Shown: positions 1 to 64,000 of the stretch, piece by piece
Position numbering within the stretch: position 1 is the stretch's first letter
Layout of the letters: every line of letters begins with the position of its first letter
NCBI GenBank assembly: GCA_034439575.1
Contig: JAWXAQ010000016.1
Coordinates: forward strand, 224,001 to 288,000
Origin: Leptospira sp.
Lineage (GTDB): Bacteria; Spirochaetota; Leptospiria; Leptospirales; Leptospiraceae
Reading direction: 5' to 3'
DNA: 64,000 nt
Made by a program: the position numbers and the translations under genes
The notes under the pieces: model-generated
What the model was told of the DNA's origin: nothing
The model's database searches: none
What the model saw: only the letters and a program-made list of their open reading frames with translations

Positions 1-154
1 CTCCAAATAATATAAAAAAGGTAAAGGCCATAGAATAAATCATTCTATTTCTTGATTTTTCCTTTTGAAACCTTGTTGTGATAGAATTTTGAATCTTAGA
101 ATCAAAGTTAGGATCACTTAATAATTTTTCCCAATTTCGTTTATTGGATTTCAT
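1..154 (-). CDS. Partial small membrane protein, probable anti-sigma factor (runs off window)
   Basis: Hand translation from ATG at 154: MKSNKRNWEKLLSDPNFDSKIQ...RMIYSMAFTFFILFG, with a hydrophobic segment; overlaps the end of the ECF sigma gene. Confidence 0.6.
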   Translation of the reverse strand, partial: MKSNKRNWEKLLSDPNFDSKIQNSITTRFQKEKSRNRMIYSMAFTFFILFG

Positions 155-683
155 GTTTCAAATCTCCTATTAAATTTTCTCGTATCCAAACTTTAGCACG
201 AAACAAACGAGATTTAACCGTGCCTTGTTTCATAGATAATTCGGAAGATATTTCATCCATTGTTCTCCCCGCAAGATAGAGAGATAACGGTTTGTGATAT
301 ACACTTGGCACTTTGCTGAGTAGACTTGTGATCACCGAGATGTCCAATTCGTCCGAAGTTGAATCTTTAGCAAATTCAGAGAACAGACCTGCATCCAAAT
401 ATTTTTTTGCTTTAGTCTCTTCTTTAATTCGTTTTTGATTCATACGATTGGATTCGTTTTTTGCGATCTGATATATCCAAGTGGAAAGTTTAGAGTCGCC
501 ACGAAATTGCCCTTTTTTTATTGCTTTGTAAACACGAAAATACACCTCTTGGGCAACATCTTCTGTAGCATCATCAAAACGATCGATGAGAGTCTCACCG
601 ATCGTTTTTAGAACTAACAGTTTAGTTTCGGAGATGATCGTATCGAAATTTAAATCAATACGATCTATAAGTTTATTTTCCAA
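141..683 (-). CDS. ECF-type RNA polymerase sigma-70 factor
   Basis: Region 2 (EDVAQEVYFRVY, FRGDSKLSTWIYQIAKN) and region 4 (EISSELSMKQGTVKSRLFRAK). Confidence 0.9.
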   Translation of the reverse strand: MENKLIDRIDLNFDTIISETKLLVLKTIGETLIDRFDDATEDVAQEVYFRVYKAIKKGQFRGDSKLSTWIYQIAKNESNRMNQKRIKEETKAKKYLDAGLFSEFAKDSTSDELDISVITSLLSKVPSVYHKPLSLYLAGRTMDEISSELSMKQGTVKSRLFRAKVWIRENLIGDLKHEIQ

Positions 684-685
684 AT

Positions 686-1156
686 CTATTCTGCTGGGTT
701 GAATTTTTTAGAGAACTTCTCTACAAGTTCAGCTAATTTTTCTCTTTGTTCAGGTTTAAGAACAGCATGAAACTCGATCATCTTTGCTTGGAAAAATTTT
801 CTCATTTCAATATGGCGGACATCTTGTTCTGCACTGACTTTTTCTAATGATTTAACATCCACTGTATCTTTGCGGATTTGTGAAATCACTTCTGTCATCC
901 ATGCATCCCGTTTTGGTTTTAATTCTTTATGTTTTGCTACCAATTCTGTTTTTATGGACTGTAACTTTGTTTGTTGAGCCTCATCTAAGTCGAGTTTGGA
1001 GGTGAGTTTTTCTGATACCCATTCCATACGTTTTTCGAAATTATGATGCCCACGGCAGTTTGAAGCAAAAACGAAAGCGGCTACTGACACTAGGATGAAA
1101 AAAACCAATTTTGAAAATTTTAAAGTCTTATTCACAATGAATCTCCTTTGTTTCAA
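686..1156 (-). CDS. Spy/CpxP-family periplasmic helical protein
   Basis: Signal/lipoprotein-like N-terminus; two LTxxQ-like motifs (LDLDEAQQ, VLKPEQREK). Confidence 0.75.
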   Translation of the reverse strand: MKQRRFIVNKTLKFSKLVFFILVSVAAFVFASNCRGHHNFEKRMEWVSEKLTSKLDLDEAQQTKLQSIKTELVAKHKELKPKRDAWMTEVISQIRKDTVDVKSLEKVSAEQDVRHIEMRKFFQAKMIEFHAVLKPEQREKLAELVEKFSKKFNPAE

Positions 1157-1203
1157 TTCATGAGACCTAGAAAATGAGAATAAGTTCCCTAATGTAAAAA
1201 ATT

Positions 1204-1617
1204 TTAAGCGTGTTCAGTCAGTGTGTAACGGGACTGGATGTATTTCAAAAATTCAGGTTTATTTTCCAATTTCAAAACCATATTTTCTATCTTATAATCA
1301 TCTAAATCTTCGATCACTTTTGTGAGAATTTCTTCTTTTATATTTTCAGACAAATGACCTTGCAATAAAAATCCCGTATAATGATAGTTTGTATAAGAAG
1401 CGGATTGTGCTACTTCGGCAGTTTCCCAAGTATTTCCAGAAATTTGTTTGGTTTCAAAATTGATTTTTACAATGCCTAGTCTTGCCGAATAATATTCTAA
1501 AAAGTACAAACTGTCTTCTTTGAAATGAAAATCCAAGGCTGACGATATTCGTTCCAGTTCCCCTACTTTTCGCACAACGATACGATTTGGTCCTTTTAAA
1601 TAATATTCCAATTTCAT
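1204..1617 (-). CDS. Hypothetical protein
   Basis: ORF in the minus-strand gene run; likely start MKLEYY just after the upstream stop. Confidence 0.6.
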   Translation of the reverse strand: MKLEYYLKGPNRIVVRKVGELERISSALDFHFKEDSLYFLEYYSARLGIVKINFETKQISGNTWETAEVAQSASYTNYHYTGFLLQGHLSENIKEEILTKVIEDLDDYKIENMVLKLENKPEFLKYIQSRYTLTEHA

Positions 1618-1625
1618 AAATTCAC

Positions 1626-2261
1626 TTATCCTATAAGAGGTGTCTTTCCTTTCCAAACCTTGGCTTCGGCTTCGCGGATTAAAAAATCAGCACAATCGAG
1701 TCTAGATATCTTTCCAGCAGTAATGCCCTCTAAATCTTCCATACATCTATAAACTCCGGTTAGTTCACCGTCATTCAAAAAACCAGGTCTGACGATCACC
1801 CAATCTAATTTTGACAAACGAACTAGGATCTCTTGGCGATTTTTGTCTTGGTAATCCTTTCTTAAGATCACTGGTTTTACAAATTTATCGTAAAAAAATC
1901 CACCATGCCCAGCACTTTCCCCAGCCCCAATACCAGTCACTACCATTAAATATGCCTTTGGATTCCATCCTAGGAGTGTATCGATAATATTTTTCGTACC
2001 TTCTGAATATAAATTCACCTTACATAAGCTAATCGGATGACCGAGACTCACGACAACGGCACTCGCTCCTTGGACGACTTCTTTCACTTTTTCTTTATCA
2101 AGAACTGATCCCGTAAAGGTTGTCAAATTTTCATGCGGTGGGAGTGGCAGTTGACTTCGCGATAAGGTTCTTACTTTCCAACCTCTTTCCATAGCTACAG
2201 AAACTGTTGCTAGTCCAATACCTTTCGATGCTCCAATGACGGCCAATGTTTTTAAACTCAT
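1626..2261 (-). CDS. NAD(P)H-binding (atypical SDR/flavin reductase-like) oxidoreductase
   Basis: Rossmann VIGASKGIG; DWVIVRPGFL; ISRLDCADF. Confidence 0.85.
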   Translation of the reverse strand: MSLKTLAVIGASKGIGLATVSVAMERGWKVRTLSRSQLPLPPHENLTTFTGSVLDKEKVKEVVQGASAVVVSLGHPISLCKVNLYSEGTKNIIDTLLGWNPKAYLMVVTGIGAGESAGHGGFFYDKFVKPVILRKDYQDKNRQEILVRLSKLDWVIVRPGFLNDGELTGVYRCMEDLEGITAGKISRLDCADFLIREAEAKVWKGKTPLIG

Positions 2262-2265
2262 ATAA

Positions 2266-2955
2266 CTAGTCTCCTGCGATGAAGATTGTCATCATCCACT
2301 TCTGTTTCTTTTTTTCAAAAAAAATGCGATAATCAAGTGGGCTTCGCAAATATTTATCACAGATAAATCCTGAAGTTCCATCAAAGAGACAAACTTTTTG
2401 CCAATTGCAATCACCCTTGTTTAATTTTTTATCTAAATCATTGGTAACTGGCGAAGAAGAATCAGATCCTACAATATCATAACTTAATTTTTTAATTACC
2501 TTGGCATTCATATGTGCATCTTCTCTGATATTCACATTTGTTCCGTTAACTACATAAAACATAAAAGGATCTAAGTCTTCAGGGAAGGTTTCAAAAAGAT
2601 ATGGAGCCACAAAATGACCTTCTTTATTTTGATAAAAACCTAACTTTATGGTGCTTTCAAATATTTCCCAAATGTTTGATTTTTTTGGATTTTGATTCAA
2701 TGCAAATGCCTTAAAAAATTGTTTTTTGCCAGATTCTCCGCCGAAAGAGAAATGAATTTCTGGATCAGTAATCTCTTGTAAAAATTTAACATCTTTTTGT
2801 TTAATAGCGTTTGTTAGGTTATTTGAAAATTTAACAAAACTTTCATCTTTACTAGATTCGTTTTTTGGTTTTAAGATTCTGCCTTTAAAGGGTTCACAAG
2901 GGATTAATAAACTTATAGGAAAACATAACAGCAAAACATACAAAAATTGATTCAT
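2266..2955 (-). CDS. Exported protein with SH3b-like domain
   Basis: Signal peptide; NVNIREDA...WQKV...GTSGFI pattern typical of bacterial SH3. Confidence 0.6.
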   Translation of the reverse strand: MNQFLYVLLLCFPISLLIPCEPFKGRILKPKNESSKDESFVKFSNNLTNAIKQKDVKFLQEITDPEIHFSFGGESGKKQFFKAFALNQNPKKSNIWEIFESTIKLGFYQNKEGHFVAPYLFETFPEDLDPFMFYVVNGTNVNIREDAHMNAKVIKKLSYDIVGSDSSSPVTNDLDKKLNKGDCNWQKVCLFDGTSGFICDKYLRSPLDYRIFFEKKKQKWMMTIFIAGD

Positions 2956-3077
2956 ATTGGAAAATGTTCGTTATAGCGAACTCAAATTCAAATCAATTTA
3001 TTTCATTTTGATAAGGGAATTTGCCCAATAAATAAAAAAGTACGTGCCTCCTAGTATCAGAAAACAAGAGTCAAACA

Positions 3078-3623
3078 ATGAATGATAAAGAAAAACGATT
3101 CTATGAAATGAGATCACAATTGAACAATACGATTGATGATTCATTTAAACTCTTTGATTCTCTTGATACTGTTTCTTTGTTCTATATGATGGGAAGATGG
3201 AAAGGTTCCGGATTTCATACGGGTCACACTATGGATGGTGCTCTAGAAACTTTCAATTGGTACGGAAAAGAATTTGTAGATGAAGACAATGTGCATCCTC
3301 TGGTTTTTAAATCCTTTGGGAAATCATTATTCAAAGTCAACCCAAGCCGTATGCCAGTTCGTTTAGCAACGATTATACCCTCAACTAAACTTTGGCCTCT
3401 TAAATATCTTTTTCTTTGTATTCGATTTTTGTTTCAAACGTCTAAGTCAAAAGCAAGAGTTCGTTTAACAGAATTTAGAGGCAAATTGACAGCCACCATG
3501 ATTTATGACAATTTACCGATTCATGATGTTTTCCGCAAAGTAAACCAAAACACATTACTTGGCTGTATGGATTACAAAGGTATGAAACAACCCTTCTTTT
3601 TTGTTTTGGAAAGAGACCAATAA
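3078..3623 (+). CDS. GXWXG/DUF4334 domain protein
   Basis: MMGRWKGSGFHTGH, WYGKEF, ATMIYDNLPIHDVFRKV. Confidence 0.85.
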   Translation: MNDKEKRFYEMRSQLNNTIDDSFKLFDSLDTVSLFYMMGRWKGSGFHTGHTMDGALETFNWYGKEFVDEDNVHPLVFKSFGKSLFKVNPSRMPVRLATIIPSTKLWPLKYLFLCIRFLFQTSKSKARVRLTEFRGKLTATMIYDNLPIHDVFRKVNQNTLLGCMDYKGMKQPFFFVLERDQ

Positions 3624-3636
3624 TTTTAAAGTCAAA

Positions 3637-3746
3637 GCCCGCGCCACCGATTGGAGCGGAAATCGCTACCGGCGATTGGAGCGAAAAGCGGGATCGGCTA
3701 CTCTATAGCACATGGGCAATTGGGAGAGACCCCGAGGCGCCCCAAG
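3637..3746. repeat. GC-rich REP-like intergenic element
   Basis: Direct repeat CGATTGGAGCG at 3648 and 3673; hairpin AATCGC/GCGATT 3661-3677; CCCGC/GCGGG 3638/3688; GC-rich against AT-rich flanks. Confidence 0.6.
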
Positions 3747-3822
3747 GTTTTTAGAAAAACTTTTTAAGAGACATAATTTTTTCCTTTAGAAATCCCAAAT
3801 ATCCACCGAAGTTCTTAGTAGA

Positions 3823-4455
3823 ATGGAAATTTCAAACTTACCCTCACTGCAGTCTGTGTTCTCGAGAATGCGTGAATTGGAAAAACTCACGACAGATCCA
3901 AGCCAAGTGCTCACTTTTCCTGAGATGATCGAACGTGAATTGGGTAGGTCAAAAACTAGTAACAATGGGGCTGAAAAAATTGATCCAAACACGAGAGATC
4001 AAAATTTTAAACCTCCACTTTTGCCACCAACAGATATTTCTAGCACCAAACAAAGCGCACTGCGAGATGATGGTCTTGAGTCCTTTATCCAAAAAACGGC
4101 TGAAGCCAAAGGCATCGATCCTAACCTAGTTAAGGCGGTGATCAAAACAGAATCTGGTTTTAAACCCAATGCTGTTTCACCAAAGGGAGCACTTGGGCTT
4201 ATGCAACTTATGCCATCGACTGCTGATATGCTTGGCGTGGATGATCCCATGGATCCGAAAGAAAATATCATCGGTGGGACAACGTATCTTAAAGATATGT
4301 TAACGAAGTTTGGTGATACAGAAAAAGCACTCGCGGCATACAATGCTGGTCCTGGGGCAGTTAAAAAATATGGTGGTGTCCCACCTTATGCAGAAACACA
4401 AGATTACATTCAAAAAGTAAAAAAGAATTTTTATAAGTATTCGAAAGAAGACTGA
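3823..4455 (+). CDS. Lytic transglycosylase (SLT domain)
   Basis: AVIKTESGF, GALGLMQLMPSTA, ALAAYNAGPG, ETQDYI motifs. Confidence 0.95.
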   Translation: MEISNLPSLQSVFSRMRELEKLTTDPSQVLTFPEMIERELGRSKTSNNGAEKIDPNTRDQNFKPPLLPPTDISSTKQSALRDDGLESFIQKTAEAKGIDPNLVKAVIKTESGFKPNAVSPKGALGLMQLMPSTADMLGVDDPMDPKENIIGGTTYLKDMLTKFGDTEKALAAYNAGPGAVKKYGGVPPYAETQDYIQKVKKNFYKYSKED

Positions 4456-4485
4456 ATTAAAAAAATAATCCTTAGATCCTCTCTA

Positions 4486-5817
4486 TCAAAAGAGAGAGCT
4501 ATAACCAAAAAAGTTCTGCAATTTCTTCACATAACTTTGATACGCATTTTTGACAGGAAGATTGGTCCAAGTTTCATTTACTTTTTTCAAAATAAAATCA
4601 AGAGCTGGATAACTTTTGAGTCTATCTTGCAATCCTTTTTGCATTAAAATGGAATCTTCGCCAAGAGGCACAAGTCCTACTAGGCGCCCACCCCGTTTTC
4701 CCAGCATGGTTTTTTGTATCAATAGAACATCCTGTGACCAAATCCCCGATGTGTACAAAAATGATTTCGCAGTAGGATTCTCTGTTTTAGAATAAAAAGT
4801 CTTTGTTTTTGTCGCAAAATAAAGGGAATAGGAAAATTCTTTGGGCAAATAAATAGGATCTGATTTTAATACACTGGCCTGTCCATAGGCTTTTGTGATG
4901 GAAGAGGTTTTTAATTCCCAAGGTTCTTTTTCAGAATTTGTTACGTCTCGGTATATAAAGAAAATGGATACACCAACTAATATAAGTGTTACGACCGAAG
5001 CTGTATAAGTATTTAGCTCTTTTTCAGTTTTTAAAAGTATATGCCCAATCCCTACGAGTAACATAGGCAAAATTATATATTTTGAAATGGAAAACCATTC
5101 ACCAAACAGAGTGGATACGGAGCCAGGGCCTAGAAAATCAAAGTATGATATAAGCACGAGACTGATGGCAAAAAAGATAAGATAGCTTGTAACAAAGATA
5201 AAAGGTATGTTTTTCTTTTTGTAAAATACGGAAGTCCTTTGAGCTTGCCGTCTTGCTCCACGAATTCCAGAGAAGATCACAAAAAATGAAAATCCCAAAA
5301 AGAACATAGTGAAACTTGAGAAAAATGCAAGTAGGGTCAATACTGGGAAAACAATAAGATCTGTTAGTTTTTCAAAACGGAATGTCAAAAATACAAGAAG
5401 GATAAAAACAAGACAAACTGTTTCGGGAAAGTAAGTCGTAGGGAAAACATACGAAAATGGAAGGAAGGCCGCTAAAAACAAAAATAGATAGTGATTTCTC
5501 CCCCAAGAATCCCGACGCAGAAGCAGTAAAAATAAATGTAAAAACGTACTGTAGAAAAATGCGGCTAACGAAAGAAATGCGGGAATGTAATTTAGTCCTG
5601 TAATTTTTTTCCAAATAAGGAGCAGTGCAAATGGGAGAGGCTCTCTTGCAGTATAAAACCCCCCTTCTTCTGTAAGTGACTTCAAATTCGCTAAATACTC
5701 CCACTCCGTCTCCCAAGTCGGGAAAGGTCTGAAGCTGGAAAAGATGGTAAAGCAAATTGCCAAAACCAAAATGCTAAAAAGGAAGGAAGGGATGGAAATA
5801 GGTTTTGGTTCTCGCAT
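4486..5817 (-). CDS. Multi-pass membrane protein, hypothetical
   Basis: 443-aa ORF with many hydrophobic segments. Confidence 0.75.
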   Translation of the reverse strand: MREPKPISIPSFLFSILVLAICFTIFSSFRPFPTWETEWEYLANLKSLTEEGGFYTAREPLPFALLLIWKKITGLNYIPAFLSLAAFFYSTFLHLFLLLLRRDSWGRNHYLFLFLAAFLPFSYVFPTTYFPETVCLVFILLVFLTFRFEKLTDLIVFPVLTLLAFFSSFTMFFLGFSFFVIFSGIRGARRQAQRTSVFYKKKNIPFIFVTSYLIFFAISLVLISYFDFLGPGSVSTLFGEWFSISKYIILPMLLVGIGHILLKTEKELNTYTASVVTLILVGVSIFFIYRDVTNSEKEPWELKTSSITKAYGQASVLKSDPIYLPKEFSYSLYFATKTKTFYSKTENPTAKSFLYTSGIWSQDVLLIQKTMLGKRGGRLVGLVPLGEDSILMQKGLQDRLKSYPALDFILKKVNETWTNLPVKNAYQSYVKKLQNFFGYSSLF

Positions 5818-5918
5818 TGTGAAAAGCCATAAAATAGGCTATTCCTTTGATAAATTTTAGGTGAAATTATTCCAGAATAATTTCGATTATACATAGAATT
5901 TATAAAAAGAGGCGCAAA

Positions 5919-7943
5919 ATGTCCATGGAGAAAAAAGAATATCTCCTCCACGATGAGAAAGGTCAGGCTACTCCTGACAAACCTTGGATTTTTAGGACTT
6001 ATGCAGGACATACCAATGCAAAGGCCTCCAATGAGCTTTATAGAAAGAACCTTTCTAAAGGCCAAACGGGGCTTTCTATAGCCTTCGATCTCCCTACACA
6101 ATGCGGTTATAGTTCCGACCACGCTGTTTCGCGACCTGAAATCGGAAAGGTGGGAGTTCCCATCAATTCCCTGGAAGATTTTAGAATCCTTTTTGATCAA
6201 ATACCCATTGAAGAAATGAACACTTCCATGACGATCAATGGGACCTCTATGTGGTTACTTTCACTCTATGTGGCACTTGCCCAAGAGCGAGGTGTCCCTC
6301 TAGAAAAATTAAACGGGACAACACAAAACGATCTGATCAAGGAATATCTAGCTCGGGGAACCTATATTTATCCGCCAGGTGAATCGATGAAGATCATTGT
6401 GGATATGTATGAATATTGCCTTCATAATATTCCAAAATGGAATCCATCTAACATTTGTTCCTACCATTTGCAAGAAGCAGGTGCCACTCCCGTCCAAGAA
6501 CTTTCCTTTGCACTAGCTACAGCAATCGCTGTGCTCGATGCGATCAAAGAAAGAAATTGTTTTACGGCTGAAGAGTTTGAGCAATGCGTCGGACGCATTT
6601 CATTTTTTGTCAATGCGGGCATTCGCTTCGTAGAAGAGATGTGCAAAATGCGTGCTTTCTCTGAATTATGGGAAGAAATCACTAAAGAACGTTATGCGGT
6701 TAAAAATCCAAAGTACAGAGTGTTTCGTTATGGCGTTCAAGTAAATTCACTTGGCCTTACTGAAGAACAGCCAGAGAACAATGCTTGGAGGATCATTTTA
6801 GAATCACTTGGTGTCACTCTTTCTAGAAAAGCGAGATGTCGCGCCTTACAATTGCCAGCTTGGAATGAAGCATTATCCCTACCACGCCCTTGGGACCAAC
6901 AATGGTCACTTCGCCTGCAACAAGTCTTAGCTTATGAAACTGACCTTTTGGAATACCCAGACCTTTTTGATGGCTCAAAAGTGATAGAAGGAAAAGTTAA
7001 GGCACTTAAAGACGAAGCAAATCTTGAGATCAAAAAAATCTTGGATATGGGTGGAGCTCTTGTTGCGATTGATAATGGTTATATGAAATCACAGCTTGTG
7101 AAATCACAGACAGAAAGACTCTCCAAGATCAATTCGAATGAATTAATCATTGTTGGGAAAAACAAATGGACGGAAGGTATCAAGTCTCCACTAATGACTG
7201 ACACCGACGGTGGTATATTTAAAGTCGATCCAAAGTCAGCTGAACAAACATTAGGTGTTTTGGCAGAAGTAAAATCTCGAAGGGACAATGTAAAAGCCTC
7301 GAAGGCATTGGCAGATTTAAAACAAGCAGCTAAAGATGGTAAAAATTTAATGGAGTATTCTATCGAATGTGCCAAAGCTTTAATCACTACTGGGGAATGG
7401 GCAGATGCACTTCGTGATGTATATGGAGAGTACAATCCGCCAACCGGTGTGGAAGGCCAAAAACTTTTTTTAACTGACGATAAAGTCGCATCAGTTCGTG
7501 CGAAAGTCGAAGCCTTCACAAAGGCCCGCGGCCATAGACCAAAGATGGTTGTCGGTAAACCTGGATTAGATGGACATTCCAATGGTGCAGAAATGATCGC
7601 AGTATCAGCAAAACATAGTGGATTTGATGTGATATACTCTGGAATCAGACTTTCTCCAGAAGATATCGTTCAATCTGCCGTAGAGGAAAATGCTGACGTG
7701 ATCGGGATTTCTATTTTGTCAGGATCTCACAAAGAAATCGTGAAACAACTATTTGATGAGTTAGATCATTACAAAGCTAAAGATAAAATTCCGGTTGTCA
7801 TTGGTGGCATAATCCCCGAATCGGATTTTGCAGAACTAAAAGCAATGGGTATCAAAGAAATTTTTACTCCAAAAGATTATGATTTGATGTCCATCATGAA
7901 CAAAGTGGTAGATATAATTTCCAAAGAAGCGATCATCGCTTAA
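5919..7943 (+). CDS. meaA: B12-dependent acyl-CoA mutase, MeaA/ethylmalonyl-CoA mutase type
   Basis: PWIFRTYAGH, GLSIAFDLPTQ, cobalamin-binding KPGLDGHSNGA and SILSGSH. Confidence 0.9.
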   Translation: MSMEKKEYLLHDEKGQATPDKPWIFRTYAGHTNAKASNELYRKNLSKGQTGLSIAFDLPTQCGYSSDHAVSRPEIGKVGVPINSLEDFRILFDQIPIEEMNTSMTINGTSMWLLSLYVALAQERGVPLEKLNGTTQNDLIKEYLARGTYIYPPGESMKIIVDMYEYCLHNIPKWNPSNICSYHLQEAGATPVQELSFALATAIAVLDAIKERNCFTAEEFEQCVGRISFFVNAGIRFVEEMCKMRAFSELWEEITKERYAVKNPKYRVFRYGVQVNSLGLTEEQPENNAWRIILESLGVTLSRKARCRALQLPAWNEALSLPRPWDQQWSLRLQQVLAYETDLLEYPDLFDGSKVIEGKVKALKDEANLEIKKILDMGGALVAIDNGYMKSQLVKSQTERLSKINSNELIIVGKNKWTEGIKSPLMTDTDGGIFKVDPKSAEQTLGVLAEVKSRRDNVKASKALADLKQAAKDGKNLMEYSIECAKALITTGEWADALRDVYGEYNPPTGVEGQKLFLTDDKVASVRAKVEAFTKARGHRPKMVVGKPGLDGHSNGAEMIAVSAKHSGFDVIYSGIRLSPEDIVQSAVEENADVIGISILSGSHKEIVKQLFDELDHYKAKDKIPVVIGGIIPESDFAELKAMGIKEIFTPKDYDLMSIMNKVVDIISKEAIIA

Positions 7944-7947
7944 GAAA

Positions 7948-9099
7948 TTGGATACCCCAAAATTTAAGATACTTGTGGTTGAGGACAATGAACTCAACCG
8001 CAAGATCATCGTTCAAAAATTAATTAAAAATAATTACCAGGTCAATGAAGCTGAAAATGGCCACATAGCATTAGAGAAAGAAAAATCTTGGAAACCTGAT
8101 TTAATATTACTTGATATCATGATGCCTGAGTTAGACGGCCTCCAAGTATTGAAAATACTCAGAGAGACTAAATCACAAGCAGAGTTGCCGATCATTCTTG
8201 TCACTGCGATGCAAGATTCAGAAGATATAGTCAAAGGATTTCAGTTAGGTGCAAATGACTACCTCCCAAAAAACTACAATACCGAGGAATTACTGGCTCG
8301 AGTTAATACTGCAATTCAAATTAGATACTATCATAAATTATTAAAAGAAAGAAACAATACAATCGAACGAGAGCTTGATATGGCAAGACTCATTCAGAAA
8401 AAAATTCTCCCTATCCAATCTCCAAATTTACCAGGTTATGTGATAGGATCTTTATACATACCTATGGATAAAATCGGAGGAGATTTTTTTGATTATATCG
8501 AAGGACCAGAGTATTGCGATTTTTTTATGGCCGATGTATCTGGCCATGGAGTTCCTGGGGCACTCATAGCTTCTATTTTAAAAATGTCTGTTCAGTACTT
8601 AATGGAATCTCATCTCACTCCCCCTGAGATGCTACATATTATGGACAAAGCAGTATCGGAACGTGGTGCCCTTGGGATGTTTGCTACAGGAATGATCGTG
8701 AGGTTGTTTCTCGACACAAATAAAATTCTATATTCCAATGCTGGGCATCATGCTCTTCTGCTTCACAGACGCTCAAATGATACTTTTATAGAATTAACAA
8801 CTGTGGGTGCACCTCTCGGAATCAATTATGATTTTAAAATGAAGCCGTATGTGTCCGAAGAATTCCAATTAGAACTAGGAGACCGCCTAATACTATATAC
8901 AGATGGAATTATAGAAGCCATGGATGAATGCCAAAATGAATTTGGTAATGAAGAATGGCATAATTTTTTAATAAAAAACAAAAATACGAAAATTGAAGAA
9001 CTCTCAATTTTATTGATGGAAAATTTGAAATCTTTTTCAAAGCAAAATTCCTTTGAAGATGATATCACTTGGATAGTTATTGATTACATTGGCAATTAA
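7948..9099 (+). CDS. Response regulator receiver + SpoIIE/PP2C phosphatase
   Basis: REC (VVEDN, LLDIMMP, DYLPK); PP2C (GGDFFD, ADVSGHG, YTDGI, DDIT). Confidence 0.92.
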   Translation: MDTPKFKILVVEDNELNRKIIVQKLIKNNYQVNEAENGHIALEKEKSWKPDLILLDIMMPELDGLQVLKILRETKSQAELPIILVTAMQDSEDIVKGFQLGANDYLPKNYNTEELLARVNTAIQIRYYHKLLKERNNTIERELDMARLIQKKILPIQSPNLPGYVIGSLYIPMDKIGGDFFDYIEGPEYCDFFMADVSGHGVPGALIASILKMSVQYLMESHLTPPEMLHIMDKAVSERGALGMFATGMIVRLFLDTNKILYSNAGHHALLLHRRSNDTFIELTTVGAPLGINYDFKMKPYVSEEFQLELGDRLILYTDGIIEAMDECQNEFGNEEWHNFLIKNKNTKIEELSILLMENLKSFSKQNSFEDDITWIVIDYIGN

Positions 9100-9103
9100 C
9101 AAT

Positions 9104-10087
9104 ATGGAAGAAAAAATAAATCAACTAATTGACGAAGCTTTCTTAGGTGAAAAGTATTCCATCGCTAAGATTATTTCTATGATCGAAACTAGAAACAATC
9201 TTGAATTTAGAAAAAATCTATTTCAAAAACTAAATGAAAAAGGAAGTGATGTAAATTCTCTAAGCATTGGCATCACAGGCACTCCAGGTGCTGGCAAATC
9301 GTCCCTTCTTGGTGAAATTTGTAAAGATTTCCTAACATTTGCACCTGATAAAAAAATGGCGATCGTTGCCATCGATCCATCATCTAATATCAGCGGAGGT
9401 TCTATTCTTGGAGATAGAACAAGAGTAACTTTGCCTAGGCGAGAAAATCGCATTTATTTCAGATCCCAACCTTCACAATTAGAACTTGGAGGATTAAATC
9501 CCTATACTTACCATGTGATTCGTTTTTTGAGATTTATTTTTGATTATGTTTTTATAGAGACTGTTGGGATCGGGCAAAACGAAATTTCAGTCTCTCTGAT
9601 TACAGACTTATCTTTTCTCGTTATGCAGCCTTTAGGTGGCGACCAAGTCCAATTTATGAAAAGCGGAATCATGGAAGTTCCCGATGCTTTTATCATAAAT
9701 AAATGTGATGAGGAAAGTCTTGCCAATGCCAGTTATCATATGTTAGAAACTACACTTTCATTTTTAAAAGACATTCTTCCCGATCAAAAACTTCCTCCGA
9801 TTTTTAAAACTTCAGTTATGAAAAAAACAGGGATCAAGGAACTACTCAAATTTATTTTGTTTTATGAAAAACGAAGCGATAAATCAAAAGAAACAAGAAT
9901 ACAATTATCAAAATGGATTGAAAGTGAATTTGGGCAATGGGGCAAAAGACTTATCAATGATTCAGAAAAAAATAATAATATATTCGAACGTTTTGTTCGG
10001 GCGAATCCATATGATTCAGTAACAAATATAAGCTATGAAAAATTGGAAGAAGCTGCCTTATTTAAAATCAATAGTCACATAAACTAA
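9104..10087 (+). CDS. meaB: MeaB/ArgK-family GTPase, mutase chaperone
   Basis: GITGTPGAGKSS, AIDPSS, GGSILGDRTR, IETVGIGQ, INKCD. Confidence 0.9.
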   Translation: MEEKINQLIDEAFLGEKYSIAKIISMIETRNNLEFRKNLFQKLNEKGSDVNSLSIGITGTPGAGKSSLLGEICKDFLTFAPDKKMAIVAIDPSSNISGGSILGDRTRVTLPRRENRIYFRSQPSQLELGGLNPYTYHVIRFLRFIFDYVFIETVGIGQNEISVSLITDLSFLVMQPLGGDQVQFMKSGIMEVPDAFIINKCDEESLANASYHMLETTLSFLKDILPDQKLPPIFKTSVMKKTGIKELLKFILFYEKRSDKSKETRIQLSKWIESEFGQWGKRLINDSEKNNNIFERFVRANPYDSVTNISYEKLEEAALFKINSHIN

Positions 10088-10091
10088 TGAA

Positions 10092-11720
10092 TCAGCCTTT
10101 AGCCCAAATATAACGTTGATTCACTTCTTCTGATTCCAATTTTAATCTTTTGTTATCCCACTTAAGTAATGAAGCAAGCTTAGCATCTATCCTTTTGCGT
10201 TCTTCCAATTTGATTTTTCCAACTGTGCCCGCACCAGAACGTCTGAAGTAAAAATCTGTAGCATGAACAATGGCTTCATTCTGAATTGAATAAATAATTT
10301 CTTCTTCATACAAAACTTCTCCGTTGGGCAGTTCGTATTCTTCTTTAGATTTGTAATTCAAAACTTTGATTGTTTCACTTCCGTAACGAGAGACCAAAGT
10401 TTCTAATTTTTTACCAGATATTTTTGGGAATTTTTTTTCTAATTCTATAACTAATGTCTGTTTAGATTCAAAGTCACCACCTAATAGTGGCATTATATTT
10501 GTATAACATGGCAGTATTTCTTTCCGTAAAAATAATGAGACTTGATTGATTAATTTTTCAGCGACTCCCCTACTCGTAGTATATTTACCACCGAGTGCTG
10601 AAAAAAATCCTTCAAAACCATCTTTTGTATAATGCATAATTTCAGATTTTCGAGATGCCGAATAAGTATCCTTTTTTTCACCGACATCTTCTACTAGAGG
10701 TCGCATACCTCCGTAATAATATTCTACGTCTTCTAATGTCAATTTAGCAAAACCAAAGGAAGAATTTACTTCGGATAATAAATTTAGAATTTCAGATTCA
10801 GTGACTTTGAAATTGTCTGGATGATCATTAAATACAGTATCAGTTGTTCCGATAATTGTTCTATTTCGCCAAGGGATTACAAATAAATGTGAGCCGTCTT
10901 GTTTCTGTAAGATGATGCACTCCTTACTAGAAATATTTCGCACTACCGCATGAATCCCTTTAGAGCGTAGAATTTGTTTTTCTTGTTTTATACCAGCCAT
11001 GGTTTCAATAAAATCTGCCCAAGGCCCTGCACTATTTATGACTACAGGCGCAGATATTGTTTTTGATGTATTTGTAAGGGAATCACTTATTGTGACTGAG
11101 TAGCCACCTGAGTATTGTTTGCTGATTGAACTAACTTCAGTATAGTTTAGTACATGAGCGCCTTTGTTTTTGGCGGAGAATATAAATTCACATGTATGCC
11201 TTTCAGGATTCATATTCATATAATCATAATATTGATAGGATCCACTTAAGTTTTGTCTGTTTGATTGTGGAGTTTTATATATTGTTTCTTCCTTTGAATT
11301 CCAAATGTAACTAGGCAACAATGTATCTTCTGAAATTGCTTTATTGCGATCAAATGAGAGTAAGTTGTATAAAAACATACCAGCCCATAAAATCATTCGC
11401 GCGAATAATGATCGAATCGGTATGATAAAACCCATTGGCCGAACTGCATGTGGAGAGATCTTTGCTAGAATTCTTCTTTCATAAAGCGATTCTCTGACTA
11501 AACCAAATTCTAAATTTTTTAAATACCGTAATCCACCATGAATTAATTTTGAAGTAGCTTGGCTTGTGCCAGAAGCAAAATCTTTTTTTTCAACCAATAG
11601 GCACTTGAATCCTCTTAAAGTGGCATCCCATACGATATTAGCGCCCGTTATGCCCCCGCCTATAATTATTATATCGTATTCTTTTTCTAAATCATTTAAT
11701 CGGCTTTTGTTTTTTGTCAT
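10092..11720 (-). CDS. glpD: FAD-dependent glycerol-3-phosphate dehydrogenase/oxidase
   Basis: IIGGGITG, DFASGTS..TSKLIHGGLRYL, GGKYTTSR. Confidence 0.88.
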   Translation of the reverse strand: MTKNKSRLNDLEKEYDIIIIGGGITGANIVWDATLRGFKCLLVEKKDFASGTSQATSKLIHGGLRYLKNLEFGLVRESLYERRILAKISPHAVRPMGFIIPIRSLFARMILWAGMFLYNLLSFDRNKAISEDTLLPSYIWNSKEETIYKTPQSNRQNLSGSYQYYDYMNMNPERHTCEFIFSAKNKGAHVLNYTEVSSISKQYSGGYSVTISDSLTNTSKTISAPVVINSAGPWADFIETMAGIKQEKQILRSKGIHAVVRNISSKECIILQKQDGSHLFVIPWRNRTIIGTTDTVFNDHPDNFKVTESEILNLLSEVNSSFGFAKLTLEDVEYYYGGMRPLVEDVGEKKDTYSASRKSEIMHYTKDGFEGFFSALGGKYTTSRGVAEKLINQVSLFLRKEILPCYTNIMPLLGGDFESKQTLVIELEKKFPKISGKKLETLVSRYGSETIKVLNYKSKEEYELPNGEVLYEEEIIYSIQNEAIVHATDFYFRRSGAGTVGKIKLEERKRIDAKLASLLKWDNKRLKLESEEVNQRYIWAKG

Positions 11721-11726
11721 TTTAAC

Positions 11727-12650
11727 CTAACATTTAATTGAAATGGCATTTGGGAAAATGGTAAACTTTGCTGGAAGTTGTCCCATATTCTCGCCATCAA
11801 CATCTATAAATACATCTTCATCAGATTCAGCCTCGAGACTACTAATCTGACGACATGCGACTTTTTCTTCCTCTGCTAATTTTCCTTTATACAATTTTGA
11901 AAATTTCATCATAGTCTCAAAAACACCAACGTCTTTAATCGCAAGAAAATCAAACAATCCATCGTTTAACTTAGCTTTGGGGGCAAACCACATCCCACCG
12001 CCCGCATATTCGGCATTCGCACAAACTATTAATCTGCTTTTTGATTCTATGAATTCACCATTACTTAATTTTAATCGCATTAGTTTATTTTTATATGTAA
12101 ATAAACATACTATTGTATATAGAAGAAAAACTGCTTTGCCACCTATCCACCGACCAAGAGCAGATTGATTCACTTTATAAACAACTTCTCCTCCCATTCC
12201 GAAATCAGTAAGATTTAGACAATACCCTTCACCTTTAGATTTATCCGCATGGCTATATACTATTTTAATCAGGTCTATTTTTTTAACTTCGCCAGCTAAC
12301 ACTTGTGTGATAGCTTTTAAGGGATTTCTTGGAATTTTTACAGTTTTGACAAAATCATTTCCCCGACCAGCTGGAATCGGACTAAATACAGCATTTTCAT
12401 TAATAGGCTTTCCATTTTCAAAAAAACCATTGATGATATTTGAAAGTGTTCCATCCCCACCAATTCCAATGATCCAATTATATTTATTTTTTAGAGATTC
12501 CTTTACTATTTCCTTTGCTGACTTATCTTTCGTTGTTTCTTCAAAATCAAATTCAATATTTTTCTTTATCAGTTCCGCTTGGACTACTTTCCAAACCTTT
12601 AAGGATATACCGCCACCTGACACTGGATTTAATACGATTTTGATCTTCAT
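11727..12650 (-). CDS. Diacylglycerol/lipid kinase family (YegS/DAGK)
   Basis: NPVSGGG, GGDGT, PAGRGNDF, YAGGG, VDGE. Confidence 0.9.
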   Translation of the reverse strand: MKIKIVLNPVSGGGISLKVWKVVQAELIKKNIEFDFEETTKDKSAKEIVKESLKNKYNWIIGIGGDGTLSNIINGFFENGKPINENAVFSPIPAGRGNDFVKTVKIPRNPLKAITQVLAGEVKKIDLIKIVYSHADKSKGEGYCLNLTDFGMGGEVVYKVNQSALGRWIGGKAVFLLYTIVCLFTYKNKLMRLKLSNGEFIESKSRLIVCANAEYAGGGMWFAPKAKLNDGLFDFLAIKDVGVFETMMKFSKLYKGKLAEEEKVACRQISSLEAESDEDVFIDVDGENMGQLPAKFTIFPNAISIKC

Positions 12651-12660
12651 TTAACAACCT

Positions 12661-13290
12661 CTAATGATTACCTGGAAATAATCCAAAAAATAATACATGC
12701 TCAATTGTTTCTATATAACTTTTTTCACTTTTGATTTCTTTTTGGAAATGTCCGTCTAGTAATACTTCAACAGCACCTCGTATCATACCCCATGCAACTG
12801 CAACATTTGGATAGGCGCCTTTATTGTTTGTCAAATTTTCAGTCCTAGTTTGACGATATATTTTTTCGAGAACACTTAATCGATTATTTCTTTCTTCGAT
12901 TAATTTTTCACGCATGTCACTTGAGACATTTTCTATATTCATGGAATCACCACATTGTTTCGCAACTAAATACATATTTTTATCGCCTAAACAATGCTCA
13001 ATGTAAATCCTTAAAGCAGCTTTTGCCATGGCAAGCCCAGTACTTTCATTCAAAGCATTTTCTAATCGGATGCGAAGGCGGACATAGTCTTCATACTGTA
13101 TCCTAGCCATCAAATCATCTTTACTTTTAAAATGTAAATAGATCGTGCCCCGTCCGATTTCTAATTGTTTGGCGATGTCATCCATCTTTACGAGAGATGG
13201 ATGCCTTATCTGAAATAAACTAATCGCTGTTTGGAGAATATTTTCCTCACGGATCGTAAATTCTCTTCGTTTTCTTTCAGAAACACCCAT
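12661..13290 (-). CDS. TetR/AcrR family regulator
   Basis: HTH: MDDIAKQLEIGRGTIYLHFKSKDDL. Confidence 0.92.
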   Translation of the reverse strand: MGVSERKRREFTIREENILQTAISLFQIRHPSLVKMDDIAKQLEIGRGTIYLHFKSKDDLMARIQYEDYVRLRIRLENALNESTGLAMAKAALRIYIEHCLGDKNMYLVAKQCGDSMNIENVSSDMREKLIEERNNRLSVLEKIYRQTRTENLTNNKGAYPNVAVAWGMIRGAVEVLLDGHFQKEIKSEKSYIETIEHVLFFGLFPGNH

Positions 13291-13291
13291 A

Positions 13292-14911
13292 CTATTTGAT
13301 ACCTAAAAGTCCGCCAGGATTCATGATCCCCTTTGGATCGAATATTTTTTTCATAGAGGTCAATACTTCCAATCCATTCTTACCAACTTCACTTTCCATC
13401 CAAGGTGTCAGTAACCTTCCAATTCCATGATGGTGAGAAAGTGAACCTCCGTTTTTATGAATTGTATCGATTAGACCTTTATGAAATTTTTCAAACGAAT
13501 TGATTTCGCCATCCATTTCCATTGGTGTAATGAAGATGAAATATAAATTTGCACCATTTTCATAAGCATGAGAAATATGAACCATACAGGCTGTATTTGG
13601 AAAACTTTTAATGTACTTTCTTGTATTATCCCATAAGGAATGCAATTCATGCCATGTAACAGCCGTTTCAATCGTATCAATACGTATTGCTTCATCCATT
13701 AGTGAATCACGAAGATAAGCACTTGAATACCTTTGGTGTAACCATTTTTCAACAGGTGACTTCCCTGTCGAAAAAGCTCCTCTACGTTTGGCAATTTTTT
13801 TGAGTTTAGCGAATACTAACTTAGTATAGTCGGGATCTCCATCAATAATTACATGCATGAGGGATCTTTCACCAGACTTATATCCAATGAAGCTCAAAAA
13901 TTTATCTTCTTTCCCGCCCTTTAAACCACTCATATGAAATGAAATTTCTGTTTCTTCAGGATCTTGTATTCTAAAGAAATGTGGTTTGCCAAATCCACCT
14001 TGCATCACTTCTCTCATAGTTTCCACAGCGGATTCAAAATTTTTAAATATAAAGGAACCTTTTGTCGAATGTGTCGGATTAAATTTTCTGATTTTTAATG
14101 TTGCTTTTGTTATAACGCCAAATGAGCCCTCAGACCCTAGAAAAAATTTAAACATATCCGGGCCAATAGATGCAGCGGGGTATGGTTTTGATTCAAATTT
14201 ACCTGCTGGTGTAACGGCTGTTAACGAAAGCAAAATATCTTCCATTTTACCATAACCAGTAGAAGCTTGGCCTGCCCCTTTGGCGGCAATCCATCCACCT
14301 ACCGTTGAAAATTCGAATGATTGTGGAAAATGTCCGCAAGTATAACCTTTTTCATTCAAAAATGCTTCCAAGGCGGGCCCACTAATTCCTGTTTGCACGG
14401 TAACCGTGCTATCTTGAGAATTAAATTCTATGATTTTATCCATCAAGGACAAATCTACCGAAATTCCTCCCTTAGGTGCTTGTAGGGCTTTTGTAACACT
14501 GGAACCTGCACCATAAGGTACGACGGGAATCTTTAAGGAATTAGAAAGTTCGATGATCTTTTGGACTTCTTCTTCTGACTTAGGGAAAAGAACGGCATCC
14601 ACCATGGCTTCCACTTTTCCAAATCTTGCATTAAAAATTTCTGTATAAAATTTTCCGATCGAATGCCTTGCTCTTACATTTGGATCATCCGAAAAAGTTT
14701 GTGTACCGACTATTTTTTTAAATTTAGCAAGTGTTTGCGGAGATAATTTCCCTTTCTTCGTTAGCTGAAGATTCGGTTGTGCTTTGGGAAATGATTTTCT
14801 GAAATTTGGATCTACGGGAAATGTGGATTCTAAAAAAGATCTAGTATGTGCGGGCAGAGCTTCTTCTACTTCAAGAGAGCCCCATTTGTAAATTTTTCTG
14901 GTATCAGTCAT
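13292..14911 (-). CDS. FAD-linked oxidase, alkyl-DHAP synthase (AgpS)-like
   Basis: GHFPQSFEFSTVGGWIA, GSEGSFGVIT, HISHAY, C-terminal SLSHHHGIG; start may extend to 14962. Confidence 0.85.
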   Translation of the reverse strand: MTDTRKIYKWGSLEVEEALPAHTRSFLESTFPVDPNFRKSFPKAQPNLQLTKKGKLSPQTLAKFKKIVGTQTFSDDPNVRARHSIGKFYTEIFNARFGKVEAMVDAVLFPKSEEEVQKIIELSNSLKIPVVPYGAGSSVTKALQAPKGGISVDLSLMDKIIEFNSQDSTVTVQTGISGPALEAFLNEKGYTCGHFPQSFEFSTVGGWIAAKGAGQASTGYGKMEDILLSLTAVTPAGKFESKPYPAASIGPDMFKFFLGSEGSFGVITKATLKIRKFNPTHSTKGSFIFKNFESAVETMREVMQGGFGKPHFFRIQDPEETEISFHMSGLKGGKEDKFLSFIGYKSGERSLMHVIIDGDPDYTKLVFAKLKKIAKRRGAFSTGKSPVEKWLHQRYSSAYLRDSLMDEAIRIDTIETAVTWHELHSLWDNTRKYIKSFPNTACMVHISHAYENGANLYFIFITPMEMDGEINSFEKFHKGLIDTIHKNGGSLSHHHGIGRLLTPWMESEVGKNGLEVLTSMKKIFDPKGIMNPGGLLGIK

Positions 14912-15014
14912 TATATAAAGTTCCAATTCGGAAGGATTATACATTTTCTGAACATGGTTCAATTTTTGACAAGTATATTACCTGTCCTAATAAAAAAAAT
15001 CCCTAGTTTGGTGA

Positions 15015-15470
15015 TTACTCTCGCATTTCTTTGATATACTCAGTACGAACTGAATTTACAAAACTAACATCAATCACATCAGAGTGTCCAAAATGTAAAG
15101 CTAAGTAATTGGCCAATTGTTCGTCCAGATCAAATCCAGTTAACAGCCATTCCATGAGCTCAAAAGAAATGTCCAAGGCTGGATTTTGTAACTCATTTAA
15201 ATTTCCCTTGGATATATTAATTAATAATTTCCCTACTTCATCATATTCTGATTTGTTTAAAAAATCGCGAACCATGGTCGGATAACGAACCATAAGCGTT
15301 TGTTTATTTGCATTGGGAGTGAAAAAAAACAAATCAAGGCCAAGATTTTTTTTTAATGAATCGGAAAGCTTCGCTTCATCGTGATGCCAAGCTTTCCAAA
15401 CAAACAAAATTTTTTCACCTATAAGAGAATCTACAAAGGGATTAAAAGGATAAGGGTTTTTATCACTCAT
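15015..15470 (-). CDS. Hypothetical protein
   Basis: 151-aa ORF with ATG start, in gene context. Confidence 0.7.
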   Translation of the reverse strand: MSDKNPYPFNPFVDSLIGEKILFVWKAWHHDEAKLSDSLKKNLGLDLFFFTPNANKQTLMVRYPTMVRDFLNKSEYDEVGKLLINISKGNLNELQNPALDISFELMEWLLTGFDLDEQLANYLALHFGHSDVIDVSFVNSVRTEYIKEMRE

Positions 15471-15482
15471 GTTTTTGAAGAG

Positions 15483-15513
15483 AACAAACCCAGGCCAATC
15501 GTTTAACCTGGGC
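15483..15513 (-). terminator. Probable intrinsic terminator after the HU gene
   Basis: Minus-strand stem GCCCAGGTTAA/TTGGCCTGGGT followed by TTGTTCT. Confidence 0.5.
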
Positions 15514-15520
15514 TAAAGGT

Positions 15521-15829
15521 TTACTTTTTTGGTGGGACGATTGCATCTTTCGCAGATTTGGAAAGAGTGAATTTAACAACTACTTTTGCAGGAATAAGAA
15601 TAGCTTCGCCTGTAGCAGGATTTCTTCCCTTTCTTTTCGGACGATTTCTTTTTACGAGTTTACCAAGACCGGGGATAACAAATACCCCATTCTTCTTAGT
15701 TTCTTTGTACGCTAACTCAACGTAAGCGTCAAGAAATGCCGCGACATTTTTTTTTGTCATACCAGTGATCTCAGCTAATTCTGTGAGCATCTCTGATTTT
15801 TTCATAGGGGTAGGGGTTGCAGTTGCCAT
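15521..15829 (-). CDS. HU family DNA-binding protein
   Basis: IPGLGKLVKRNRPKRKGRNPATGE arm motif. Confidence 0.93.
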   Translation of the reverse strand: MATATPTPMKKSEMLTELAEITGMTKKNVAAFLDAYVELAYKETKKNGVFVIPGLGKLVKRNRPKRKGRNPATGEAILIPAKVVVKFTLSKSAKDAIVPPKK

Positions 15830-16002
15830 ACTTTAGTTTTCCTCGGAACCAATTAAAGGTTACACTATACTTGGATGAATACTGATTTTGGTACAAGCTA
15901 AAATTTTTTGGATACCATTTTTCTTTATTTTTCTTAGTAAAATTCGAGTTTTTTGAAAAAAACCTTTATTTTCTTAAGGAAATTCTGATTTTCTGACTAT
16001 CT

Positions 16003-16902
16003 ATGCCCAAACGTTCATACAATCGCGTCATTGTCGTATTAAAAAGAACAAAGTATGAATTGGATTTGGAAACATATGGTACGCTTGAAGCTTATAAACA
16101 AGTGACTCAACACAAACCAGAAGTCTTTTTACGTACTCATGAATCACATACAAGACAAACAAACTCTCGAAACTATTTAAAAGAGAAGGTTTTCCCGAAT
16201 GCTGATTTTGTTTTTAGAGAAGATTTCGAAACCAAAACACGAGAAAATGATTATGATTTAGTAGTTTCTCATGGTGGAGATAATCATTTTACCTTTGTTG
16301 CGCACCGAGTGGGACAAAAACATTTAATCGGATGTAATTCCGATCCAGATTCATCCGTTGGAGCATTACTTGGATTTACTGCTGAAGAATTGGAAATAGC
16401 AGTGAAGAATGGATTTGAAAATACTGAAGTGGAAAAGTGGTGTTTACTCAATACGACGATCTATTATCCCAATGGCGAAATCGTTAAAACTGTTCCTGCC
16501 GTATGTGAACTTTCCATTCGCAATAATAGTCCAGACCTGACTTCAAGGTATTGGATTTCCTATCATGGAAAAAAAGAAGAGCAAAAGTGTTCAGGACTCC
16601 TTGCTTATACGGGAGCTGGTTCCACTGGATGGATCACTTCTTGTTTTCCTAAAAAATTCCCTCCTTTTGCTAAAAATGAACCCTACTTTCATATTTATGC
16701 CAGAGAGATCAGAGCAAAAAGTACAAACAAAGAGTTTTCCTTGGCAGATTTTCGTGCTTTGGATGAAGTGGAAGTAATTTCGGAGATGAACGGTGGAATT
16801 GCAGTGGATTCTCTTACAGAGAGACATTATCCTTTTCCACCCTATTCAAAGGCGACATTCAAATTGTCGGATGAAACTCTCTCCGTCGTGGTTCCAAAAT
16901 AA
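16003..16902 (+). CDS. NAD(+)/NADH kinase-like protein
   Basis: HGGDNHF, GCNSDP..SVGAL, QKCSGLLAYTGAGSTGW. Confidence 0.75.
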   Translation: MPKRSYNRVIVVLKRTKYELDLETYGTLEAYKQVTQHKPEVFLRTHESHTRQTNSRNYLKEKVFPNADFVFREDFETKTRENDYDLVVSHGGDNHFTFVAHRVGQKHLIGCNSDPDSSVGALLGFTAEELEIAVKNGFENTEVEKWCLLNTTIYYPNGEIVKTVPAVCELSIRNNSPDLTSRYWISYHGKKEEQKCSGLLAYTGAGSTGWITSCFPKKFPPFAKNEPYFHIYAREIRAKSTNKEFSLADFRALDEVEVISEMNGGIAVDSLTERHYPFPPYSKATFKLSDETLSVVVPK

Positions 16903-16914
16903 AGAGGACAACCA

Positions 16915-17283
16915 ATGCAAGATCTACCTTATGAAATCGAACAAGAAAAAGTAAACGGAACAGTCATTATACAAATTAAAGGTCGTATGGAATCAGGACC
17001 ATTAGATAAAATCACACAGACGATTTTAGATGAGATGGTAGCACCGGAACGAAAATTTTTGATTTTGGATTTTGCAGAATTAAGATATATATCCAGTCTC
17101 GGTATTAGAATGATTTTGGATGTCAAAATGAGTCTTCAAAAAAAATCTAAAGAGATGGCACTCGTAGGTGTTAGTAGCTCAATTACGCAGGTTTTTCATT
17201 TATTGGGCTTATCTGGAGCGTTCCAATTTTTTGATACAAGGGCAGATGCTACTAAATATTATGAGGAAAGTTCAAAAAAATAA
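16915..17283 (+). CDS. STAS-domain anti-sigma factor antagonist
   Basis: LDFAELRYISSLGIR with conserved phosphorylatable Ser. Confidence 0.9.
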   Translation: MQDLPYEIEQEKVNGTVIIQIKGRMESGPLDKITQTILDEMVAPERKFLILDFAELRYISSLGIRMILDVKMSLQKKSKEMALVGVSSSITQVFHLLGLSGAFQFFDTRADATKYYEESSKK

Positions 17284-17790
17284 ATGTCACCTCGTTTACC
17301 CATCTGGGTATCGAATACCATTCTCGTATGTTTTTTATTTGTATCTATAGTTTATACACTCATAGCATATGAAAGTAAATATTTAAAACAAGCTTACAGC
17401 GAATTACCAAATCCTTATAACTCTAGTTTCGCTACTATTCAAGAAATTACAAAAGTCAAAAATAGTTATCCCATCACCTATCAATGCCATTATGCTTTTT
17501 CCTTACAAAATGGAATCCTAGCGGAATCTGCAGAGACCATTCCGTATTCGATTTATAAAAAGTTAAAGTTAGGCGATCCGATTGAAATTTACAGGAAAGA
17601 GATCACATTGTTCGGCAGGAAAATCGCCTTATCAAAGATAGGCGAAAACAACCAAACCCCTCCTCTTATCGATAATTTGGAACGATACTTTCGAGGGGCT
17701 GTAGCTTTTTTTGCAATAATGGCTGGATTAGCAGCTCTATTTAGGGTTTGGGGATTACAATTTCAAACTTATCAGTCCCAGAAAAAATAA
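17284..17790 (+). CDS. Hypothetical membrane protein
   Basis: N- and C-terminal TM segments; abuts the STAS gene. Confidence 0.7.
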   Translation: MSPRLPIWVSNTILVCFLFVSIVYTLIAYESKYLKQAYSELPNPYNSSFATIQEITKVKNSYPITYQCHYAFSLQNGILAESAETIPYSIYKKLKLGDPIEIYRKEITLFGRKIALSKIGENNQTPPLIDNLERYFRGAVAFFAIMAGLAALFRVWGLQFQTYQSQKK

Positions 17791-18277
17791 GTTGTGACTG
17801 ACGAGCTTCTTGTAAGTAAGATTCCGGATTTGTTTCAAATGTCATAAAGCACATGTACTTATCAAATTTTACGACGTACATAAAATCTTTCACTGCTAAG
17901 TGAGGCATCTGAGCTAAAAATCCTCTAACCCATTTACTTTCGCGATAAACTCTTTCGTATTTAATATTAGCACCATCAATTTTTTTGATAAGGTCCATAT
18001 TCGCTTTAGAATAATCACGACTCATAATCTCTTTTTTGAGAGTTTTAATCAGGTTATATTCTAACTTTGCTTTTTTAAGAGGCAGATTCTCTGCTTGAGT
18101 TTTATAATAATATTCATAAAACTCCTTATCCTGACCTTCTTTTGCATCATGATTTTCCTCAGCGGAAGCAGTTGTCGTCTTATCGGGATTTGTTGCCGTC
18201 TGTCCTATGATGAGAGTACTCGTGCCTCCGATAAGAAGAGACACCAAAAGAATAAGGGTAAATTTGTATCGTTCCAT
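17741..18277 (-). CDS. Hypothetical exported protein
   Basis: Likely start MERYKFTLILLVSLLIGG (signal peptide). Confidence 0.7.
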   Translation of the reverse strand: MERYKFTLILLVSLLIGGTSTLIIGQTATNPDKTTTASAEENHDAKEGQDKEFYEYYYKTQAENLPLKKAKLEYNLIKTLKKEIMSRDYSKANMDLIKKIDGANIKYERVYRESKWVRGFLAQMPHLAVKDFMYVVKFDKYMCFMTFETNPESYLQEARQSQLIFSGTDKFEIVIPKP

Positions 18278-18365
18278 TACTCTTATGTATCGGAATTTTG
18301 GACCACAGACTGGAAATAAAATTTTCGGTTTCCAAAAAGGGAAACAAGGGCTAAACCTGTTTAGA

Positions 18366-19868
18366 ATGCTTTTGCCGACCCTCATCGACTTTCAGGAAGA
18401 GTTTTTGTCCGGTCAACCGGTTACAAAACACTATCTCCATTTTTCGGAAGTCAATTGCCATGATTTGGATATCTGGATAGGTCGCATTTGCCGGACGGTC
18501 TCGCTCGAATTTTTGCACGAAATTCTTTTTACCATCCTAAATGAGCTACTTGTCAACGGTTGCAAGGCAAATGCAAAACGAGTATTCTTCAAATCGAAGT
18601 CTCTAGAAATCACAGACCCAAATGATTACCAAAAAGGGATACCGCTCTTCAAACAAGAATTTGGTCAACATCGTAGTGCCATATTTAAATCCCTTGAGAC
18701 TACCAATTTTAATATTACAGTTAGCGCACAGAATTTTCCAAATTATATAGAATTCAAAACTACTAATAATGCCAAAATTCTGGACGAAGAAAAAATTCGA
18801 ATCAACCGAAGGATCACTGCTTCAGAAAAATATAAAAACATAAATGATGCCTATTTGGAATCCGTAGATTCCGAAGAAAGTTCGGGCCTCGGGATCGTTC
18901 TGATTCATATTCTTTTAAGAAATTCAGGAATCAAAAATCAATTTTTTGAACTTCGTACAAATGATTTCGAAACTACGATTATTGTCCGTATTCCAAAACT
19001 TCTAATTCCAATTGAAGCTCAAAACAAAATTCGGAATCTTTTGGTGAGCGAAGTGGACGGCCTTCCCCCCCTAGCCCCCCAATTACAAAAGTTAATTCTA
19101 GAGACTCGAAAGAAAGATATGGATTGGCATAATCTTGCCTCTGATGTCCAAAAAGAACCCGCGATAACAGCGGAGATTTTAAAAATCGCAAATTCACCAC
19201 TCTTCGGATTTCATCCCAAAGTAGTGATCATGGAAGATGCACTTAAAAGGATAGGACTTCGCAATCTAGAAACAATTTTCCTAGCACTAGGTGCCAGAAA
19301 AATACTGAATACTCGTTATAGTAAACAAATTTCTGTTTGGACTCACTCTTTAAAGACAAGTATTTATGTTAGATTTTTAGGTGAGGAAACGAGTAGTTAC
19401 TTTAAATATACAGAGATTGCGGCAATAGCAGGTCTATTACATGACTTAGGTAGAATGATTTTATTATCATTGGACTTATCTATGGTCGAACAAATACGAA
19501 TTTTAAAGAGTGATGATACTTCTCAAATATCGGAATGGGTCGAAGAGTATACCTTAGGTCTCACCCATTCAGATATTGGCTATCTGCTTGCTAAAAAATG
19601 GAATTTCCCAGAAGAAATATTGGATGTGATCAAATATCATCACAAACCTTGGCAATGCAAAACAGAAAATCTACCTTTTTGTCAGATGGTATATCTGGGT
19701 GATATACTCGCGAGTACAAATCGTGGGAGAGGTAACTTCTATACGATTGAACCAGAGATTCTACATGCATTTGGAATTGATAACGAGAAGATTTATCAAG
19801 AAATCTTAGAAAAATTCAGAACCAAATTTGATTCTAAAAAAGATGAGTATGAAGGAATATTTTCTTAA
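18366..19868 (+). CDS. HDOD-domain protein with N-terminal HATPase-like domain
   Basis: ELLVNGCKAN / SSGLGIVLI; LPPL, ILKIANSP, GLLHDLGR, WNFP...YHH. Confidence 0.85.
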   Translation: MLLPTLIDFQEEFLSGQPVTKHYLHFSEVNCHDLDIWIGRICRTVSLEFLHEILFTILNELLVNGCKANAKRVFFKSKSLEITDPNDYQKGIPLFKQEFGQHRSAIFKSLETTNFNITVSAQNFPNYIEFKTTNNAKILDEEKIRINRRITASEKYKNINDAYLESVDSEESSGLGIVLIHILLRNSGIKNQFFELRTNDFETTIIVRIPKLLIPIEAQNKIRNLLVSEVDGLPPLAPQLQKLILETRKKDMDWHNLASDVQKEPAITAEILKIANSPLFGFHPKVVIMEDALKRIGLRNLETIFLALGARKILNTRYSKQISVWTHSLKTSIYVRFLGEETSSYFKYTEIAAIAGLLHDLGRMILLSLDLSMVEQIRILKSDDTSQISEWVEEYTLGLTHSDIGYLLAKKWNFPEEILDVIKYHHKPWQCKTENLPFCQMVYLGDILASTNRGRGNFYTIEPEILHAFGIDNEKIYQEILEKFRTKFDSKKDEYEGIFS

Positions 19869-20119
19869 TGTATTGGAAAGATTTATTAAATCAACCGGAA
19901 GAATTTTTAAACGACCCCAATCAAATTCATGAATTCAGCCTTAAAGACCATCCAGAATTTCCTTATATTTCACAATTGAATGAGGATGAAGTTCTAGAGG
20001 TATTAGAAGAATTTGTTAAAGGGGAAGGTCACACCGTCACCATTCAAACTCTATTTCAATATGCTCCTATATTTGAAATGATGTTATATAAAAAGAACAT
20101 GCCATCAATCTTCGGTTAG
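19868..20119 (+). CDS. Hypothetical protein
   Basis: 83-aa ORF coupled to the upstream stop (TAATG). Confidence 0.6.
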   Translation: MYWKDLLNQPEEFLNDPNQIHEFSLKDHPEFPYISQLNEDEVLEVLEEFVKGEGHTVTIQTLFQYAPIFEMMLYKKNMPSIFG

Positions 20120-20126
20120 ACGAAAT

Positions 20127-20567
20127 CTAATCTATATCTTCCACATCCGATACTGATGTATGTCCTTCCTTGTCTGGGTTTGTACTGAATTCAATTTTCT
20201 TAGCAACAGCGTTTTCCATACTTGTGATTAGAAGTTCATTTGTTCTTGCTAGTCTATCTGCCATAATGGAAACCATTTTAGCTGCGAATTTTGGATTTTT
20301 AACAAGAAAGTTTTCCAACTGTTGTTTGCTTTCAATGATCGCCAATTCAGAAGATGTTATTGAACGAGCTGTCGCACTTCTAGCCTTGGAACTAAATAAA
20401 GCCATTTCACCAAAAAAATCTCCAGGCTTCATGATCGCAAGACGTGTCTGGCTATTATTTACAGTAAAATAAATCTCCACATTCCCTTGAAGAATAATGT
20501 ACATAGCATTATTCATTTCTCCTTCCTTGAAGATTCTCTGCCCGGCAGGAATGCTGATTTTACTCAT
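20127..20567 (-). CDS. Cyclic nucleotide-binding domain protein
   Basis: IFKEGE, GDFFGEMAL, RSATA. Confidence 0.92.
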   Translation of the reverse strand: MSKISIPAGQRIFKEGEMNNAMYIILQGNVEIYFTVNNSQTRLAIMKPGDFFGEMALFSSKARSATARSITSSELAIIESKQQLENFLVKNPKFAAKMVSIMADRLARTNELLITSMENAVAKKIEFSTNPDKEGHTSVSDVEDID

Positions 20568-20675
20568 TAGATAAAACTCCTATATCTATTTTTGGCATTT
20601 TCTCTCGAATACTGAATTCATTTTCGCTTCCTTCTTACCTATAATCAAATATTATTGAAAAAAAAGGAGCTTCGC

Positions 20676-21737
20676 ATGATGGAATGGGAATTTTTAGGCT
20701 TTGTACTCATTGGTCTAACTTCGATCTGCTCCTATTTGTGGAAAATTGAACCGACTCTCCCCTATTCTTTTGAACCAGGAAAAAGGGATTCTCGGTTTGA
20801 TCAAATGCGAGGAATCGCAATGATCGGTATCGTCTGCATACATATACATTCTTATTTTCAATTTTTCCATGCCGGAGAAAAAAGTGTCATCACATGGACT
20901 TTGTTATTCTCAAATTTGAGCCGATTTTCAGTTCCAGTATTTATTTTTGGATCTGCTTTATATATTTCAAAAAAATCAAATTATTGGGCATCAAAGTTTT
21001 ATTCAATTATATTACCTTATACTATTGCCTCCGTCTTCGGATATTTTATAAAATATTCAAATTATTCAGCATCTGAGTTTTTTATCAAATTGATCATCGG
21101 AGATATATTTGCTCCTTACTACTTTGTTCCTTTACTATTACAATTTTATTTATTGTATGCTCTTCTCTCAACATTATTGATAAATGACGGAGTCCTTAAA
21201 AATATACTCTATGTTTCTATATTTTTAAATATTGTTTCAAATCTAAATTTATTGAATTTTATCCTACCCGAATGGTATCGAAGTATTTCTATATTTAATT
21301 ATATCGGATTTTTTGCTTTGGGTTTAAACATCCGAAATCCAAATAGAAAAAATTTCCCTTCTCAATTATTTTTTAAATTAATACTTTCCATTCTCACTTT
21401 TATTCTGATTATATTAATCGTCTTTTTCAGTTACAATGGATTAGATCTTAAGAATCACCATTTTATCTACCCGATTATAATTATATTTTTACTCAATTAT
21501 TTATTACCAAAAGAACCTAAACATTATTCTTTCAAAGTATTGGCCTTCATTGGGAAAAACAGTTTGTATATTTTTTTATTACACCCTTTCGTGATTCATT
21601 TTATGCATACATTTGACCCATTAACTTTTGGAAATCCTGTATTTGCCTATATGATGACCCTCTTGCTAAATATCGGAATTCCTTCGCTTTTCGCTTATTT
21701 AATTACATACCTGTCGGGAATTGTTTCAAATCGATAA
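20676..21737 (+). CDS. Acyltransferase-3 family membrane protein
   Basis: FDQMRGIAMIGIVCIH, RFSVPVF, YYFVPLLLQFY, SLYIFLLHP. Confidence 0.85.
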   Translation: MMEWEFLGFVLIGLTSICSYLWKIEPTLPYSFEPGKRDSRFDQMRGIAMIGIVCIHIHSYFQFFHAGEKSVITWTLLFSNLSRFSVPVFIFGSALYISKKSNYWASKFYSIILPYTIASVFGYFIKYSNYSASEFFIKLIIGDIFAPYYFVPLLLQFYLLYALLSTLLINDGVLKNILYVSIFLNIVSNLNLLNFILPEWYRSISIFNYIGFFALGLNIRNPNRKNFPSQLFFKLILSILTFILIILIVFFSYNGLDLKNHHFIYPIIIIFLLNYLLPKEPKHYSFKVLAFIGKNSLYIFLLHPFVIHFMHTFDPLTFGNPVFAYMMTLLLNIGIPSLFAYLITYLSGIVSNR

Positions 21738-22308
21738 CGCCACTTTCTCGGACAAGTTTTAATGCTTTAACATATTCGAGAAATACCCCAATTGTATAAT
21801 CTATTCTTGTTCTGATTCGCTCATCATCTTTATGTTCTGGTTCAGGTTGGTTTAATACTTTTTCGACATTTCTGACAATTACATGATCAGGGATATAAAC
21901 TATACGAGTATTCTTATAACTTGATGCTCTTAATTCTGAATTTGGATACGAGCCTCCCATACCTGAAGAAACTGTGACAATTAATCCTGGTTTGTGGGCT
22001 AAATCTCCAGCAGAAAAATACAAAAACATATTTTTAAGAGCAGGACTTGCCATGCCCGAGTACTCAGGGCAAAATATAATATATCCGTCAGAATCTAACA
22101 ATCCATTTGAATAAGATTTCCAAAATGATTTTATAGGTGATTCATCTTTCCACATTCCAGGTTCCCATATCGGAAGTGAATTTTCCCCCAAATCAAATAA
22201 ATTCAAATCAGAAATACCTTTTTCTAATAACCGACCTTTAAAATAATTGGCCGTTTTAGTTGATTGCGAATTTTTTCTGAGGCTACCAGAAATAAGTGAA
22301 ATTTTCAT
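21703..22308 (-). CDS. NADPH-dependent FMN reductase
   Basis: ISGSLRKNS, PEYSGMASPALKN. Confidence 0.9.
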   Translation of the reverse strand: MKISLISGSLRKNSQSTKTANYFKGRLLEKGISDLNLFDLGENSLPIWEPGMWKDESPIKSFWKSYSNGLLDSDGYIIFCPEYSGMASPALKNMFLYFSAGDLAHKPGLIVTVSSGMGGSYPNSELRASSYKNTRIVYIPDHVIVRNVEKVLNQPEPEHKDDERIRTRIDYTIGVFLEYVKALKLVRESGVIDLKQFPTGM

Positions 22309-22961
22309 TTCGGTCCACCGCCTTGATTCTTATTTCCTTTATAATGATTTTTCTTTTTGTTTTTCCAATTTCTATTCTGATTTCTATTAGGTTGGTTACC
22401 GTCTCTAGGACCCTTCTCTTTCAAGTATGTGCTTTCTCTTTTGTCCTGTTTTTTTTGTTCATGTTTTTCTCTTTGAGATTCTTTTTCTTTATAAAAGCGA
22501 AGTTTCTCATCTCCTTCTAACTCAATATAGCTAAATAAAAATCCAGATAAAATACTTATAACTCGCTCCCATTGTTTTTTATCTAGTTCCCCATAAACAG
22601 GATGTTCACCGAAAGGACCCGAATGCAGTTTGAATGCTGTTAGTGCCGTTTTTAATCTGTTCTCTGCATACTTCTCATCACCAGATTCACTCTTATTTGG
22701 GAAGCCATTTATCTGAGTTGCTTTTGTATAAACACCGATAGACATAAGTTTCGCAAATTTGTATTTCCCAATAAATCTATTCCATATTCCAACTGAACTT
22801 TTTAAACCTGCACTTTGAATTGAAGATTCAATAAAACTCCCGATGAAATCAAAAATTTGGAATATGCTTAAATCCATTTTAGATCTTTTTTGACAGGAAG
22901 TAATAATACTCAACTCGTATTCAACATCCGTTATCGTGCGTAATTTTTGCTGTGTTTTCAT
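22305..22961 (-). CDS. DUF1569/DinB-like protein with basic low-complexity tail
   Basis: EHPVYGELDKKQWER; K/N/Q-rich C-terminus. Confidence 0.55.
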   Translation of the reverse strand: MKTQQKLRTITDVEYELSIITSCQKRSKMDLSIFQIFDFIGSFIESSIQSAGLKSSVGIWNRFIGKYKFAKLMSIGVYTKATQINGFPNKSESGDEKYAENRLKTALTAFKLHSGPFGEHPVYGELDKKQWERVISILSGFLFSYIELEGDEKLRFYKEKESQREKHEQKKQDKRESTYLKEKGPRDGNQPNRNQNRNWKNKKKNHYKGNKNQGGGPK

Positions 22962-22971
22962 TTAAATCCTC

Positions 22972-23676
22972 TCATTTAATTCCATATTTCTTTTTTAATG
23001 TAGAAAATTCCTTTTGAAAGTTTTCTCTAGCCTTAGTCGATAAATTACTCAAATCAAGGGTAACGGCGATTTTGGTTTTGCTAAGAGGTGAAATCATTTC
23101 ACCCCCCCTATTTTCTTTACGTTTCAAAATTTCTTCTAAATTTTTAACAGAAGGCGGTTTTCCAGCAATGATTAGTTCCATTACCGATTTTTGATCCAAT
23201 CTCGCAATCGAACTAAGTTGTTTTATATATCTTGCTGAATATCCTAAAAGAACGGAAACTTCTTCAGCAGTTTTCTTTTTATCTTTTCTTAAGAATTGTA
23301 TGGCGCGACCAACTTCCCAAGGATTCAAGTTTTTTCTTTTTTCATTTTCTGCGAGAGACATTTCATAACAGACGTCTTCGTCAGCTTCTGTAATAATTGC
23401 CGGTATCTGTTTCCAGCCCAATTTTATTGCAGCACGATATCTTCTTTCTCCCGCTACTACAATAAATTTGTTTTTTTCTCTTCTAACAAGAATGGGTTCG
23501 ATTAATCCTAATCTTTCCATAGACTGAACTAAATCCTCCACTTCCTCCCGACCGATTAGTCTAGGTTGTGTTGGATTAGGAAAAATATTAGATAATTCCA
23601 ATGCGGAGGGGTTTTGCTTTTTTTCGGTATAAGCAGAAATTAAATCTAAGGCGCGGAATTCACTTTTTTTGGACAC
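22972..23676 (-). CDS. parB: ParB/RepB/Spo0J family partition protein (locus 2)
   Basis: PNPTQPR, GLIEPILV, VVAGERRYRA, ENEKRKNL, HTH. Confidence 0.93.
   Translation of the reverse strand: MSKKSEFRALDLISAYTEKKQNPSALELSNIFPNPTQPRLIGREEVEDLVQSMERLGLIEPILVRREKNKFIVVAGERRYRAAIKLGWKQIPAIITEADEDVCYEMSLAENEKRKNLNPWEVGRAIQFLRKDKKKTAEEVSVLLGYSARYIKQLSSIARLDQKSVMELIIAGKPPSVKNLEEILKRKENRGGEMISPLSKTKIAVTLDLSNLSTKARENFQKEFSTLKKKYGIK
23087..23103. promoter_or_regulatory. Palindromic parS candidate inside parB
   Basis: GGTGAAAT-C-ATTTCACC, same core as the 24640-24680 inverted repeat. Confidence 0.55.
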
Positions 23677-24586
23677 TTACTTTCTCCTTAACTTCAATTG
23701 CTAATTCTTTGAAATTTTTAAGAGTGACATTGTCAGTTTTTGCGAGAGATGTCATCTTTGCTTGTGCCTGCGGTATAGATTCTCTACGATAAATTACAGT
23801 ATCAAACACCGGAAAATATTTCTTGATTCCATCAGCTAATCCAGATAGAGCTTTTTGTGCCTCAAATTGATTTAACACAGCACCAAGCAGTTTTAGTCTT
23901 TGGTTTGCTTTCTTTTGAATTTTAAGAATTGTTTCATGCAAATCTTTAATCCCTTGTAAACTAAAAGCCCGAGTCTGTATAGGCACGATAATGTAATCTG
24001 CCGCAATAAGTGCGTTTTCAAGTATCAATCCCAGGGAAGGTGGGCAATCGATTATGATATATTCATATTCAGATCGTATAGGCAAAAGGGCTTCCGCCAA
24101 TAATTCAAAATCGTCTCTTTCGTATGGTGTGGTCAAATTAGCAAGTTCCAACGTAGAGGGCAAAAGATCTAAATTCGGTGCTACATTTCTTATTATACTT
24201 TTTAATGTTTTAGATTTCCTTCCACGATAACCAAGGCAATCCATAACAGACGGAATGTCTTCTTTTAAATACAATTGGGTCGCATTCGCTTGAGGATCCC
24301 AATCTACTAACAAAACTTTATGGTCTAAAGCAAGTGCTTCGGACAAATATAAACTAATTGTGGTTTTTCCTTCGCCACCTTTTTGGTTGGAAACAGCGAT
24401 AATACTCGAATCAAAATAATCTTCTGCTGCCACAATAAAGTATTTTTTCAATACTCCACCTTTAAATTTTCCTAATTTAATTCCTGGAATTTTCAGCGTT
24501 TTGGCTTGGTCCAAAAATGCAGCCAATTCTAACTTTAATAATTTTGCAGCTTCTTCGGAATGATATTCTATTTGGTCTTCAATCAT
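23660..24586 (-). CDS. parA: ParA family ATPase with N-terminal extension (locus 2)
   Basis: NQKGGEGKTT, VDWDPQANAT, IIDCPPSLG. Confidence 0.93.
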   Translation of the reverse strand: MIEDQIEYHSEEAAKLLKLELAAFLDQAKTLKIPGIKLGKFKGGVLKKYFIVAAEDYFDSSIIAVSNQKGGEGKTTISLYLSEALALDHKVLLVDWDPQANATQLYLKEDIPSVMDCLGYRGRKSKTLKSIIRNVAPNLDLLPSTLELANLTTPYERDDFELLAEALLPIRSEYEYIIIDCPPSLGLILENALIAADYIIVPIQTRAFSLQGIKDLHETILKIQKKANQRLKLLGAVLNQFEAQKALSGLADGIKKYFPVFDTVIYRRESIPQAQAKMTSLAKTDNVTLKNFKELAIEVKEKVSVQKK

Positions 24587-24639
24587 ACTTTTCCATTTTT
24601 AAATTCTTAAATTTAATACTTACTGTCAATTTAATTATG

Positions 24640-24680
24640 TCTCATCAAGGGGGTGAAATCACTTCACCCCCTTGATGAGA
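24640..24680. promoter_or_regulatory. Perfect 18-bp inverted repeat upstream of parA; parS/operator candidate
   Basis: TCTCATCAAGGGGGTGAA-ATCAC-TTCACCCCCTTGATGAGA. Confidence 0.65.
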
Positions 24681-24717
24681 ATGAATTTACATAAATAAGT
24701 GTTTCAAAATCATATAT

Positions 24718-25761
24718 TTGGTGTACAAATTTCTCCTATTTTTCGCCTTTCTATTTTTAATTTTAAAAACCTTTCCTCTCCAATCTGAAGTTATTTGGGG
24801 ACCGGCCATTGAACGCAGTGGTGGTGAGTATATATTTGAAACTGGCAATCGATTTCCTAACCTTTCCGGGATTCGAGGTGGATCAAGGATCACTTTCCCG
24901 AGAAATGTTACACAGTTTGGATTAAATGCTGCTTATATTGATAATAAGTGGGAGATCAGAGGTGCCGCGAAAACTAGTGGCTGGACACAGAATTCGGGTC
25001 AAGGGCGAGATGAAGACTTTGTGATGGGCAATACTTCGCAAGAAAAAACCACTCAGATAGCCACTAAAGAATGGTCATATTACGATACAGGGCATATATA
25101 TTCTGGAACGAGAAACTTTGCAGATGGAATTGGAAAATCATCAATACGGCAAGATTTAATTGAAGGATTTGGCAGAGTTTATTTCCAATCTGCGAAAGCT
25201 GATTATTGGGAACAGGGCAGTGGGTTATTCCTAACGACAGGATTCCGCTATAGCTATTTTAAATATTTATTATACGATGTTAATCAATTCATAGATTCGC
25301 GTCCAATTTTTTATGGCCCTATCGGAATTGGTCTTACTCTTTCAAATAATCTTTATGAATTTTTCTATGGGTTTGGATATAGGCACTCATTTGAAAATTT
25401 TTATATGGATTTTACATTTACCCCATCCATAGGACGAATCAAAACAAGAGACTTCCACATTCAAAGATCTATAAATTTCCTTTCAGATAATTACGGATAT
25501 GGTTGGCAGTCAAAAATGGAGGTTGGTTACAAAATTACAGATACATGGCTTAGTTATGTAAATTTGTCTCACCGTAGATTTTTTTCCGAAGGGAGGTTTA
25601 CTGCAAGGGGTGGACTATCCAGAGAAGATGTACTCTCAAATTTTGTTGGGGGATTCAAATCTCATATTAATATAAAAGATTTTTCCATAGAACTCGGTTT
25701 TTTGAACAAGATAGATTGGAAAAAAACAGAAAATCCATCCGAGTTACCAACAGAACAATGA
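24718..25761 (+). CDS. Outer-membrane beta-barrel, omptin-like
   Basis: Signal peptide, aromatic beta-strand pattern, GRDEDF (D-x-D) and RDFHIQR (D-x-H) resembling omptin catalytic pairs. Confidence 0.6.
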   Translation: MVYKFLLFFAFLFLILKTFPLQSEVIWGPAIERSGGEYIFETGNRFPNLSGIRGGSRITFPRNVTQFGLNAAYIDNKWEIRGAAKTSGWTQNSGQGRDEDFVMGNTSQEKTTQIATKEWSYYDTGHIYSGTRNFADGIGKSSIRQDLIEGFGRVYFQSAKADYWEQGSGLFLTTGFRYSYFKYLLYDVNQFIDSRPIFYGPIGIGLTLSNNLYEFFYGFGYRHSFENFYMDFTFTPSIGRIKTRDFHIQRSINFLSDNYGYGWQSKMEVGYKITDTWLSYVNLSHRRFFSEGRFTARGGLSREDVLSNFVGGFKSHINIKDFSIELGFLNKIDWKKTENPSELPTEQ

Positions 25762-26462
25762 ATAAAATATTAAAATATCCTGATTTAGGCTATGAATGTG
25801 AAATCAAACTAAGCACAGGAAAAAATGTAACTCTTTCAGTTTACCCAAACAATAGAATTGTAATTAGATCACCGAAAAGAGTATCTTTGAACTTTATAAA
25901 TGAATTTTTATTGGAACGCAAATCCTGGGTTCAAAAACAATATCTCAAAAATAAAAGAGAGAATCCGCAAAAAACAAAATTTAATGAAGGCGAAATACTT
26001 CCTATTTTTGGAGCAAATAGAACTGTCACTTTTTCACTTACTGAAGCCAACCAAATTACACCTGATAAATTTATATTAAATATTCGGAGTTTGAGAACAG
26101 AAAACGGAAGGAAAAAAAGAGCTTTAAGTTTTCTTAAATCTGAATTAATTAAACAGGCTGTTCCCACAATTGAACATGGAACAAAAAAAATCGGGACTAA
26201 AAAGTATTCATTAAAAATTAAATCGATGAAATCATTATGGGGAAGTTGCAGTCCAAAAAACCAAATTACTTTAAATCTAGCACTCGTGTTTTGTCCAATT
26301 TTCGTTATACATTATGTTATCCTCCATGAAGTCGCACATACGATAGAACTTAATCATTCTAAAAATTTTTGGAAGCTTCTTGAAACATTAGATCCAAAAT
26401 TTAAAAATGCGGAAAAATGGATCAAAGAAAGTGGCAAAAAAGTTCTCTGTTTTCTATTTTAG
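25758..26462 (+). CDS. YgjP/DUF45-family zinc metallohydrolase
   Basis: MKSLWGSCS, YVILHEVAH, NHSKNFW; ATGA overlap with the upstream gene. Confidence 0.88.
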   Translation: MNKILKYPDLGYECEIKLSTGKNVTLSVYPNNRIVIRSPKRVSLNFINEFLLERKSWVQKQYLKNKRENPQKTKFNEGEILPIFGANRTVTFSLTEANQITPDKFILNIRSLRTENGRKKRALSFLKSELIKQAVPTIEHGTKKIGTKKYSLKIKSMKSLWGSCSPKNQITLNLALVFCPIFVIHYVILHEVAHTIELNHSKNFWKLLETLDPKFKNAEKWIKESGKKVLCFLF

Positions 26463-26470
26463 AAACATAT

Positions 26471-26986
26471 ATGTTAACTCCTCCGCATAAAATTTCTGTT
26501 TTATTTGTTTGTTTGGGTAATATTTGTAGGTCACCAGCAGCTGAAGGTAGTTTTAAAAAATTAGTAAAAGATGAGAATATAAATGAATACTTTATAATAG
26601 ATTCGGCAGGAACTTCCGGTTTTCATGATGGCGAATTGCCGGACATTCGAACTCGAATGGTTGCTAAAAAGCGGGGTATCATTCTTGATCATAAATCTCG
26701 AAAATTTATTCCAGATGACTTCAAACATTTTGATTATATCTTGGCAATGGATAACTCAAATCATGAAACAATTTTAAAAATTGCAACTAACATAGAGCAA
26801 AGAGAAAAAGTATTCCTTTTTCGAAATTTTGAAAATATAAATGCACGACTTCCCGTTCCTGATCCTTATTATGAAAACGAACAATTTTTTGAAACAGTAC
26901 AGGATATTGTAGAAAATGCTTCTAAAGCATTCTTGAATTTTTTAAAACAAAAGTATAAATTTTTGGATAAGGTAAATGCAGAATAA
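26471..26986 (+). CDS. Low-molecular-weight protein-tyrosine phosphatase
   Basis: VCLGNICRSP, DSAGT, DPYY. Confidence 0.95.
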   Translation: MLTPPHKISVLFVCLGNICRSPAAEGSFKKLVKDENINEYFIIDSAGTSGFHDGELPDIRTRMVAKKRGIILDHKSRKFIPDDFKHFDYILAMDNSNHETILKIATNIEQREKVFLFRNFENINARLPVPDPYYENEQFFETVQDIVENASKAFLNFLKQKYKFLDKVNAE

Positions 26987-28244
26987 AACAAAGGTTATCG
27001 TTATTGGAGCTGGCTTCGGTGGATTGCAAGTTATTAAAACATTAGCAAACAGAAAAGAATTTGAAGTCACGGTTTTTGATAAAAAAAATCATCATTTATT
27101 CCAACCATTACTCTACCAAGTAGCTACGGCCGTATTATCTCCTGCTGATATCGCAATCCCAGCACGATCTATAACTACGAATTATAAAAACGTAAAAATA
27201 CTGATGGGTGAGGTTGTACAAATTGATTTTGAAAACAAATTTGTTCATTATTCAGAATCAAAGGAACCTTATGACTACCTTGTTATAGCAACGGGGGCTC
27301 AAACTAGTTATTTCGGAAATGATAATTGGAAAAATTTTACTTTTGGTTTAAAAAATCTCAAAGATGCACTTGGCATAAGGCGCAAAATTCTTATTTCATT
27401 TGAACAAGCTGAAATTTCAGGAGACCCCGAAATAGCAAAACAATTGCTAAATTATGTTATCATTGGCGGTGGACCCACCGGAGTTGAACTTGCAGGATCT
27501 ATCGCAGAATTATCAAGATATAGCATCCGCCAAGATTTTAGAGTTATCGATTCAGCAATGACCAAAGTTACTTTGATTGAAGCAGGACCAAGGCTCTTAT
27601 CCAACTTCAATGAAAGTCTGAGCTCATTTACAAAAACACAATTAGAAAAAAGGGGAGTAGAAGTCCTAATCAACTCACCAGTGATTGACATTGACGGGAC
27701 TGGTGTGACTTTAAAAGACAGAAAGATTCATTCAAAAACTATAATATGGGCAGCTGGAGTTGAAGCTGCGAACCTAACAAAACTATTGCCATTTGAAAAA
27801 GATAAATCTGGACGTATCCATGTGGATGAATTTTGCCGAATCAATACAAATAATGATATTTTTGTTATTGGCGATTCTGCACATTTTTCCAAAAATCTAG
27901 AACGTCCCTTACCAGGAGTCTCACCAGTTGCCATGCAACAAGGAAGATATGTTGCTCGTTATATGATCGATAGCATTAAAAAACGTGAATCTAAACCATT
28001 CGTTTATTTTGATAAAGGAAATATGGCGACGATAGGACGAAATGATGCCGTTGCCGAATTTGGTCCATTCAAACTCAAAGGATTTATTGGTTGGTTAGCT
28101 TGGTTATTTGTTCACCTTGTATACCAAGTAGGATTCAAAAATAAATTGAGTACACTGATAAGCTGGATTTGGAGCTATATCACTGTCCGAGCTGGTGCCA
28201 GATTGATTCAGGAAGAGATAAGTTCTGATAACAAAATAGTTTAA
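26976..28244 (+). CDS. ndh: Type II NADH dehydrogenase
   Basis: GAGFGG, FQPLLYQVATA, GGGPTGVELAG, KGNMATIGR. Confidence 0.92.
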   Translation: MQNKTKVIVIGAGFGGLQVIKTLANRKEFEVTVFDKKNHHLFQPLLYQVATAVLSPADIAIPARSITTNYKNVKILMGEVVQIDFENKFVHYSESKEPYDYLVIATGAQTSYFGNDNWKNFTFGLKNLKDALGIRRKILISFEQAEISGDPEIAKQLLNYVIIGGGPTGVELAGSIAELSRYSIRQDFRVIDSAMTKVTLIEAGPRLLSNFNESLSSFTKTQLEKRGVEVLINSPVIDIDGTGVTLKDRKIHSKTIIWAAGVEAANLTKLLPFEKDKSGRIHVDEFCRINTNNDIFVIGDSAHFSKNLERPLPGVSPVAMQQGRYVARYMIDSIKKRESKPFVYFDKGNMATIGRNDAVAEFGPFKLKGFIGWLAWLFVHLVYQVGFKNKLSTLISWIWSYITVRAGARLIQEEISSDNKIV

Positions 28245-28486
28245 TTTGATCGGAGATTGTATTTGTTTTTGCCAGCCTTTGCATTACACCTAATGTCCGT
28301 ATATTCGGCAACAAGAGCATAGGTTGACTCTGCTAATGCTCTGTCAGTACTCACAGAATGTCTGTCTAATAACGGAATCATATATTGATAGGTGCGTTCC
28401 CTTTGGTTTTTACATTCACTTTTCATTTGATCTTCACGGGAAAGCATGCAAGAAAAGAGAAAAATTAAAAATATGCTATTTCTCAT
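28241..28486 (-). CDS. Small lipoprotein, hypothetical
   Basis: MRNSIFLIFLFSC spirochaetal lipobox-like N-terminus. Confidence 0.6.
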   Translation of the reverse strand: MRNSIFLIFLFSCMLSREDQMKSECKNQRERTYQYMIPLLDRHSVSTDRALAESTYALVAEYTDIRCNAKAGKNKYNLRSN

Positions 28487-28490
28487 CCCT

Positions 28491-28922
28491 TTATTTTTCA
28501 GATTCAATCATACCTTGTAATTCTTCGAATAACTTTAGTTCGGAGGCAGAAAGTTCTGCTTTATGGTCTTGCACGATTAATAAATCTGTGTTTGCTTTTG
28601 TGTATTGAGCTTTTTTATATTCAGGTTTATGAGTAACTTTTAAAGCAAGATCTCCTTTATAACCAGTATCTCCATTGGCTTCGCGGATAAGCGAATTGGC
28701 GCGTAACAAATTAACTTTTGTTTTTTTGGAAATTCCATCTTTATCACTTACTAAGACTAGCGCTTCATCATAGAGTGAGATTTTTTTTCTGTGAATGTCA
28801 GTTTTCTCAGCAAGAGTTATACATTCGTTGAATGATTTACATAATTTTTTCGGGGCAGGGTCTTTTGCAACTAGTCCTAAAGAGATATTTATAAGAAGGC
28901 TAAATAGCAGAATTATTTTCAT
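28491..28922 (-). CDS. Hypothetical exported protein
   Basis: Signal peptide; helical 143-aa ORF. Confidence 0.65.
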   Translation of the reverse strand: MKIILLFSLLINISLGLVAKDPAPKKLCKSFNECITLAEKTDIHRKKISLYDEALVLVSDKDGISKKTKVNLLRANSLIREANGDTGYKGDLALKVTHKPEYKKAQYTKANTDLLIVQDHKAELSASELKLFEELQGMIESEK

Positions 28923-29004
28923 TCATATAAAATCCTTTTGCGATGAAAACATTCAATCATTTTTATTTGTTTTACACATCTCTACGTACCATGAGGCTAT
29001 CTAT

Positions 29005-29844
29005 ATGGGTCAAATTTCAATAAAAACGAAATTTCATAATATCGAAGGTTTGGAATGGGGAAATCCTAGCGGAAAAACGATTCTTGCCTTTCATGGATGG
29101 CTAGACAATGCAAATACTTTTGCCCCATTAGCTGAGCACTTTCCAGATTATAGATTCATAGCGATCGATTTTCCAGGTCATGGTAAATCAAGTCATAAAC
29201 CAGAAGGAACCATTTATCATTTTGTGGAATACGCAGTTGAAATTATTGCCATTGCGGAAGCTTTAAATTTAAAAAATTTTATACTTATGGGGCATTCGAT
29301 GGGTGCCGCCATATCCACATTAGTTGCTGGTCTTGGATTACTTGAAATCGATAAATTAGTATTAATCGAAGCATTAGGCCCAATTTCAAGTGAAGCACAT
29401 AACGCACCTGATATCATGAGAGATTCAATCAAACAAATACTTCATCCAAGGGGCAAAAAGGAAACTTTTTTTCCGAATTGGGAATCAGCGATTGCGATTC
29501 GAATGCGTGCAGGTGATATGAAAGTTGAATCGGTTGAAAAACTTATGGAACGAGGACTTGAAAAAGGGCCAAAGGGATTAAAACCAAGGCGAGATTTACG
29601 ACTTCATTATAATTCTTTGTACAGACTAACAGAAAGTAATGTGATGGCATTTTGTGAAAGAATATCTTGTCCCACACTCTTGATATTAGGCGATAACTCA
29701 ATGTATCCGATATCACAAATCTTTGAAGGAAGAAAAAAGGCCGTCAAAAATTTAAAAGAAGTAATTCTTCCAGGTGGCCATCATCTTCATTTAGATGATC
29801 CAGACACAACAGCAAAGGAAATCAAAAACTTTCTCAACACATAA
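29005..29844 (+). CDS. Alpha/beta hydrolase
   Basis: HGWLDNA, DFPGHGKS, GHSMGA nucleophile elbow, GGHHLH. Confidence 0.92.
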   Translation: MGQISIKTKFHNIEGLEWGNPSGKTILAFHGWLDNANTFAPLAEHFPDYRFIAIDFPGHGKSSHKPEGTIYHFVEYAVEIIAIAEALNLKNFILMGHSMGAAISTLVAGLGLLEIDKLVLIEALGPISSEAHNAPDIMRDSIKQILHPRGKKETFFPNWESAIAIRMRAGDMKVESVEKLMERGLEKGPKGLKPRRDLRLHYNSLYRLTESNVMAFCERISCPTLLILGDNSMYPISQIFEGRKKAVKNLKEVILPGGHHLHLDDPDTTAKEIKNFLNT

Positions 29845-29895
29845 TCATTGCAATATGATCTATAATTTTTATTAAAATTTCGAAGGAATCAATGA

Positions 29896-30438
29896 ATGGA
29901 AATAAAAGAAATTCAAGCCTCAAAACATGGATCGGAAATACATCACAGTACTTGTTTCGGTTGTGGTAAAGATAACCCACTCGGTTTATCTGCCGATTTT
30001 ACTTTTGATGATGAGAGTGGTGAAGTGAAGTTTATCTATAATTTTAAAAAAATGTTCAATGGTGCACCCACATTCGTGCATGGCGGGATCTTATCTACGT
30101 TACTCGATGAAGCCATGGGGGATCTTTGTTTCCATCTGGGCTACATCGTAATGACAGACACTATGGGATTTAAATTTCACAAAGCTACTCCAGTAGAAAA
30201 AGATTTACTTGTCCGTGCTTGGCCTATTAAAAAGGCAAAACGAAAGGTATTTTTAGAATCTGAAATCACATCCCTAAATGGAGAAGTTCTTTATGTAAAA
30301 GGTGAGGGTGCATTTCATATTTTACCTCCACGTTTTTTTTCTGAGAAACTTACCGGAGAAAAAAACTCAGTTGCCTTTGATTTATTATCTGTTAATAAAT
30401 TGAAACGTGCCCATTTATTTGATAGGATAAGCTCATGA
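29896..30438 (+). CDS. PaaI family thioesterase
   Basis: CFGCG..NPLGL, HGGILSTLLDEAMG. Confidence 0.9.
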   Translation: MEIKEIQASKHGSEIHHSTCFGCGKDNPLGLSADFTFDDESGEVKFIYNFKKMFNGAPTFVHGGILSTLLDEAMGDLCFHLGYIVMTDTMGFKFHKATPVEKDLLVRAWPIKKAKRKVFLESEITSLNGEVLYVKGEGAFHILPPRFFSEKLTGEKNSVAFDLLSVNKLKRAHLFDRISS

Positions 30439-31760
30439 AATTTTTACTCTTAACCATTTTACTTTCCCTAAATCTAAGTTACTGTTCGTCCACATCGAAT
30501 ATGGATGGTGGCGAAGGTTCAAACGAATTCGAACTCATTACAAAGAGCGGCAAATTTATACGCATTGAACGATTTAAAAATTCCGGAGGCATCCGCGCTA
30601 AGGGCGAAGTGAAAGCGGAATGTGGGGGCGCGAAATGTACTGAAGATCAAGTTTCAAAATTTGCTCAGCCAAAAATTAAATCTTTAGTAAAACATGGCTC
30701 TTGGGAAGAATATTTGCAATTCGAACAAGAAGGTTCCACCGCTGAAAACAAAAAATTTAAGTCTACTATGGATTCTTACGGCGAATATGTGGATGGCAAA
30801 AAAGTAGGCATTTGGAAAAAACCTGATGCAGAAAATCCTTCCCGCACAATCGGAGAAGTTCCTTGGGTGGATGGGAAAAAAGAAGGCATCGCAAAGACTT
30901 ATGATAAATCAGGGGTCGTCAATAGCGAAACAGAATACCATGATGATAAAAAAGAAGGACCTTATTGGAAAAAAAATTCTAAAGGGGAATGGTTAGAAAA
31001 AGGAGCCTTCAAAAATAATGAAGAGCATGGTCCTTGGACTTACCATTTTACTGGAAGTGAAGGTAATGGGATTAAAACTGCTGTTAGTTTTTTGAATGGC
31101 CAAAAATCAGGTCAAGAAACCAATTATTACAAAGATGGCAAAATTGAATCTCAAGGAAATTATACAAACGGTGCCAGGACAGGGGAATGGAAGATGTTTG
31201 GTCCAAAAGAAAACTTAGTCGCAGAAGGAAGTTATTCTTTAAAAGCAGGTGTTGCCGAAGATGCCGAAATCAAATACGAAAGAACAGGTATTTGGAAAGA
31301 GTATTATGCTGATGGAAAATTATTTGGGCAAGGGACTAGAAAACATACTCGAACAGGAAACTGGAAATTCTACTATAACAACGGACAGGTTGGATACGAT
31401 GGAATTATGGCGAATGAAAGCATGTTTGAAACAGCCAAAGTCTATGACAAAAATGGCTCGATATTAGGTGATGGGAAATTGTTTTTTTCTCTTGTAAAAA
31501 TTGACGAAACTACCAATGACTTAAAACTCAATTATAAACCAGCCATACCATATACTTATTTTTATCCTTCTGGTAAGAAAAGAATTGTCATTCGCGATAA
31601 AGATGATGCAACGGAATATAGTGAAGATGGACGAGAACTGGGTCGAGGATCTGTCGATCCTTCAGGAAGAAAAATGGGTTGTTGGACAATAGGCGGAAAA
31701 AAAGAATACTATATGTTAGACTCTCCAAAACCAAAATTAACACCGACACAATGCCAATAA
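30435..31760 (+). CDS. MORN-variant repeat lipoprotein (LIC20035-like adhesin)
   Basis: Lipobox (LSYC); repeated GxWxxY/F..G units. Confidence 0.75.
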   Translation: MKFLLLTILLSLNLSYCSSTSNMDGGEGSNEFELITKSGKFIRIERFKNSGGIRAKGEVKAECGGAKCTEDQVSKFAQPKIKSLVKHGSWEEYLQFEQEGSTAENKKFKSTMDSYGEYVDGKKVGIWKKPDAENPSRTIGEVPWVDGKKEGIAKTYDKSGVVNSETEYHDDKKEGPYWKKNSKGEWLEKGAFKNNEEHGPWTYHFTGSEGNGIKTAVSFLNGQKSGQETNYYKDGKIESQGNYTNGARTGEWKMFGPKENLVAEGSYSLKAGVAEDAEIKYERTGIWKEYYADGKLFGQGTRKHTRTGNWKFYYNNGQVGYDGIMANESMFETAKVYDKNGSILGDGKLFFSLVKIDETTNDLKLNYKPAIPYTYFYPSGKKRIVIRDKDDATEYSEDGRELGRGSVDPSGRKMGCWTIGGKKEYYMLDSPKPKLTPTQCQ

Positions 31761-32731
31761 GCGAAGCAACACTCAACGAAACACATTCAAAAATAAAAAG
31801 TCTTAAAGAAGAATTGTCCCGAAATATTTCCGGGATGTCTACCGTCATTGACCCACTTATCGTGGGTTTGGTGGCGAAGGGACATATCTTACTAGAAGGT
31901 ATGCCAGGTCTTGCAAAAACATTACTCGCAAAAAGTATTGCCAATTGTATAGATGCAGATTTTAGCCGTGTCCAATTCACACCAGATCTGCTTCCAGCCG
32001 ACCTAACAGGCACAAACATCTTCAATCCAAAAAGCACATCCTTTGAAATTAAAAAAGGTCCGATTTTTACAAATATACTTCTTGCCGATGAAATCAATAG
32101 AGCTCCCGCAAAAGTACAATCCGCTTTACTGCAATGTATGGAAGAAAAACAGGTAACAATCGCAGAATCAACGTTTGATCTAAATCCTCCATTTTTTGTC
32201 ATCGCAACGCAAAACCCCATCGACCAAGACGGGACATATCCATTGCCAGAAGCACAATTGGATAGATTTTTATTTAAAATCCATGTGAATTACCCTAGCG
32301 AAGACGAAGAATATTCCGTTTTGCAAATGCATGGTAACCTAACAAATAAACTCCCTAAAACAAAAAAAATTCTCAAAGCTAAAGACTTATTCGAACTTTC
32401 AGAAACGGCAGATCTTATATTTATCGATCCTAAATTACAACATTACATTGTAAAATTGATAAGAAATACAAGACCTGAATCTTTACTTGCAGAAGATATT
32501 AAACCATTTATAAAACATGGTGCCAGTCCACGAGCAAGTCTTGCCTTACTCAAAGTTTCAAAAATCAATGCTCTATTAGAAGGGAGAGATTTTGTAATTC
32601 CAGAAGATATTATCAAATATTTTTACCAAATAGTAAACCATCGCATTTTACTTTCTTTGGAAGCCATTACAGAAGATGTTTCTGTAGATTCGATTATAAA
32701 AAGAGTATTGAATATTACAGAAGTTCCGTAG
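31751..32731 (+). CDS. moxR: MoxR AAA+ ATPase
   Basis: LLEGMPGLAKT, QFTPDLLPAD, LADEINRA, LPEAQLDRF. Confidence 0.95.
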   Translation: MPISEATLNETHSKIKSLKEELSRNISGMSTVIDPLIVGLVAKGHILLEGMPGLAKTLLAKSIANCIDADFSRVQFTPDLLPADLTGTNIFNPKSTSFEIKKGPIFTNILLADEINRAPAKVQSALLQCMEEKQVTIAESTFDLNPPFFVIATQNPIDQDGTYPLPEAQLDRFLFKIHVNYPSEDEEYSVLQMHGNLTNKLPKTKKILKAKDLFELSETADLIFIDPKLQHYIVKLIRNTRPESLLAEDIKPFIKHGASPRASLALLKVSKINALLEGRDFVIPEDIIKYFYQIVNHRILLSLEAITEDVSVDSIIKRVLNITEVP

Positions 32732-32739
32732 TCTATCCA

Positions 32740-33564
32740 ATGTTAGATCCAGAATTAAAAAGACTTCTTGCGATCGTAAAATGGGAAACAAAACGTAAAT
32801 TTCAGTCACTCGGCGCAGGCGCTTTAACTCCCAAAAATAGAGGGCGCGGTTTAGAATTTAAAGAAGTAAGACAGTATAATTATGGTGATGACACACGTTA
32901 CATAGACTGGAATGTAACTTCTCGGACTGGAGATATTCATGTAAAGGAATACTACTCAGAACAAGATGTCCCAGTACTTATCAATCTAGATTGTTCTGCT
33001 TCCATGAAAGAACAAAAAATTAATACCGCATTACAACTATCATACTTTTTAACATTGTTTCACATCCGAATGGGCAATAGAGTTCGGATCACTTTATTCT
33101 CAGACGATCCTTATCATTCTGGCAAATTATTGACGAGTGAAAATGAAGCGTATGTGGAATTTAAAATGATTAATGATCGTGTCAAAATTAGAAAAAAAAA
33201 CCGCACAAACTATATAAAAACCTTAGAATTCAATTCAAAAATTTCACCAAAATTTAGCATTTGTTACTGGCTTTCCGATTTTTGCCAATTCAATGGTTTT
33301 CAAAATTCAAAATCATTATTAACTCGGTATGAAAATTATGGGCTCTGGATTGAAGAAAAATATTCTGAAATGAACCTTCCTTTTTGGTTTAAAATTTTCA
33401 AATTAAAAGACTCAGAGTTAAATTCATTTTTGACTCATGAAAATCGAATGCAAAAAGATAAAAGATATTTTTTAGAAAGTTTTAAATCAAATGCTATTGT
33501 CATACGACCAGAGATTAAACTTAGCAAACAAATCCTTTCCGTTTTTATGCAGGGAACAAAATGA
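32740..33564 (+). CDS. DUF58 domain protein
   Basis: GRGLEFKEVRQY..GDD.RYIDWNVT. Confidence 0.92.
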   Translation: MLDPELKRLLAIVKWETKRKFQSLGAGALTPKNRGRGLEFKEVRQYNYGDDTRYIDWNVTSRTGDIHVKEYYSEQDVPVLINLDCSASMKEQKINTALQLSYFLTLFHIRMGNRVRITLFSDDPYHSGKLLTSENEAYVEFKMINDRVKIRKKNRTNYIKTLEFNSKISPKFSICYWLSDFCQFNGFQNSKSLLTRYENYGLWIEEKYSEMNLPFWFKIFKLKDSELNSFLTHENRMQKDKRYFLESFKSNAIVIRPEIKLSKQILSVFMQGTK

Positions 33565-34409
33565 AATTCCTTATTTATTTATTTGTGTTCTTTTTATTTT
33601 TAAGCAATTTATACGGGAAACCGAACGAATCCTTTACACCTAACAATCCATTTGTTGGCGATCTAATCGAATACAATATCGAATTCCAAGAAAAATTACC
33701 AGACACAATCACATATCCGGAAGGTGAATTTATAGAAGAGGGGGAAGAACTAGCACGTTTCAAAGTTTTAGAAGTAATTAAAGAAAACAATTCACTCAAA
33801 TTAAAAATTCGTTTTTACGCATCTGGTGAATTTATTTTGCCTATCGAATGGGAAGAAGGACAGAGTTTAAATCATAGTGAATTAAAAATCAAAATCAGTT
33901 CAGTTTTGACAGGAAACGAAGAAGATATCGAACCTATCGAAAATCCAATTTTATTTTCTGGAAAGTATTGGCATAGGTTACTTCTAGCAATCTTGATATT
34001 CGTATCCCTTTGTTATTTGATATATTCTCTTTTTTTAATATGGAAACGACAAAATAAAATTGTAAATGCGAATTGGGAAAAAATTCCAGAGCCTGAAATA
34101 AGAACCAAAAAACTATACCAAATTGAAGAATTTTTAAAACAGGAACAAATTAATTTAAAAGAATTCACATATCTTTTTTCAAGTTACATCAAAGAAGAAT
34201 ATTCACATAGACTAAATCAAAATTTATCCAATTTGACTGACTCGGCATTTCTAGCCCATTTATACGACCATAGTGGACTTGAAGAATCTATTTTAAGGGA
34301 GCTGCGAATTGTTTTCAGAAAAATAAAATACACAAATCATTCTGAATTTGTTTCTAAAAGTAGTGCGAAAGAATTATTTGAAAGTTGGAAACAAAATCTC
34401 AAATTATAA
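33561..34409 (+). CDS. Membrane protein of the bat operon, hypothetical
   Basis: Signal peptide plus one TM; lies between DUF58 and batA. Confidence 0.75.
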   Translation: MKFLIYLFVFFLFLSNLYGKPNESFTPNNPFVGDLIEYNIEFQEKLPDTITYPEGEFIEEGEELARFKVLEVIKENNSLKLKIRFYASGEFILPIEWEEGQSLNHSELKIKISSVLTGNEEDIEPIENPILFSGKYWHRLLLAILIFVSLCYLIYSLFLIWKRQNKIVNANWEKIPEPEIRTKKLYQIEEFLKQEQINLKEFTYLFSSYIKEEYSHRLNQNLSNLTDSAFLAHLYDHSGLEESILRELRIVFRKIKYTNHSEFVSKSSAKELFESWKQNLKL

Positions 34410-34411
34410 TT

Positions 34412-35359
34412 ATGGAATATTTTGAAAGACCATATCTTCTTTTACTTTTTTTTCCGTTAGCTTTATTGATAATTTTAGCGATCCGTAAAAAAAAATATTT
34501 TATTTCTTTAGAAGGCGTTTGGGATCGAAATGAATTATCTACACATACTAATTTATTCTATAAACCTTTTAGCTATATTTCAGCATCGATCTCTTACATT
34601 GCACTTGGATTTTTAATTTATTCTGCAGCGGGCCCAGGACTTAAGTATTCCTTTTTACCTGATGAAACATTGGGTGTTGATATTGTCATTGCTCTAGATA
34701 TTTCTGGATCAATGGTTAATAGTTATGATTTTCTTCCTAATAACAGATTGACAGTTTCAAAAAATCTACTTAAAAATTTTATAATGCGTAGAACGCAAGA
34801 TAGGCTAGGGTTAGTGGTTTTTGCTGGCGCGGCCTATTTGCAATCTCCACTAACGAGCGATAGAGATGCACTTACTCAACTAATTGATGAAGCGGATGAT
34901 ACAAGTATCGACGAACAAGGGACTGCTATCGGCGATGCCCTTATGTTATCCACCTATCGATTGAAAAATTCACAGGCTAAATCAAAAGTTATCGTTCTTT
35001 TGACGGACGGAGTCTCAAATACAGGAAAACTAGATCCTCTTTCTGCCTCTTTTGCATCCAAAGCTTATAAAATTAAAGTCTATTCTATAGGCATTGGAAA
35101 AGAAGCAGGGCAGTACGAAGTGAATTTTGATGCATTAAACTCCATTTCGAAAGAAACCGGCGGTCAATTTTATCGTGCAGAATCAGCAGAAGATTTAGCA
35201 GATGTATTAAATGAGATAGATAGTTTGGAAAAAGATCCATTGCCCAAAAAACCCACCCAATTATCACAAACCTTATTTCCAGACTATGTACTTATATTTA
35301 TATTATTGATGTTACTTGACACCTTACTTAAAATTTTCCCTTTTAAAGAGGCTTTGTAG
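34412..35359 (+). CDS. batA: BatA VWA-domain protein
   Basis: MIDAS DISGSM, GTAIGDA, LLTDG; TM ends. Confidence 0.88.
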   Translation: MEYFERPYLLLLFFPLALLIILAIRKKKYFISLEGVWDRNELSTHTNLFYKPFSYISASISYIALGFLIYSAAGPGLKYSFLPDETLGVDIVIALDISGSMVNSYDFLPNNRLTVSKNLLKNFIMRRTQDRLGLVVFAGAAYLQSPLTSDRDALTQLIDEADDTSIDEQGTAIGDALMLSTYRLKNSQAKSKVIVLLTDGVSNTGKLDPLSASFASKAYKIKVYSIGIGKEAGQYEVNFDALNSISKETGGQFYRAESAEDLADVLNEIDSLEKDPLPKKPTQLSQTLFPDYVLIFILLMLLDTLLKIFPFKEAL

Positions 35360-35362
35360 AAT

Positions 35363-37033
35363 ATGGAATGGTCGTCGATGCTAATTCCAATAGGCCTAAC
35401 AACAATTATACTCATTTTATTTGTGATTATTATAAAAATATTCTTTTTATATAAGGTTAATCAATATCTATCAGATAAAAAATATTTAGAAATCAGATTT
35501 CTATTACCAAATATCTTTCGTTTGACGTTTGGAAATTTACTCATCGTCACATCCGTTACATTCTCATTACTAGCACTATATCAAACTAAGGCAAATGAAG
35601 CCGAACTTTCACAACAAAAAAAATCAGTGGATATACTTTTTTTAATCGATGTTAGTCTTTCAATGAATGCCGTTGATATCTATCCATCTCGATTAAAAAG
35701 AGCGCAAGATTTATTGCAAAGGATTGCCCCTGATCTTTCAGGCAATCGAGTCGGGATCATCGCCTTCGCAGGAAATGCATTTTCTTTTTGCCCTATGACT
35801 TCTGATATGACAGCTTTCTCTGATTATGTAAATGCACTAGGTGTGGATATGATAGGAAAGAAAGGGACAGATCTTTCAAAGGCATTATCGAAAGCTGAAA
35901 CTCTTTTATCTTCCACTAAACTTTTAAAAAATAGAATCATTGTTATAATTTCAGATGGGGAAGAACATGAGTCTTCTTTACCAAAAAAACTTGATGCGGA
36001 AACTATAGTATGGGGGATAGGAACTGAAGAAGGTGGCAAGATCTATTTTGGCGAAGAAAATGCGGCTAATTCTGGTTATGTTACTAACGCAGGGGGACTA
36101 AGCCAAGACAGTGAAAGCCCAGATATTATCATTACAAAACTGAATGAAAACTTTCTAAAAGAATTATCTGGAATTGGAAATGGCAAATATTATAATGTTA
36201 GCCAAGAATCTTTTGGAGTCTACAAATTGCTTGATCAAATAGATCAAATGCAAAAAAACCAAACATTGTTATTGCAAAAAATAAAAAAAGAAGACGGGGC
36301 AGAAATTTATCTGATCATCGCGGTTGCATGTTTCCTTTTAGAAAGATTGATGCGATTTTTCTATTTTCCAAAAAACAAGATAATCAATGTTTCTTTAATT
36401 TTATTTTTAGTATTAGCTTATACTCCAATTTCAGCGTGGGAATTAGACCCAGGCGGAAACTTAATTGAGGAGGGAAATAAACTTTATGAAGAAAAAAAAT
36501 TCAATGAAGCAAATTCAAAATATAAAGAAGCAGACGAATATTTTTCAGATGATATCAGGTTACAATTTAACAAAGGAGATACGGACTACCAATTAGGCAA
36601 ATTTGAAGAAGCGATAAAAAAAAATCAATCGATCATTGACAATCCAAATGTTTCAAAAGATTTGAAGGCAAAGTCATATTATAACCTAGGAAATGCTTAT
36701 TTTAAACAAAAAGATATGAAAGCAGCTCAGAAGAATTATGAAGAAGCATTAAAACTTAATCCTGAACATCTACCTTCCAAAAAAAATCTAGAATTACTCT
36801 TTCGAAAAAATCCAAATCAAAATTCGACTTCAAATAACAAACAGAGCAATCATCAAAAAAATCAAGAATCAAATTCAGATCATCAATCTAAAGAAAACAA
36901 AAATGCAAAACAAAACAAAGATCAAAGCGAAAGAGAAAGTGCAGATAGAATGATGGATCACTTTTCACCTGATTCCATATTGAAACCAAAAAATAGATCG
37001 GGAGGAAATGGAGAAAATGAGAAGTTTTGGTAA
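35363..37033 (+). CDS. batB: BatB VWA + TPR protein
   Basis: DVSLSM, ISDGE, TPR repeats (YYNLGNAYF), Q/N-rich tail. Confidence 0.85.
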   Translation: MEWSSMLIPIGLTTIILILFVIIIKIFFLYKVNQYLSDKKYLEIRFLLPNIFRLTFGNLLIVTSVTFSLLALYQTKANEAELSQQKKSVDILFLIDVSLSMNAVDIYPSRLKRAQDLLQRIAPDLSGNRVGIIAFAGNAFSFCPMTSDMTAFSDYVNALGVDMIGKKGTDLSKALSKAETLLSSTKLLKNRIIVIISDGEEHESSLPKKLDAETIVWGIGTEEGGKIYFGEENAANSGYVTNAGGLSQDSESPDIIITKLNENFLKELSGIGNGKYYNVSQESFGVYKLLDQIDQMQKNQTLLLQKIKKEDGAEIYLIIAVACFLLERLMRFFYFPKNKIINVSLILFLVLAYTPISAWELDPGGNLIEEGNKLYEEKKFNEANSKYKEADEYFSDDIRLQFNKGDTDYQLGKFEEAIKKNQSIIDNPNVSKDLKAKSYYNLGNAYFKQKDMKAAQKNYEEALKLNPEHLPSKKNLELLFRKNPNQNSTSNNKQSNHQKNQESNSDHQSKENKNAKQNKDQSERESADRMMDHFSPDSILKPKNRSGGNGENEKFW

Positions 37034-38642
37034 ATTTTTCTTTTTACTATTACTTCACATAATATCGGTAAGTCTCAACGCTTCAGATCTTAGTTTCGAA
37101 TTGGATAGAAACCGAATCGAGGCAGGCGATGTAATTATTTTAAATGTGATCCATACTGGCGATAAAAAGCTTAACCCAACAGACAGACGTTATATTTCTA
37201 AGAATGTGCAAGTATACTTCTTGGGCAATTCATTCGAAACAAAAATTATAAATTTTAAAGTTACTCGTAGTTCTATTTTGAAATACCAAATATCAAGTGA
37301 TATAATTGGTAAACATGAAATTCCGAACATTAAAGTTAATCTAGATGATGAAATCAAATCATCTCCGAATTTAGTATTTGAAGTAATACCAAAACAAAAA
37401 ATAACCACACCAAAAATGGGGAACAAAAGCATATTTGATGAATTTTTTGGCGATCTAAACCCTTCGAATGAAACAGGGATACCACCAGAAGTCGCATTCC
37501 ATACAAATACTAACATTTGCTATATTGGTGAGCCAATCATTGGATACTATGTGCTTTATTATAATGATTTACGCCAACCCTATTTGGAACGTGATCCAAA
37601 TCAGTCCATATCATTTCCTTTTTTTATCTCCGAAACAATAGATAAAGTCACAGTTCAAATAAACCCAACTGTAAATCGTTCAGGTATTGAAAGAAATACA
37701 TTAGTATATTTAAAAGAAATTTATGGATTAACCCCTTTGAAAGCTGGGAATCTCTCTATAGGCGCAACTAACTTTGTGGTTGGTGATAGTTTAAAATTTG
37801 GTGCCTTACATGAGTCACTCTCAGTCAAAGAGCAGAAAGTGACGGTATTACCACTTCCATTGGGGAGTCCAAAATATTTTTCTGGAGCCATTGGCGAATA
37901 TGATTTATCTTTAATCGCGAAAGAGAAAGCCATCGGAGTAGGGGAGAGTTTTTATTTTTCTATTCGTGTTTTTGGGAAGGGGGCTGGCAATGGGATCAAA
38001 GACCCGCTGCAACTGGATGACTCACATAACAATGGAGAGATACATCTTATTAAAAAAGATAAATCTAAAAGTTTTAGAAAACTGGAGAGCGGTGAGTATG
38101 GTTTTTATTCCGAAAATATATTTCAGTATAGCTTCGAATCGAAAACTGAAGGGATAAAAAATCTCCCTCAAGCAGCATTACATTATTTCTCACCATCCAA
38201 ACATTCTTACGAGAGTAAGTTTTTAAAACTACCTACTATCACAGTAAAAAAATATACACCCAATCTCTCATCTAACAATGAAGAAGGTGTCCATTCTCAA
38301 CCTCATACTTCAACTATCGTTATCAGTATATCTATTGGATTTTCAATACTAATCATTTTTTTTGGATATTTACTTTATATAAAGAAAATTAAGATTACTG
38401 AGCAAATGATAGAATTAGGACAAAAAATTGGTTCCAAGCGCGGAGATATTCTAAAAGACTTTCTAATTAGACATGGGATTAGCGAATCGGATGCATCCAC
38501 TTTGAAAGAATTGTCTTTAGTCTTTCAGAAAGAATCATGGTCTGCAATATACAAAAATTGCAGTAAATCCGACAGAAATATTCTTATTCATACATTTCAT
38601 AAACTTAAAGGAGAATCATATGACAACAGAAGAAAAAGGTAA
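37008..38642 (+). CDS. batD: BatD family protein
   Basis: Signal peptide, FSGAIGEY, C-terminal TM; position in the bat operon. Confidence 0.8.
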
Positions 38643-40455
38643 AATAAGTGTAGAAACGGAAAATATTTTTCCAATCATCAAAAAATGGCTCTATTCAGAA
38701 AAAGACATCTTCATTAGAGAACTAGTTTCTAATGCTTGTGATGCGATCAGTAAATTAAAAAAAGTTTCTCTTTCAGAAGAATTCGAAGGTGGAACTGATT
38801 ACAAAATTGAGCTCTCATTTGATAAAGACAACCGAATACTCGTTATAGAAGATAACGGGATCGGTATGACATCAGATGAAGTAAAAAAATACATTAATCA
38901 AATTGCATTTTCTGGAGCCACTGACTTCGCAAAACATTACCAAAACAATGAAAATAAAACAGAGATTATAGGTCACTTTGGTCTTGGTTTTTAATCTTGT
39001 TTTATGGTATCAAAAAAAGTTACTATAGAGACGAAGTCATATAAAAAAGGTGAACGCGGTGTACTATGGGAAAGCGAATCGGGTACTGACTTTTCCATTT
39101 CATCCATAGAAAAAGAATTAAGAGGAACAAAAATTTCACTCCACCTTGATTCGGAATCAGGAGAATATCTTGATAAATGGAAATTAAAAGATCTAATCAA
39201 AAAGTATTGTGACTTTCTTCCCGTTGGAATCTATGTAGATGGGGAAAAAGCAAATAGGGAAAAACCTTTATGGTCAGAAGAACCTTCAAAGGTCAAACAA
39301 GAAGATTATAGAGATTTTTATAATTATCTTTTTCCATTCTCTGGTGAATCACTTTTTCACATTCATCTAAATGTAGATTTTCCATTTCGTTTGCAAGGTA
39401 TATTATACTTTCCTAAACTAACTCACGAATTGGATGCCGCAAAGAATGGTATAAAATTATTTTGTAACCATGTATTTGTAAGCGACAATGCCAATGAGCT
39501 CATTCCTCAATTTCTAACAATACTCAAAGGTACAATTGATATCCCAGATCTTCCACTGAATGTCTCAAGATCTTATCTACAAAATGACCCGCTCGTTAAA
39601 AAGATATCTGGTCACATAATTAAAAAAGTAGCCGATCGACTTGTTGATGATTTCAAAAAAAACAGGGAAGAGTTTCAGAAAAATTGGACGGATATTTCAA
39701 TATTCGTAAAATATGGTGTACTAACAGACGAAAAATTTTTTGAAGCAGTTAAAGATGTATTAATCTTTAAAAACTCGGAAGCTGGTTTCTATACTCTGAA
39801 TGAGTATTGGGAAAAGAATAAAGAAAAAAATCAAAACAAGATATATTACGCCAATGAAACAGAAATGAGTTCTGTTTATATGGAACTACTTAAATCACAA
39901 GGATTGGAAGCCTTGTTAGTTGACGCGAAAATCGATTCTCATTTAATCCAACATCTTGAAATGAAAAATCCAGATATGAAATTTCAGAGAGTAGATGCAG
40001 AAGTTGCAGATCAAATTGTCGACAAAGAAGCGAGCCCAGGTGTCGTCGATGCGAATAATCAGACGGAAACTGATAGGATTCTTGCATTTTTTAAAACGAC
40101 AGTGCATAGAGAAGGAATAGAAATCAAAGCCGAAGCATTGAAATCTTCTGTCGTTCCCGCGGTAATCTTACTTCCGGAATTTATGAGAAGAATGAGTGAA
40201 ATGAATTCAATGATGAATAAGGACGATTCTATGAATCTTTTAAAGAATCATACCCTACTTATCAATTCAAGTTCGCCACTTGTAAAGTCCGCCTTACGGG
40301 AGTTTGAGGGAGTAAGCCCCGACAAAGGAAAAAAAATCGCTCAATTGATTTACGACCTAGCCTTAATTTCTGCAAAAGCGATGAATGAGCATGAAATCGC
40401 AGAGTACACAAAACGTACAACAGCATTTCTAGAGGAAATTCTAGCTAAAAATTAA
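38620..40455 (+). pseudogene. htpG: Chaperone HtpG (Hsp90) interrupted by an in-frame TAA at 38992-38994
   Basis: ORFs 38620-38994 and 39004-40455 share a frame; read-through gives [15 protein letters not shown] where Hsp90s have GFYS. Confidence 0.85.
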
Positions 40456-40495
40456 AAAAGGACTTTCCATTTTTCTTTGGCAATGTTGACTCCTA

Positions 40496-42844
40496 TTGTA
40501 CATTGCCAAAGAGAACAACGTGATCAATATATGTATTACCAGTCGTCTTTCATGTTTACCTATTGTTATTGCACACAAAAAAGGTTTTTTTGAAGAATTT
40601 GACACAGATGTAACTCTTCATTCCATCACACACCATAAAGCCATCTTAGCTCTTCTTGAAGCAGGGAGAATTGAAGCTGGAGAAATCCCCTCCATAGCCT
40701 ACCTCCAAGAAAGTTTTTTGAAAAAATCAAAAAACAAACGTATCTATAAAGGATTGATGTTGTATCGATCCCCGCTTTCATATTATTCTAGATTTAGGTT
40801 TCAACCAGAGGATCTATCAAAGAAAAAAGGATATTTTATCCCTGTTCCTCATTTCAACTCTGTAGAAAGATTACTTGCAGAAAAATTTTTGGAAGATTAC
40901 GCTCCTACTAATCCGATTAAGGTGCGTTATATGGATACGCCAAGTTTTTTAGAAGAAAAAGAATTTCTAAAACCTTCATGCCTTGGACTTGCCTCAGATC
41001 CTTTACTAAGCCCATTCTTAAAAAATTATCATGATTTTCGAGATGATAGCTTAATGCCATTATTAAATTCTGATAATTTTATTCCCGCCACCTTACTTGG
41101 GTTTAGTGGTGATTGTATTTTAAATATGGGCCGGGAAGTTTCAGGAGTATTGCTTGCAGTCAAAAAAGCTATAGATTTTATAAATGAAAGTAGCCTCAAT
41201 TCAAATTCCAAAGGTTGGGATGATTTAAATTTAAGCCAATATTTCCCTTTCCTTAGAACTTCAGATTTGAAAAATTTAATTTTTTCAAATCCTCTCGTCC
41301 AAAAGGGAGTCTACTCATATGATATTAATCCAGATACATTAACTCCCCTTTTAAAAGATTCTTACTTTAGACTCATACGTAGAGTAATGACTCCAGAAGC
41401 GATTCGTCCGCTTTTGGATTTTACAGAAATATTAGAATCTTTAACTCCCAAAAAACTCTTCGATGTTCGCAAGCTAACTAGCTTTCAACGAGGAGGGGCC
41501 GCAGACCAACATGCACCTTCCTTAATCAATTATCGAAAATTGAATGCGGTGAGACATCTCATAGTCGATATAAATTCTGTAGCCTTAGATATGTTGCAAG
41601 GCAATTATCAATCCAGACTCAATACAGATGACACACTATTGTTAGATAACAGAGTCAAGGTTCTCATCAATGCAATGTTAGATTCTTTCAATTCTACCTT
41701 TGCCTTACAAAAAGATGAAATCGCCGAATTAGAAAATTTAATCTCCATATTAGAAATCAAACTAGATAGGTCTGCGGTAGATTTACAATATTCAGAAGAG
41801 AAGTATCGATACCTATTTGAATTCTCCAGAGAAGCCATTGCTCTCGTAGATGCAGATACGGGAAATATTTTAGAAGGGAACCACCAATTCCGGAATCTCA
41901 CAGGATACACACGAGGCGACCTTACAAAACTTACAATAGAAGATATAATCATTAGCGAACAAATTGCACCTCAATTGAATTTTGGGGTGGATCGTTCGCA
42001 TGATACAATGTTATCTCTCCCCGATATTGATATTTTATTAAAGGATGGTTCGACTCTTGGAGTAGATTTAAGTTTTGCATCTATATTACTTTCACCCAAA
42101 AAAAGATACCAAGTCCAATTTCGTCCCAATCTCGAGAGAAAAGAACAAGAGCGATTACAACATGAATTTATTTCAAACGTAAGCCATGAACTCCGTAGTC
42201 CCATGACTAACATCCGTGGTTATTTAGAATTTTTTAAATCAGATAGTACTTTGCCATATACCACCGAACATAAAAATATGCTCGAAGTCATTGATAAAAA
42301 TACCAAACGATTAAGTTTTTTGATCGAAAATTTACTGAAGCTTACCACCTCACGAGAGAAAGACGAAAAGGATGATGTTATAGAAATTTTTGATCCAGTA
42401 CCCATCATAGAAGATGTGATACATATGAATTCCCATCTCTCTAAAGGAAAAACTATAGAATGGGATATTTCTTTAAAGAAGGGTCTACTGATTCGTGGTA
42501 TTCGTTTCGAATTTTCACAAATTGTTACGAATCTTTATGTCAATGCTCTAAAATACACCTCGAAAGGAAAAATTTCTGTCATTTTGACTGAAAAGGGTAA
42601 CCAAGTAGAATTTGTAGTACAAGACACTGGCATAGGCATAGATCCAAATTTCAAAAATCAAATCTTTGATCGATTTTTTAGAATTCCATCATTAGACAAT
42701 CGCAAAATAGGTGGAACAGGCCTTGGTCTTTCCATAGTGAAATCGTTAGTCGATAAATTGAACGGAGAAATATTCGTTGAAAGTAAACCAGGGGAGGGGA
42801 GTACATTCAAAGTGATACTCCCAAAGGTAACTACTTCCGTTTAA
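40496..42844 (+). CDS. Sensor histidine kinase (SBP-like N-terminus, PAS, HisKA, HATPase)
   Basis: SHELRSPM, NLYVNALKYT, DTGIGI, GGTGLGL; N-terminal LPIVIAHKKGFFEE like NMT1/NrtA binding proteins. Confidence 0.9.
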   Translation: MYIAKENNVINICITSRLSCLPIVIAHKKGFFEEFDTDVTLHSITHHKAILALLEAGRIEAGEIPSIAYLQESFLKKSKNKRIYKGLMLYRSPLSYYSRFRFQPEDLSKKKGYFIPVPHFNSVERLLAEKFLEDYAPTNPIKVRYMDTPSFLEEKEFLKPSCLGLASDPLLSPFLKNYHDFRDDSLMPLLNSDNFIPATLLGFSGDCILNMGREVSGVLLAVKKAIDFINESSLNSNSKGWDDLNLSQYFPFLRTSDLKNLIFSNPLVQKGVYSYDINPDTLTPLLKDSYFRLIRRVMTPEAIRPLLDFTEILESLTPKKLFDVRKLTSFQRGGAADQHAPSLINYRKLNAVRHLIVDINSVALDMLQGNYQSRLNTDDTLLLDNRVKVLINAMLDSFNSTFALQKDEIAELENLISILEIKLDRSAVDLQYSEEKYRYLFEFSREAIALVDADTGNILEGNHQFRNLTGYTRGDLTKLTIEDIIISEQIAPQLNFGVDRSHDTMLSLPDIDILLKDGSTLGVDLSFASILLSPKKRYQVQFRPNLERKEQERLQHEFISNVSHELRSPMTNIRGYLEFFKSDSTLPYTTEHKNMLEVIDKNTKRLSFLIENLLKLTTSREKDEKDDVIEIFDPVPIIEDVIHMNSHLSKGKTIEWDISLKKGLLIRGIRFEFSQIVTNLYVNALKYTSKGKISVILTEKGNQVEFVVQDTGIGIDPNFKNQIFDRFFRIPSLDNRKIGGTGLGLSIVKSLVDKLNGEIFVESKPGEGSTFKVILPKVTTSV

Positions 42845-43643
42845 CTGTTTTTCTTGCCTTTTTCTTGGCAGCTTTCTTTTTACTCTTCGCCTTACTCTGA
42901 CTTTGTGAGGTTTTTTCCAATTTGTTTTGAATCAAATGAAGATCCGGCATTTTTTTGGGATCCAAATGCATAGTTGAAATCAAATGAGATAATTCCAACA
43001 TTTCACGTGTCCCGAGTAACCGTAATAACTCTAGAGCCGCACTGACACCTAACTTATGAAATATGGCCAAAGTATTTTCGACTCCAAAATAATTTAATAG
43101 AATAGGAAGCTCTTCGATACCACGCGTTTTTATCCACTTTTTGCAATCACTCACAGAAAGCACACTTACTAAAGATAATATGGAAGTAACATCGGATTCG
43201 GCAACCAACCATAGAAAATCTTTCATAGGAATTTCTTTAAGCAATGAAATCGCTTTGTCCATTCCTAATGTTTTTAATATTTCAACACTAGTTTCACGTC
43301 CGAGTGTCCTTGCCAATAAGCTTACATCAGCTGGAGGAATACTTCGTGCAACAAGCGCTAGATCATTCATAGGAAGTGAATGTATAAAATATACCAAATC
43401 CTCATCCGTATTTTCTCGAATCATGTCTACTAAGACACGTTCTGGAATTTGATTTACTAATTCTACAACTGTATCTTCGCTCAATTTTTGCGTCAGAACA
43501 ATCAATCTTTCTTTTGGCACTTTGCCTGTAAGCGATAGAAGTTTTTCATATCCTAGATTCTTTAGAATTTGAAACGACTTCTTTGGACCAAGTTTTTCCA
43601 AATATTGATAAACGCTTTGAATTGTGACGAGAACTTCTTTCAT
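42831..43643 (-). CDS. Helical-repeat protein (MgtE-N-like), hypothetical
   Basis: ~12-aa helical periodicity; Lys-rich tail. Confidence 0.6.
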   Translation of the reverse strand: MKEVLVTIQSVYQYLEKLGPKKSFQILKNLGYEKLLSLTGKVPKERLIVLTQKLSEDTVVELVNQIPERVLVDMIRENTDEDLVYFIHSLPMNDLALVARSIPPADVSLLARTLGRETSVEILKTLGMDKAISLLKEIPMKDFLWLVAESDVTSILSLVSVLSVSDCKKWIKTRGIEELPILLNYFGVENTLAIFHKLGVSAALELLRLLGTREMLELSHLISTMHLDPKKMPDLHLIQNKLEKTSQSQSKAKSKKKAAKKKARKTVKRK

Positions 43644-43732
43644 AAAGGAAACTGTGACTCTAGTTTAAAGAAAGGGATGTAACTTCCAGAGAAATTCCTT
43701 GCGTCTGTGGGAATTTTTTTAAAAATTGAGGA

Positions 43733-44929
43733 GTGAAAAGACATTGGTTTCTGATCTCTATATGCATTTTTATTTTTTGTTATAGCTTCCTAATTTATTG
43801 GAAGTTGAGTCCTTACTCAGGGGCTTTTTCAGCATTGATCGGAATTTGGGAAGGTTTTGCTGAAATAAATCCAGATATCGTAGATAGCGGATTTGTTATC
43901 TTTCGAGACGGCGGATACGATGGCCAATTTTTCTATTATCTCGCCAAATCCATGTTTACTGATGTGAGCTGGGATCTTATCGTAGATTCATATGCCTTTC
44001 GTCTTCATAGAATAGGCCTCACTTTATTTCTCGGTGTCCCTTCCTATTTTTTCGGCTTCCAATTTTATCCACTAATAGGCGCTATTCTTCCGATACTTGT
44101 TTTTTTATATTCAGCTAAATGTTTATACAATTTATTTTCCGATGATAAAAAATATTTGACCCTCTTTTATATATTCTCTCCATTCTCTTTGAACTCCCAC
44201 CTTTTACTAGTAGCAGATGGTTTTTTTACCTCTCTCTGTTTAATTTCAATTTATCATATTTTCAAAAAATCAAATATATATTTGATCACAGCACTACTTA
44301 TTTTGACAGTTTTTACAAGAGAAATTGGTATTTTCCTAATTATTCCCTTACTAATGGAATCTATTTACCGCCGTGATTTAAAATCGAGCTCCTTATACGC
44401 ATTACCCCTTCTATTATTTTTTGTATTTTTATTTCTAACTCGTTTTTTCGAACCAAACCATCTAGGTACAAATCCATTAGGATTCACGGATATGATCGAT
44501 TATCCATTATTTGGTTTTTATAAAAGTTTTTTTGATTCAGGGCACTTTCATTTAACAGGAAAAGAAAGTACCAAACTTTTACTCGCATTTATGTGGATAC
44601 TTTCTTCGCTTTTTTGTATTTCATTGATTCAAAATATCAAAGCAAACTTTCAAAATTATTTATGGAATTATAACAATATCTCTTTATTATTGTTTCCGGT
44701 TTGTGCAAGTTTAGGTGTTATATTTTTTGCCGAAGAAGGTTACTGGCGTTCCTTTGATAATTTATCGCGCATGTTCACTTTGATTTTGCCATTGTTGTTA
44801 TTAATTTCATCTCAGAAAAGATCAGTTTTCATTGAGATTTTTCAATATTCAAGTTTGCTATTATTCTTTTTTCTCATTATACGTATTTTAGTCATAACAA
44901 AAGTTAAGGATTTCTATTTTTCATCATGA
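43733..44929 (+). CDS. GT-C-like multi-pass membrane protein
   Basis: GYDGQFFYYLA motif, many TM helices, TRE motif. Confidence 0.65.
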   Translation: MKRHWFLISICIFIFCYSFLIYWKLSPYSGAFSALIGIWEGFAEINPDIVDSGFVIFRDGGYDGQFFYYLAKSMFTDVSWDLIVDSYAFRLHRIGLTLFLGVPSYFFGFQFYPLIGAILPILVFLYSAKCLYNLFSDDKKYLTLFYIFSPFSLNSHLLLVADGFFTSLCLISIYHIFKKSNIYLITALLILTVFTREIGIFLIIPLLMESIYRRDLKSSSLYALPLLLFFVFLFLTRFFEPNHLGTNPLGFTDMIDYPLFGFYKSFFDSGHFHLTGKESTKLLLAFMWILSSLFCISLIQNIKANFQNYLWNYNNISLLLFPVCASLGVIFFAEEGYWRSFDNLSRMFTLILPLLLLISSQKRSVFIEIFQYSSLLLFFFLIIRILVITKVKDFYFSS

Positions 44930-45762
44930 TATCAATTGCCTATAGCCCATGCCCCAATGATACTTTCCTATTTTACCACTTGGTTCATAAACAAATTCCA
45001 GGATACGATCAGATTAGTGAAGAGTTATGGGATGTTGAAAATCTAAATGAATTCGCCAAACTAGGAAAATATCCTGTCACAAAAATATCTTTTGCGGCAT
45101 ACTTTTCCGTAATTAAAAATTATATATTACTCGAAACAGGTTCGGCTTTAGGGAGAGGTTGTGGTCCACTCGTAGTGAGAAAAAAGGGGAGCCATGCCAA
45201 ATTAAAAGAAGGTTCTGACATACTCGTACCTGGCCTTCTAACGACCGCTAATCTTTTATTATCCCTTGTTACATCTGGTAGTCATAAAGCGAGGCCTATG
45301 CGCTATGATCAGATTATCCCGAATGTATTAAATGATGAATCTGAATTAGGTGTCATCATTCACGAAGAAAGATTCACTTATGAACAAAGAGGATTAGAAA
45401 AGGTCATTGATTTAGGAGAATGGTGGGAAAAAGACACTGGTTTACCCATACCCCTTGGTGCTATAGCCATTCACCGCGATATACCAAGAGATGAGGCATT
45501 GCATTTTCAATCAGGCCTCAAAAAAAGCTTAGATGCTGCGTATAACAAACCTGATGCTATGTATAAGTATATAAAAGAAAATTCTCAGAATAAAGAAGAT
45601 GACGTGATTAAGGCTCACATTGATTTATATGTTAATTCTTTCACAAAATCATTGGGTGAGGAAGGGCACAATGCGATTCAAGTTTTGTTTGATAGAGCTG
45701 TTAATGCAGGGTTTACCAAACAAAACGATGAAAATCTGCCACTTTTTTTAGGACAAAGTTAA
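44926..45762 (+). CDS. mqnD: 1,4-dihydroxy-6-naphthoate synthase (futalosine pathway)
   Basis: SPCPNDTF, GSALGRGCGP, IIHEERFTY, HIDLYVN. Confidence 0.95.
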   Translation: MISIAYSPCPNDTFLFYHLVHKQIPGYDQISEELWDVENLNEFAKLGKYPVTKISFAAYFSVIKNYILLETGSALGRGCGPLVVRKKGSHAKLKEGSDILVPGLLTTANLLLSLVTSGSHKARPMRYDQIIPNVLNDESELGVIIHEERFTYEQRGLEKVIDLGEWWEKDTGLPIPLGAIAIHRDIPRDEALHFQSGLKKSLDAAYNKPDAMYKYIKENSQNKEDDVIKAHIDLYVNSFTKSLGEEGHNAIQVLFDRAVNAGFTKQNDENLPLFLGQS

Positions 45763-48258
45763 GAGACAAAGTATAAGCCCTTTATCTCTCTTTAGGGGTT
45801 CTAATGCTTTCGCAACTAACATACCAGGCTTCAATTTATTCGGATCCGCTTTGATTGCATGACCCGAAGCTAATCCAGAAACAAGTAAGTCTCCGGGTAT
45901 AATGCCACCTTGAGTCGCATCCGCATGAATCTTTGTAAAGCCAAGAAATGCGACAAGTGCATATTCAAGCCCCTTTATTTCTTTACCGAATATTAAATTG
46001 GCACTTCCCACACAAACCCCTATGACATTGGTAGAGTAGGGGTGTTTGGATCTTGAAAGCACATTTGATTCTTCTGTTCCGACAAGTAAATCACCTGGAG
46101 TGACCACATCTCTTTGGTCTAATCGGAAAAATCTTCCGATACATTCTTCTTGCCCATCTTTGGACACACGAATGTTGCCATCAAATAATGAGTCGCCTAA
46201 CGCATGTACTGCCCTGCCAGAACCAAGCCATTCATTTTCTGGAATGCCTGCACCATTAGCAAAAATTGCATACCCTGATTGAGAAATAAATTGTCCTCCT
46301 GATGTATTGGCACCAACACCTAACACACCAGCACTATCTTTGAAATCCTTCCCTTTGGAAAGACCGATGACCCCTATTTTTTCTGAAAAACCGACAAGCC
46401 CACTTCCATTTCCTATCCCAATTATGCCTGAACCTTCACTCGTATTTTTACCATATATCACAGAGTCATTCGCGACTGGAGGGACTAGACCCTTTGATGG
46501 AGAAGAGGATTCACCAGAAATTCGTAAAAATCCAATATGGGAATCATAACTATGCTGTTTTTCGGCATATTCGTGTGTATGTGGCTTCGGATCCCTTTTG
46601 TCACTGAGTCTCGGATCATCAGCTAACACGACTTTGCCCGAAGCAGACTCTCCAAGCCTTGACAATGTGACAACGCCCGCCTTATCAAAATCAGCAGGCT
46701 GGATTCGTTTATCATCACCCTGTACAACGACCCCCGCTTTATTCTCCCCAGAATGAGCTAATTGAACAATACCATACTGTTCCGTGGTTCCATGCTTTAA
46801 TCTCTTATCATTGGCTTGTACTACTGTATCTGGCTCTTCGCCACCGTTTAACGCTAATTTTACGATACCTTTTGCAGTGGCAGTCGCATCTCTTAACCTT
46901 GAATCATCTCCAGTCACTACGCGGTCATGCGCTACTTCAGCAGAATCTGCGAGTTGCACAAGGCCATACGTTTTTTTTGTCGCAATACGTAAACGGGAAT
47001 CATTTCCTTGCACGACCACACCAGGTCTTGTTTCACCATCTTCAGCAAGTTCTACGATCCCCGAGTGCTCTGTACTTGCTGTGCGTAATCTCTCATCATC
47101 AGATTGGACAACAAGACCAGGTCTTGCCTCACCCGACCTTCCCAAACGCACCAATCCATGGGAAAGTTCAGTGGCGATTTTTAGGCGTTTATCATTTCCT
47201 TGAACAACAACTCCAGGTTTTTCTTCACCATCACTCGCAAGTTCTACGATACCGCGATATTCGGTGCTGGCATCGCGAAGTCTTCTGTCATTCGATTGGA
47301 CAACCACTCCTTCTTTTACTTCACCATCTACAGCAAGACGAATAATTCCTGAACGTAAGACAGAAGCGTAGGGGAGGGGTTCTCTCATAGGGCCACCTGA
47401 ATCTTTTTTATCAGGGCTAGAATAAAGTTCAATTTCTATAACTTCCGTTATATACTCTTTTTTGTTTTGTTGTTTTTCTTGTATAAAAACGATTTTCAAA
47501 AAACGCAAATTAACCGGAGAAACTCGCCATTTATACCATGTTCCAGGTTCAGAAAGAAAATTATTCTCTTCGTGTAACTGGTGCCAGGTGAGGTCGTCTT
47601 CACTATAATATGCTATAAACCGCTCTGGGAAATTTGTAATCGGATCATTTTTTGTCAACATACGAATTTCTTCGACTCGGTTGACACTGCCTAAATCAAA
47701 GATTAAATATTCGTCTTCAGGTTCTTCTTTTTTTTGTGAAGACCATCCATAGTCCGGCCTAGTATCGATTAAATTTTCTTTTACCCATAAGCGATCCAAT
47801 TCGGAACTCGCTTTTATACTAGTAACGCCCGTTACAAGAAGCTTCAAATTTCCGAAATTAATTCTATTTTTCCCACTGCTAGTCTTACGTGCAATTTTTG
47901 AAACGAACTTCACATAACGAGCGCTAGTTAGCGAAAAAAGCCACTTCGCTTGCGTTTTGAATGATTTGCGAAAAGCAGATTCTTGGAGTATGGGCTCCCA
48001 GTACTTTCCATCGTGCGATAATTCAAACCTAAATGAGTCAGGGAAATAGTCCAAACCGTCTTTTCCAGGATGCAATTCAATCCCATTGAAAAATACAGCT
48101 TCATCAAATTCAAAAATAATGGAGGATAGTCCCGCTTGGTCTCTTTCTTCAAAAAAGGAAACGAACTCTTGGTTTTTCAATTCGTATTGTCCCGTCGTTT
48201 TTACGGAACGAATGGGTAGCGAATTGGGGTGGCTGACACGGATCAGATTATCTTTCAT
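45748..48258 (-). CDS. Discoidin-domain protein with tail-fibre-like 32-aa repeats
   Basis: Two F5/8-type-like domains (FELSHDGKYW, YYSEDDLTW), 8 repeats, HTH tripeptide, C-terminal GDLLV..G module. Confidence 0.8.
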   Translation of the reverse strand: MKDNLIRVSHPNSLPIRSVKTTGQYELKNQEFVSFFEERDQAGLSSIIFEFDEAVFFNGIELHPGKDGLDYFPDSFRFELSHDGKYWEPILQESAFRKSFKTQAKWLFSLTSARYVKFVSKIARKTSSGKNRINFGNLKLLVTGVTSIKASSELDRLWVKENLIDTRPDYGWSSQKKEEPEDEYLIFDLGSVNRVEEIRMLTKNDPITNFPERFIAYYSEDDLTWHQLHEENNFLSEPGTWYKWRVSPVNLRFLKIVFIQEKQQNKKEYITEVIEIELYSSPDKKDSGGPMREPLPYASVLRSGIIRLAVDGEVKEGVVVQSNDRRLRDASTEYRGIVELASDGEEKPGVVVQGNDKRLKIATELSHGLVRLGRSGEARPGLVVQSDDERLRTASTEHSGIVELAEDGETRPGVVVQGNDSRLRIATKKTYGLVQLADSAEVAHDRVVTGDDSRLRDATATAKGIVKLALNGGEEPDTVVQANDKRLKHGTTEQYGIVQLAHSGENKAGVVVQGDDKRIQPADFDKAGVVTLSRLGESASGKVVLADDPRLSDKRDPKPHTHEYAEKQHSYDSHIGFLRISGESSSPSKGLVPPVANDSVIYGKNTSEGSGIIGIGNGSGLVGFSEKIGVIGLSKGKDFKDSAGVLGVGANTSGGQFISQSGYAIFANGAGIPENEWLGSGRAVHALGDSLFDGNIRVSKDGQEECIGRFFRLDQRDVVTPGDLLVGTEESNVLSRSKHPYSTNVIGVCVGSANLIFGKEIKGLEYALVAFLGFTKIHADATQGGIIPGDLLVSGLASGHAIKADPNKLKPGMLVAKALEPLKRDKGLILCLLTLS
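46600..47367 (-). repeat. Eight tandem 96-bp (32-aa) coding repeats
   Basis: Consensus A-S/T-x4-G-I/L-V-x-LA-x2-GE-x3-GVVVQ-x-N/D-D-x-RL, counted in the translation. Confidence 0.9.
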
Positions 48259-48303
48259 GCTATATTAAACTTCCTTCCAAAAATTTCAATTTTTCTCTCT
48301 AGT

Positions 48304-49215
48304 CTATCGAATTTCACTCAAACGTGATTCTTCTTCTTTTTCTTGAAAAATAACGACCAGCTTCGGGGAAACTTTTTCAGTGAAATATTTATGTATAATT
48401 TGTTTTGCAAAACCGGAAACGGGGGAAATGATCAATAAAACCTTTCCATCCAGATGGATCTCTATTTTTTCCAAATCCTTCCAAGTTGTATGAGAAAGCT
48501 GCTGGCTTGCCCATCCCAAAAATCCTAACCAAGAAGCAGGGTGGGTGACCTGTACTTCATCTGTTTTAATCTGCTCAAATTTAGTCAATTTTCCATTCTT
48601 TTGCATTACCTTCTCTTTGCAGAGACCAAGTAAATAATTCATATCTTTTTCCAGTTGCAAAGATGACGCATGAGAATAGCAAGAAAATGCGATATCCGTC
48701 CCAAAAAGGGAGACTAGTTCTTCCAGGGAACTTGTCTTTTCTTCCTGCTTTGGATTCAAATTCCCTTTGGGGTCTAATTGGTTAGTATTAGATATAGTTA
48801 TATTAATATGGTTCGGGGATATTCCAGTAACCCCCTTATCTGGATTTTGATCCCCCCCTGCCTGGTCAAAACGTATCCCACCGTGGGGTATATTTGTATC
48901 CCCGAGGGGGGTAATTTTGGATCCCTCATAGTGGAATGAAAAGTGGTATCTGGTCGCAGTTTTTCCGCTCCCAGGGACTTGGTACAAAAGACCGGCTTTG
49001 GTCAGTTCTTTTTTTGCCTGAACGATTGATTTTTTAGTTTTGAAACCTGTTAATCCGAGTAGGGTTTCTGTGCCAGGCCAAACCGGCTTAAACTTAGAAT
49101 CACTAAATTTCAAAAGCACCGGGTACAGAGTTTTAGCGGCACTGGACAAATTTGCCCAGACACCAGAATCTATAATGTCCGTCATAAAGCGGATATAGGG
49201 ATGGTAGTCACTCAT
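48304..49215 (-). CDS. Putative replication initiator (wHTH) of the secondary replicon
   Basis: WANLSSAAKTLYPVL...WPGTETL...GFKTKKSIVQAKKELTKAGLL phage/plasmid Rep-like HTH; GGAGG RBS; follows parAB. Confidence 0.75.
   Translation of the reverse strand: MSDYHPYIRFMTDIIDSGVWANLSSAAKTLYPVLLKFSDSKFKPVWPGTETLLGLTGFKTKKSIVQAKKELTKAGLLYQVPGSGKTATRYHFSFHYEGSKITPLGDTNIPHGGIRFDQAGGDQNPDKGVTGISPNHINITISNTNQLDPKGNLNPKQEEKTSSLEELVSLFGTDIAFSCYSHASSLQLEKDMNYLLGLCKEKVMQKNGKLTKFEQIKTDEVQVTHPASWLGFLGWASQQLSHTTWKDLEKIEIHLDGKVLLIISPVSGFAKQIIHKYFTEKVSPKLVVIFQEKEEESRLSEIR
48782..48927. repeat. Iteron-like array plus AT-rich tract inside rep (putative origin)
   Basis: Five G-tract-led units at a 23-bp period (48811-48927); AT-rich tract 48782-48810. 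Confidence 0.6.
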
Positions 49216-49275
49216 CCGACCTCCTATAAAATTGCGCAAAAAACAAACTAATTCTAAGCAAATTTTACGAAGGTC

Positions 49276-49368
49276 TTGACATTATTTGACATAATGTTAA
49301 TTATGTCTCATCCAACAACATTCCTTCGGGAAAACCCGGTCCCCTGTTCGCGCAGGGGATTTTTTTTA
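49276..49368 (+). ncRNA. Putative small antisense (counter-transcribed) RNA with promoter and terminator
   Basis: TTGACA at 49276 and 49286; hairpins CGGG-AAAA-CCCG and TCCCCTG-TTCGCG-CAGGGGA followed by a T-run. Confidence 0.5.
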
Positions 49369-49554
49369 TCTTTCTCGCAAGATATAGGTTTTCCTACGTT
49401 CCGTATCTATTTTTATCGGGACGAAGTACTTAAATTTCGTTTACTATATTATGTCACATTATTGCCAAATCCCAGAGACTGTCAAGTTTGTACCTAATTT
49501 TTTGCCTAGGCACCTAATATTTTTTGTCTAAGTACTTGACAAGCAAGTACTTGT

Positions 49555-50379
49555 TTAGGTATTGGCTGATTCGCCGAATTTTTTTGAAAGTTCCTTTTTC
49601 AGGTATTTCAGAATTTCTCCGAGCAAAATTTCATCTTCCGATTGGATGGAAATTGTGTTTCCTGTCCGCTTTACTTTATATTGAGCAGGTATCCTTCTCT
49701 CGGGAGATGTTTTGGTTTCTTTCCCTTTTTTATTAAAATCTTTGGCATCCCGAACTGTCTTCAAAACACCTTTAGAATACATCTCTAAAAAATTTTGCAA
49801 AGAGCCACTTTTTGCAGCCTGTGCAGCTTGGACGAGAAGGTTCTTATTTTGTATATTTACAGCTCTACATTTCGCCAAATCAGGTTTTGTCATGCCAGCA
49901 ATGGAGAGCACTTCGGACATATAACTTCGACTTTTTCCAAAAAGATCCCCCAGTTCTGCATCAGTATAACTGTGAGCATTTTTCAAAAAGAGTAGGGCAT
50001 CCACTTCTTCATAAGGTGATAAATTTTCTCTTTGGAGGTTTTCGATAACGGCAAGTTTATAAATTTCCTTTTCTGGACGGTCTAGAATTTTACATTCAAT
50101 TTCAGTCCAGCCAATTGATTTTGCCGCGTGGAATCTTCTTTCCCCGGCGATGATTCGGTAATGGTCCTCACCACGACCTTTCGAAACTACAATTGGTTGT
50201 AACAACCCATCCGTACGAAGGGAAGAGGCTAACTCATCGATTCCTTTCTTTCTTTCTTGCCTTGGTTGGTTTTCTGCTGGTTCGATTTTATCCAAACGGA
50301 TTGTTCGAATCGTTCCATCTAAATTTTCGGATTGGTAAATATCGGCAAGTGAGCCGAGTCTTTTACTTTTTAAGCTCAC
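49555..50379 (-). CDS. parB: ParB family partition protein (origin locus)
   Basis: ENQPR, GLLQPIVV, IIAGERRFHA, IENLQRENL, GKSRSY HTH. Confidence 0.95.
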   Translation of the reverse strand: MSLKSKRLGSLADIYQSENLDGTIRTIRLDKIEPAENQPRQERKKGIDELASSLRTDGLLQPIVVSKGRGEDHYRIIAGERRFHAAKSIGWTEIECKILDRPEKEIYKLAVIENLQRENLSPYEEVDALLFLKNAHSYTDAELGDLFGKSRSYMSEVLSIAGMTKPDLAKCRAVNIQNKNLLVQAAQAAKSGSLQNFLEMYSKGVLKTVRDAKDFNKKGKETKTSPERRIPAQYKVKRTGNTISIQSEDEILLGEILKYLKKELSKKFGESANT

Positions 50380-51115
50380 GGAGAACCTCCTCTAAAAATC
50401 CTTCATATTCTTGAGATTGTCTCGAAGTGCGATTATAGTCATAAACTGATTTTTTTGCTAAATGACTTTCTCCAATGGCGACTCCATCCGAAATCGTATG
50501 GTCAAAAATCCTGAAATATTTGCCGAGAACTGGTAAAATTGTTTTGGTAAGTAGAGTTTGCGGTTTTAGCTGAGTGATTAACGCACCCAAAATTTCCAAA
50601 TCTGGATTGATCCTTTTTTTGATAGAGGATATGGTCTGTTGGAGTCCCATAATTCCATCCATCGAAAATTTCTCTGCTTGGAGAGGGATCAAAACATAAT
50701 TTGAGGCAACCAAACTATTGACTGTAAAAATTGAAAGAGAAGGTGGACAGTCAATGATCGCAAAATCGAAGTCTTTTAAATCCTGGAGCGAGTCCCGCAG
50801 AATATAAGGAGCTTCCACGGAATTAACAGAAACCGTTTCCATTTCCGCCAAGCGCATGCTAGATGGAGCTATCCACAAATATTCGTTATACGCCGGGATG
50901 ATGATATCTTTTATTTTCGCAGCGTTTTGAAATAAATGCGCAAGGTCTTTGTCGATGGTCTCTGGGTTTATAAAAATTCCCGTCGAGTTGGCTTGCGGGT
51001 CCATATCGATCAGAAGGGTTTTGTAATTTTTCCTAGCAAGTCCCATAGCAAGGTTGAGAGATGTAGTTGTTTTTCCTTCTCCGCCCTTTTGGTTTGCAAT
51101 TGCGATGGTGATCAT
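50363..51115 (-). CDS. parA: ParA family ATPase (origin locus)
   Basis: NQKGGEGKTT, IDMDPQANST, IIDCPPSL. Confidence 0.95.
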   Translation of the reverse strand: MITIAIANQKGGEGKTTTSLNLAMGLARKNYKTLLIDMDPQANSTGIFINPETIDKDLAHLFQNAAKIKDIIIPAYNEYLWIAPSSMRLAEMETVSVNSVEAPYILRDSLQDLKDFDFAIIDCPPSLSIFTVNSLVASNYVLIPLQAEKFSMDGIMGLQQTISSIKKRINPDLEILGALITQLKPQTLLTKTILPVLGKYFRIFDHTISDGVAIGESHLAKKSVYDYNRTSRQSQEYEGFLEEVLRELKK

Positions 51116-51222
51116 AGGCCTCTAATTCCTTCTCTTTTGGTATGGTTTTGATGGAAAATACTTCTAGCAATTGAAATTTCAAAATTGTATAAAAAAAGAA
51201 ATTTTGTCTGCATCTCCTTTAT

Positions 51223-51289
51223 TGTCGGACATCCGACATACCAAAAATTAGAAAAAAGTATCTGTTGGATTTGTGTCGGACATCCGACA
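51223..51289. promoter_or_regulatory. Two identical 16-bp palindromes; parS candidates
   Basis: TGTCGGA-CA-TCCGACA at 51223-51238 and 51274-51289, upstream of parA. Confidence 0.65.
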
Positions 51290-51341
51290 TTCAAAACGGT
51301 ACGTACTTGACAAAGTGATTAAATTTAAACAGTTTCATAGC

Positions 51342-52667
51342 ATGCCATTCTCTGGCAAGTCAGCCATTTATTCTGCTGAAACAGGTAAGTCTTGGATAGA
51401 AAAAATCCTTCCCTTGGCCTGGGAAGAGTTATGTACAAGCATGGGAATCCTGGCGGGAGTCGTTGTCCTCAAGTCGTTTGAAGATGACTCTTTTATGGAG
51501 AGTGCTTCTTTCGGGTATGGTGAAGACGGATTTTATTATCCATTTTTGGCAAGAGGCGAATCCGAACTCGAAGAGGTAAAGTTGAGTTTAGGTCCAGTGA
51601 TGTTCTCTGGTGAAACGCACTCTTTGTTTTCGGAAGATGCTAATGCCTATGTGATGGGAATCCGATGTGAAAACCCATTAGAATTTTCAGGTTTCATACT
51701 TGCCGAGTTTCCAAAAAAAGATCAAAATTTTAGCCAACTCCTTTACCTTTTCGCTGAGAAAATAGCCAAAGAAATCGAATCTATTCATATTCAAAAAAAA
51801 TATATAAGCGAGCAGGCGATCACTCCGACGCCCCAAGAATCTCCATTTATAATCCATTTCATTTCAGGATTAAATCAAAAAATTGAGGCTTTAAAAAAAG
51901 AAGGGTATGTAAGTATTTTTGGTAAAAAAGGAACAGGAAAACGCACCCTTGCCAAGTGGATCCATAGCCAGACTCGACCTCATTCGCCTTGTTTATTTAT
52001 TAGTTCTATTCCCGATCATTTAGGAAAATTGGAAAAAGCAATCTCTCATTGGTCAGAAGAAATTGGCCGAGGAACCTTGGTGTTTTCAGGGCCCAAAAAA
52101 TGGAGTCTCGGGCAACAGAAAATCCTTTTGGATTGGGTTTCCACAAAGCTAGAATGCCAAATTTTATTCTTGGATGGTTTGGAGGAAGCAGAAGAATTGT
52201 TGCCAGCTTTCGGAAAGCACTTGCGCAAAAATAGCATCCAAGTTTCCGAATTATCCTTTTTTAATAAAACTGACATTCAAGAAATCGCGACTCGCATGTT
52301 TCAAGATTTGGCCCGTGAGCAAAATAGAAGTGGTCTTAGTTTAGATGCAAAAGCTTTAGATAGCATATGTGAACAAGATTTTCCAGGAAATTTTACTGAT
52401 TTGAAAAACCTTTTACTCTCTGGAATTTTGAAATGCAAAAGCAATATTGTCACCGAAACCGATCTTGATTTTAGTGATTCCCACCTTAATTTAGGCGTTC
52501 CCGATTCGGAAGATTTAGACTTGCGGAGAGGGATTCAGGCACTAGAAAGGCAGAAGATTCTAAATGCAAAACGGATATTCTCCGGCAACCAAATTCGAAT
52601 GGCAAAGGCTTTAGGAATCTCTCGCGGGGCTTTACAAAATAAAATGAAACAACTAGGCTTACTTTAA
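51342..52667 (+). CDS. Degenerate sigma-54-activator-like (AAA + Fis HTH) regulator
   Basis: GKKGTGKRTLAKWIH, FPGNFTDLKN, GNQIRMAKALGISRGALQNKMK; no GAFTGA. Confidence 0.8.
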   Translation: MPFSGKSAIYSAETGKSWIEKILPLAWEELCTSMGILAGVVVLKSFEDDSFMESASFGYGEDGFYYPFLARGESELEEVKLSLGPVMFSGETHSLFSEDANAYVMGIRCENPLEFSGFILAEFPKKDQNFSQLLYLFAEKIAKEIESIHIQKKYISEQAITPTPQESPFIIHFISGLNQKIEALKKEGYVSIFGKKGTGKRTLAKWIHSQTRPHSPCLFISSIPDHLGKLEKAISHWSEEIGRGTLVFSGPKKWSLGQQKILLDWVSTKLECQILFLDGLEEAEELLPAFGKHLRKNSIQVSELSFFNKTDIQEIATRMFQDLAREQNRSGLSLDAKALDSICEQDFPGNFTDLKNLLLSGILKCKSNIVTETDLDFSDSHLNLGVPDSEDLDLRRGIQALERQKILNAKRIFSGNQIRMAKALGISRGALQNKMKQLGLL

Positions 52668-52672
52668 TCTTT

Positions 52673-53677
52673 ATGGAAGAAACGGTTTACGAAGAGAGAA
52701 AAACTCCGGGTGGGTTTCTTGTAAAAGTGAGACTGTCAAAAATGACCTATGTCGTTTTTACAGAATCTGGGCCAGAAGTACCCAAAGGTGCCAAAAATAA
52801 TTCCATTGTATCCGTAGTTCCCAAAGTAGGTTTTTTTGGAACAGATTTTGATCTTTCTCATTTTCATTTGGGCGAATTATCTTTTGTAAACGTGAAAGCT
52901 GGTAAAATGGTGATCCCTTACCAACACGGATTTTCAAATGAAATCAAAACTATCTATCTGGGAACAGGTAGCCAAAGCGACGCGCTCCCTGTCGTCATTC
53001 AACATTTCAAAACCAAAGAAGCCTTGATGCAGGCCTGGGAGAAGGGAGAACAAGTTCAGTATCTAGTTGTAGATGAAGAGATACCAAGATCCGATATGGT
53101 GACTTTCAAAATCAGATACCCGAGCCTTAATATCTTAGTAATTAAGAAACGAATCAATACTTCTGCTGAATCGCAAGCGGCTAAACCAATCGGGAATAGT
53201 GACTCTGACAAAGGTATCGTGGACTATGATAAAGTCCGAGCCACGGATGTTGCCAAAAATGCAAATTTAAATATGTATAGCGAGAACCCAGTTTTTTTAG
53301 CTAGGATCCACCTTCGGAATGTTGAATTAGACAAGGTAAAACAATTGCTCTTGGACTTCAAATTGAGTGCGGAAGATGTTACATTTATCCGTACTTTTTT
53401 GGAAGTCATGATCAAAAATGAATACCAAAAACCAGAGCTTGAAAAATTAAAACCGCAATTGATCGCATTAAATGAAGCCTTTCGACTTTCCGTTTTAATT
53501 CTAGAATTTGGCATCGAAGCTTTCGAGAAAGAATTAGAAAAAGGATTCTCCTCGGAAATTTCTAGCATGATTTATGCGATGTTAGCTAAAGAACAAGAAG
53601 CCGCGACAGAAACTGAAAAAGAAATCGTGCTTTGGGAATGGAAACTAAGAACTCGAGAAATGATGTATGGCCGCTAA
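52673..53677 (+). CDS. Hypothetical protein
   Basis: 334-aa ORF directly after the regulator. Confidence 0.8.
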   Translation: MEETVYEERKTPGGFLVKVRLSKMTYVVFTESGPEVPKGAKNNSIVSVVPKVGFFGTDFDLSHFHLGELSFVNVKAGKMVIPYQHGFSNEIKTIYLGTGSQSDALPVVIQHFKTKEALMQAWEKGEQVQYLVVDEEIPRSDMVTFKIRYPSLNILVIKKRINTSAESQAAKPIGNSDSDKGIVDYDKVRATDVAKNANLNMYSENPVFLARIHLRNVELDKVKQLLLDFKLSAEDVTFIRTFLEVMIKNEYQKPELEKLKPQLIALNEAFRLSVLILEFGIEAFEKELEKGFSSEISSMIYAMLAKEQEAATETEKEIVLWEWKLRTREMMYGR

Positions 53678-53774
53678 TTTTTCCTCAAAATAGGTAAAAA
53701 AAGCTATCTTTTTAGGCAAAAACCTTCAAAATTGAGGAAAGTTGCTATGAAAATGCTCCAAACTTCACTAAAAT

Positions 53775-53790
53775 TGGCACGAAACTTGCT
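53775..53790 (+). promoter_or_regulatory. Sigma-54 (-24/-12) promoter
   Basis: TGGCACG-AAAC-TTGCT, exact match to TGGCACG-N4-TTGCW; predicted +1 near 53801. Confidence 0.75.
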
Positions 53791-53800
53791 GACCCAATTG

Positions 53801-54220
53801 GGCTTTGCTGGGCTAGTGTTTCTATTTTGTGGGAGTTCTATTTTTGCTAATGTTTCAGAAAAACCTATCATTATCCCTGCTGATCCCCTCCTAACTCCTG
53901 TTCAGTTAGTGAATGGTATCATTTCAGAAGTGACTGTCCCTTCAACTTCCATTGCAGTTATCGCACACGCTGACTTTTTCCCATCCAGTAAAATAACTGG
54001 GACAAAAGGGAACGGCAAAGTTAAATCTATTCGTTTAACGCATGAGACCTATTTTTCAAATTCCATTCGTTTAGAAAGCCCAGCAAGTGTGGATGATCTG
54101 AGAAATGAAAATGCTCCTTTTGGTTTTTTAGCCAAAAGGAGTATTTTTAAAATAAAATCTGACTTACGACAATCTGTGTTAAAATCGATTGCCAAGACAG
54201 GTCTTTTTGCTTTTTTTGAA
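53801..54220 (+). ncRNA. Putative structured leader/ncRNA
   Basis: 53805-53814 pairs with 54077-54086; 17-bp hairpin 54108-54147 with G-U pairs; further local stems; U-rich end. Confidence 0.45.
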
Positions 54221-54222
54221 AT

Positions 54223-54606
54223 ATGTCTCAGCCAAAGCGAGTTGCCTTCCAAAAATTTATCAATGCGATGCGAAAACTCTCAGTGGAAGTCAATGACACA
54301 GAGATCTGCAAACGCTTGGAAATCCTCATGGCCACTAGCAAAGATGACCTACCTATTGCCCAAGTCAATTTGCTCCTTGCTGACCCGAAAAGCTTCGACC
54401 CACGTGCCATCGCAGAGCCGTTTACGCAGTATGTCCGACACTTTATCTATATGGTCAAACGAAGTGGTAAGCTCCCAGCAGACCTCGCCGGCGATTCCTC
54501 AGCCACAACTGGAAGCAATCGCGGCCAAGATACAGCTAAATCCAAAAAGCTAGTTTCCGCCAAAAAGACCAATCCTCGCCCAAAAAAATCTCTCAAAACC
54601 AAATAA
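54223..54606 (+). CDS. Hypothetical protein with Lys-rich C-terminal tail
   Basis: 127-aa ATG ORF with protein-like helical N-domain. Confidence 0.7.
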   Translation: MSQPKRVAFQKFINAMRKLSVEVNDTEICKRLEILMATSKDDLPIAQVNLLLADPKSFDPRAIAEPFTQYVRHFIYMVKRSGKLPADLAGDSSATTGSNRGQDTAKSKKLVSAKKTNPRPKKSLKTK

Positions 54607-54609
54607 GGT

Positions 54610-55495
54610 ACTCCGACCTAGTTTTTACCTGCATCCAACAGCGCCCTATGCCTAGCACAGAAGCAAATAAGCAAAATCTATAGTTTTGTGTCTAAAGCAC
54701 ACAAAAGAAAGAAGATCGAATTCGATCTAAATAATTGCTTAGTTTTGGTCAATTATCTGCCAAAATCATGACTCGGTTGGATCTCCGTCTCGCTGTCTCG
54801 AATTCTTTGCCTGAATCTGGGCATATATGAATAATAATAAAAAACGGAATTTAAATGCCTAAGGAACAAGGCCAGAATTGGTCATTTGGATATCTGGCGA
54901 AGGGCAGTCACTAAAGAGAGGCCTATGCCGATTTTTCGGCCGCCGTTTTATCGCCAGATCATAGTTTTGTTCCTTCGATTGGGCATTTAGATTTTGAGCT
55001 TTTGGGTCTTTTTCAAAGTGGATTGGCTAAAGGAGCGAATCAAATTCAGATCATTCTTTTTTAGTGAATGCAGAAAGGAAGGTACATATTATTGCGATAA
55101 ATGTCAAAAAATCGGCAGTTAGCGCTCCTTCCTAATGAGAAAAATTCTCTGAATGTCTGATACTATGCCAGAAGCCAAAAGAGAGGAATTCCTTTCTGGC
55201 AAATCGCCATGATTCCATATATAAAGAAAAATGGTCAAAAATATGCTTCTGATTGGGACAGAATGTCGACATCCCTCAAATTTGAGTGGAATGAATGTAA
55301 ATGTCAAAAAATCGGCAACAGTGGGTTGATAATGGACGGGTTCCGCTGCATTTACGGGAGAATCCTGTATATCGGGGGATATTCGATCCAAAACATGACA
55401 AATTGACATGTGTATGCAATAGACAGAAGCATGAATATTTGTCAGGGATGAATAGTGCTTTACTTGGGCCGGCCACAGGCAGTAATCTCGCCCAA
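54610..55495 (+). ncRNA. Putative large structured non-coding RNA
   Basis: Many nested stems with + strand G-U pairs; no credible ORF over ~880 bp. Confidence 0.5.
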
Positions 55496-55710
55496 TGGCC
55501 GAAACAATAAGATTGCGTGTAAAATGCCACGCATGTTCCAATTTAATTGAAGGAAGTGCGAAGTATGGGTCCGGGCACTTTGTCCCTGAAGGGGTCGTAT
55601 TTGAGTTTGTAGCTGTGGGAAAGGTCGAAGGAGCCCAGGGGAAGCGAGTGAAGGCGGAAGTTACCTGCGTTTGCCCCAACTGCGGGGTAAAATGCAAATA
55701 CAATGTTTAA
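55495..55710 (+). CDS. Small zinc-ribbon protein
   Basis: CHAC ... CVCPNC cysteine motifs. Confidence 0.7.
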   Translation: MAETIRLRVKCHACSNLIEGSAKYGSGHFVPEGVVFEFVAVGKVEGAQGKRVKAEVTCVCPNCGVKCKYNV

Positions 55711-55784
55711 ATGCTTGATTCTAAGCATGAATATGCTCGATTTTCTTTCTACCTCTGAGCTAAACACAGGAGCTTGGCAGAAAA

Positions 55785-57287
55785 GTGCTTTTTAATAGTC
55801 CGATATATGTTATATTTGTAGGCGTTTTATTGCTTATGCATTGGTCATTAAAATGCCTTTATATGGGCGCAAATAGATCGCTGCCCAATAGCGTACAAGG
55901 AACTGCTGCTCTACCGGTCATTATATTGCTTATATTTAGTGGATTATTCTACTCGGCTTGGAATCCCACATACTTCGGCCTTCTAGTATGGGTTGCCGCT
56001 GTAGATTATAAAATAGCATTGCGTATTTATGCAGCCAAGACTGATTCCAAGAGAAAATTTTTACTAATTCTTTCTCTATCGAATAGCCTGGGGATCCTAT
56101 TTTTCTTTAAGTACTTTGGCTTTTTCCAAGAAAATCTCCTGGAAACCTTGCATATTTTGGGATTGAGTGCTCACTTTGAAATCATTCGTATTTTACTCCC
56201 TGTGGGAATTTCCTTTTATGTCTTCCAATCCGTTTCCTACATCGTAGATGTCTATCGGCGCAATATTTTGCCTGAGAAGAATTTGAGCCATTATTTACTA
56301 TTTCTTTCCTTTTTCCCGCAATTAGTGGCAGGCCCAATCGTAAATGCTAAGTCATTTTTGCCACAATTGAAAAATCTACTGCCCTTTTCCGAAATCCGAT
56401 GGAACTTTGCTCTTTTTCTCATACTACTCGGTGCTTTCAAAAAAGTAGTTATCGCAGACCATTTGGCTATCACTTCCGATTTTTCCTTTTCTCATGTCGG
56501 GGAGGTAAATAGGGAATTTTTGTGGATTGGCTTACTGTCCTACGCAGGTCAGATATATTGTGATTTTTCGGGGTATACTGATATTGCCCAAGGCACGGCA
56601 CTTATGTTCGGGTTTGAGCTACCTGAGAATTTTAGGATGCCTTATCTGGCTCGTGGGTTTTCTGACTTTTGGCGGAGGTGGCATATCTCGCTTTCTGATT
56701 GGTTGAAAAATTATTTGTACATACCTCTCGGTGGAAATCGTGCGGCAAAATTGGGCATATATAAGAATCTAATGGTGGTTATGCTACTTGGTGGGCTTTG
56801 GCATGGCGCAAATTGGAATTTTCTATTTTGGGGGGCTGGTCATGGATTTTTATTGGTCTGTGAGAGGTTGGTTCGAAATTTAAATATAAATACTAAATAT
56901 TTGGAAATCCGTCTGCTAATGCCAATTTATCATTTTATGTATACGGCTTTGACCTTTTTATGCGTATGTTTTCTTTGGGTATTCTTTCGTAGTCAGAATT
57001 TTAGTGATTCCCTGTGCTATCTACAGGGCCTTTTTGTGAAAAACGCTGATATTTCCATTCCTTATGCCCAATTGATGACAACATATTGGTGTTTTTTTGC
57101 GATGATTGTCGGTCATATCATAGGTCAAAAAATCTTTAAAAATAATGAATCTCTATCAATGAAGTTTGATGCTATGGAACAAACGGCTGTTAAAAAAATT
57201 GCACTTGGAGCCTTATATTCATTGGGTTTTATCGCTGTAGTGCTAATGTCTGGGAATGCTCTACCTTTTGTATATTTTGTATTTTAA
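55785..57287 (+). CDS. MBOAT family O-acyltransferase (AlgI/DltB-like)
   Basis: LPVGISFYVFQ, FFPQLVAGPI, DFSGYTDIA, FWRRWHISLS, GLWHGA. Confidence 0.95.
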   Translation: MLFNSPIYVIFVGVLLLMHWSLKCLYMGANRSLPNSVQGTAALPVIILLIFSGLFYSAWNPTYFGLLVWVAAVDYKIALRIYAAKTDSKRKFLLILSLSNSLGILFFFKYFGFFQENLLETLHILGLSAHFEIIRILLPVGISFYVFQSVSYIVDVYRRNILPEKNLSHYLLFLSFFPQLVAGPIVNAKSFLPQLKNLLPFSEIRWNFALFLILLGAFKKVVIADHLAITSDFSFSHVGEVNREFLWIGLLSYAGQIYCDFSGYTDIAQGTALMFGFELPENFRMPYLARGFSDFWRRWHISLSDWLKNYLYIPLGGNRAAKLGIYKNLMVVMLLGGLWHGANWNFLFWGAGHGFLLVCERLVRNLNINTKYLEIRLLMPIYHFMYTALTFLCVCFLWVFFRSQNFSDSLCYLQGLFVKNADISIPYAQLMTTYWCFFAMIVGHIIGQKIFKNNESLSMKFDAMEQTAVKKIALGALYSLGFIAVVLMSGNALPFVYFVF

Positions 57288-58825
57288 TGAAAAATAAATC
57301 CAAACAATATATTTTCCTTTTGTCCTTTGTTATGTTTTTGTTTGTATTTGATTTTTTATTTTTCCGTGAAGGACAATTCAGACTCCCGAATGAATCTCCT
57401 TGGAATACAAATCACTTTTTCAATTTCCTATATGAATATAAATATTTGCTTAGAACGAAGAAATCTAAGCCTAGAATTCTAATTCTTGGAAGTTCGATCG
57501 CCTATTATTCGTTTTCAGCGAATGAATTGAAAGAAGAATTGAATAAGATTACTGGCAAGGAATTTGAAATTTGTTTTTTAGCTTACGCGGGTAATAGTCC
57601 CTTGTATGTTTATTTGTTACTTGATTGGTTGTTTCCCTTGGAACCTGACCTTGTTATTTATCCTATCAATTTTATTGATTACCGATTGCACCGAACATAC
57701 GTTTTGTTCCCAGAGGGAAAAAATGAATCTGTAGATGAAGAGATACTTGTTCGGGATGCACTGACTTTTGCAGAAGCGCCACAGTCACTTTGGGTCTTCC
57801 CTTGGGAAACACTTATGGAAGTGGGAAAATCTATGACTGTGGATGAGAAGGCACGATACTTTTTAGCCAGCACATTTGGATTCTTCAGGTTTCAAGATAT
57901 TTACCTAACAAATCTGCAAAATTTGTACAACCATAGGTTTGGTCGGAACACCAGTTATCATGCCTATATGGGTGTAGATATCCCCGAGGGAATTAATACT
58001 TTGGGTTGGACGGGGAAAAAATTTTCGTTTTATCCAACGGAAAGAATGAAAAAGGATAATGCGGGATTTTGGATCGAAGTCACAACATTTTTGTTGAAGA
58101 AAGGCCCCGTGACTCTCACCTTCACAGATAAATTTGAGCGAAAACAAGTTCAGGTTTTGGACAAACCTGGTTGGTTACAAGTCCATTTAGATAAAAGTTT
58201 TTATGAAAATCCTAGTTTAGTCACCGCTGAACTTTCAGATGTTTGGTTTGCCAATGAGGCCGAGGGTGCCTATTTGGATTATCATTATGATCCAATGGGC
58301 GTTAGGCTACAGCAAAACTTTGGCTTAATCAATCCCATTCAAAACCAACAATACAGAAGGCCCGTTCGTTCAGAGGATTTACGGTATCTTGGTATGGGTG
58401 ATGCACAATATGAACGGTATTTTTATTACCGGCTACTTGAAGGATTAGAAAAACGTCCTGGAATCGGCTATCTCGTAGCATTAGAAAGGGCCAAAAAACG
58501 AATTGCCACAGAGAGTTTTCGACCCTTATTTCACTTGGGTTATTTGAAAAAAATTTCCGAAACATTTCAAAGAAAGGGAATTCCTTTGGTGGTGATAAAT
58601 AACCCAGAAAATCCTATCTCACTTTCCTGGTACAAAAACTCAAAATGGTATACAGATTACCTGATTTACTTGCAATCCTTGGAAACGGATAAGGTCCAAG
58701 TTTGGGATTTGAAAGAGGCTTTGCCCATGCAAGGATTCTCGGATTTTCATCATTTTACCTACGATGGAATGTTACAAATGAATTCGATTTATGCAAAACG
58801 AATCGGAAATCTCTTTTCTAAATAG
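57287..58825 (+). CDS. SGNH/DltD/AlgJ-like partner of the MBOAT
   Basis: N-terminal TM, LGSS and DxxH (DFHH) motifs; coupled to the MBOAT gene. Confidence 0.65.
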   Translation: MKNKSKQYIFLLSFVMFLFVFDFLFFREGQFRLPNESPWNTNHFFNFLYEYKYLLRTKKSKPRILILGSSIAYYSFSANELKEELNKITGKEFEICFLAYAGNSPLYVYLLLDWLFPLEPDLVIYPINFIDYRLHRTYVLFPEGKNESVDEEILVRDALTFAEAPQSLWVFPWETLMEVGKSMTVDEKARYFLASTFGFFRFQDIYLTNLQNLYNHRFGRNTSYHAYMGVDIPEGINTLGWTGKKFSFYPTERMKKDNAGFWIEVTTFLLKKGPVTLTFTDKFERKQVQVLDKPGWLQVHLDKSFYENPSLVTAELSDVWFANEAEGAYLDYHYDPMGVRLQQNFGLINPIQNQQYRRPVRSEDLRYLGMGDAQYERYFYYRLLEGLEKRPGIGYLVALERAKKRIATESFRPLFHLGYLKKISETFQRKGIPLVVINNPENPISLSWYKNSKWYTDYLIYLQSLETDKVQVWDLKEALPMQGFSDFHHFTYDGMLQMNSIYAKRIGNLFSK

Positions 58826-58862
58826 GCTAAAATTTATACCTTACGAATAGGTAAGGAATTTT

Positions 58863-59912
<1,050 letters not shown>

Positions 59913-59923
59913 GTTAATTTGCG

Positions 59924-61888
59924 ATGTTAGACCCCAATCTCCCCGAACTTAGAGTGATGGATTATACTGCCTGCTTGCAAAAGGTGCAGGCAATGGATTC
60001 ACGGGGAGACTTTTCTTACAAAGGTATTTATAAAGTACTTCTTGTTATCTTTGAATGGACTGATAAATTTTTACAGAATAAAGTTTTACCAAACATCGAA
60101 CAAATCGAAAGAGATAGTTCTATTGATCGGGATCGCACAGAAATTTATGCAACTGATTTATGTTTTCGTCAAAACCCACCTATATTAAAAAAATTGAATG
60201 TGATTGAATTCCATCCAAATGAAGTGGGTGATTCGGAAAATCCTAGGACATTTTTAAAACACAATACCGTATTTGCAAGGCCTACAACGAGTGATGGTGG
60301 TACTGCTTTTCGATATGCACTTGGATTGAATGAATTATCGGCAAATGCAATTAAGAGTTGGTTTTCAGAAAAACGAAAGTATGTGGGAAAAGAGAAATTA
60401 AAAAAAATTATCAAAGCCGCAGTCGATTCCAGTAGATTATTTGATACCTATTCATCTACAGAACTTGGAAATTTATTTCAATGCCCTTTTGATAAAACCA
60501 AAGCACAGAAAGATGCGACAATCATCATCCATCTGAAACCTATACTCAAACAATTGGTTGATGATAAAGTATTGTTTTTCTTCAGAAATGATAAAGCTAG
60601 TCGGCCTGGGAACAAATCAGTATTTGTTTATAATAAATCCGAAGAACTGGCCGATAGATACGAAGCCTATTTGGACTACATTAAAAATACCATTTACCCC
60701 GCATTGCAAAAACTAGGTGTTGTCAATGAAGTGAATGAAGATACTTGGAAAGCTCCCAAGGCAAAATTAACAGAAATACTCGGATATTTAAACGATTCTT
60801 ATGGTGATCAAAAGACATTAGTTGAAGAATCTATCATCCTGAATGAAATTATTGAAAAAGATAAAGAAAAAGAAGAAAAACAAAAGCGCAAACAACAGAT
60901 AGAAGATATAATGACTTTTCTCGCACAGGCGGGAAGGATCGTTGAACTTAATTTATTACGTGTAGCTGGGGAGCCGATCACAGATGAGTTCCGAGCCCAA
61001 TTGTTATCACAACCTGAAATACTATATGCAGAGTTTGCAGATCGAAAAATTTACAATGAATTTATTTTACATAAAGCTTGTATCGAAGCTGCTATAGAAT
61101 CTGCAAAAAGAAATTTTATATCAAAAAAAGCTGATTTAGAAATACGAGTTCTTGGACTAATGAATGTTACGGTGCACTTAATGGATGAAGGCCCAAAACG
61201 AATATTGGAAGAAATAGAGGCGCAAAGTTTTTTTAGTTTTTTACCTTTGATTACAAAGTTATGGCGCATGTTAATCGGTGCAATGACGGTTCATAAACAT
61301 GAGATTCCTGCGATCAGAGCTAGGCTACAAAACCAATTGAGTCGGGATTTAGCCACTCAAAAAGCCATTAAAATGTCCAAGGAAAAAGAAAGGATCGTCA
61401 AAGAACGCGTCAAAGAAAGAGAAGAGAAAGAAACGAAAACTGTCGTCAAGCAAGCGTCAGCTGATGGCGAAGAAAGTGAACCTGTTAAGACAGGAAGCCC
61501 CGAAGAAGAAAAGAAATGGAAAGAATCCATGGACGAAATTGTTAAAATTTTGGACGAAGCATGGGATTTTGGAGTATTTCCAGATCGCGAATACGTTTTA
61601 TCAAAATTAAACGGTAAGTATACCGAAGAAAATTTGATTTTCTTTTTAAAGAAATTTGGTGGTAAAGAAATTTATTCCTATTCGATCCGCAACCAAAGAG
61701 AGAAATTTCCATGGCCAGTCCTTGTTTCCTCTAGTTATTTGAAAAAGAACGGAAAAAAATTATTAGAAAAAGCAAATGAAGATAGTAACAAACAACGTAA
61801 CGAAAAATTTCCAAATCAAGAAAAATTTGACATTGCCGAATCGCAAGTCGACTTTCTAAATAGAATCTTACCTCGATTAAAACAATAA
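59924..61888 (+). CDS. Hypothetical protein with coiled coils
   Basis: 654-aa ORF between asd and pyk. Confidence 0.8.
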
Positions 61889-61889
61889 A

Positions 61890-63323
61890 ATGCCTGCAAT
61901 AGAAGATAGAAGAGCCCGTAAAACGAAGATTATTTGTACCATTGGACCGGCGACGGCAACCAAGGATATGTTGTACCAACTAGCAATGGCTGGAATGAAC
62001 ATTGCCAGAATTAACATGTCTCATGGGGACCATGAGTTTCATAGAAAGATCATTCGAACTATCAAAAGTTTGAATAAAGACGAATTGCATAAACATCCTA
62101 TTTCCATACTTTTAGATACACAAGGTCCAGAGATTCGAACTGGGGATGTTTTGAATGATCTACATTTAAATGTAGGAGAAACATTTACATTTCATATCAT
62201 ACCTGGTATGGAAGCGGAAGCACAAAGTGTATTTGTGAACTACCGAGATATTGTAAAAGATTTAAAAGTAGGTGATAAGGTAACAGTCGATAACGGACTC
62301 ATCAATTTAGTCGTATTGGAAATCAAAGAAAACGAATTGGTCTGTACTGTGTTAGATGGTGGTAAACTTGGTTCAAGAAAACATATAAATTTACCAGGCA
62401 TTCGAGTTAATTTACCTTCGATAACGCCAAAAGATTTAAAAGATATTGTTTTCGGTTTGGAAGAGGATATTGATTTTGTGGCCCTTTCTTTTGTTCGGTC
62501 ACATGAAGATGTGATACAGCTAAGAGGTATCATAGAAGAAAGAAACCATCATGCGCAAATCATTGCAAAAATTGAAGACCAAGAGGGTTTAAAAAACCTA
62601 GACGAAATCATCAAATATTCTGATGGGATTATGGTGGCACGAGGGGATCTCGGGGTAGAGATCGAGATCGAAGAGTTACCCATCGTTCAAAGAAGGATTA
62701 TTAAACGTTGCCAAGAAGAAGGCAAACGAGTGATAGTTGCAACTCATTTACTTGAGTCTATGATAAATAATGCTTCACCTACCCGTGCTGAGGTGACTGA
62801 TGTTGCCAATGCGGTTTATGAAGAAGCAGATGCTATCATGTTGTCTGGCGAAACTGCAATGGGGAAATTTCCAGTTCGTTGTGTTGAAATGTTGGACAAA
62901 ATTTCACGTAGGATGGAGCGGTCGATTAACTTGGGTATGGCGGCAAACCGCAATCCAAAAGACAAAAAAGAAGAGATGGCGAAGGCTGCCGCAAATCTAG
63001 CCGATAATTTACAATCTCCAGCGATCATTGTCATTACAAGACGCGGGATTACAGCAAATAATGTAGCATCTTTTCATCCTAAATATCCAATTGTTCATGC
63101 ATTTACAAATATGACATCCGTTCGGCGGAAGTTATGGATGACCAGGGGTGTGATACCGTATCGCGTTGATTTTTCTTCAGATCCAGAAAAAACTATAAAA
63201 CTTGCGATTCAAACATTGCAAAACAATGGTTATTTGCAAATCGGTGAGAAAGTTGTCATTTTATCCGATATCATTGCGGGTGAAGATAGAGTCGAAACAA
63301 TCCAAGTGCGTGATGTAAAATAA
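61890..63323 (+). CDS. pyk: Pyruvate kinase
   Basis: [42 protein letters not shown]. Confidence 0.97.
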
Positions 63324-63337
63324 GAGTTACAATTTGC

Positions 63338-64000
63338 GTGAGGGATTTTTTAAGTTACAGAATAGCGAGTATTAGTTGTTTTATTTTGTATTTTTTGTTT
63401 GGACTTTCTGTATCCTTGTACTCACAAGATTCGCCAGTAAAACCCAAGCCTCTTCATGAAATTCCTTCTTGGATCGGTGAGTTTAAAAAATTAGATGAAA
63501 AGGAATTAGCGCAAAAAAAGGAAGGATGGTACATTACTGGACTTCCACTTTTTGGAAGTGATGCGGTCTCTGGCAGTGGCGCTGGAGTTTTAGCTAATGT
63601 TTTTATCAATGGGGATAAAAATAATCCTTCTTTTGCCTATGTACCTTACGAACATCAGATTTCTGTCGGGGCATATCAGACAACAAGGTCAACTAAGAAC
63701 TATTTTGTGGCATGGGATGCACCGTATTTTTTAGATTCTCCTTTTCGTGTTAAAACTTTGTTAGGTCATGATTCAAATTTGCATAATCAATATTTTGGAG
63801 TTGGGAAGGAAGCACTAACACCTCTTTCCTATTTAGAGCGTAATCAACCTGATGGAAGACTTGTTCGCAATGGGACGTATTCGGATTTTGAGACTGCAAA
63901 TTCTTATTATACAAATAGAGGATTTGGTCGAGAGGCTGTATCAACGCAGAGAAATCATGAATACCAATTTGAAACGACCTATGCTCAGTTTTTTTTAGAT
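63338..64000 (+). CDS. Partial outer-membrane (Omp85/surface antigen-like) protein
   Basis: Hand translation from GTG: MRDFLSY...LYSQDSP...KKEGWYITGLPLFGSDAVSGSGAG; continues towards the window end. Confidence 0.6.
   Translation, partial: MRDFLSYRIASISCFILYFLFGLSVSLYSQDSPVKPKPLHEIPSWIGEFKKLDEKELAQKKEGWYITGLPLFGSDAVSGSGAGVLANVFINGDKNNPSFAYVPYEHQISVGAYQTTRSTKNYFVAWDAPYFLDSPFRVKTLLGHDSNLHNQYFGVGKEALTPLSYLERNQPDGRLVRNGTYSDFETANSYYTNRGFGREAVSTQRNHEYQFETTYAQFFLD

Follow-up and report, generated by a model that had tools for sequence, protein, structure and literature searches.

Does the region beside the partition genes of this Leptospira contig harbor a new RNA-protein system? A preliminary description, made from the sequence, had proposed that a sigma-54 promoter, an RNA, a basic protein, a large RNA and a Zn-ribbon protein form a sigma-54-inducible ribonucleoprotein locus. 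Within the window, by which we mean the whole stretch of 64,000 nucleotides that was analyzed, all five parts were found at the coordinates proposed for them and are co-oriented on the + strand (Table 1). As a system, the proposal was mostly not borne out: one of the two "RNAs" is a gene and the other lacks support as a free RNA. The locus is a conserved Leptospira gene cluster adjoining the partition genes of the small chromosome. Our tentative reading, to which we assign a probability of roughly 45%, is that its genes are transcribed separately, that a sigma-54 promoter is used conditionally and that the spacer is long, structured and untranslated, all within a protein-gene cluster that is conserved across the Leptospiraceae and adjoins parAB/rep.

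Table 1. Features of the locus and its surroundings (positions refer to the window).
Feature	Position	Strand	Characteristics
HTH_36 Rep-like gene	48304-49239		beside parAB
parB + parA	49555-51115	-	partition genes of the small chromosome
Fis-family EBP-like regulator, 464 aa	51273-52667	+	AAA lid and HTH_8 domains
Conserved 334-aa protein	52673-53677	+	always between regulator and basic gene
ORF B, exported protein, 268 aa	53747-54553	+	ATG at 53747; alternative TTG start at 53732
Sigma-54 -24/-12 promoter motif	53775-53790	+	exact match to TGGCAC-N5-TTGCT, TGGCACGAAACTTGCT
Long hairpin with A/T-rich run	54108-54147	+	inverted repeat I2, 16-nt arms, 94% complementary
Basic protein, 127 aa	54223-54606	+	helical core (about residues 7-81) and Lys/Ser/Pro-rich disordered tail
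Untranslated spacer, 888 nt	54607-55494	+	hairpin-rich, fast-evolving, TGCCY-N6-RGGCA-type palindromes
Palindrome TGCCTGAATCTGGGCA	54808-54823	.	TGCC-N8-GGCA type
20-nt exact direct repeat TAAATGTCAAAAAATCGGCA, copy 1	55098-55117	+	family D2; contains TGTC-N8-GGCA
20-nt direct repeat, copy 2	55298-55317	+	family D2; motif match 200 nt after copy 1
Sequence-conserved block	55394-55463	+	30-100 nt upstream of Zn-ribbon start codon
Zn-ribbon protein, 71 aa	55495-55710	+	CHAC...CxCPxC

The suggested position beside an origin agrees with the surroundings, as parB/parA and the HTH_36 Rep-like gene adjoin the locus and the cumulative GC-skew minimum, together with a strand switch, lies at about 48-52 kb of the window. 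The report on the L. biflexa genome (PMC2229662) assigns the origin of the small chromosome to the partition operon together with a rep gene that lies downstream of it. From here the cluster runs through the regulator gene, the gene for the 334-aa protein, ORF B, the gene for the basic protein (LB361 family), the spacer and the Zn-ribbon gene to an MBOAT gene; ORF B is a member of the cluster in Leptospira proper only, and the remaining order is conserved across the Leptospiraceae. When co-occurrence was examined as the preliminary description had suggested, the parts proved to be syntenic far beyond the genus. Of 41 genomes, 36 contain the basic gene and 36 the Zn-ribbon gene, both genes being distributed over the same genera, and the gene order next to parA was identical in all 17 loci from ten other genera of the family. 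Regulator and 334-aa gene also lie upstream in most sister-family loci among those listed. The 334-aa protein, for which no match was obtained in Pfam or NCBIfam, shows 54-64% identity in the 17 loci from other genera. The regulator is syntenic with the cluster in the same 17/17 loci, and as a bacterial enhancer-binding protein it was rejected: it has a Walker A motif (GKKGTGK), neither a GAFTGA-like motif nor an hhhhDE Walker B motif was found in it, and its Sigma54_activat score of 14.2 bits is below the cut-off of 20.2. It is absent from the Sigma54_activat matches of the genome.

The first of the proposed RNAs turned out to be coding sequence. Positions 53800-54222 lie within the frame of ORF B, which is open in 25/25 loci of the genus despite indels and starts with a signal peptide, so that no gap is left for an RNA gene. 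In this signal peptide, residues 16-33 make up the hydrophobic core, and FAN|V comes next. The remainder of ORF B comprises a brief conserved stretch, a middle that varies and a C-terminal portion for which the basic gene is read in its +1 frame. Among the 25 genus loci the signal peptide varies in sequence and keeps its hydrophobicity, public data contain gene calls for long forms (238-322 aa), and the ortholog of L. interrogans bears the annotation 'conserved exported protein'. The long hairpin at 54108-54147, which scored terminator-like on the - strand, was considered as a terminator of the first RNA and rejected, for it sits within the open frame and is restricted to this genome: a comparable hairpin with T-rich run was found in 0 of 24 other genus loci, where the longest stems have 7-12 pairs as compared to 20 here.

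ORF B overlaps the basic gene over 331 nt (54223-54553). The +1 frame of the basic gene is open for 322-406 nt in all 25 genus loci, and it contains stops in 28/28 loci outside the genus, in most cases several within the first 150 nt or so, two of these loci having one or two stops only. When synonymous codons were resampled according to the usage of other genes of the window, such openness was improbable in each of the 25 species (P <= 0.001). With the more conservative codon shuffle within the gene, P ranged from 0.009 to 0.17 with a median of 0.057 among these related species, and stop avoidance is thus only moderately unlikely per species by this measure. Among identical residues, the fraction of codons that are identical too was highest in the basic gene (0.59; 334-aa gene 0.54, Zn-ribbon gene 0.50), in favor of two-frame coding. 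Apart from remaining open, the portion of ORF B within the overlap is hardly constrained any further. The open +1 frame and the avoidance of stops suggest that the region codes in two frames, both of which would be translated.

The proposed sigma-54 promoter held up well. Its motif overlaps the codons L-A-R-N-L-L of the ORF B signal peptide, and with the usual spacing, of about 12 nt from the GC of the -12 element, transcription would start near 53801. Taken alone, a motif match is at chance level, since shuffles of the window give 1.44 matches at <=1 mismatch and the genome contains 4 exact matches where 1.8 are expected. At the orthologous place, conservation is beyond chance: the motif is kept 343-535 nt upstream of the basic ORF in 25/25 genus loci with invariant -24 and -12 elements and a variable spacer between them. 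Within it, Leu is encoded by xTG throughout and Ala by either GCA or GCG. Outside these loci, the motif is exact in 3/3 loci of g22 and in 2/4 loci of g21, where the remaining two read TGGCGC-N5-TTGCT (one change), and in g13 and g14 the -12 element is broken. Part of the conservation could be at the protein level, because the residues L-A-Q-x-L-L persist where the motif has one change. The machinery is encoded in the genome, which contains rpoN (Sigma54_DBD, 211 bits, contig C22) and three strong matches to Sigma54_activat (EBP AAA+) elsewhere, with E <= 3e-35. A scan for sigma-70 promoters was uninformative (7 sites as compared to 5.3 ± 2.5 in shuffles).

How the genes are transcribed can be judged from dRNA-seq of L. 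interrogans (PMC5243855). In Supplementary Table 4 of that study, the basic gene has a leaderless primary start at its ATG, and the Zn-ribbon gene is preceded by starts at distances of 297, 119 and 9 nt, the most distant being a primary start of its own. Independent transcription, which the preliminary description had named among the observations that would speak against it, is thus seen in that relative. The sRNA table of the study lists nothing in the spacer between them. These data stem from a pathogenic species and from the 30 °C rows, and the spacer there is shorter (about 665 nt) and the sigma-54 motif imperfect. In the same rows, no start is given where the sigma-54 motif predicts one; the culture conditions may simply have been non-inducing. 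Contigs from RNA-Seq-labelled libraries bridge ORF B and the basic gene (54083-54560), the basic gene and the spacer (54422-54769) and the Zn-ribbon and MBOAT genes (55518-55885), and one contig lies inside the spacer (55085-55334). They come from four wastewater runs of which three were rated as probably DNA, so that the evidence from bridging contigs is weak, and the lack of contig cover at 53291-53750, 54770-55084, 55335-55517 and beyond 55942 is uninformative either way.

By its sequence, the basic protein is a member of the LB361 family. It passes the NCBIfam model NF047546 ('phosphatidylinositol phospholipase') with 194.7 bits as compared to the equivalog cut-off of 184, over residues 1-125 of 127. 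Like LB361 of L. interrogans ('L-PI-PLC'), which is recognized by the same model, it is encoded by a gene of 384 bp that occupies the same place on the small chromosome, beside the genes for the exported and the Zn-ribbon proteins. NCBI names its relatives phosphatidylinositol phospholipase, and this enzymatic name is doubtful for the basic protein. For LB361 itself the name goes back to one paper, which gives a kcat of 8.6e-5 per s and reports no PCR product in L. biflexa (PMC3790881); unlike that PCR result, homologs of the basic protein were found in 24/24 other genomes of the saprophytic genus. At E <= 0.1, no Pfam family, PI-PLC included, matched the basic protein, and a comparison with PDB sequence profiles gave chance-level rows only. 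AlphaFold2 predicts four main helices and a short fifth one with a pLDDT of about 91, followed by a tail below 60, and the core has 23 invariant residues among 28 aligned sequences. With this model, Foldseek against the PDB returned nothing at E <= 0.001. The VIA wide fold search aligned 81 residues of the core with the C-terminal domain of human SRA protein at Z 6.6, which is below the level counted as meaningful for helical bundles. Among the matches listed by the two fold searches there was no phospholipase C, which by itself does not disprove a barrel-type catalytic fold. The ESM Atlas contained no match to the core. The Lys/Arg-rich tail that had been noticed earlier is real, with 11 K/R and 2 D/E among the last 40 residues.

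The second protein likewise has the cysteine pattern that had been described as CxxC...CxCxxC: an alignment of 21 sequences shows no variation at C11, C14, C60 and C63, by which two CxxC knuckles are kept. Identity amounts to 87-94% within the genus and to 57-66% in the sister family. The gene is present in 114/114 genomes of the family, comprising 14 genera, and its product is unnamed in all of them and labelled 'hypothetical' in every source. AlphaFold2 predicts five strands with a mean pLDDT of 83. Foldseek against the PDB gave nothing at E <= 0.001, PDB sequence profiles gave chance rows only, and in the ESM Atlas the protein matched the cluster to which it belongs itself, under an automatic name that we do not trust. 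Even the best fold matches were weak: an RNA polymerase I subunit (probability 0.63, E 0.83) and, in the VIA wide search with Z <= 4.0 overall, Cren7 (Z 4.0, rmsd 2.8, 47 residues) and the N-terminal ribbon of NrdR (Z 3.6, rmsd 1.9, 42 residues). Judged from the models, the helical core with H1-like tail of the one protein and the Zn ribbon of the other would be compatible with nucleic-acid binding.

What, then, is the "large RNA"? The spacer is untranslated in the sense that a comparison of 25 species revealed no ORF with a constant location and orientation; an ORF of 194 aa on the - strand (55119-55703) was rejected as a hidden gene, having no Pfam match and no counterpart in most relatives. 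It also folds beyond shuffles, with z-scores of -6.65 on the + strand and -1.62 on the - strand, and in six other species of -0.8 to -5.5 (+) and +0.07 to -3.1 (-). Consensus folding in a clade of four species gave z-scores of -9.5 (+) and -4.6 (-) as compared to -2.2 and -0.8 for a coding control, which at 93-98% identity is not matched to the spacer with its 64-81%. Since the - strand is below shuffles as well, the folding signal could stem largely from DNA palindromes. In the stems of inverted repeats, G:U-compatible mismatches exceed A:C mismatches by only 37 to 24. A structured RNA is thus conceivable. The spacer was not recognized as a known RNA family, however: no Rfam 15 family matched the window at gathering score, a search of 53600-55800 at E <= 10 gave chance-level rows only, and sequence identity is 40-50% in most species pairs of the genus, at which a genus-wide alignment of the spacer is unreliable. 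Its best conserved part among 25 sequences is the block at 55394-55463, in which TGTCATGTGTA is nearly invariant. RNAalifold found 5 consensus pairs only in this block, which is probably a promoter, operator or leader sequence.

A narrowed form of the original proposal would still make the spacer a fast-evolving structured RNA of its own family, induced by sigma-54, whose UGCCY-N6-RGGCA hairpins are bound by the basic and/or the Zn-ribbon protein. The bias of the structure signal to the + strand is what it would predict, and so is a length confined to 839-952 nt among 25 species despite sequence drift, as in sponge-type RNAs; but both proteins are conserved also in the sister family, where the stop-to-start distance ranges from 78 to about 2,400 nt, and in one genus of the family, where the spacer has 188 nt. 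These co-occur strictly and adjoin each other across an order, one with its H1-like tail and the other a Zn ribbon, as expected for partners. Yet neither gathering nor permissive thresholds reveal an Rfam match, the best conserved block lacks a consensus structure, the covariation is weak (-1.06 kcal/mol, with double changes in 20 of 181 pairs of the four-sequence consensus), and the L. interrogans study has an empty sRNA table at this place and the primary start of the Zn-ribbon gene inside the spacer. We consider this version improbable. A long shot is its full extension, in which the spacer of about 0.9 kb would be a structured RNA of an undescribed family serving as platform for the basic and/or Zn-ribbon protein in a sigma-54-inducible ribonucleoprotein universal to the Leptospiraceae, to which saprophytes would have added the translated 320-400-nt overlap and the promoter in signal-peptide codons. 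The role of a CsrA sponge of the CsrB/RsmZ type had been offered as a weaker alternative. A csrA gene is present in the genome and the ten GGA triplets counted at 55019-55450 are indeed there, but this number equals chance (9.9 ± 2.1), the whole spacer has 14 where 16.3 ± 2.6 are expected, nine other species are at chance too and A.GGA is not enriched. The sponge fails because GGA is not enriched, and its probability is close to negligible.

Unlikely, yet deserving serious attention, is the possibility that the spacer acts as double-stranded DNA, namely as an array of 16-bp sites with two-fold symmetry (TGCCY-N6-RGGCA) for a dimeric DNA-binding protein. The Fis-family regulator, the basic protein or the Zn-ribbon protein would be candidates, and the nucleoprotein complex would control the Zn-ribbon gene or serve maintenance of the small chromosome. 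Palindromes of the TGCC-N8-GGCA type are concentrated in the spacers of the 25 genus loci (64 sites in 22.3 kb) when compared to about 76 kb of flanks (5 sites), at a genome-wide density of 0.035 per kb, and they occur in the spacers of g21 and g22 as well. Half-sites are conserved, the center is free and the geometry is fixed at 16 bp. Bases just outside the half-sites pair inconsistently, a feature more in keeping with a DNA site than with an RNA stem, although many one-sided changes from G-C or A-U to G-U preserve pairs of the + strand. That the - strand also folds beyond shuffles would follow from such sites, but the + strand folds more strongly in the window, in 5/6 other species and in the consensus of the clade. 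Between parA and the regulator gene there is a palindrome with this geometry, TGTCGGAYRTCCGACA, both in the window and in 14/17 loci of other genera; it occurs only twice in the genome and, in L. interrogans, just upstream of the mapped parA start. Within the spacers, however, number and position of sites vary widely (0-5 per species), and two half-sites of the window, with about 110 nt between them, are located at the foot of a long predicted stem, an arrangement unsuited to a dimer on DNA. That the spacer itself is a replication origin is unlikely, with the skew minimum and the strand switch located at the Rep-like gene and parAB, and with palindromes that are dispersed and form no tandem iterons.

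In the reading that we favor, most genes would have their own promoters, as dRNA-seq demonstrates for L. interrogans orthologs and as we infer for this genome. The promoter in the signal-peptide codons of ORF B, the conservation of which is observed and the activity and targets of which are predicted, would add a conditional transcript, fired by one of the true enhancer-binding proteins of the genome, most likely in response to environmental or nitrogen signals. Starting inside ORF B and lacking its start codon, this transcript could not give rise to the ORF B protein; instead, some 420 nt of ORF B would serve as leader, and expression of the basic protein, and perhaps of later genes, would be raised. 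In the saprophytic genus, translation of ORF B would continue in the +1 frame of the basic gene over its initial 320-400 nt. The spacer would not be a free-standing RNA gene, instead combining the 3' trailer of the basic gene with the promoter region and an extended 5' leader of the Zn-ribbon gene, on the expression of which its hairpins and TGCCY-N6-RGGCA palindromes would act in cis.

Several aspects of the locus are of wider interest. Under the label 'phosphatidylinositol phospholipase' the basic protein is spreading in annotations and is cited as a virulence factor, and this label deserves re-examination for what looks like a small helical protein with a histone-H1-like tail that is also present in saprophytes, in a housekeeping-looking cluster beside parAB. 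Specialists may take note of a nameless 71-aa Zn-ribbon protein in every Leptospiraceae genome searched. The very small RpoN regulon known in Leptospira would gain a sigma-54 promoter that lies within signal-peptide codons of a gene for an exported protein and is conserved at the nucleotide level, and the long same-strand overlap in 25/25 species of one genus offers a clean natural case for the origin of overlapping genes.

Compared with known systems, the spacer resembles the large structured non-coding or sponge RNAs of bacteria, such as those of the OLE, GOLLD, ROOL and CsrB types, in being long and untranslated, in residing in an AT-rich genome, in folding beyond shuffles and in its repeated hairpin motif. 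It differs from them by far lower sequence conservation and the lack of an Rfam family match, by showing neither conserved long-range helices or pseudoknots with covariation nor GGA enrichment, and by the gene start site inside the orthologous spacer of L. interrogans. The sigma-54 motif shares its -24/-12 consensus with the RpoN promoters of Leptospira, for which TGGCACGCTGCTTGCATA is a published example (PMC5243855, supplement). Such promoters precede amtB and two lipoprotein genes in the EbpA-RpoN pathway, the published targets including putative lipoprotein genes, and the machinery for their use is present in this genome; the motif at 53775-53790 is not among the three RpoN sites named in the part of the Leptospira sigma-54 literature considered here, and unlike them it sits inside the coding sequence of the gene that it seemingly serves. 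Overlaps between bacterial genes usually amount to 1-4 nt. As in other same-strand dual-coding genes of bacteria, two long frames are kept open at this locus, over 322-406 nt in 25/25 species; in contrast to those genes, the overlap of ORF B with the basic gene is predicted from open frames and confined to one genus, and it is far longer than the usual ones.

The sigma-54 motif, the first RNA, the gene for a basic protein, the large RNA and the gene for a Zn-ribbon protein that the preliminary description had joined into a ribonucleoprotein locus are all present, and their placement and common orientation on the plus strand had been given correctly, but the ribonucleoprotein interpretation itself found little support. 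Our preferred reading, to which we assign a probability of roughly 0.45, is that of a conserved cluster in which the protein genes are transcribed separately, combined with a conditional sigma-54 promoter inside ORF B (a frame for a putative exported protein that occupies the place of the first RNA), a two-frame overlap specific for the genus and a structured spacer acting in cis.

Features of the cluster and its surroundings
Feature	Position in the window	Strand	Remark
Rep-like HTH_36 protein, 311 aa	48304-49239	-	directly downstream of parB
parB	49555-50379	-	just upstream of the cluster
parA	50363-51115	-	just upstream of the cluster
16-bp palindrome TGTCGGACATCCGACA	51223-51238 and 51274-51289		between parA and the regulator gene
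Fis-family EBP-like regulator	51273-52667	+
334-aa protein	52673-53677	+
ORF B	53747 (ATG; or TTG 53732)-54553	+	open frame containing the sigma-54 motif
Exact sigma-54 consensus TGGCACGAAACTTGCT	53775-53790	+	inside ORF B
Stem of up to 20 pairs	54108-54147		inside ORF B; this genome only
Basic protein	54223-54606	+
Spacer (large RNA)	54607-55494	+
Sequence block of ~70 nt	55394-55463		conserved; just upstream of the Zn-ribbon gene
Zn-ribbon protein	55495-55710	+
MBOAT/DltB-like acyltransferase (500 aa), then 512-aa protein of no known family	55785-58825	+	3' of the Zn-ribbon gene

Across the family, the gene order is parA (on the opposite strand), the regulator, the 334-aa protein, ORF B, the basic gene, the spacer, the Zn-ribbon gene and often an MBOAT gene, which takes this last place in 12 of the 17 loci examined outside the genus. 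Within the family, ORF B is present only in the saprophytic genus itself (g1, here called the genus) and in four other genera (g13, g14, g21 and g22). All 24 other genomes of the genus contain a homolog of the basic protein, as do 17 of 17 loci from ten further genera of the family, in all of which the Zn-ribbon gene is kept together with the basic gene. In the sister family each of the two proteins was found in 11 of 16 genomes, in the same genera, and the regulator and 334-aa genes also lie upstream in most of the sister-family loci listed.

By itself, the match to the sigma-54 consensus is not remarkable; shuffles of the window yield 1.44 matches with at most one mismatch, and the genome contains 4 exact matches versus 1.8 expected from composition. 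Its conservation, however, is remarkable. The motif is located 343-535 nt 5' of the basic ORF in 25 of 25 loci of the genus (the window and 24 other genomes), with TGGCAC and TTGC invariant and the five bases in between free (GAAAC, AAAAG, AAAAA, GGTTT, AGTTC and others). It is also exact in 3/3 g22 loci and in 2/4 g21 loci, the remaining two having TGGCGC-N5-TTGCT, and its -12 element is broken in g13 and g14. The genome encodes rpoN and, elsewhere, three proteins matching the sigma-54 activator AAA+ domain strongly. In ORF B the motif reads as codons L-A-(Q/R/H)-x-L-(L/Q), where the first Leu codon is always xTG, the Ala codon is GCA in 33 loci and GCG in two, and the second Leu is encoded by TTG wherever the residue is Leu, the g13 locus with the broken -12 element having TTT (Phe). 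Such fixed silent positions suggest selection and argue for a function at the DNA level. Transcription from this putative promoter is predicted to start near 53801, past the start codon of ORF B, and no conserved in-frame start was found downstream of 53801 in ORF B of the 25 genus loci, so that the predicted transcript cannot express ORF B. In one of three loci from the genus g23, all without ORF B, a sigma-54-like motif (TGGTATATGCATTGCT, position 4084 of locus L071) was encountered ~110 nt 5' of the basic gene, within the end of the 334-aa gene.

The sequence described as the first RNA is a gene, ORF B. In each of the 25 loci of the genus its frame, despite many mid-frame indels, runs without a stop from a point shortly 5' of the motif until well inside the basic ORF, and it begins with a signal peptide, in which a short charged start is followed by a hydrophobic core varying in sequence and constant in character and by an end of the A-x-A type (e.g. 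LFA|NE, VSA|DD; IFA|NV in the window). A conserved segment (consensus DLPVIIPxDELLTPIEL) and a variable region come next. The versions in g13, g14, g21 and g22 are longer (330-375 aa) and end before or barely into the basic ORF. In public data, gene callers' versions have 238-322 aa, and 11 proteins were found at E <= 0.001, one being the window's own ORF. A 13-nt direct repeat (ATGAAAATGCTCC) connects 54105 to the region where ORF B starts (53747). In L. interrogans, an antisense sRNA of 50-55 nt (sRNA_37_7 / sRNA_30_24; PMC5243855, Supplementary Table 9) faces the 5' end of the ORF B ortholog, at its signal-peptide codons and near the site of the sigma-54 motif.

ORF B and the basic ORF of the window share 331 nt (54223-54553), over which ORF B is read in the +1 frame of the basic ORF. 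This frame is open for 322-406 nt in 25 of 25 genus loci, versus 5-13 stops in the +2 frame; in other genera and the sister family it contains stops in 28 of 28 loci, mostly several within the first ~150 nt and in two loci only one or two. Resampling synonymous codons with the usage of other window genes gave P <= 0.001 for stop avoidance in every species, and a harsher test, in which the gene's own codons were shuffled among identical residues, gave 1.4-3.0 expected stops and P values of 0.009-0.17 (median 0.057), whereby the 25 related species do not constitute independent trials. Identical residues are encoded by identical codons at a frequency of 0.59 in the basic gene, versus 0.50 in the Zn-ribbon gene and 0.54 in the 334-aa gene, its silent sites being slightly better conserved than those of these neighbours. 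These data point to selective maintenance of an open ORF B frame across the basic gene, and the two-frame overlap, known here as an open frame with a predicted product, appears to be specific for this genus.

In the dRNA-seq data for serovar Manilae of L. interrogans (30 C rows of Supplementary Table 4, and Table 9, in PMC5243855), we recognised the orthologs by the coding sequence given in the upstream columns. Primary starts are reported 230 nt upstream of the 334-aa gene, exactly at the ATG of the basic gene, giving a leaderless mRNA (coverage 47), and 297 nt upstream of the Zn-ribbon gene, which has secondary starts at 119 and 9 nt. Among the 30 C rows there is no start at the place predicted by the sigma-54 motif, and Table 9 has no sRNA from the spacer. 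In this one relative, in culture, the parts have separate transcripts, and the leader of the Zn-ribbon gene takes up much of the spacer. Among the listed runs there is no RNA run of the window's own organism. Contigs from wastewater libraries with the label RNA-Seq cross several gene borders and extend over 53751-54769, 55085-55334 and 55518-55942, most of these runs being rated as probably DNA. We propose that the sigma-54 promoter embedded in ORF B would be conditional and that the long, structured, untranslated spacer may act in cis.

Folding speaks for structure in the spacer: the window spacer folds with z = -6.65 on the plus and -1.62 on the minus strand, spacers of six other species with -0.8 to -5.5 and +0.07 to -3.1, respectively, and the consensus fold of a four-species clade reached -9.5 (plus) and -4.6 (minus) relative to shuffled columns, the pairs showing many one-sided G-U changes, versus -2.2 and -0.8 for a coding control far more conserved than the spacer. 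Mismatches in inverted-repeat stems are G:U-compatible in 37 and A:C in 24 cases. Hairpins thus abound in the spacer, with a moderate plus-strand bias. Several features speak against a conserved RNA gene: the length of the spacer varies (839-952 nt in the genus, 188-1317 nt in other family genera, 78 to ~2,400 nt in the sister family), no ORF recurs in it among the genus loci, no Rfam family matches it and most species pairs are 40-50% identical, with 64-81% within the four-species clade, compared with 93-98% for its neighbouring coding DNA. That the flanking proteins bind a structured RNA, for which the plus-strand bias and the basic tail described below might speak, is rather improbable. That the spacer acts as a CsrA sponge is hardly credible; csrA is present in the genome, but GGA occurs at chance level in the spacer, which removes the idea.

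Some elements of the spacer are conserved. A palindrome CCTGT-N7-ACAGG (mostly CCTGTG-N5-CACAGG) occurs 19-98 nt after the basic stop codon (7-98 nt over loci L025-L048, L064 and L067-L070) in 23/25 genus, 2/4 g21 and 3/3 g22 loci; its stem sequence is invariant, the window copy is degenerate, and the palindrome is not followed by a run of T. TGCCY-N6-RGGCA-type sites number 64 in spacers versus 5 in flanks, their genome-wide density being 0.035 per kb. The conserved block before the Zn-ribbon gene showed no consensus structure. Alternatively, the spacer may be a DNA-level array of palindromic binding sites, which we regard as unlikely, though worth keeping in mind; the fold bias towards the plus strand speaks against it. 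A minor share of the probability goes to none of these readings.

The position beside the origin was fairly described, given parAB, the Rep-like gene and a minimum of the cumulative GC skew at ~48-52 kb of the window. The window comprises positions 224001-288000 of contig C16 in a genome of 4.1 Mb, and homologs of window proteins carry names of saprophytic Leptospira species. In relatives the locus resides on replicons of ~265-280 kb, which is the size of L. biflexa's small chromosome (PMC2229662), and the HTH_36 protein probably corresponds to the 'putative rep gene' noted on that chromosome in the L. biflexa genome paper (PMC2229662). The two copies of TGTCGGACATCCGACA are the only ones in the genome; palindromes of the type TGTCGGAYRTCCGACA occupy the equivalent place in 14 of 17 loci from other genera and, in L. 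interrogans, lie within 25 nt before the mapped parA start. For the small chromosome they are candidate par operators or parS-like centromere sites. The regulator adjoins parA across the family. It possesses Walker A, but inspection of sequence motifs revealed neither a GAFTGA loop nor Walker B, its EBP resemblance is confined to the lid and HTH domains and it stays below the Sigma54_activat cut-off in the domain search; it is unlikely to activate the sigma-54 promoter.

The Zn-ribbon protein occurs in one copy in 114 of 114 family genomes (14 genera), with 87-94% identity to the window's protein within the genus, and is named hypothetical in every source. Its cysteine hallmark was recognised correctly, C11, C14, C60 and C63 and an AKYGxGH loop being invariant or nearly so. 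The model consists of five strands (pLDDT 83) with no more than weak fold matches to zinc ribbons. The Lys/Arg-rich tail of the basic protein is likewise real (11 K/R versus 2 D/E in the last 40 residues) and suggests that it may bind nucleic acids.

We accept the basic protein as a member of the LB361 family, since it scores 194.7 bits against the NCBIfam equivalog NF047546 "phosphatidylinositol phospholipase" (cut-off 184), a name that many relatives bear. The name goes back to LB361 of L. interrogans. This gene is 384 bp long, and PIP2 hydrolysis by its recombinant product has been reported, at a kcat of 8.6e-5 per s (PMC3790881). The same study, using PCR, reported that L. biflexa lacks the gene (PMC3790881), in contrast to the homologs in all 24 other saprophytic-genus genomes searched. 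The enzymatic name is doubtful, because Pfam yields no domain match, the AlphaFold2 model is small and helical (four main helices in residues 7-81 and a short fifth, pLDDT ~91; tail disordered), phospholipase C is absent among the fold matches listed and the tail is basic. The best fold match, to a helical domain (Z 6.6), is under the search tool's level of meaning, and 23 invariant residues lie inside a core of ~65 residues. Points of moderate interest, each testable in L. biflexa, are the promoter inside ORF B, the two-frame overlap, the questionable phospholipase name and the Zn-ribbon protein, universal in the family yet unnamed. Meanwhile, 'phosphatidylinositol phospholipase' is being propagated as an annotation among Leptospira genomes from the one study of LB361 and its very low kcat.

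Follow-up and report, generated by a model that had tools for sequence, protein, structure and literature searches.

Viruses and phages offer familiar cases of same-strand overprinted genes; well-supported cases in bacteria are rare. Sigma-54 promoters within genes have been described in another setting: at the intragenic sites reported in 2015 (PMC4591121), a coding gene contains a sense -24/-12 site, with the next gene hundreds of nucleotides downstream, and conservation is seen at positions that the protein does not require. In Leptospira, the sigma-54 promoters named for L. interrogans are those of LIC12503, LIC11935, and amtB (Zhukova et al. 2017, PMC5243855; review PMC12655853), and the one named for L. 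biflexa is that of LEPBI_I1011 (review PMC12655853). These promoters are placed upstream of genes at primary starts, and the targets given in the two sources include predicted exported proteins.

The locus described here is located on the plus strand of a 64-kb stretch of Leptospira DNA, the whole of which is referred to as the window. The arrangement of site, host gene, and downstream gene is shared with the intragenic sites of PMC4591121, as is the conservation beyond what the protein requires. Unlike those sites, the Leptospira site occupies fixed codons of a putative signal peptide, nine after the start codon, throughout a genus; in addition, its host open reading frame (ORF A) extends into the downstream gene (gene B) in another frame and has been purged of stop codons there. 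The form of the consensus is that of published Leptospira promoters, for example, TGGCACGCTGCTTGCA for LMANv2_200027 (PMC5243855), whereas the present site is gene internal, lies on the small replicon, and is not among the three named for L. interrogans. With overprinted genes, the locus shares two frames that are both open for more than 300 nt, one of them strongly constrained (B) and the other young, unconstrained, and predicted to be disordered (the tail of A). It differs from them in that the A frame exhibits stop avoidance only and in that the overlap is confined to one genus.

A conserved sigma-54 consensus site within ORF A

An exact match to TGGCAC-N5-TTGCW, TGGCACGAAACTTGCT, was found at positions 53775 to 53790 of the plus strand, with the consensus spacing of ten bases for the GG and GC elements and a predicted +1 near 53801. 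The initial annotation had proposed a sigma-54 promoter here, within ORF 53732 to 54553 and downstream of its start codons TTG 53732 and ATG 53747, and both the motif and its placement were confirmed. The site overlays codons 10 to 15 of ORF A, where the n- and h-regions of the putative signal peptide meet. It was the sole match in the window, even when one mismatch was allowed. The mean number of matches in shuffles of the window was 0.23, and since at least one match occurred in 20/100 shuffles, the lone match is not significant by itself. Four perfect sites, and no more, were present in the 4.1-Mb genome; the other three are all inside ORFs and may be chance occurrences. About 60 to 80 nt upstream of the -24 element, a block consisting of an A-run, GC, and a T-rich segment (53696 to 53713, plus strand) lies in the spacer between ORF A and the preceding gene, U. 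It was among the few blocks conserved upstream of the promoter in an alignment of 30 relatives and did not resemble a recognizable activator site; it is a candidate site for activator binding or DNA bending.

The case for a promoter was made by comparison among genomes. A perfect motif at the same codons of ORF A was present in a first set of 30/30 genomes of the genus and then in 40/40, with genome G055 left out on account of an assembly break at the locus. Three of the genomes (G004, G022, and G024) lacked a protein match for A and still carried both the promoter and the open frame. All 15 loci from named species of the saprophyte group had the perfect motif, as did 14 of the 16 named Leptospira outside that group, the other 2 having one mismatch. 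In L. interrogans, the motif was perfect and positioned 995 nt upstream of the LB361 homologue. In Leptospira sp. 'Mane', the homologous locus maps to chromosome 2, the small replicon.

Codon usage at the site was highly restricted across the 40 genomes. Codon 0 of the promoter was always NTG (TTG in 20, CTG in 14, ATG in 4, and GTG in 2), giving L, M, or V; the Ala codon was GCA in 40/40, compared to a background use of 25%; and the Leu codon was TTG in 40/40, compared to 23%. The codon after this Leu always began with C, while its amino acid was variable. Amino acids varied at promoter codons 0, 2, 3, and 5, the bases of the sigma-54 consensus were invariant even at wobble positions, and the N5 spacer and the flanks were freely variable. 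This pattern indicates that the constraint at the promoter acts on nucleotides rather than on amino acids, and with the consensus perfect in 40/40 genomes of the genus and in most other Leptospira, the sigma-54 reading of the initial annotation is strongly supported. In lineages g13 and g14 (4/4 genomes), the -12 GC was degenerate with TGGCAC kept, and therefore part of the conservation may serve another purpose.

Coding signatures of ORF A

ORF A (53747 to 54553, plus strand; 268 aa) evolves fast and is publicly annotated as 'hypothetical protein'. It starts at an ATG (53747 to 53749) preceded by the Shine-Dalgarno sequence GAGGA (53734 to 53738), and one of the 4-mers AGGA, GGAG, or GAGG was found 5 to 18 nt upstream of this ATG in 21/40 genomes of the genus. 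The distance from this ATG to the promoter's NTG is exactly nine codons in 40/40 genomes, as it is in all 16 named Leptospira outside the saprophyte group; the start codon is 28 nt upstream of TGGCAC, and no Leptospira examined departs from this spacing. The signal-peptide-like N terminus (53747 to 53848) reads M-x-F...K in the alignment, followed by a hydrophobic run and then LFA and N/D-E. It is followed by a conserved motif, P40 to V64 (53864 to 53938), by a hypervariable stretch (approximately 53945 to 54178), and by the tail that is overprinted on gene B (54223 to 54553), all on the plus strand.

Codon periodicity was clear in codons 24 to 56. Estimates of dN/dS were ∼0.05 to 0.15 for the N-domain and motif and 0.23 to 0.96 for the hypervariable part, where 2,251 codons contained no stops in frame A versus 83 and 139 in the other frames. 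The distance from the promoter to B took 14 distinct values among the 40 genomes, all of them 1 mod 3, as results from frame-preserving indels. An AlphaFold2 model of low confidence showed a helix at residues 2 to 27 and a beta-hairpin at residues 52 to 61, and every 10-residue block from residue 71 onward averaged a pLDDT of 42 to 53. The initial annotation had offered, as an alternative to a noncoding RNA, that the long ORF is real. It is this alternative that the codon periodicity, stop avoidance, frame-preserving indels, conserved start, and upstream Shine-Dalgarno 4-mers bear out, and by these signatures ORF A is a real translated gene encoding a predicted secreted protein.

RNA structure downstream of the predicted start

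The main proposal of the initial annotation was that the ∼420 nt after +1 form a structured RNA, an ncRNA or regulatory leader. The complementary segments on which it was based are present on the plus strand within 53805 to 54086. The long-range closing stem pairs TTGCTGGGCT (53805 to 53814) with AGCCCAGCAA (54077 to 54086) over 10 nt at 100% complementarity, and the inner stems CTAACT/AGTTAG, CCAGT/ACTGG, and TGTCCC/GGGACA can be read from the sequence. Perfect inverted repeats of 10 nt or more arose in 23/200 dinucleotide shuffles of 53801 to 54222, so that the closing stem is at chance level, and the sequence from 53805 to 54086 does not align among relatives at the DNA level.

The 17-bp hairpin was likewise found as described (54108 to 54147, plus strand; -26.3 kcal/mol), with arms at 54108 to 54123 and 54132 to 54147, an extension to 20 pairs, and then TATTTTTAAAAT on a U-rich 3' side. 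It is peculiar to this genome: 29/29 relatives had no hairpin there, and their best hairpins were elsewhere (-12.7 to -25.5 kcal/mol). In near-identical metagenome contigs (95 to 99%), five uncompensated substitutions break 4/20 hairpin pairs and weaken the hairpin to -8.4 kcal/mol, with frame A staying open. That the hairpin is a repeated element was ruled out, as it is single copy in the genome.

The fold of 53801 to 54222 had an energy of -105.2 kcal/mol (z = -2.71; 0/100 shuffles as stable), a value that includes the share of this one hairpin. The Rfam search that had been suggested as a check and an analysis of covariation both went against a conserved RNA. No match in the whole window reached the gathering threshold; the best Rfam score was 23.7 bits, where the gathering score is 90. 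RNAalifold on 23 relatives gave 19 pairs in 422 columns, none of them compensatory, with no consensus helix. The constraint on the leader is that of a coding sequence and not that of a fold.

Gene B and the region of its start

Gene B (54223 to 54606, plus strand; 127 aa) belongs to the LB361 family and matched NCBIfam NF047546, 'phosphatidylinositol phospholipase', over residues 1 to 125 of 127 (6.3e-58; 194.7 bits, cutoff 184). A homologue was present in 114/114 Leptospiraceae genomes, saprophytes included, and sequence comparison indicates that B is under strong purifying selection. LB361 of L. interrogans was described as 'L-PI-PLC', encoded by 384 bp (the same length as B), with a reported kcat of 8.6e-5 per second (Zhao et al. 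2013, PMC3790881). According to the PCR result given in that paper, L. biflexa yielded no product for LB361, in contrast to the universal presence of the homologue in Leptospiraceae observed here.

The AlphaFold2 model of B (mean pLDDT 74.7) contained four helices within 85 residues (7 to 19, 23 to 38, 45 to 53, and 68 to 81) and a disordered, basic Lys/Ser-rich tail. Foldseek found no PDB structure similar to the model at an E value of ≤0.001 (best, 2.8), with no phospholipase among the matches listed; no Pfam domain was detected, and a search of the ESM Atlas gave no usable match. A phospholipase C barrel was not seen in the model, and it is doubtful that the enzyme name describes what the family does.

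The T-rich tract before ATG 54223 and the lack of an obvious Shine-Dalgarno sequence, both remarked on in the initial annotation, were verified: none of AGGA, GGAG, or GAGG was found 5 to 18 nt upstream of B's ATG in any of the 40 genomes of the genus. Around this start, from about -45 to +55, lies a block that is ultraconserved at the nucleotide level (54180 to 54280, plus strand), with near-zero entropy at all three codon positions among 23 relatives. It falls within the sole part of 53680 to 54620 that blastn finds in relatives (query 488 to 815, approximately 54167 to 54494). Structure around the start of B had 1/20 pairs compensatory and thus no covariation support. B may have a promoter or initiation region of its own in this block; in the case of a promoter, the distal sigma-54 promoter would be dispensable for B. 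A search for a sigma-70 promoter built on the invariant TAAAAT or TTGCCA found no partner hexamer at a usable spacing.

Stop avoidance in the overlap

ORF A runs for 331 nt over B in the +1 frame of B, and across the genus the overlap measures 325 to 409 nt. Stop codons in the overlapping frame numbered 0 in 40/40 genomes of the genus versus 5 to 13 in 20/20 genomes outside it. By synonymous resampling of B, ∼3.9 frame-A stops were expected, with a probability of none of ∼0.008 per genome; the resampling null was checked on gene U as a control, for which 19.8 stops were observed and 18.2 expected. In sister lineages examined, the overlap was absent or short (36 to 114 nt).

Entropy over codons 1 to 100 of B was 0.30, 0.20, and 0.94 bits by codon position, the most variable of these being the second position of frame A. 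Purifying selection on frame A at the amino acid level was tested for in the overlap and not found, and the tail of A is predicted to be disordered. Over B, frame A is purged of stop codons, and its amino acid sequence is otherwise free of constraint. Since stop avoidance is all that is detectable in the frame, selection may act on the transit of ribosomes and not on a protein domain. A programmed -1 frameshift at the T-run, by which A would be fused to B, was considered and ruled out by a TGA in the -1 frame of the window (54217 to 54219); the main clade also has no slippery heptamer at the T-run.

Upstream genes and sigma-54 machinery

The genome encodes rpoN (PF04552 match, 211 bits) and three strong Sigma54_activat (PF00158) proteins (255.6, 241.5, and 122.6 bits). 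The EBP-like gene (first), U, and B form a conserved module. The EBP-like gene (51273 to 52667, plus strand) encodes a degenerate enhancer-binding-protein-like regulator with an AAA lid and a Fis-type HTH (AAA_lid_14, 3e-8; HTH_8, 2e-5; Sigma54_activ_2, 2e-5). Its Sigma54_activat match was only 14.2 bits, under the cutoff, and the protein is absent from the genome's PF00158 matches. A GAFTGA-like motif was looked for in it and not found, so that the neighboring gene offered no cognate activator. In at least three outgroup loci, a long ORF occupies the same position before U.

Gene U (52673 to 53677, plus strand), immediately upstream of A, encodes a conserved protein of 334 aa that matched no family in Pfam or NCBIfam. 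Its dN/dS was ∼0.01 among relatives. It is syntenic upstream of B at every locus examined and directly adjoins B in genera without gene A.

Proposed transcripts of the locus and competing explanations

No plus-strand terminator was scored between 53400 and 55800, and a read-through transcript from upstream into A and B is plausible. RNA evidence came from five metagenome runs, each accounting for ≤0.20 of sampled words, four of which were examined as assembled contigs. Contigs of these four runs cover 53751 to 54642 and not 53303 to 53704; starts, strand, and level are not readable from them, and three runs may be DNA. The promoter is covered by one RNA-library contig (53768 to 53974), a weak hint given that ends are not visible in contigs and that carry-over of DNA is possible. 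In the L. interrogans TSS tables of PMC5243855 (internal starts, 80 nt upstream), four forms of the motif, including the L. interrogans form, were not found among the rows listed, while a control string was. Similarly, the identifiers LB359 to LB362 were not found among the rows listed in the supplements of that paper, and a search for literature linking L. biflexa chromosome II gene identifiers to sigma-54 turned up nothing relevant.

We infer that the promoter fires, that transcription begins near 53801, and that B is the target. A transcript from ∼53801 cannot encode A, because A's start codon is upstream of the promoter, and since the first conserved start codon on this transcript is that of B, the transcript is most likely a B mRNA that depends on an activator. 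The motif is probably a genuine intragenic sense sigma-54 promoter whose transcript would serve B through a leader of ∼420 nt. The same leader DNA would encode A on a longer transcript from upstream, supplied by read-through from U or by a promoter in the spacer. The distance from promoter to B is 413 to 509 nt in the genus and ∼0.9 to 1.2 kb in other Leptospira, and it counts against this model that such a long untranslated leader would be exposed to premature termination. The missing Shine-Dalgarno sequence of B, its ultraconserved upstream block, the degenerate -12 GC of g13 and g14, the lack of GAFTGA in the neighboring EBP-like gene, and the TSS rows listed for L. interrogans also count against it.

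A more elaborate and rather unlikely version would join promoter, ORF A, and gene B into a two-transcript switch operated by ribosome traffic. On the long mRNA, ribosomes would start at A's ATG and cross the hypervariable stretch, the start of B, and the folded domain of B, and this transit would silence B or protect the RNA. On the short sigma-54 mRNA, the start of A would be missing, the RNA would be free of ribosomes, and the start of B would be accessible. Such a switch would explain why the sole detectable selection from codon 57 onward is for no stop and no shift, and with the promoter fixed just after A's start, one stretch of DNA would be either coding sequence or leader.

Other readings take the same site to do something other than produce an mRNA for B. 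The sigma-54 holoenzyme may sit on it mainly as a stable closed complex, a roadblock to transcription from upstream or a switch set by occupancy, with no productive B mRNA. This would account for a site 28 nt inside A at a fixed spacing, which a promoter for B only would not need, and it accords with the binding of the holoenzyme to promoters in an inactive state (PMC4591121) and with the lack of a start at the motif among the L. interrogans TSS rows listed. The reading is nevertheless unlikely: intragenic binding in E. coli is reported in PMC4591121 to be without effect on the expression of overlapping genes, and the -24 and -12 elements are both kept perfect, as expected of a site that must open and fire. 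The transcript could instead be translated in frame A from a noncanonical or leaderless start after +1, so that the promoter would serve an isoform of A without the n-region. Frame A is open from the promoter onward in 40/40 genomes, of 23 relatives, 16 have TTG at codon 10 and 17 have it at codon 12, and the 0.9 to 1.2 kb between promoter and B in other Leptospira would better fit a promoter of A. However, the positions after +1 hold no conserved start codon and also encode Cys, Phe, Ser, or Ala; space for a ribosome-binding site is lacking; in the window, frame A reaches its first Met after +1 inside the overlap with B; and the invariant ATG upstream of the promoter, with its Shine-Dalgarno 4-mer in 21/40 genomes, makes such an isoform improbable.

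It is very improbable that the motif is conserved for a reason other than sigma-54, such as an L-A-Q/R-x-L peptide, an mRNA element near the start, or another DNA-binding protein. The persistence of TGGCAC in g13 and g14 despite the lost -12 GC and the fixed spacing to the ATG would fit such a cause, but invariance of the consensus bases down to the wobble positions, while amino acids, N5, and flanks vary, is the pattern of sigma-54 and not of a peptide. The slightest probability was given to the structured ncRNA or leader with an incidental ORF, together with its narrower form, in which the hairpin at 54108 to 54147 and its U-tract are a species-specific attenuator before B. The fold's z score of -2.71 and the 20-pair hairpin of -26.3 kcal/mol followed by UAUUUUU speak for it, and the hairpin scored as terminator-like, listed on the minus strand. 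Against it are the lack of an Rfam match, the 0/19 compensatory pairs, the chance-level closing stem, the absence of the hairpin from 29/29 relatives and its uncompensated breakage in 95 to 99% identical contigs, and coding tests that all favor translation. By these comparisons, the conserved-RNA form of the model is already contradicted. The reading preferred here remains a sense promoter inside A whose transcript would serve B.

Implications for Leptospira

If that reading holds, the locus would add a sigma-54 promoter conserved from saprophytes to L. interrogans to the few described in Leptospira in the sources cited above (three in L. interrogans and one in L. biflexa). The promoter adjoins a gene of the LB361 family, a reported virulence factor, and since it is gene internal, searches limited to the upstream regions of primary starts would miss it. 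The 'phosphatidylinositol phospholipase' family to which that gene belongs is universal in Leptospiraceae and, judging from the structural model, does not look like a phospholipase. The locus is also a clean case of a long same-strand overlap in bacteria, being clade specific, with a statistically clear purge of stop codons and no amino acid constraint, and it raises the question of whether selection can act on the transit of ribosomes rather than on the protein that is made.

Conservation of the sigma-54 promoter inside ORF A

The initial annotation described a sigma-54 promoter firing into a structured RNA of ~420 nt disguised as an ORF. All of the features that it named exist in the window: the sigma-54 motif TGGCACGAAACTTGCT at 53775-53790 (+), a 10-nt perfect complement between 53805-53814 and 54077-54086, a hairpin with arms at 54108-54123 and 54132-54147, and a T-rich tract before ATG 54223, where a Shine-Dalgarno sequence is missing. 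In isolation, these features carry less weight than first appears. Of 100 shuffled versions of the window, 20 contained at least one motif match, and the 4.1-Mb genome contains four perfect sigma-54 matches versus two for the reversed control pattern, the remaining three all lying within ORFs. When the 422-nt segment between the predicted +1 and gene B was shuffled 200 times, 23 of the products had a perfect inverted repeat of 10 nt or longer. Two of the three other perfect sites (L108, G000:C16:121170-121185, and L110, G000:C30:227717-227732) read in the same direction as the ORF around them; one sits toward the 5′ end of a 545-aa frame, and the other precedes the next gene by ~110 nt.

The genus was sampled with one locus per genome in 40 of 41 genomes; G055, broken at the locus, was left out. 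A perfect TGGCAC-N5-TTGCW occupied the equivalent codons of ORF A in 40/40, having been present in 30/30 of the initial set of loci, so that this part of the annotation stands and the promoter is close to certain. A blastn search with 53680-54620 recovered only query positions 488 to 815 (~54167-54494) in relatives, the flanks being too diverged. Judged from codon choice, promoter conservation operates on nucleotides. The codon giving the TG of TGGCAC was always NTG (TTG in 20 genomes, CTG in 14, ATG in 4, and GTG in 2), encoding three amino acids, while the Ala codon was GCA in 40/40 (25% of Ala codons in a neighbouring gene) and the Leu codon that supplies TTG was TTG in 40/40 (versus 23%). 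The next codon began with C in every genome, whether it encoded Gln, Leu, or His, and the spacer varied at its five bases.

Loci of the saprophyte group were perfect in 15/15 cases, including L. ognonensis, L. idonii, L. vanthielii, and L. yanagawae. Other named species were perfect in 14/16, among them L. interrogans, in which 995 nt separate the motif from the LB361 homologue downstream, LB361 being the family of gene B; the other two, L. borgpetersenii and L. alexanderi, have TGGCGC. Gene A and the motif were both absent from seven genomes of other Leptospiraceae genera, in which B lies directly 3′ of the preceding gene, U. In Leptospira sp. ‘Mane’, the homologous locus is on chromosome 2. 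The genome of the window encodes sigma-54 and three strong Sigma54_activat proteins.

ORF A as a gene and its overlap with B

ORF A (+) begins at TTG 53732 or ATG 53747 and ends at 54553. Codon entropies were compared among 23 relatives with equal promoter-to-B length. Codons 24 to 56 exhibited textbook coding periodicity, with near-zero entropy at second positions and 1 to 1.8 bits at third positions. The start codon, nine codons before the promoter, was invariant in 40/40 genus genomes and 16/16 other named species, and a Shine-Dalgarno 4-mer preceded it in 21/40 genomes. In codons 57 to 120, each of the three positions was near saturation, and dN/dS ranged from 0.23 to 0.96. In the hypervariable stretch of 30 species, frame A contained no stops in 2,251 codons versus 83 and 139 in the other frames, and the promoter-to-B distance took 14 distinct values from 343 to 535 nt, all 1 modulo 3. 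Codon periodicity, stop avoidance, the invariant start, and frame-kept lengths thus bear out the alternative that the initial annotation had offered, that the long ORF is real, and it is close to certain that ORF A is a gene.

Within 53945-54178 (A codons ~67 to 144), all codon positions were saturated and dN/dS was likewise 0.23 to 0.96, yet length was equal in 23 of 30 relatives with no stop in any, and a 439-nt promoter-to-B spacing was common to 28/40 genus genomes. On this sequence evidence, the stretch is constrained in length and frame and unconstrained in sequence.

The stop of A lies within B (54223-54606, +), not before it, giving a 331-nt overlap in B's +1 frame in the window and 325 to 409 nt across the genus. 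Purifying selection on B is strong, with entropies of 0.30, 0.20, and 0.94 by codon position over codons 1 to 100. When B's synonymous codons were resampled with the codon usage of gene U, ~3.9 frame-A stops were expected over the overlap, with a chance of zero of ~0.008 per genome; on U itself as control, 18.2 stops were expected in the +1 frame versus 19.8 observed, with a longest open run of 29 to 95 codons. No stop occurred in B's +1 frame over the first 100 codons in 40/40 genus genomes, and 5 to 13 occurred in each of 20 non-genus genomes. The second codon position of frame A is the third of B, the most variable, and AlphaFold2 predicted no order in A beyond about residue 70, so that from codon 57 to its end A appears to be under detectable selection solely against stops and frameshifts. 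At the 20 non-genus loci, A ends 6 to 93 nt before B in two large lineages and overlaps B by 36 to 114 nt in two smaller ones; in named species, it ends up to 195 nt before B.

RNA structure of the leader

The 422-nt segment was more stable than its shuffles (z = −2.71) and includes a hairpin of −26.3 kcal/mol. An Rfam search gave no match, and RNAalifold on the entire leader in 23 relatives predicted 19 pairs in 422 columns, none compensatory. The most stable hairpin lay elsewhere in 29 relatives and was mostly weaker than that of the window. Metagenome-run contigs 95 to 99% identical to the window carried five substitutions within the hairpin, breaking 4 of 20 pairs and giving −8.4 versus −26.3 kcal/mol, with frame A remaining open. 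Codon-type conservation and a lack of covariation, which by the initial annotation's own account would speak against a structured noncoding RNA or leader, were both found, and that proposal is not supported.

Among 23 relatives, the ~100 nt around B's start (54180-54280) hardly varied at any of the three codon positions, including 45 nt 5′ of B's ATG where frame A alone is coding. This block had no covariation, no clear promoter, and no Shine-Dalgarno sequence, and it may be B's own control region. In a large non-saprophyte lineage (L091 to L095), a conserved 9-bp hairpin lies between A's stop and B's start, consisting of TTTTCAGCC, a 3- to 4-nt loop, and GGCTGAAAA or GGTTGAAAA, ~12 to 40 nt before the ATG of the LB361 homologue.

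Neighbouring genes and the LB361 family

Four + strand ORFs lie in a row: an enhancer-binding-protein (EBP)-like regulator, U, A, and B. The regulator (51273-52667) combines an AAA lid with a Fis-type HTH, but its Sigma54_activat match is subthreshold and it contains no GAFTGA motif; U (52673-53677; 334 aa) belongs to no known family, with dN/dS of ~0.01. The trio of regulator, U, and LB361-family gene is syntenic across Leptospiraceae, also in genera without A, and has the look of a conserved functional module. Over the ~880 nt downstream of B (54610-55490), the + strand is free of long ORFs, the − strand carries only a doubtful one of 194 aa, and no Rfam match was obtained.

B, whose frame differs from that of the overlapping A, scored 194.7 bits (cut-off, 184) against NCBIfam NF047546, “phosphatidylinositol phospholipase,” the family of L. 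interrogans LB361 (PMC3790881). This family was found in 114/114 Leptospiraceae genomes, saprophytes included. Its predicted fold is a helical bundle of 85 residues plus a basic tail, without structural match to phospholipases. The enzyme name rests on one paper (PMC3790881), which reports a kcat of 8.6e-5 per second; the name should be treated with caution.

Proposed function of the promoter

Intragenic sigma-54 promoters are already known as a kind, and the site matches the class in E. coli as outlined in PMC4591121. The Leptospira sigma-54 promoters named in the portions consulted of PMC5243855 and the review PMC12655853, LIC12503, LIC11935, and amtB of L. interrogans and, in the review, LEPBI_I1011 of L. 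biflexa, all lie upstream of genes, whereas this one is internal. We found no description of a promoter fixed just after a start codon, in putative signal-peptide codons, and feeding an ORF kept open across the next gene, although prior mention is possible.

Since A's start codon lies upstream of the promoter, a sigma-54 transcript cannot make A; B has the first conserved start on the transcript, and the site is therefore read as a promoter for B. Several observations count against this reading: among the starts listed in the available part of the L. interrogans TSS tables (PMC5243855), none had the promoter motif; in other Leptospira, B would have a very long leader; the ultraconserved ~100 nt surround B's start; and two further lineages retained TGGCAC and lost the −12 GC (4/4 genomes). 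A closed complex acting as a roadblock at the site is an unlikely alternative, though the likeliest of those considered, and translation of an A isoform from a short sigma-54 transcript is less probable again. It is very improbable that the motif is conserved for a reason unrelated to sigma-54. The structured-RNA model ranks lowest.

No + strand terminator was scored between U and A, and one RNA-library contig spans the promoter, a weak hint only of read-through. We infer the promoter's target, activator, and firing. On balance, the intragenic sigma-54 promoter would probably supply B with an activator-dependent mRNA bearing a long leader, and A would come from a longer transcript that reads in from upstream.
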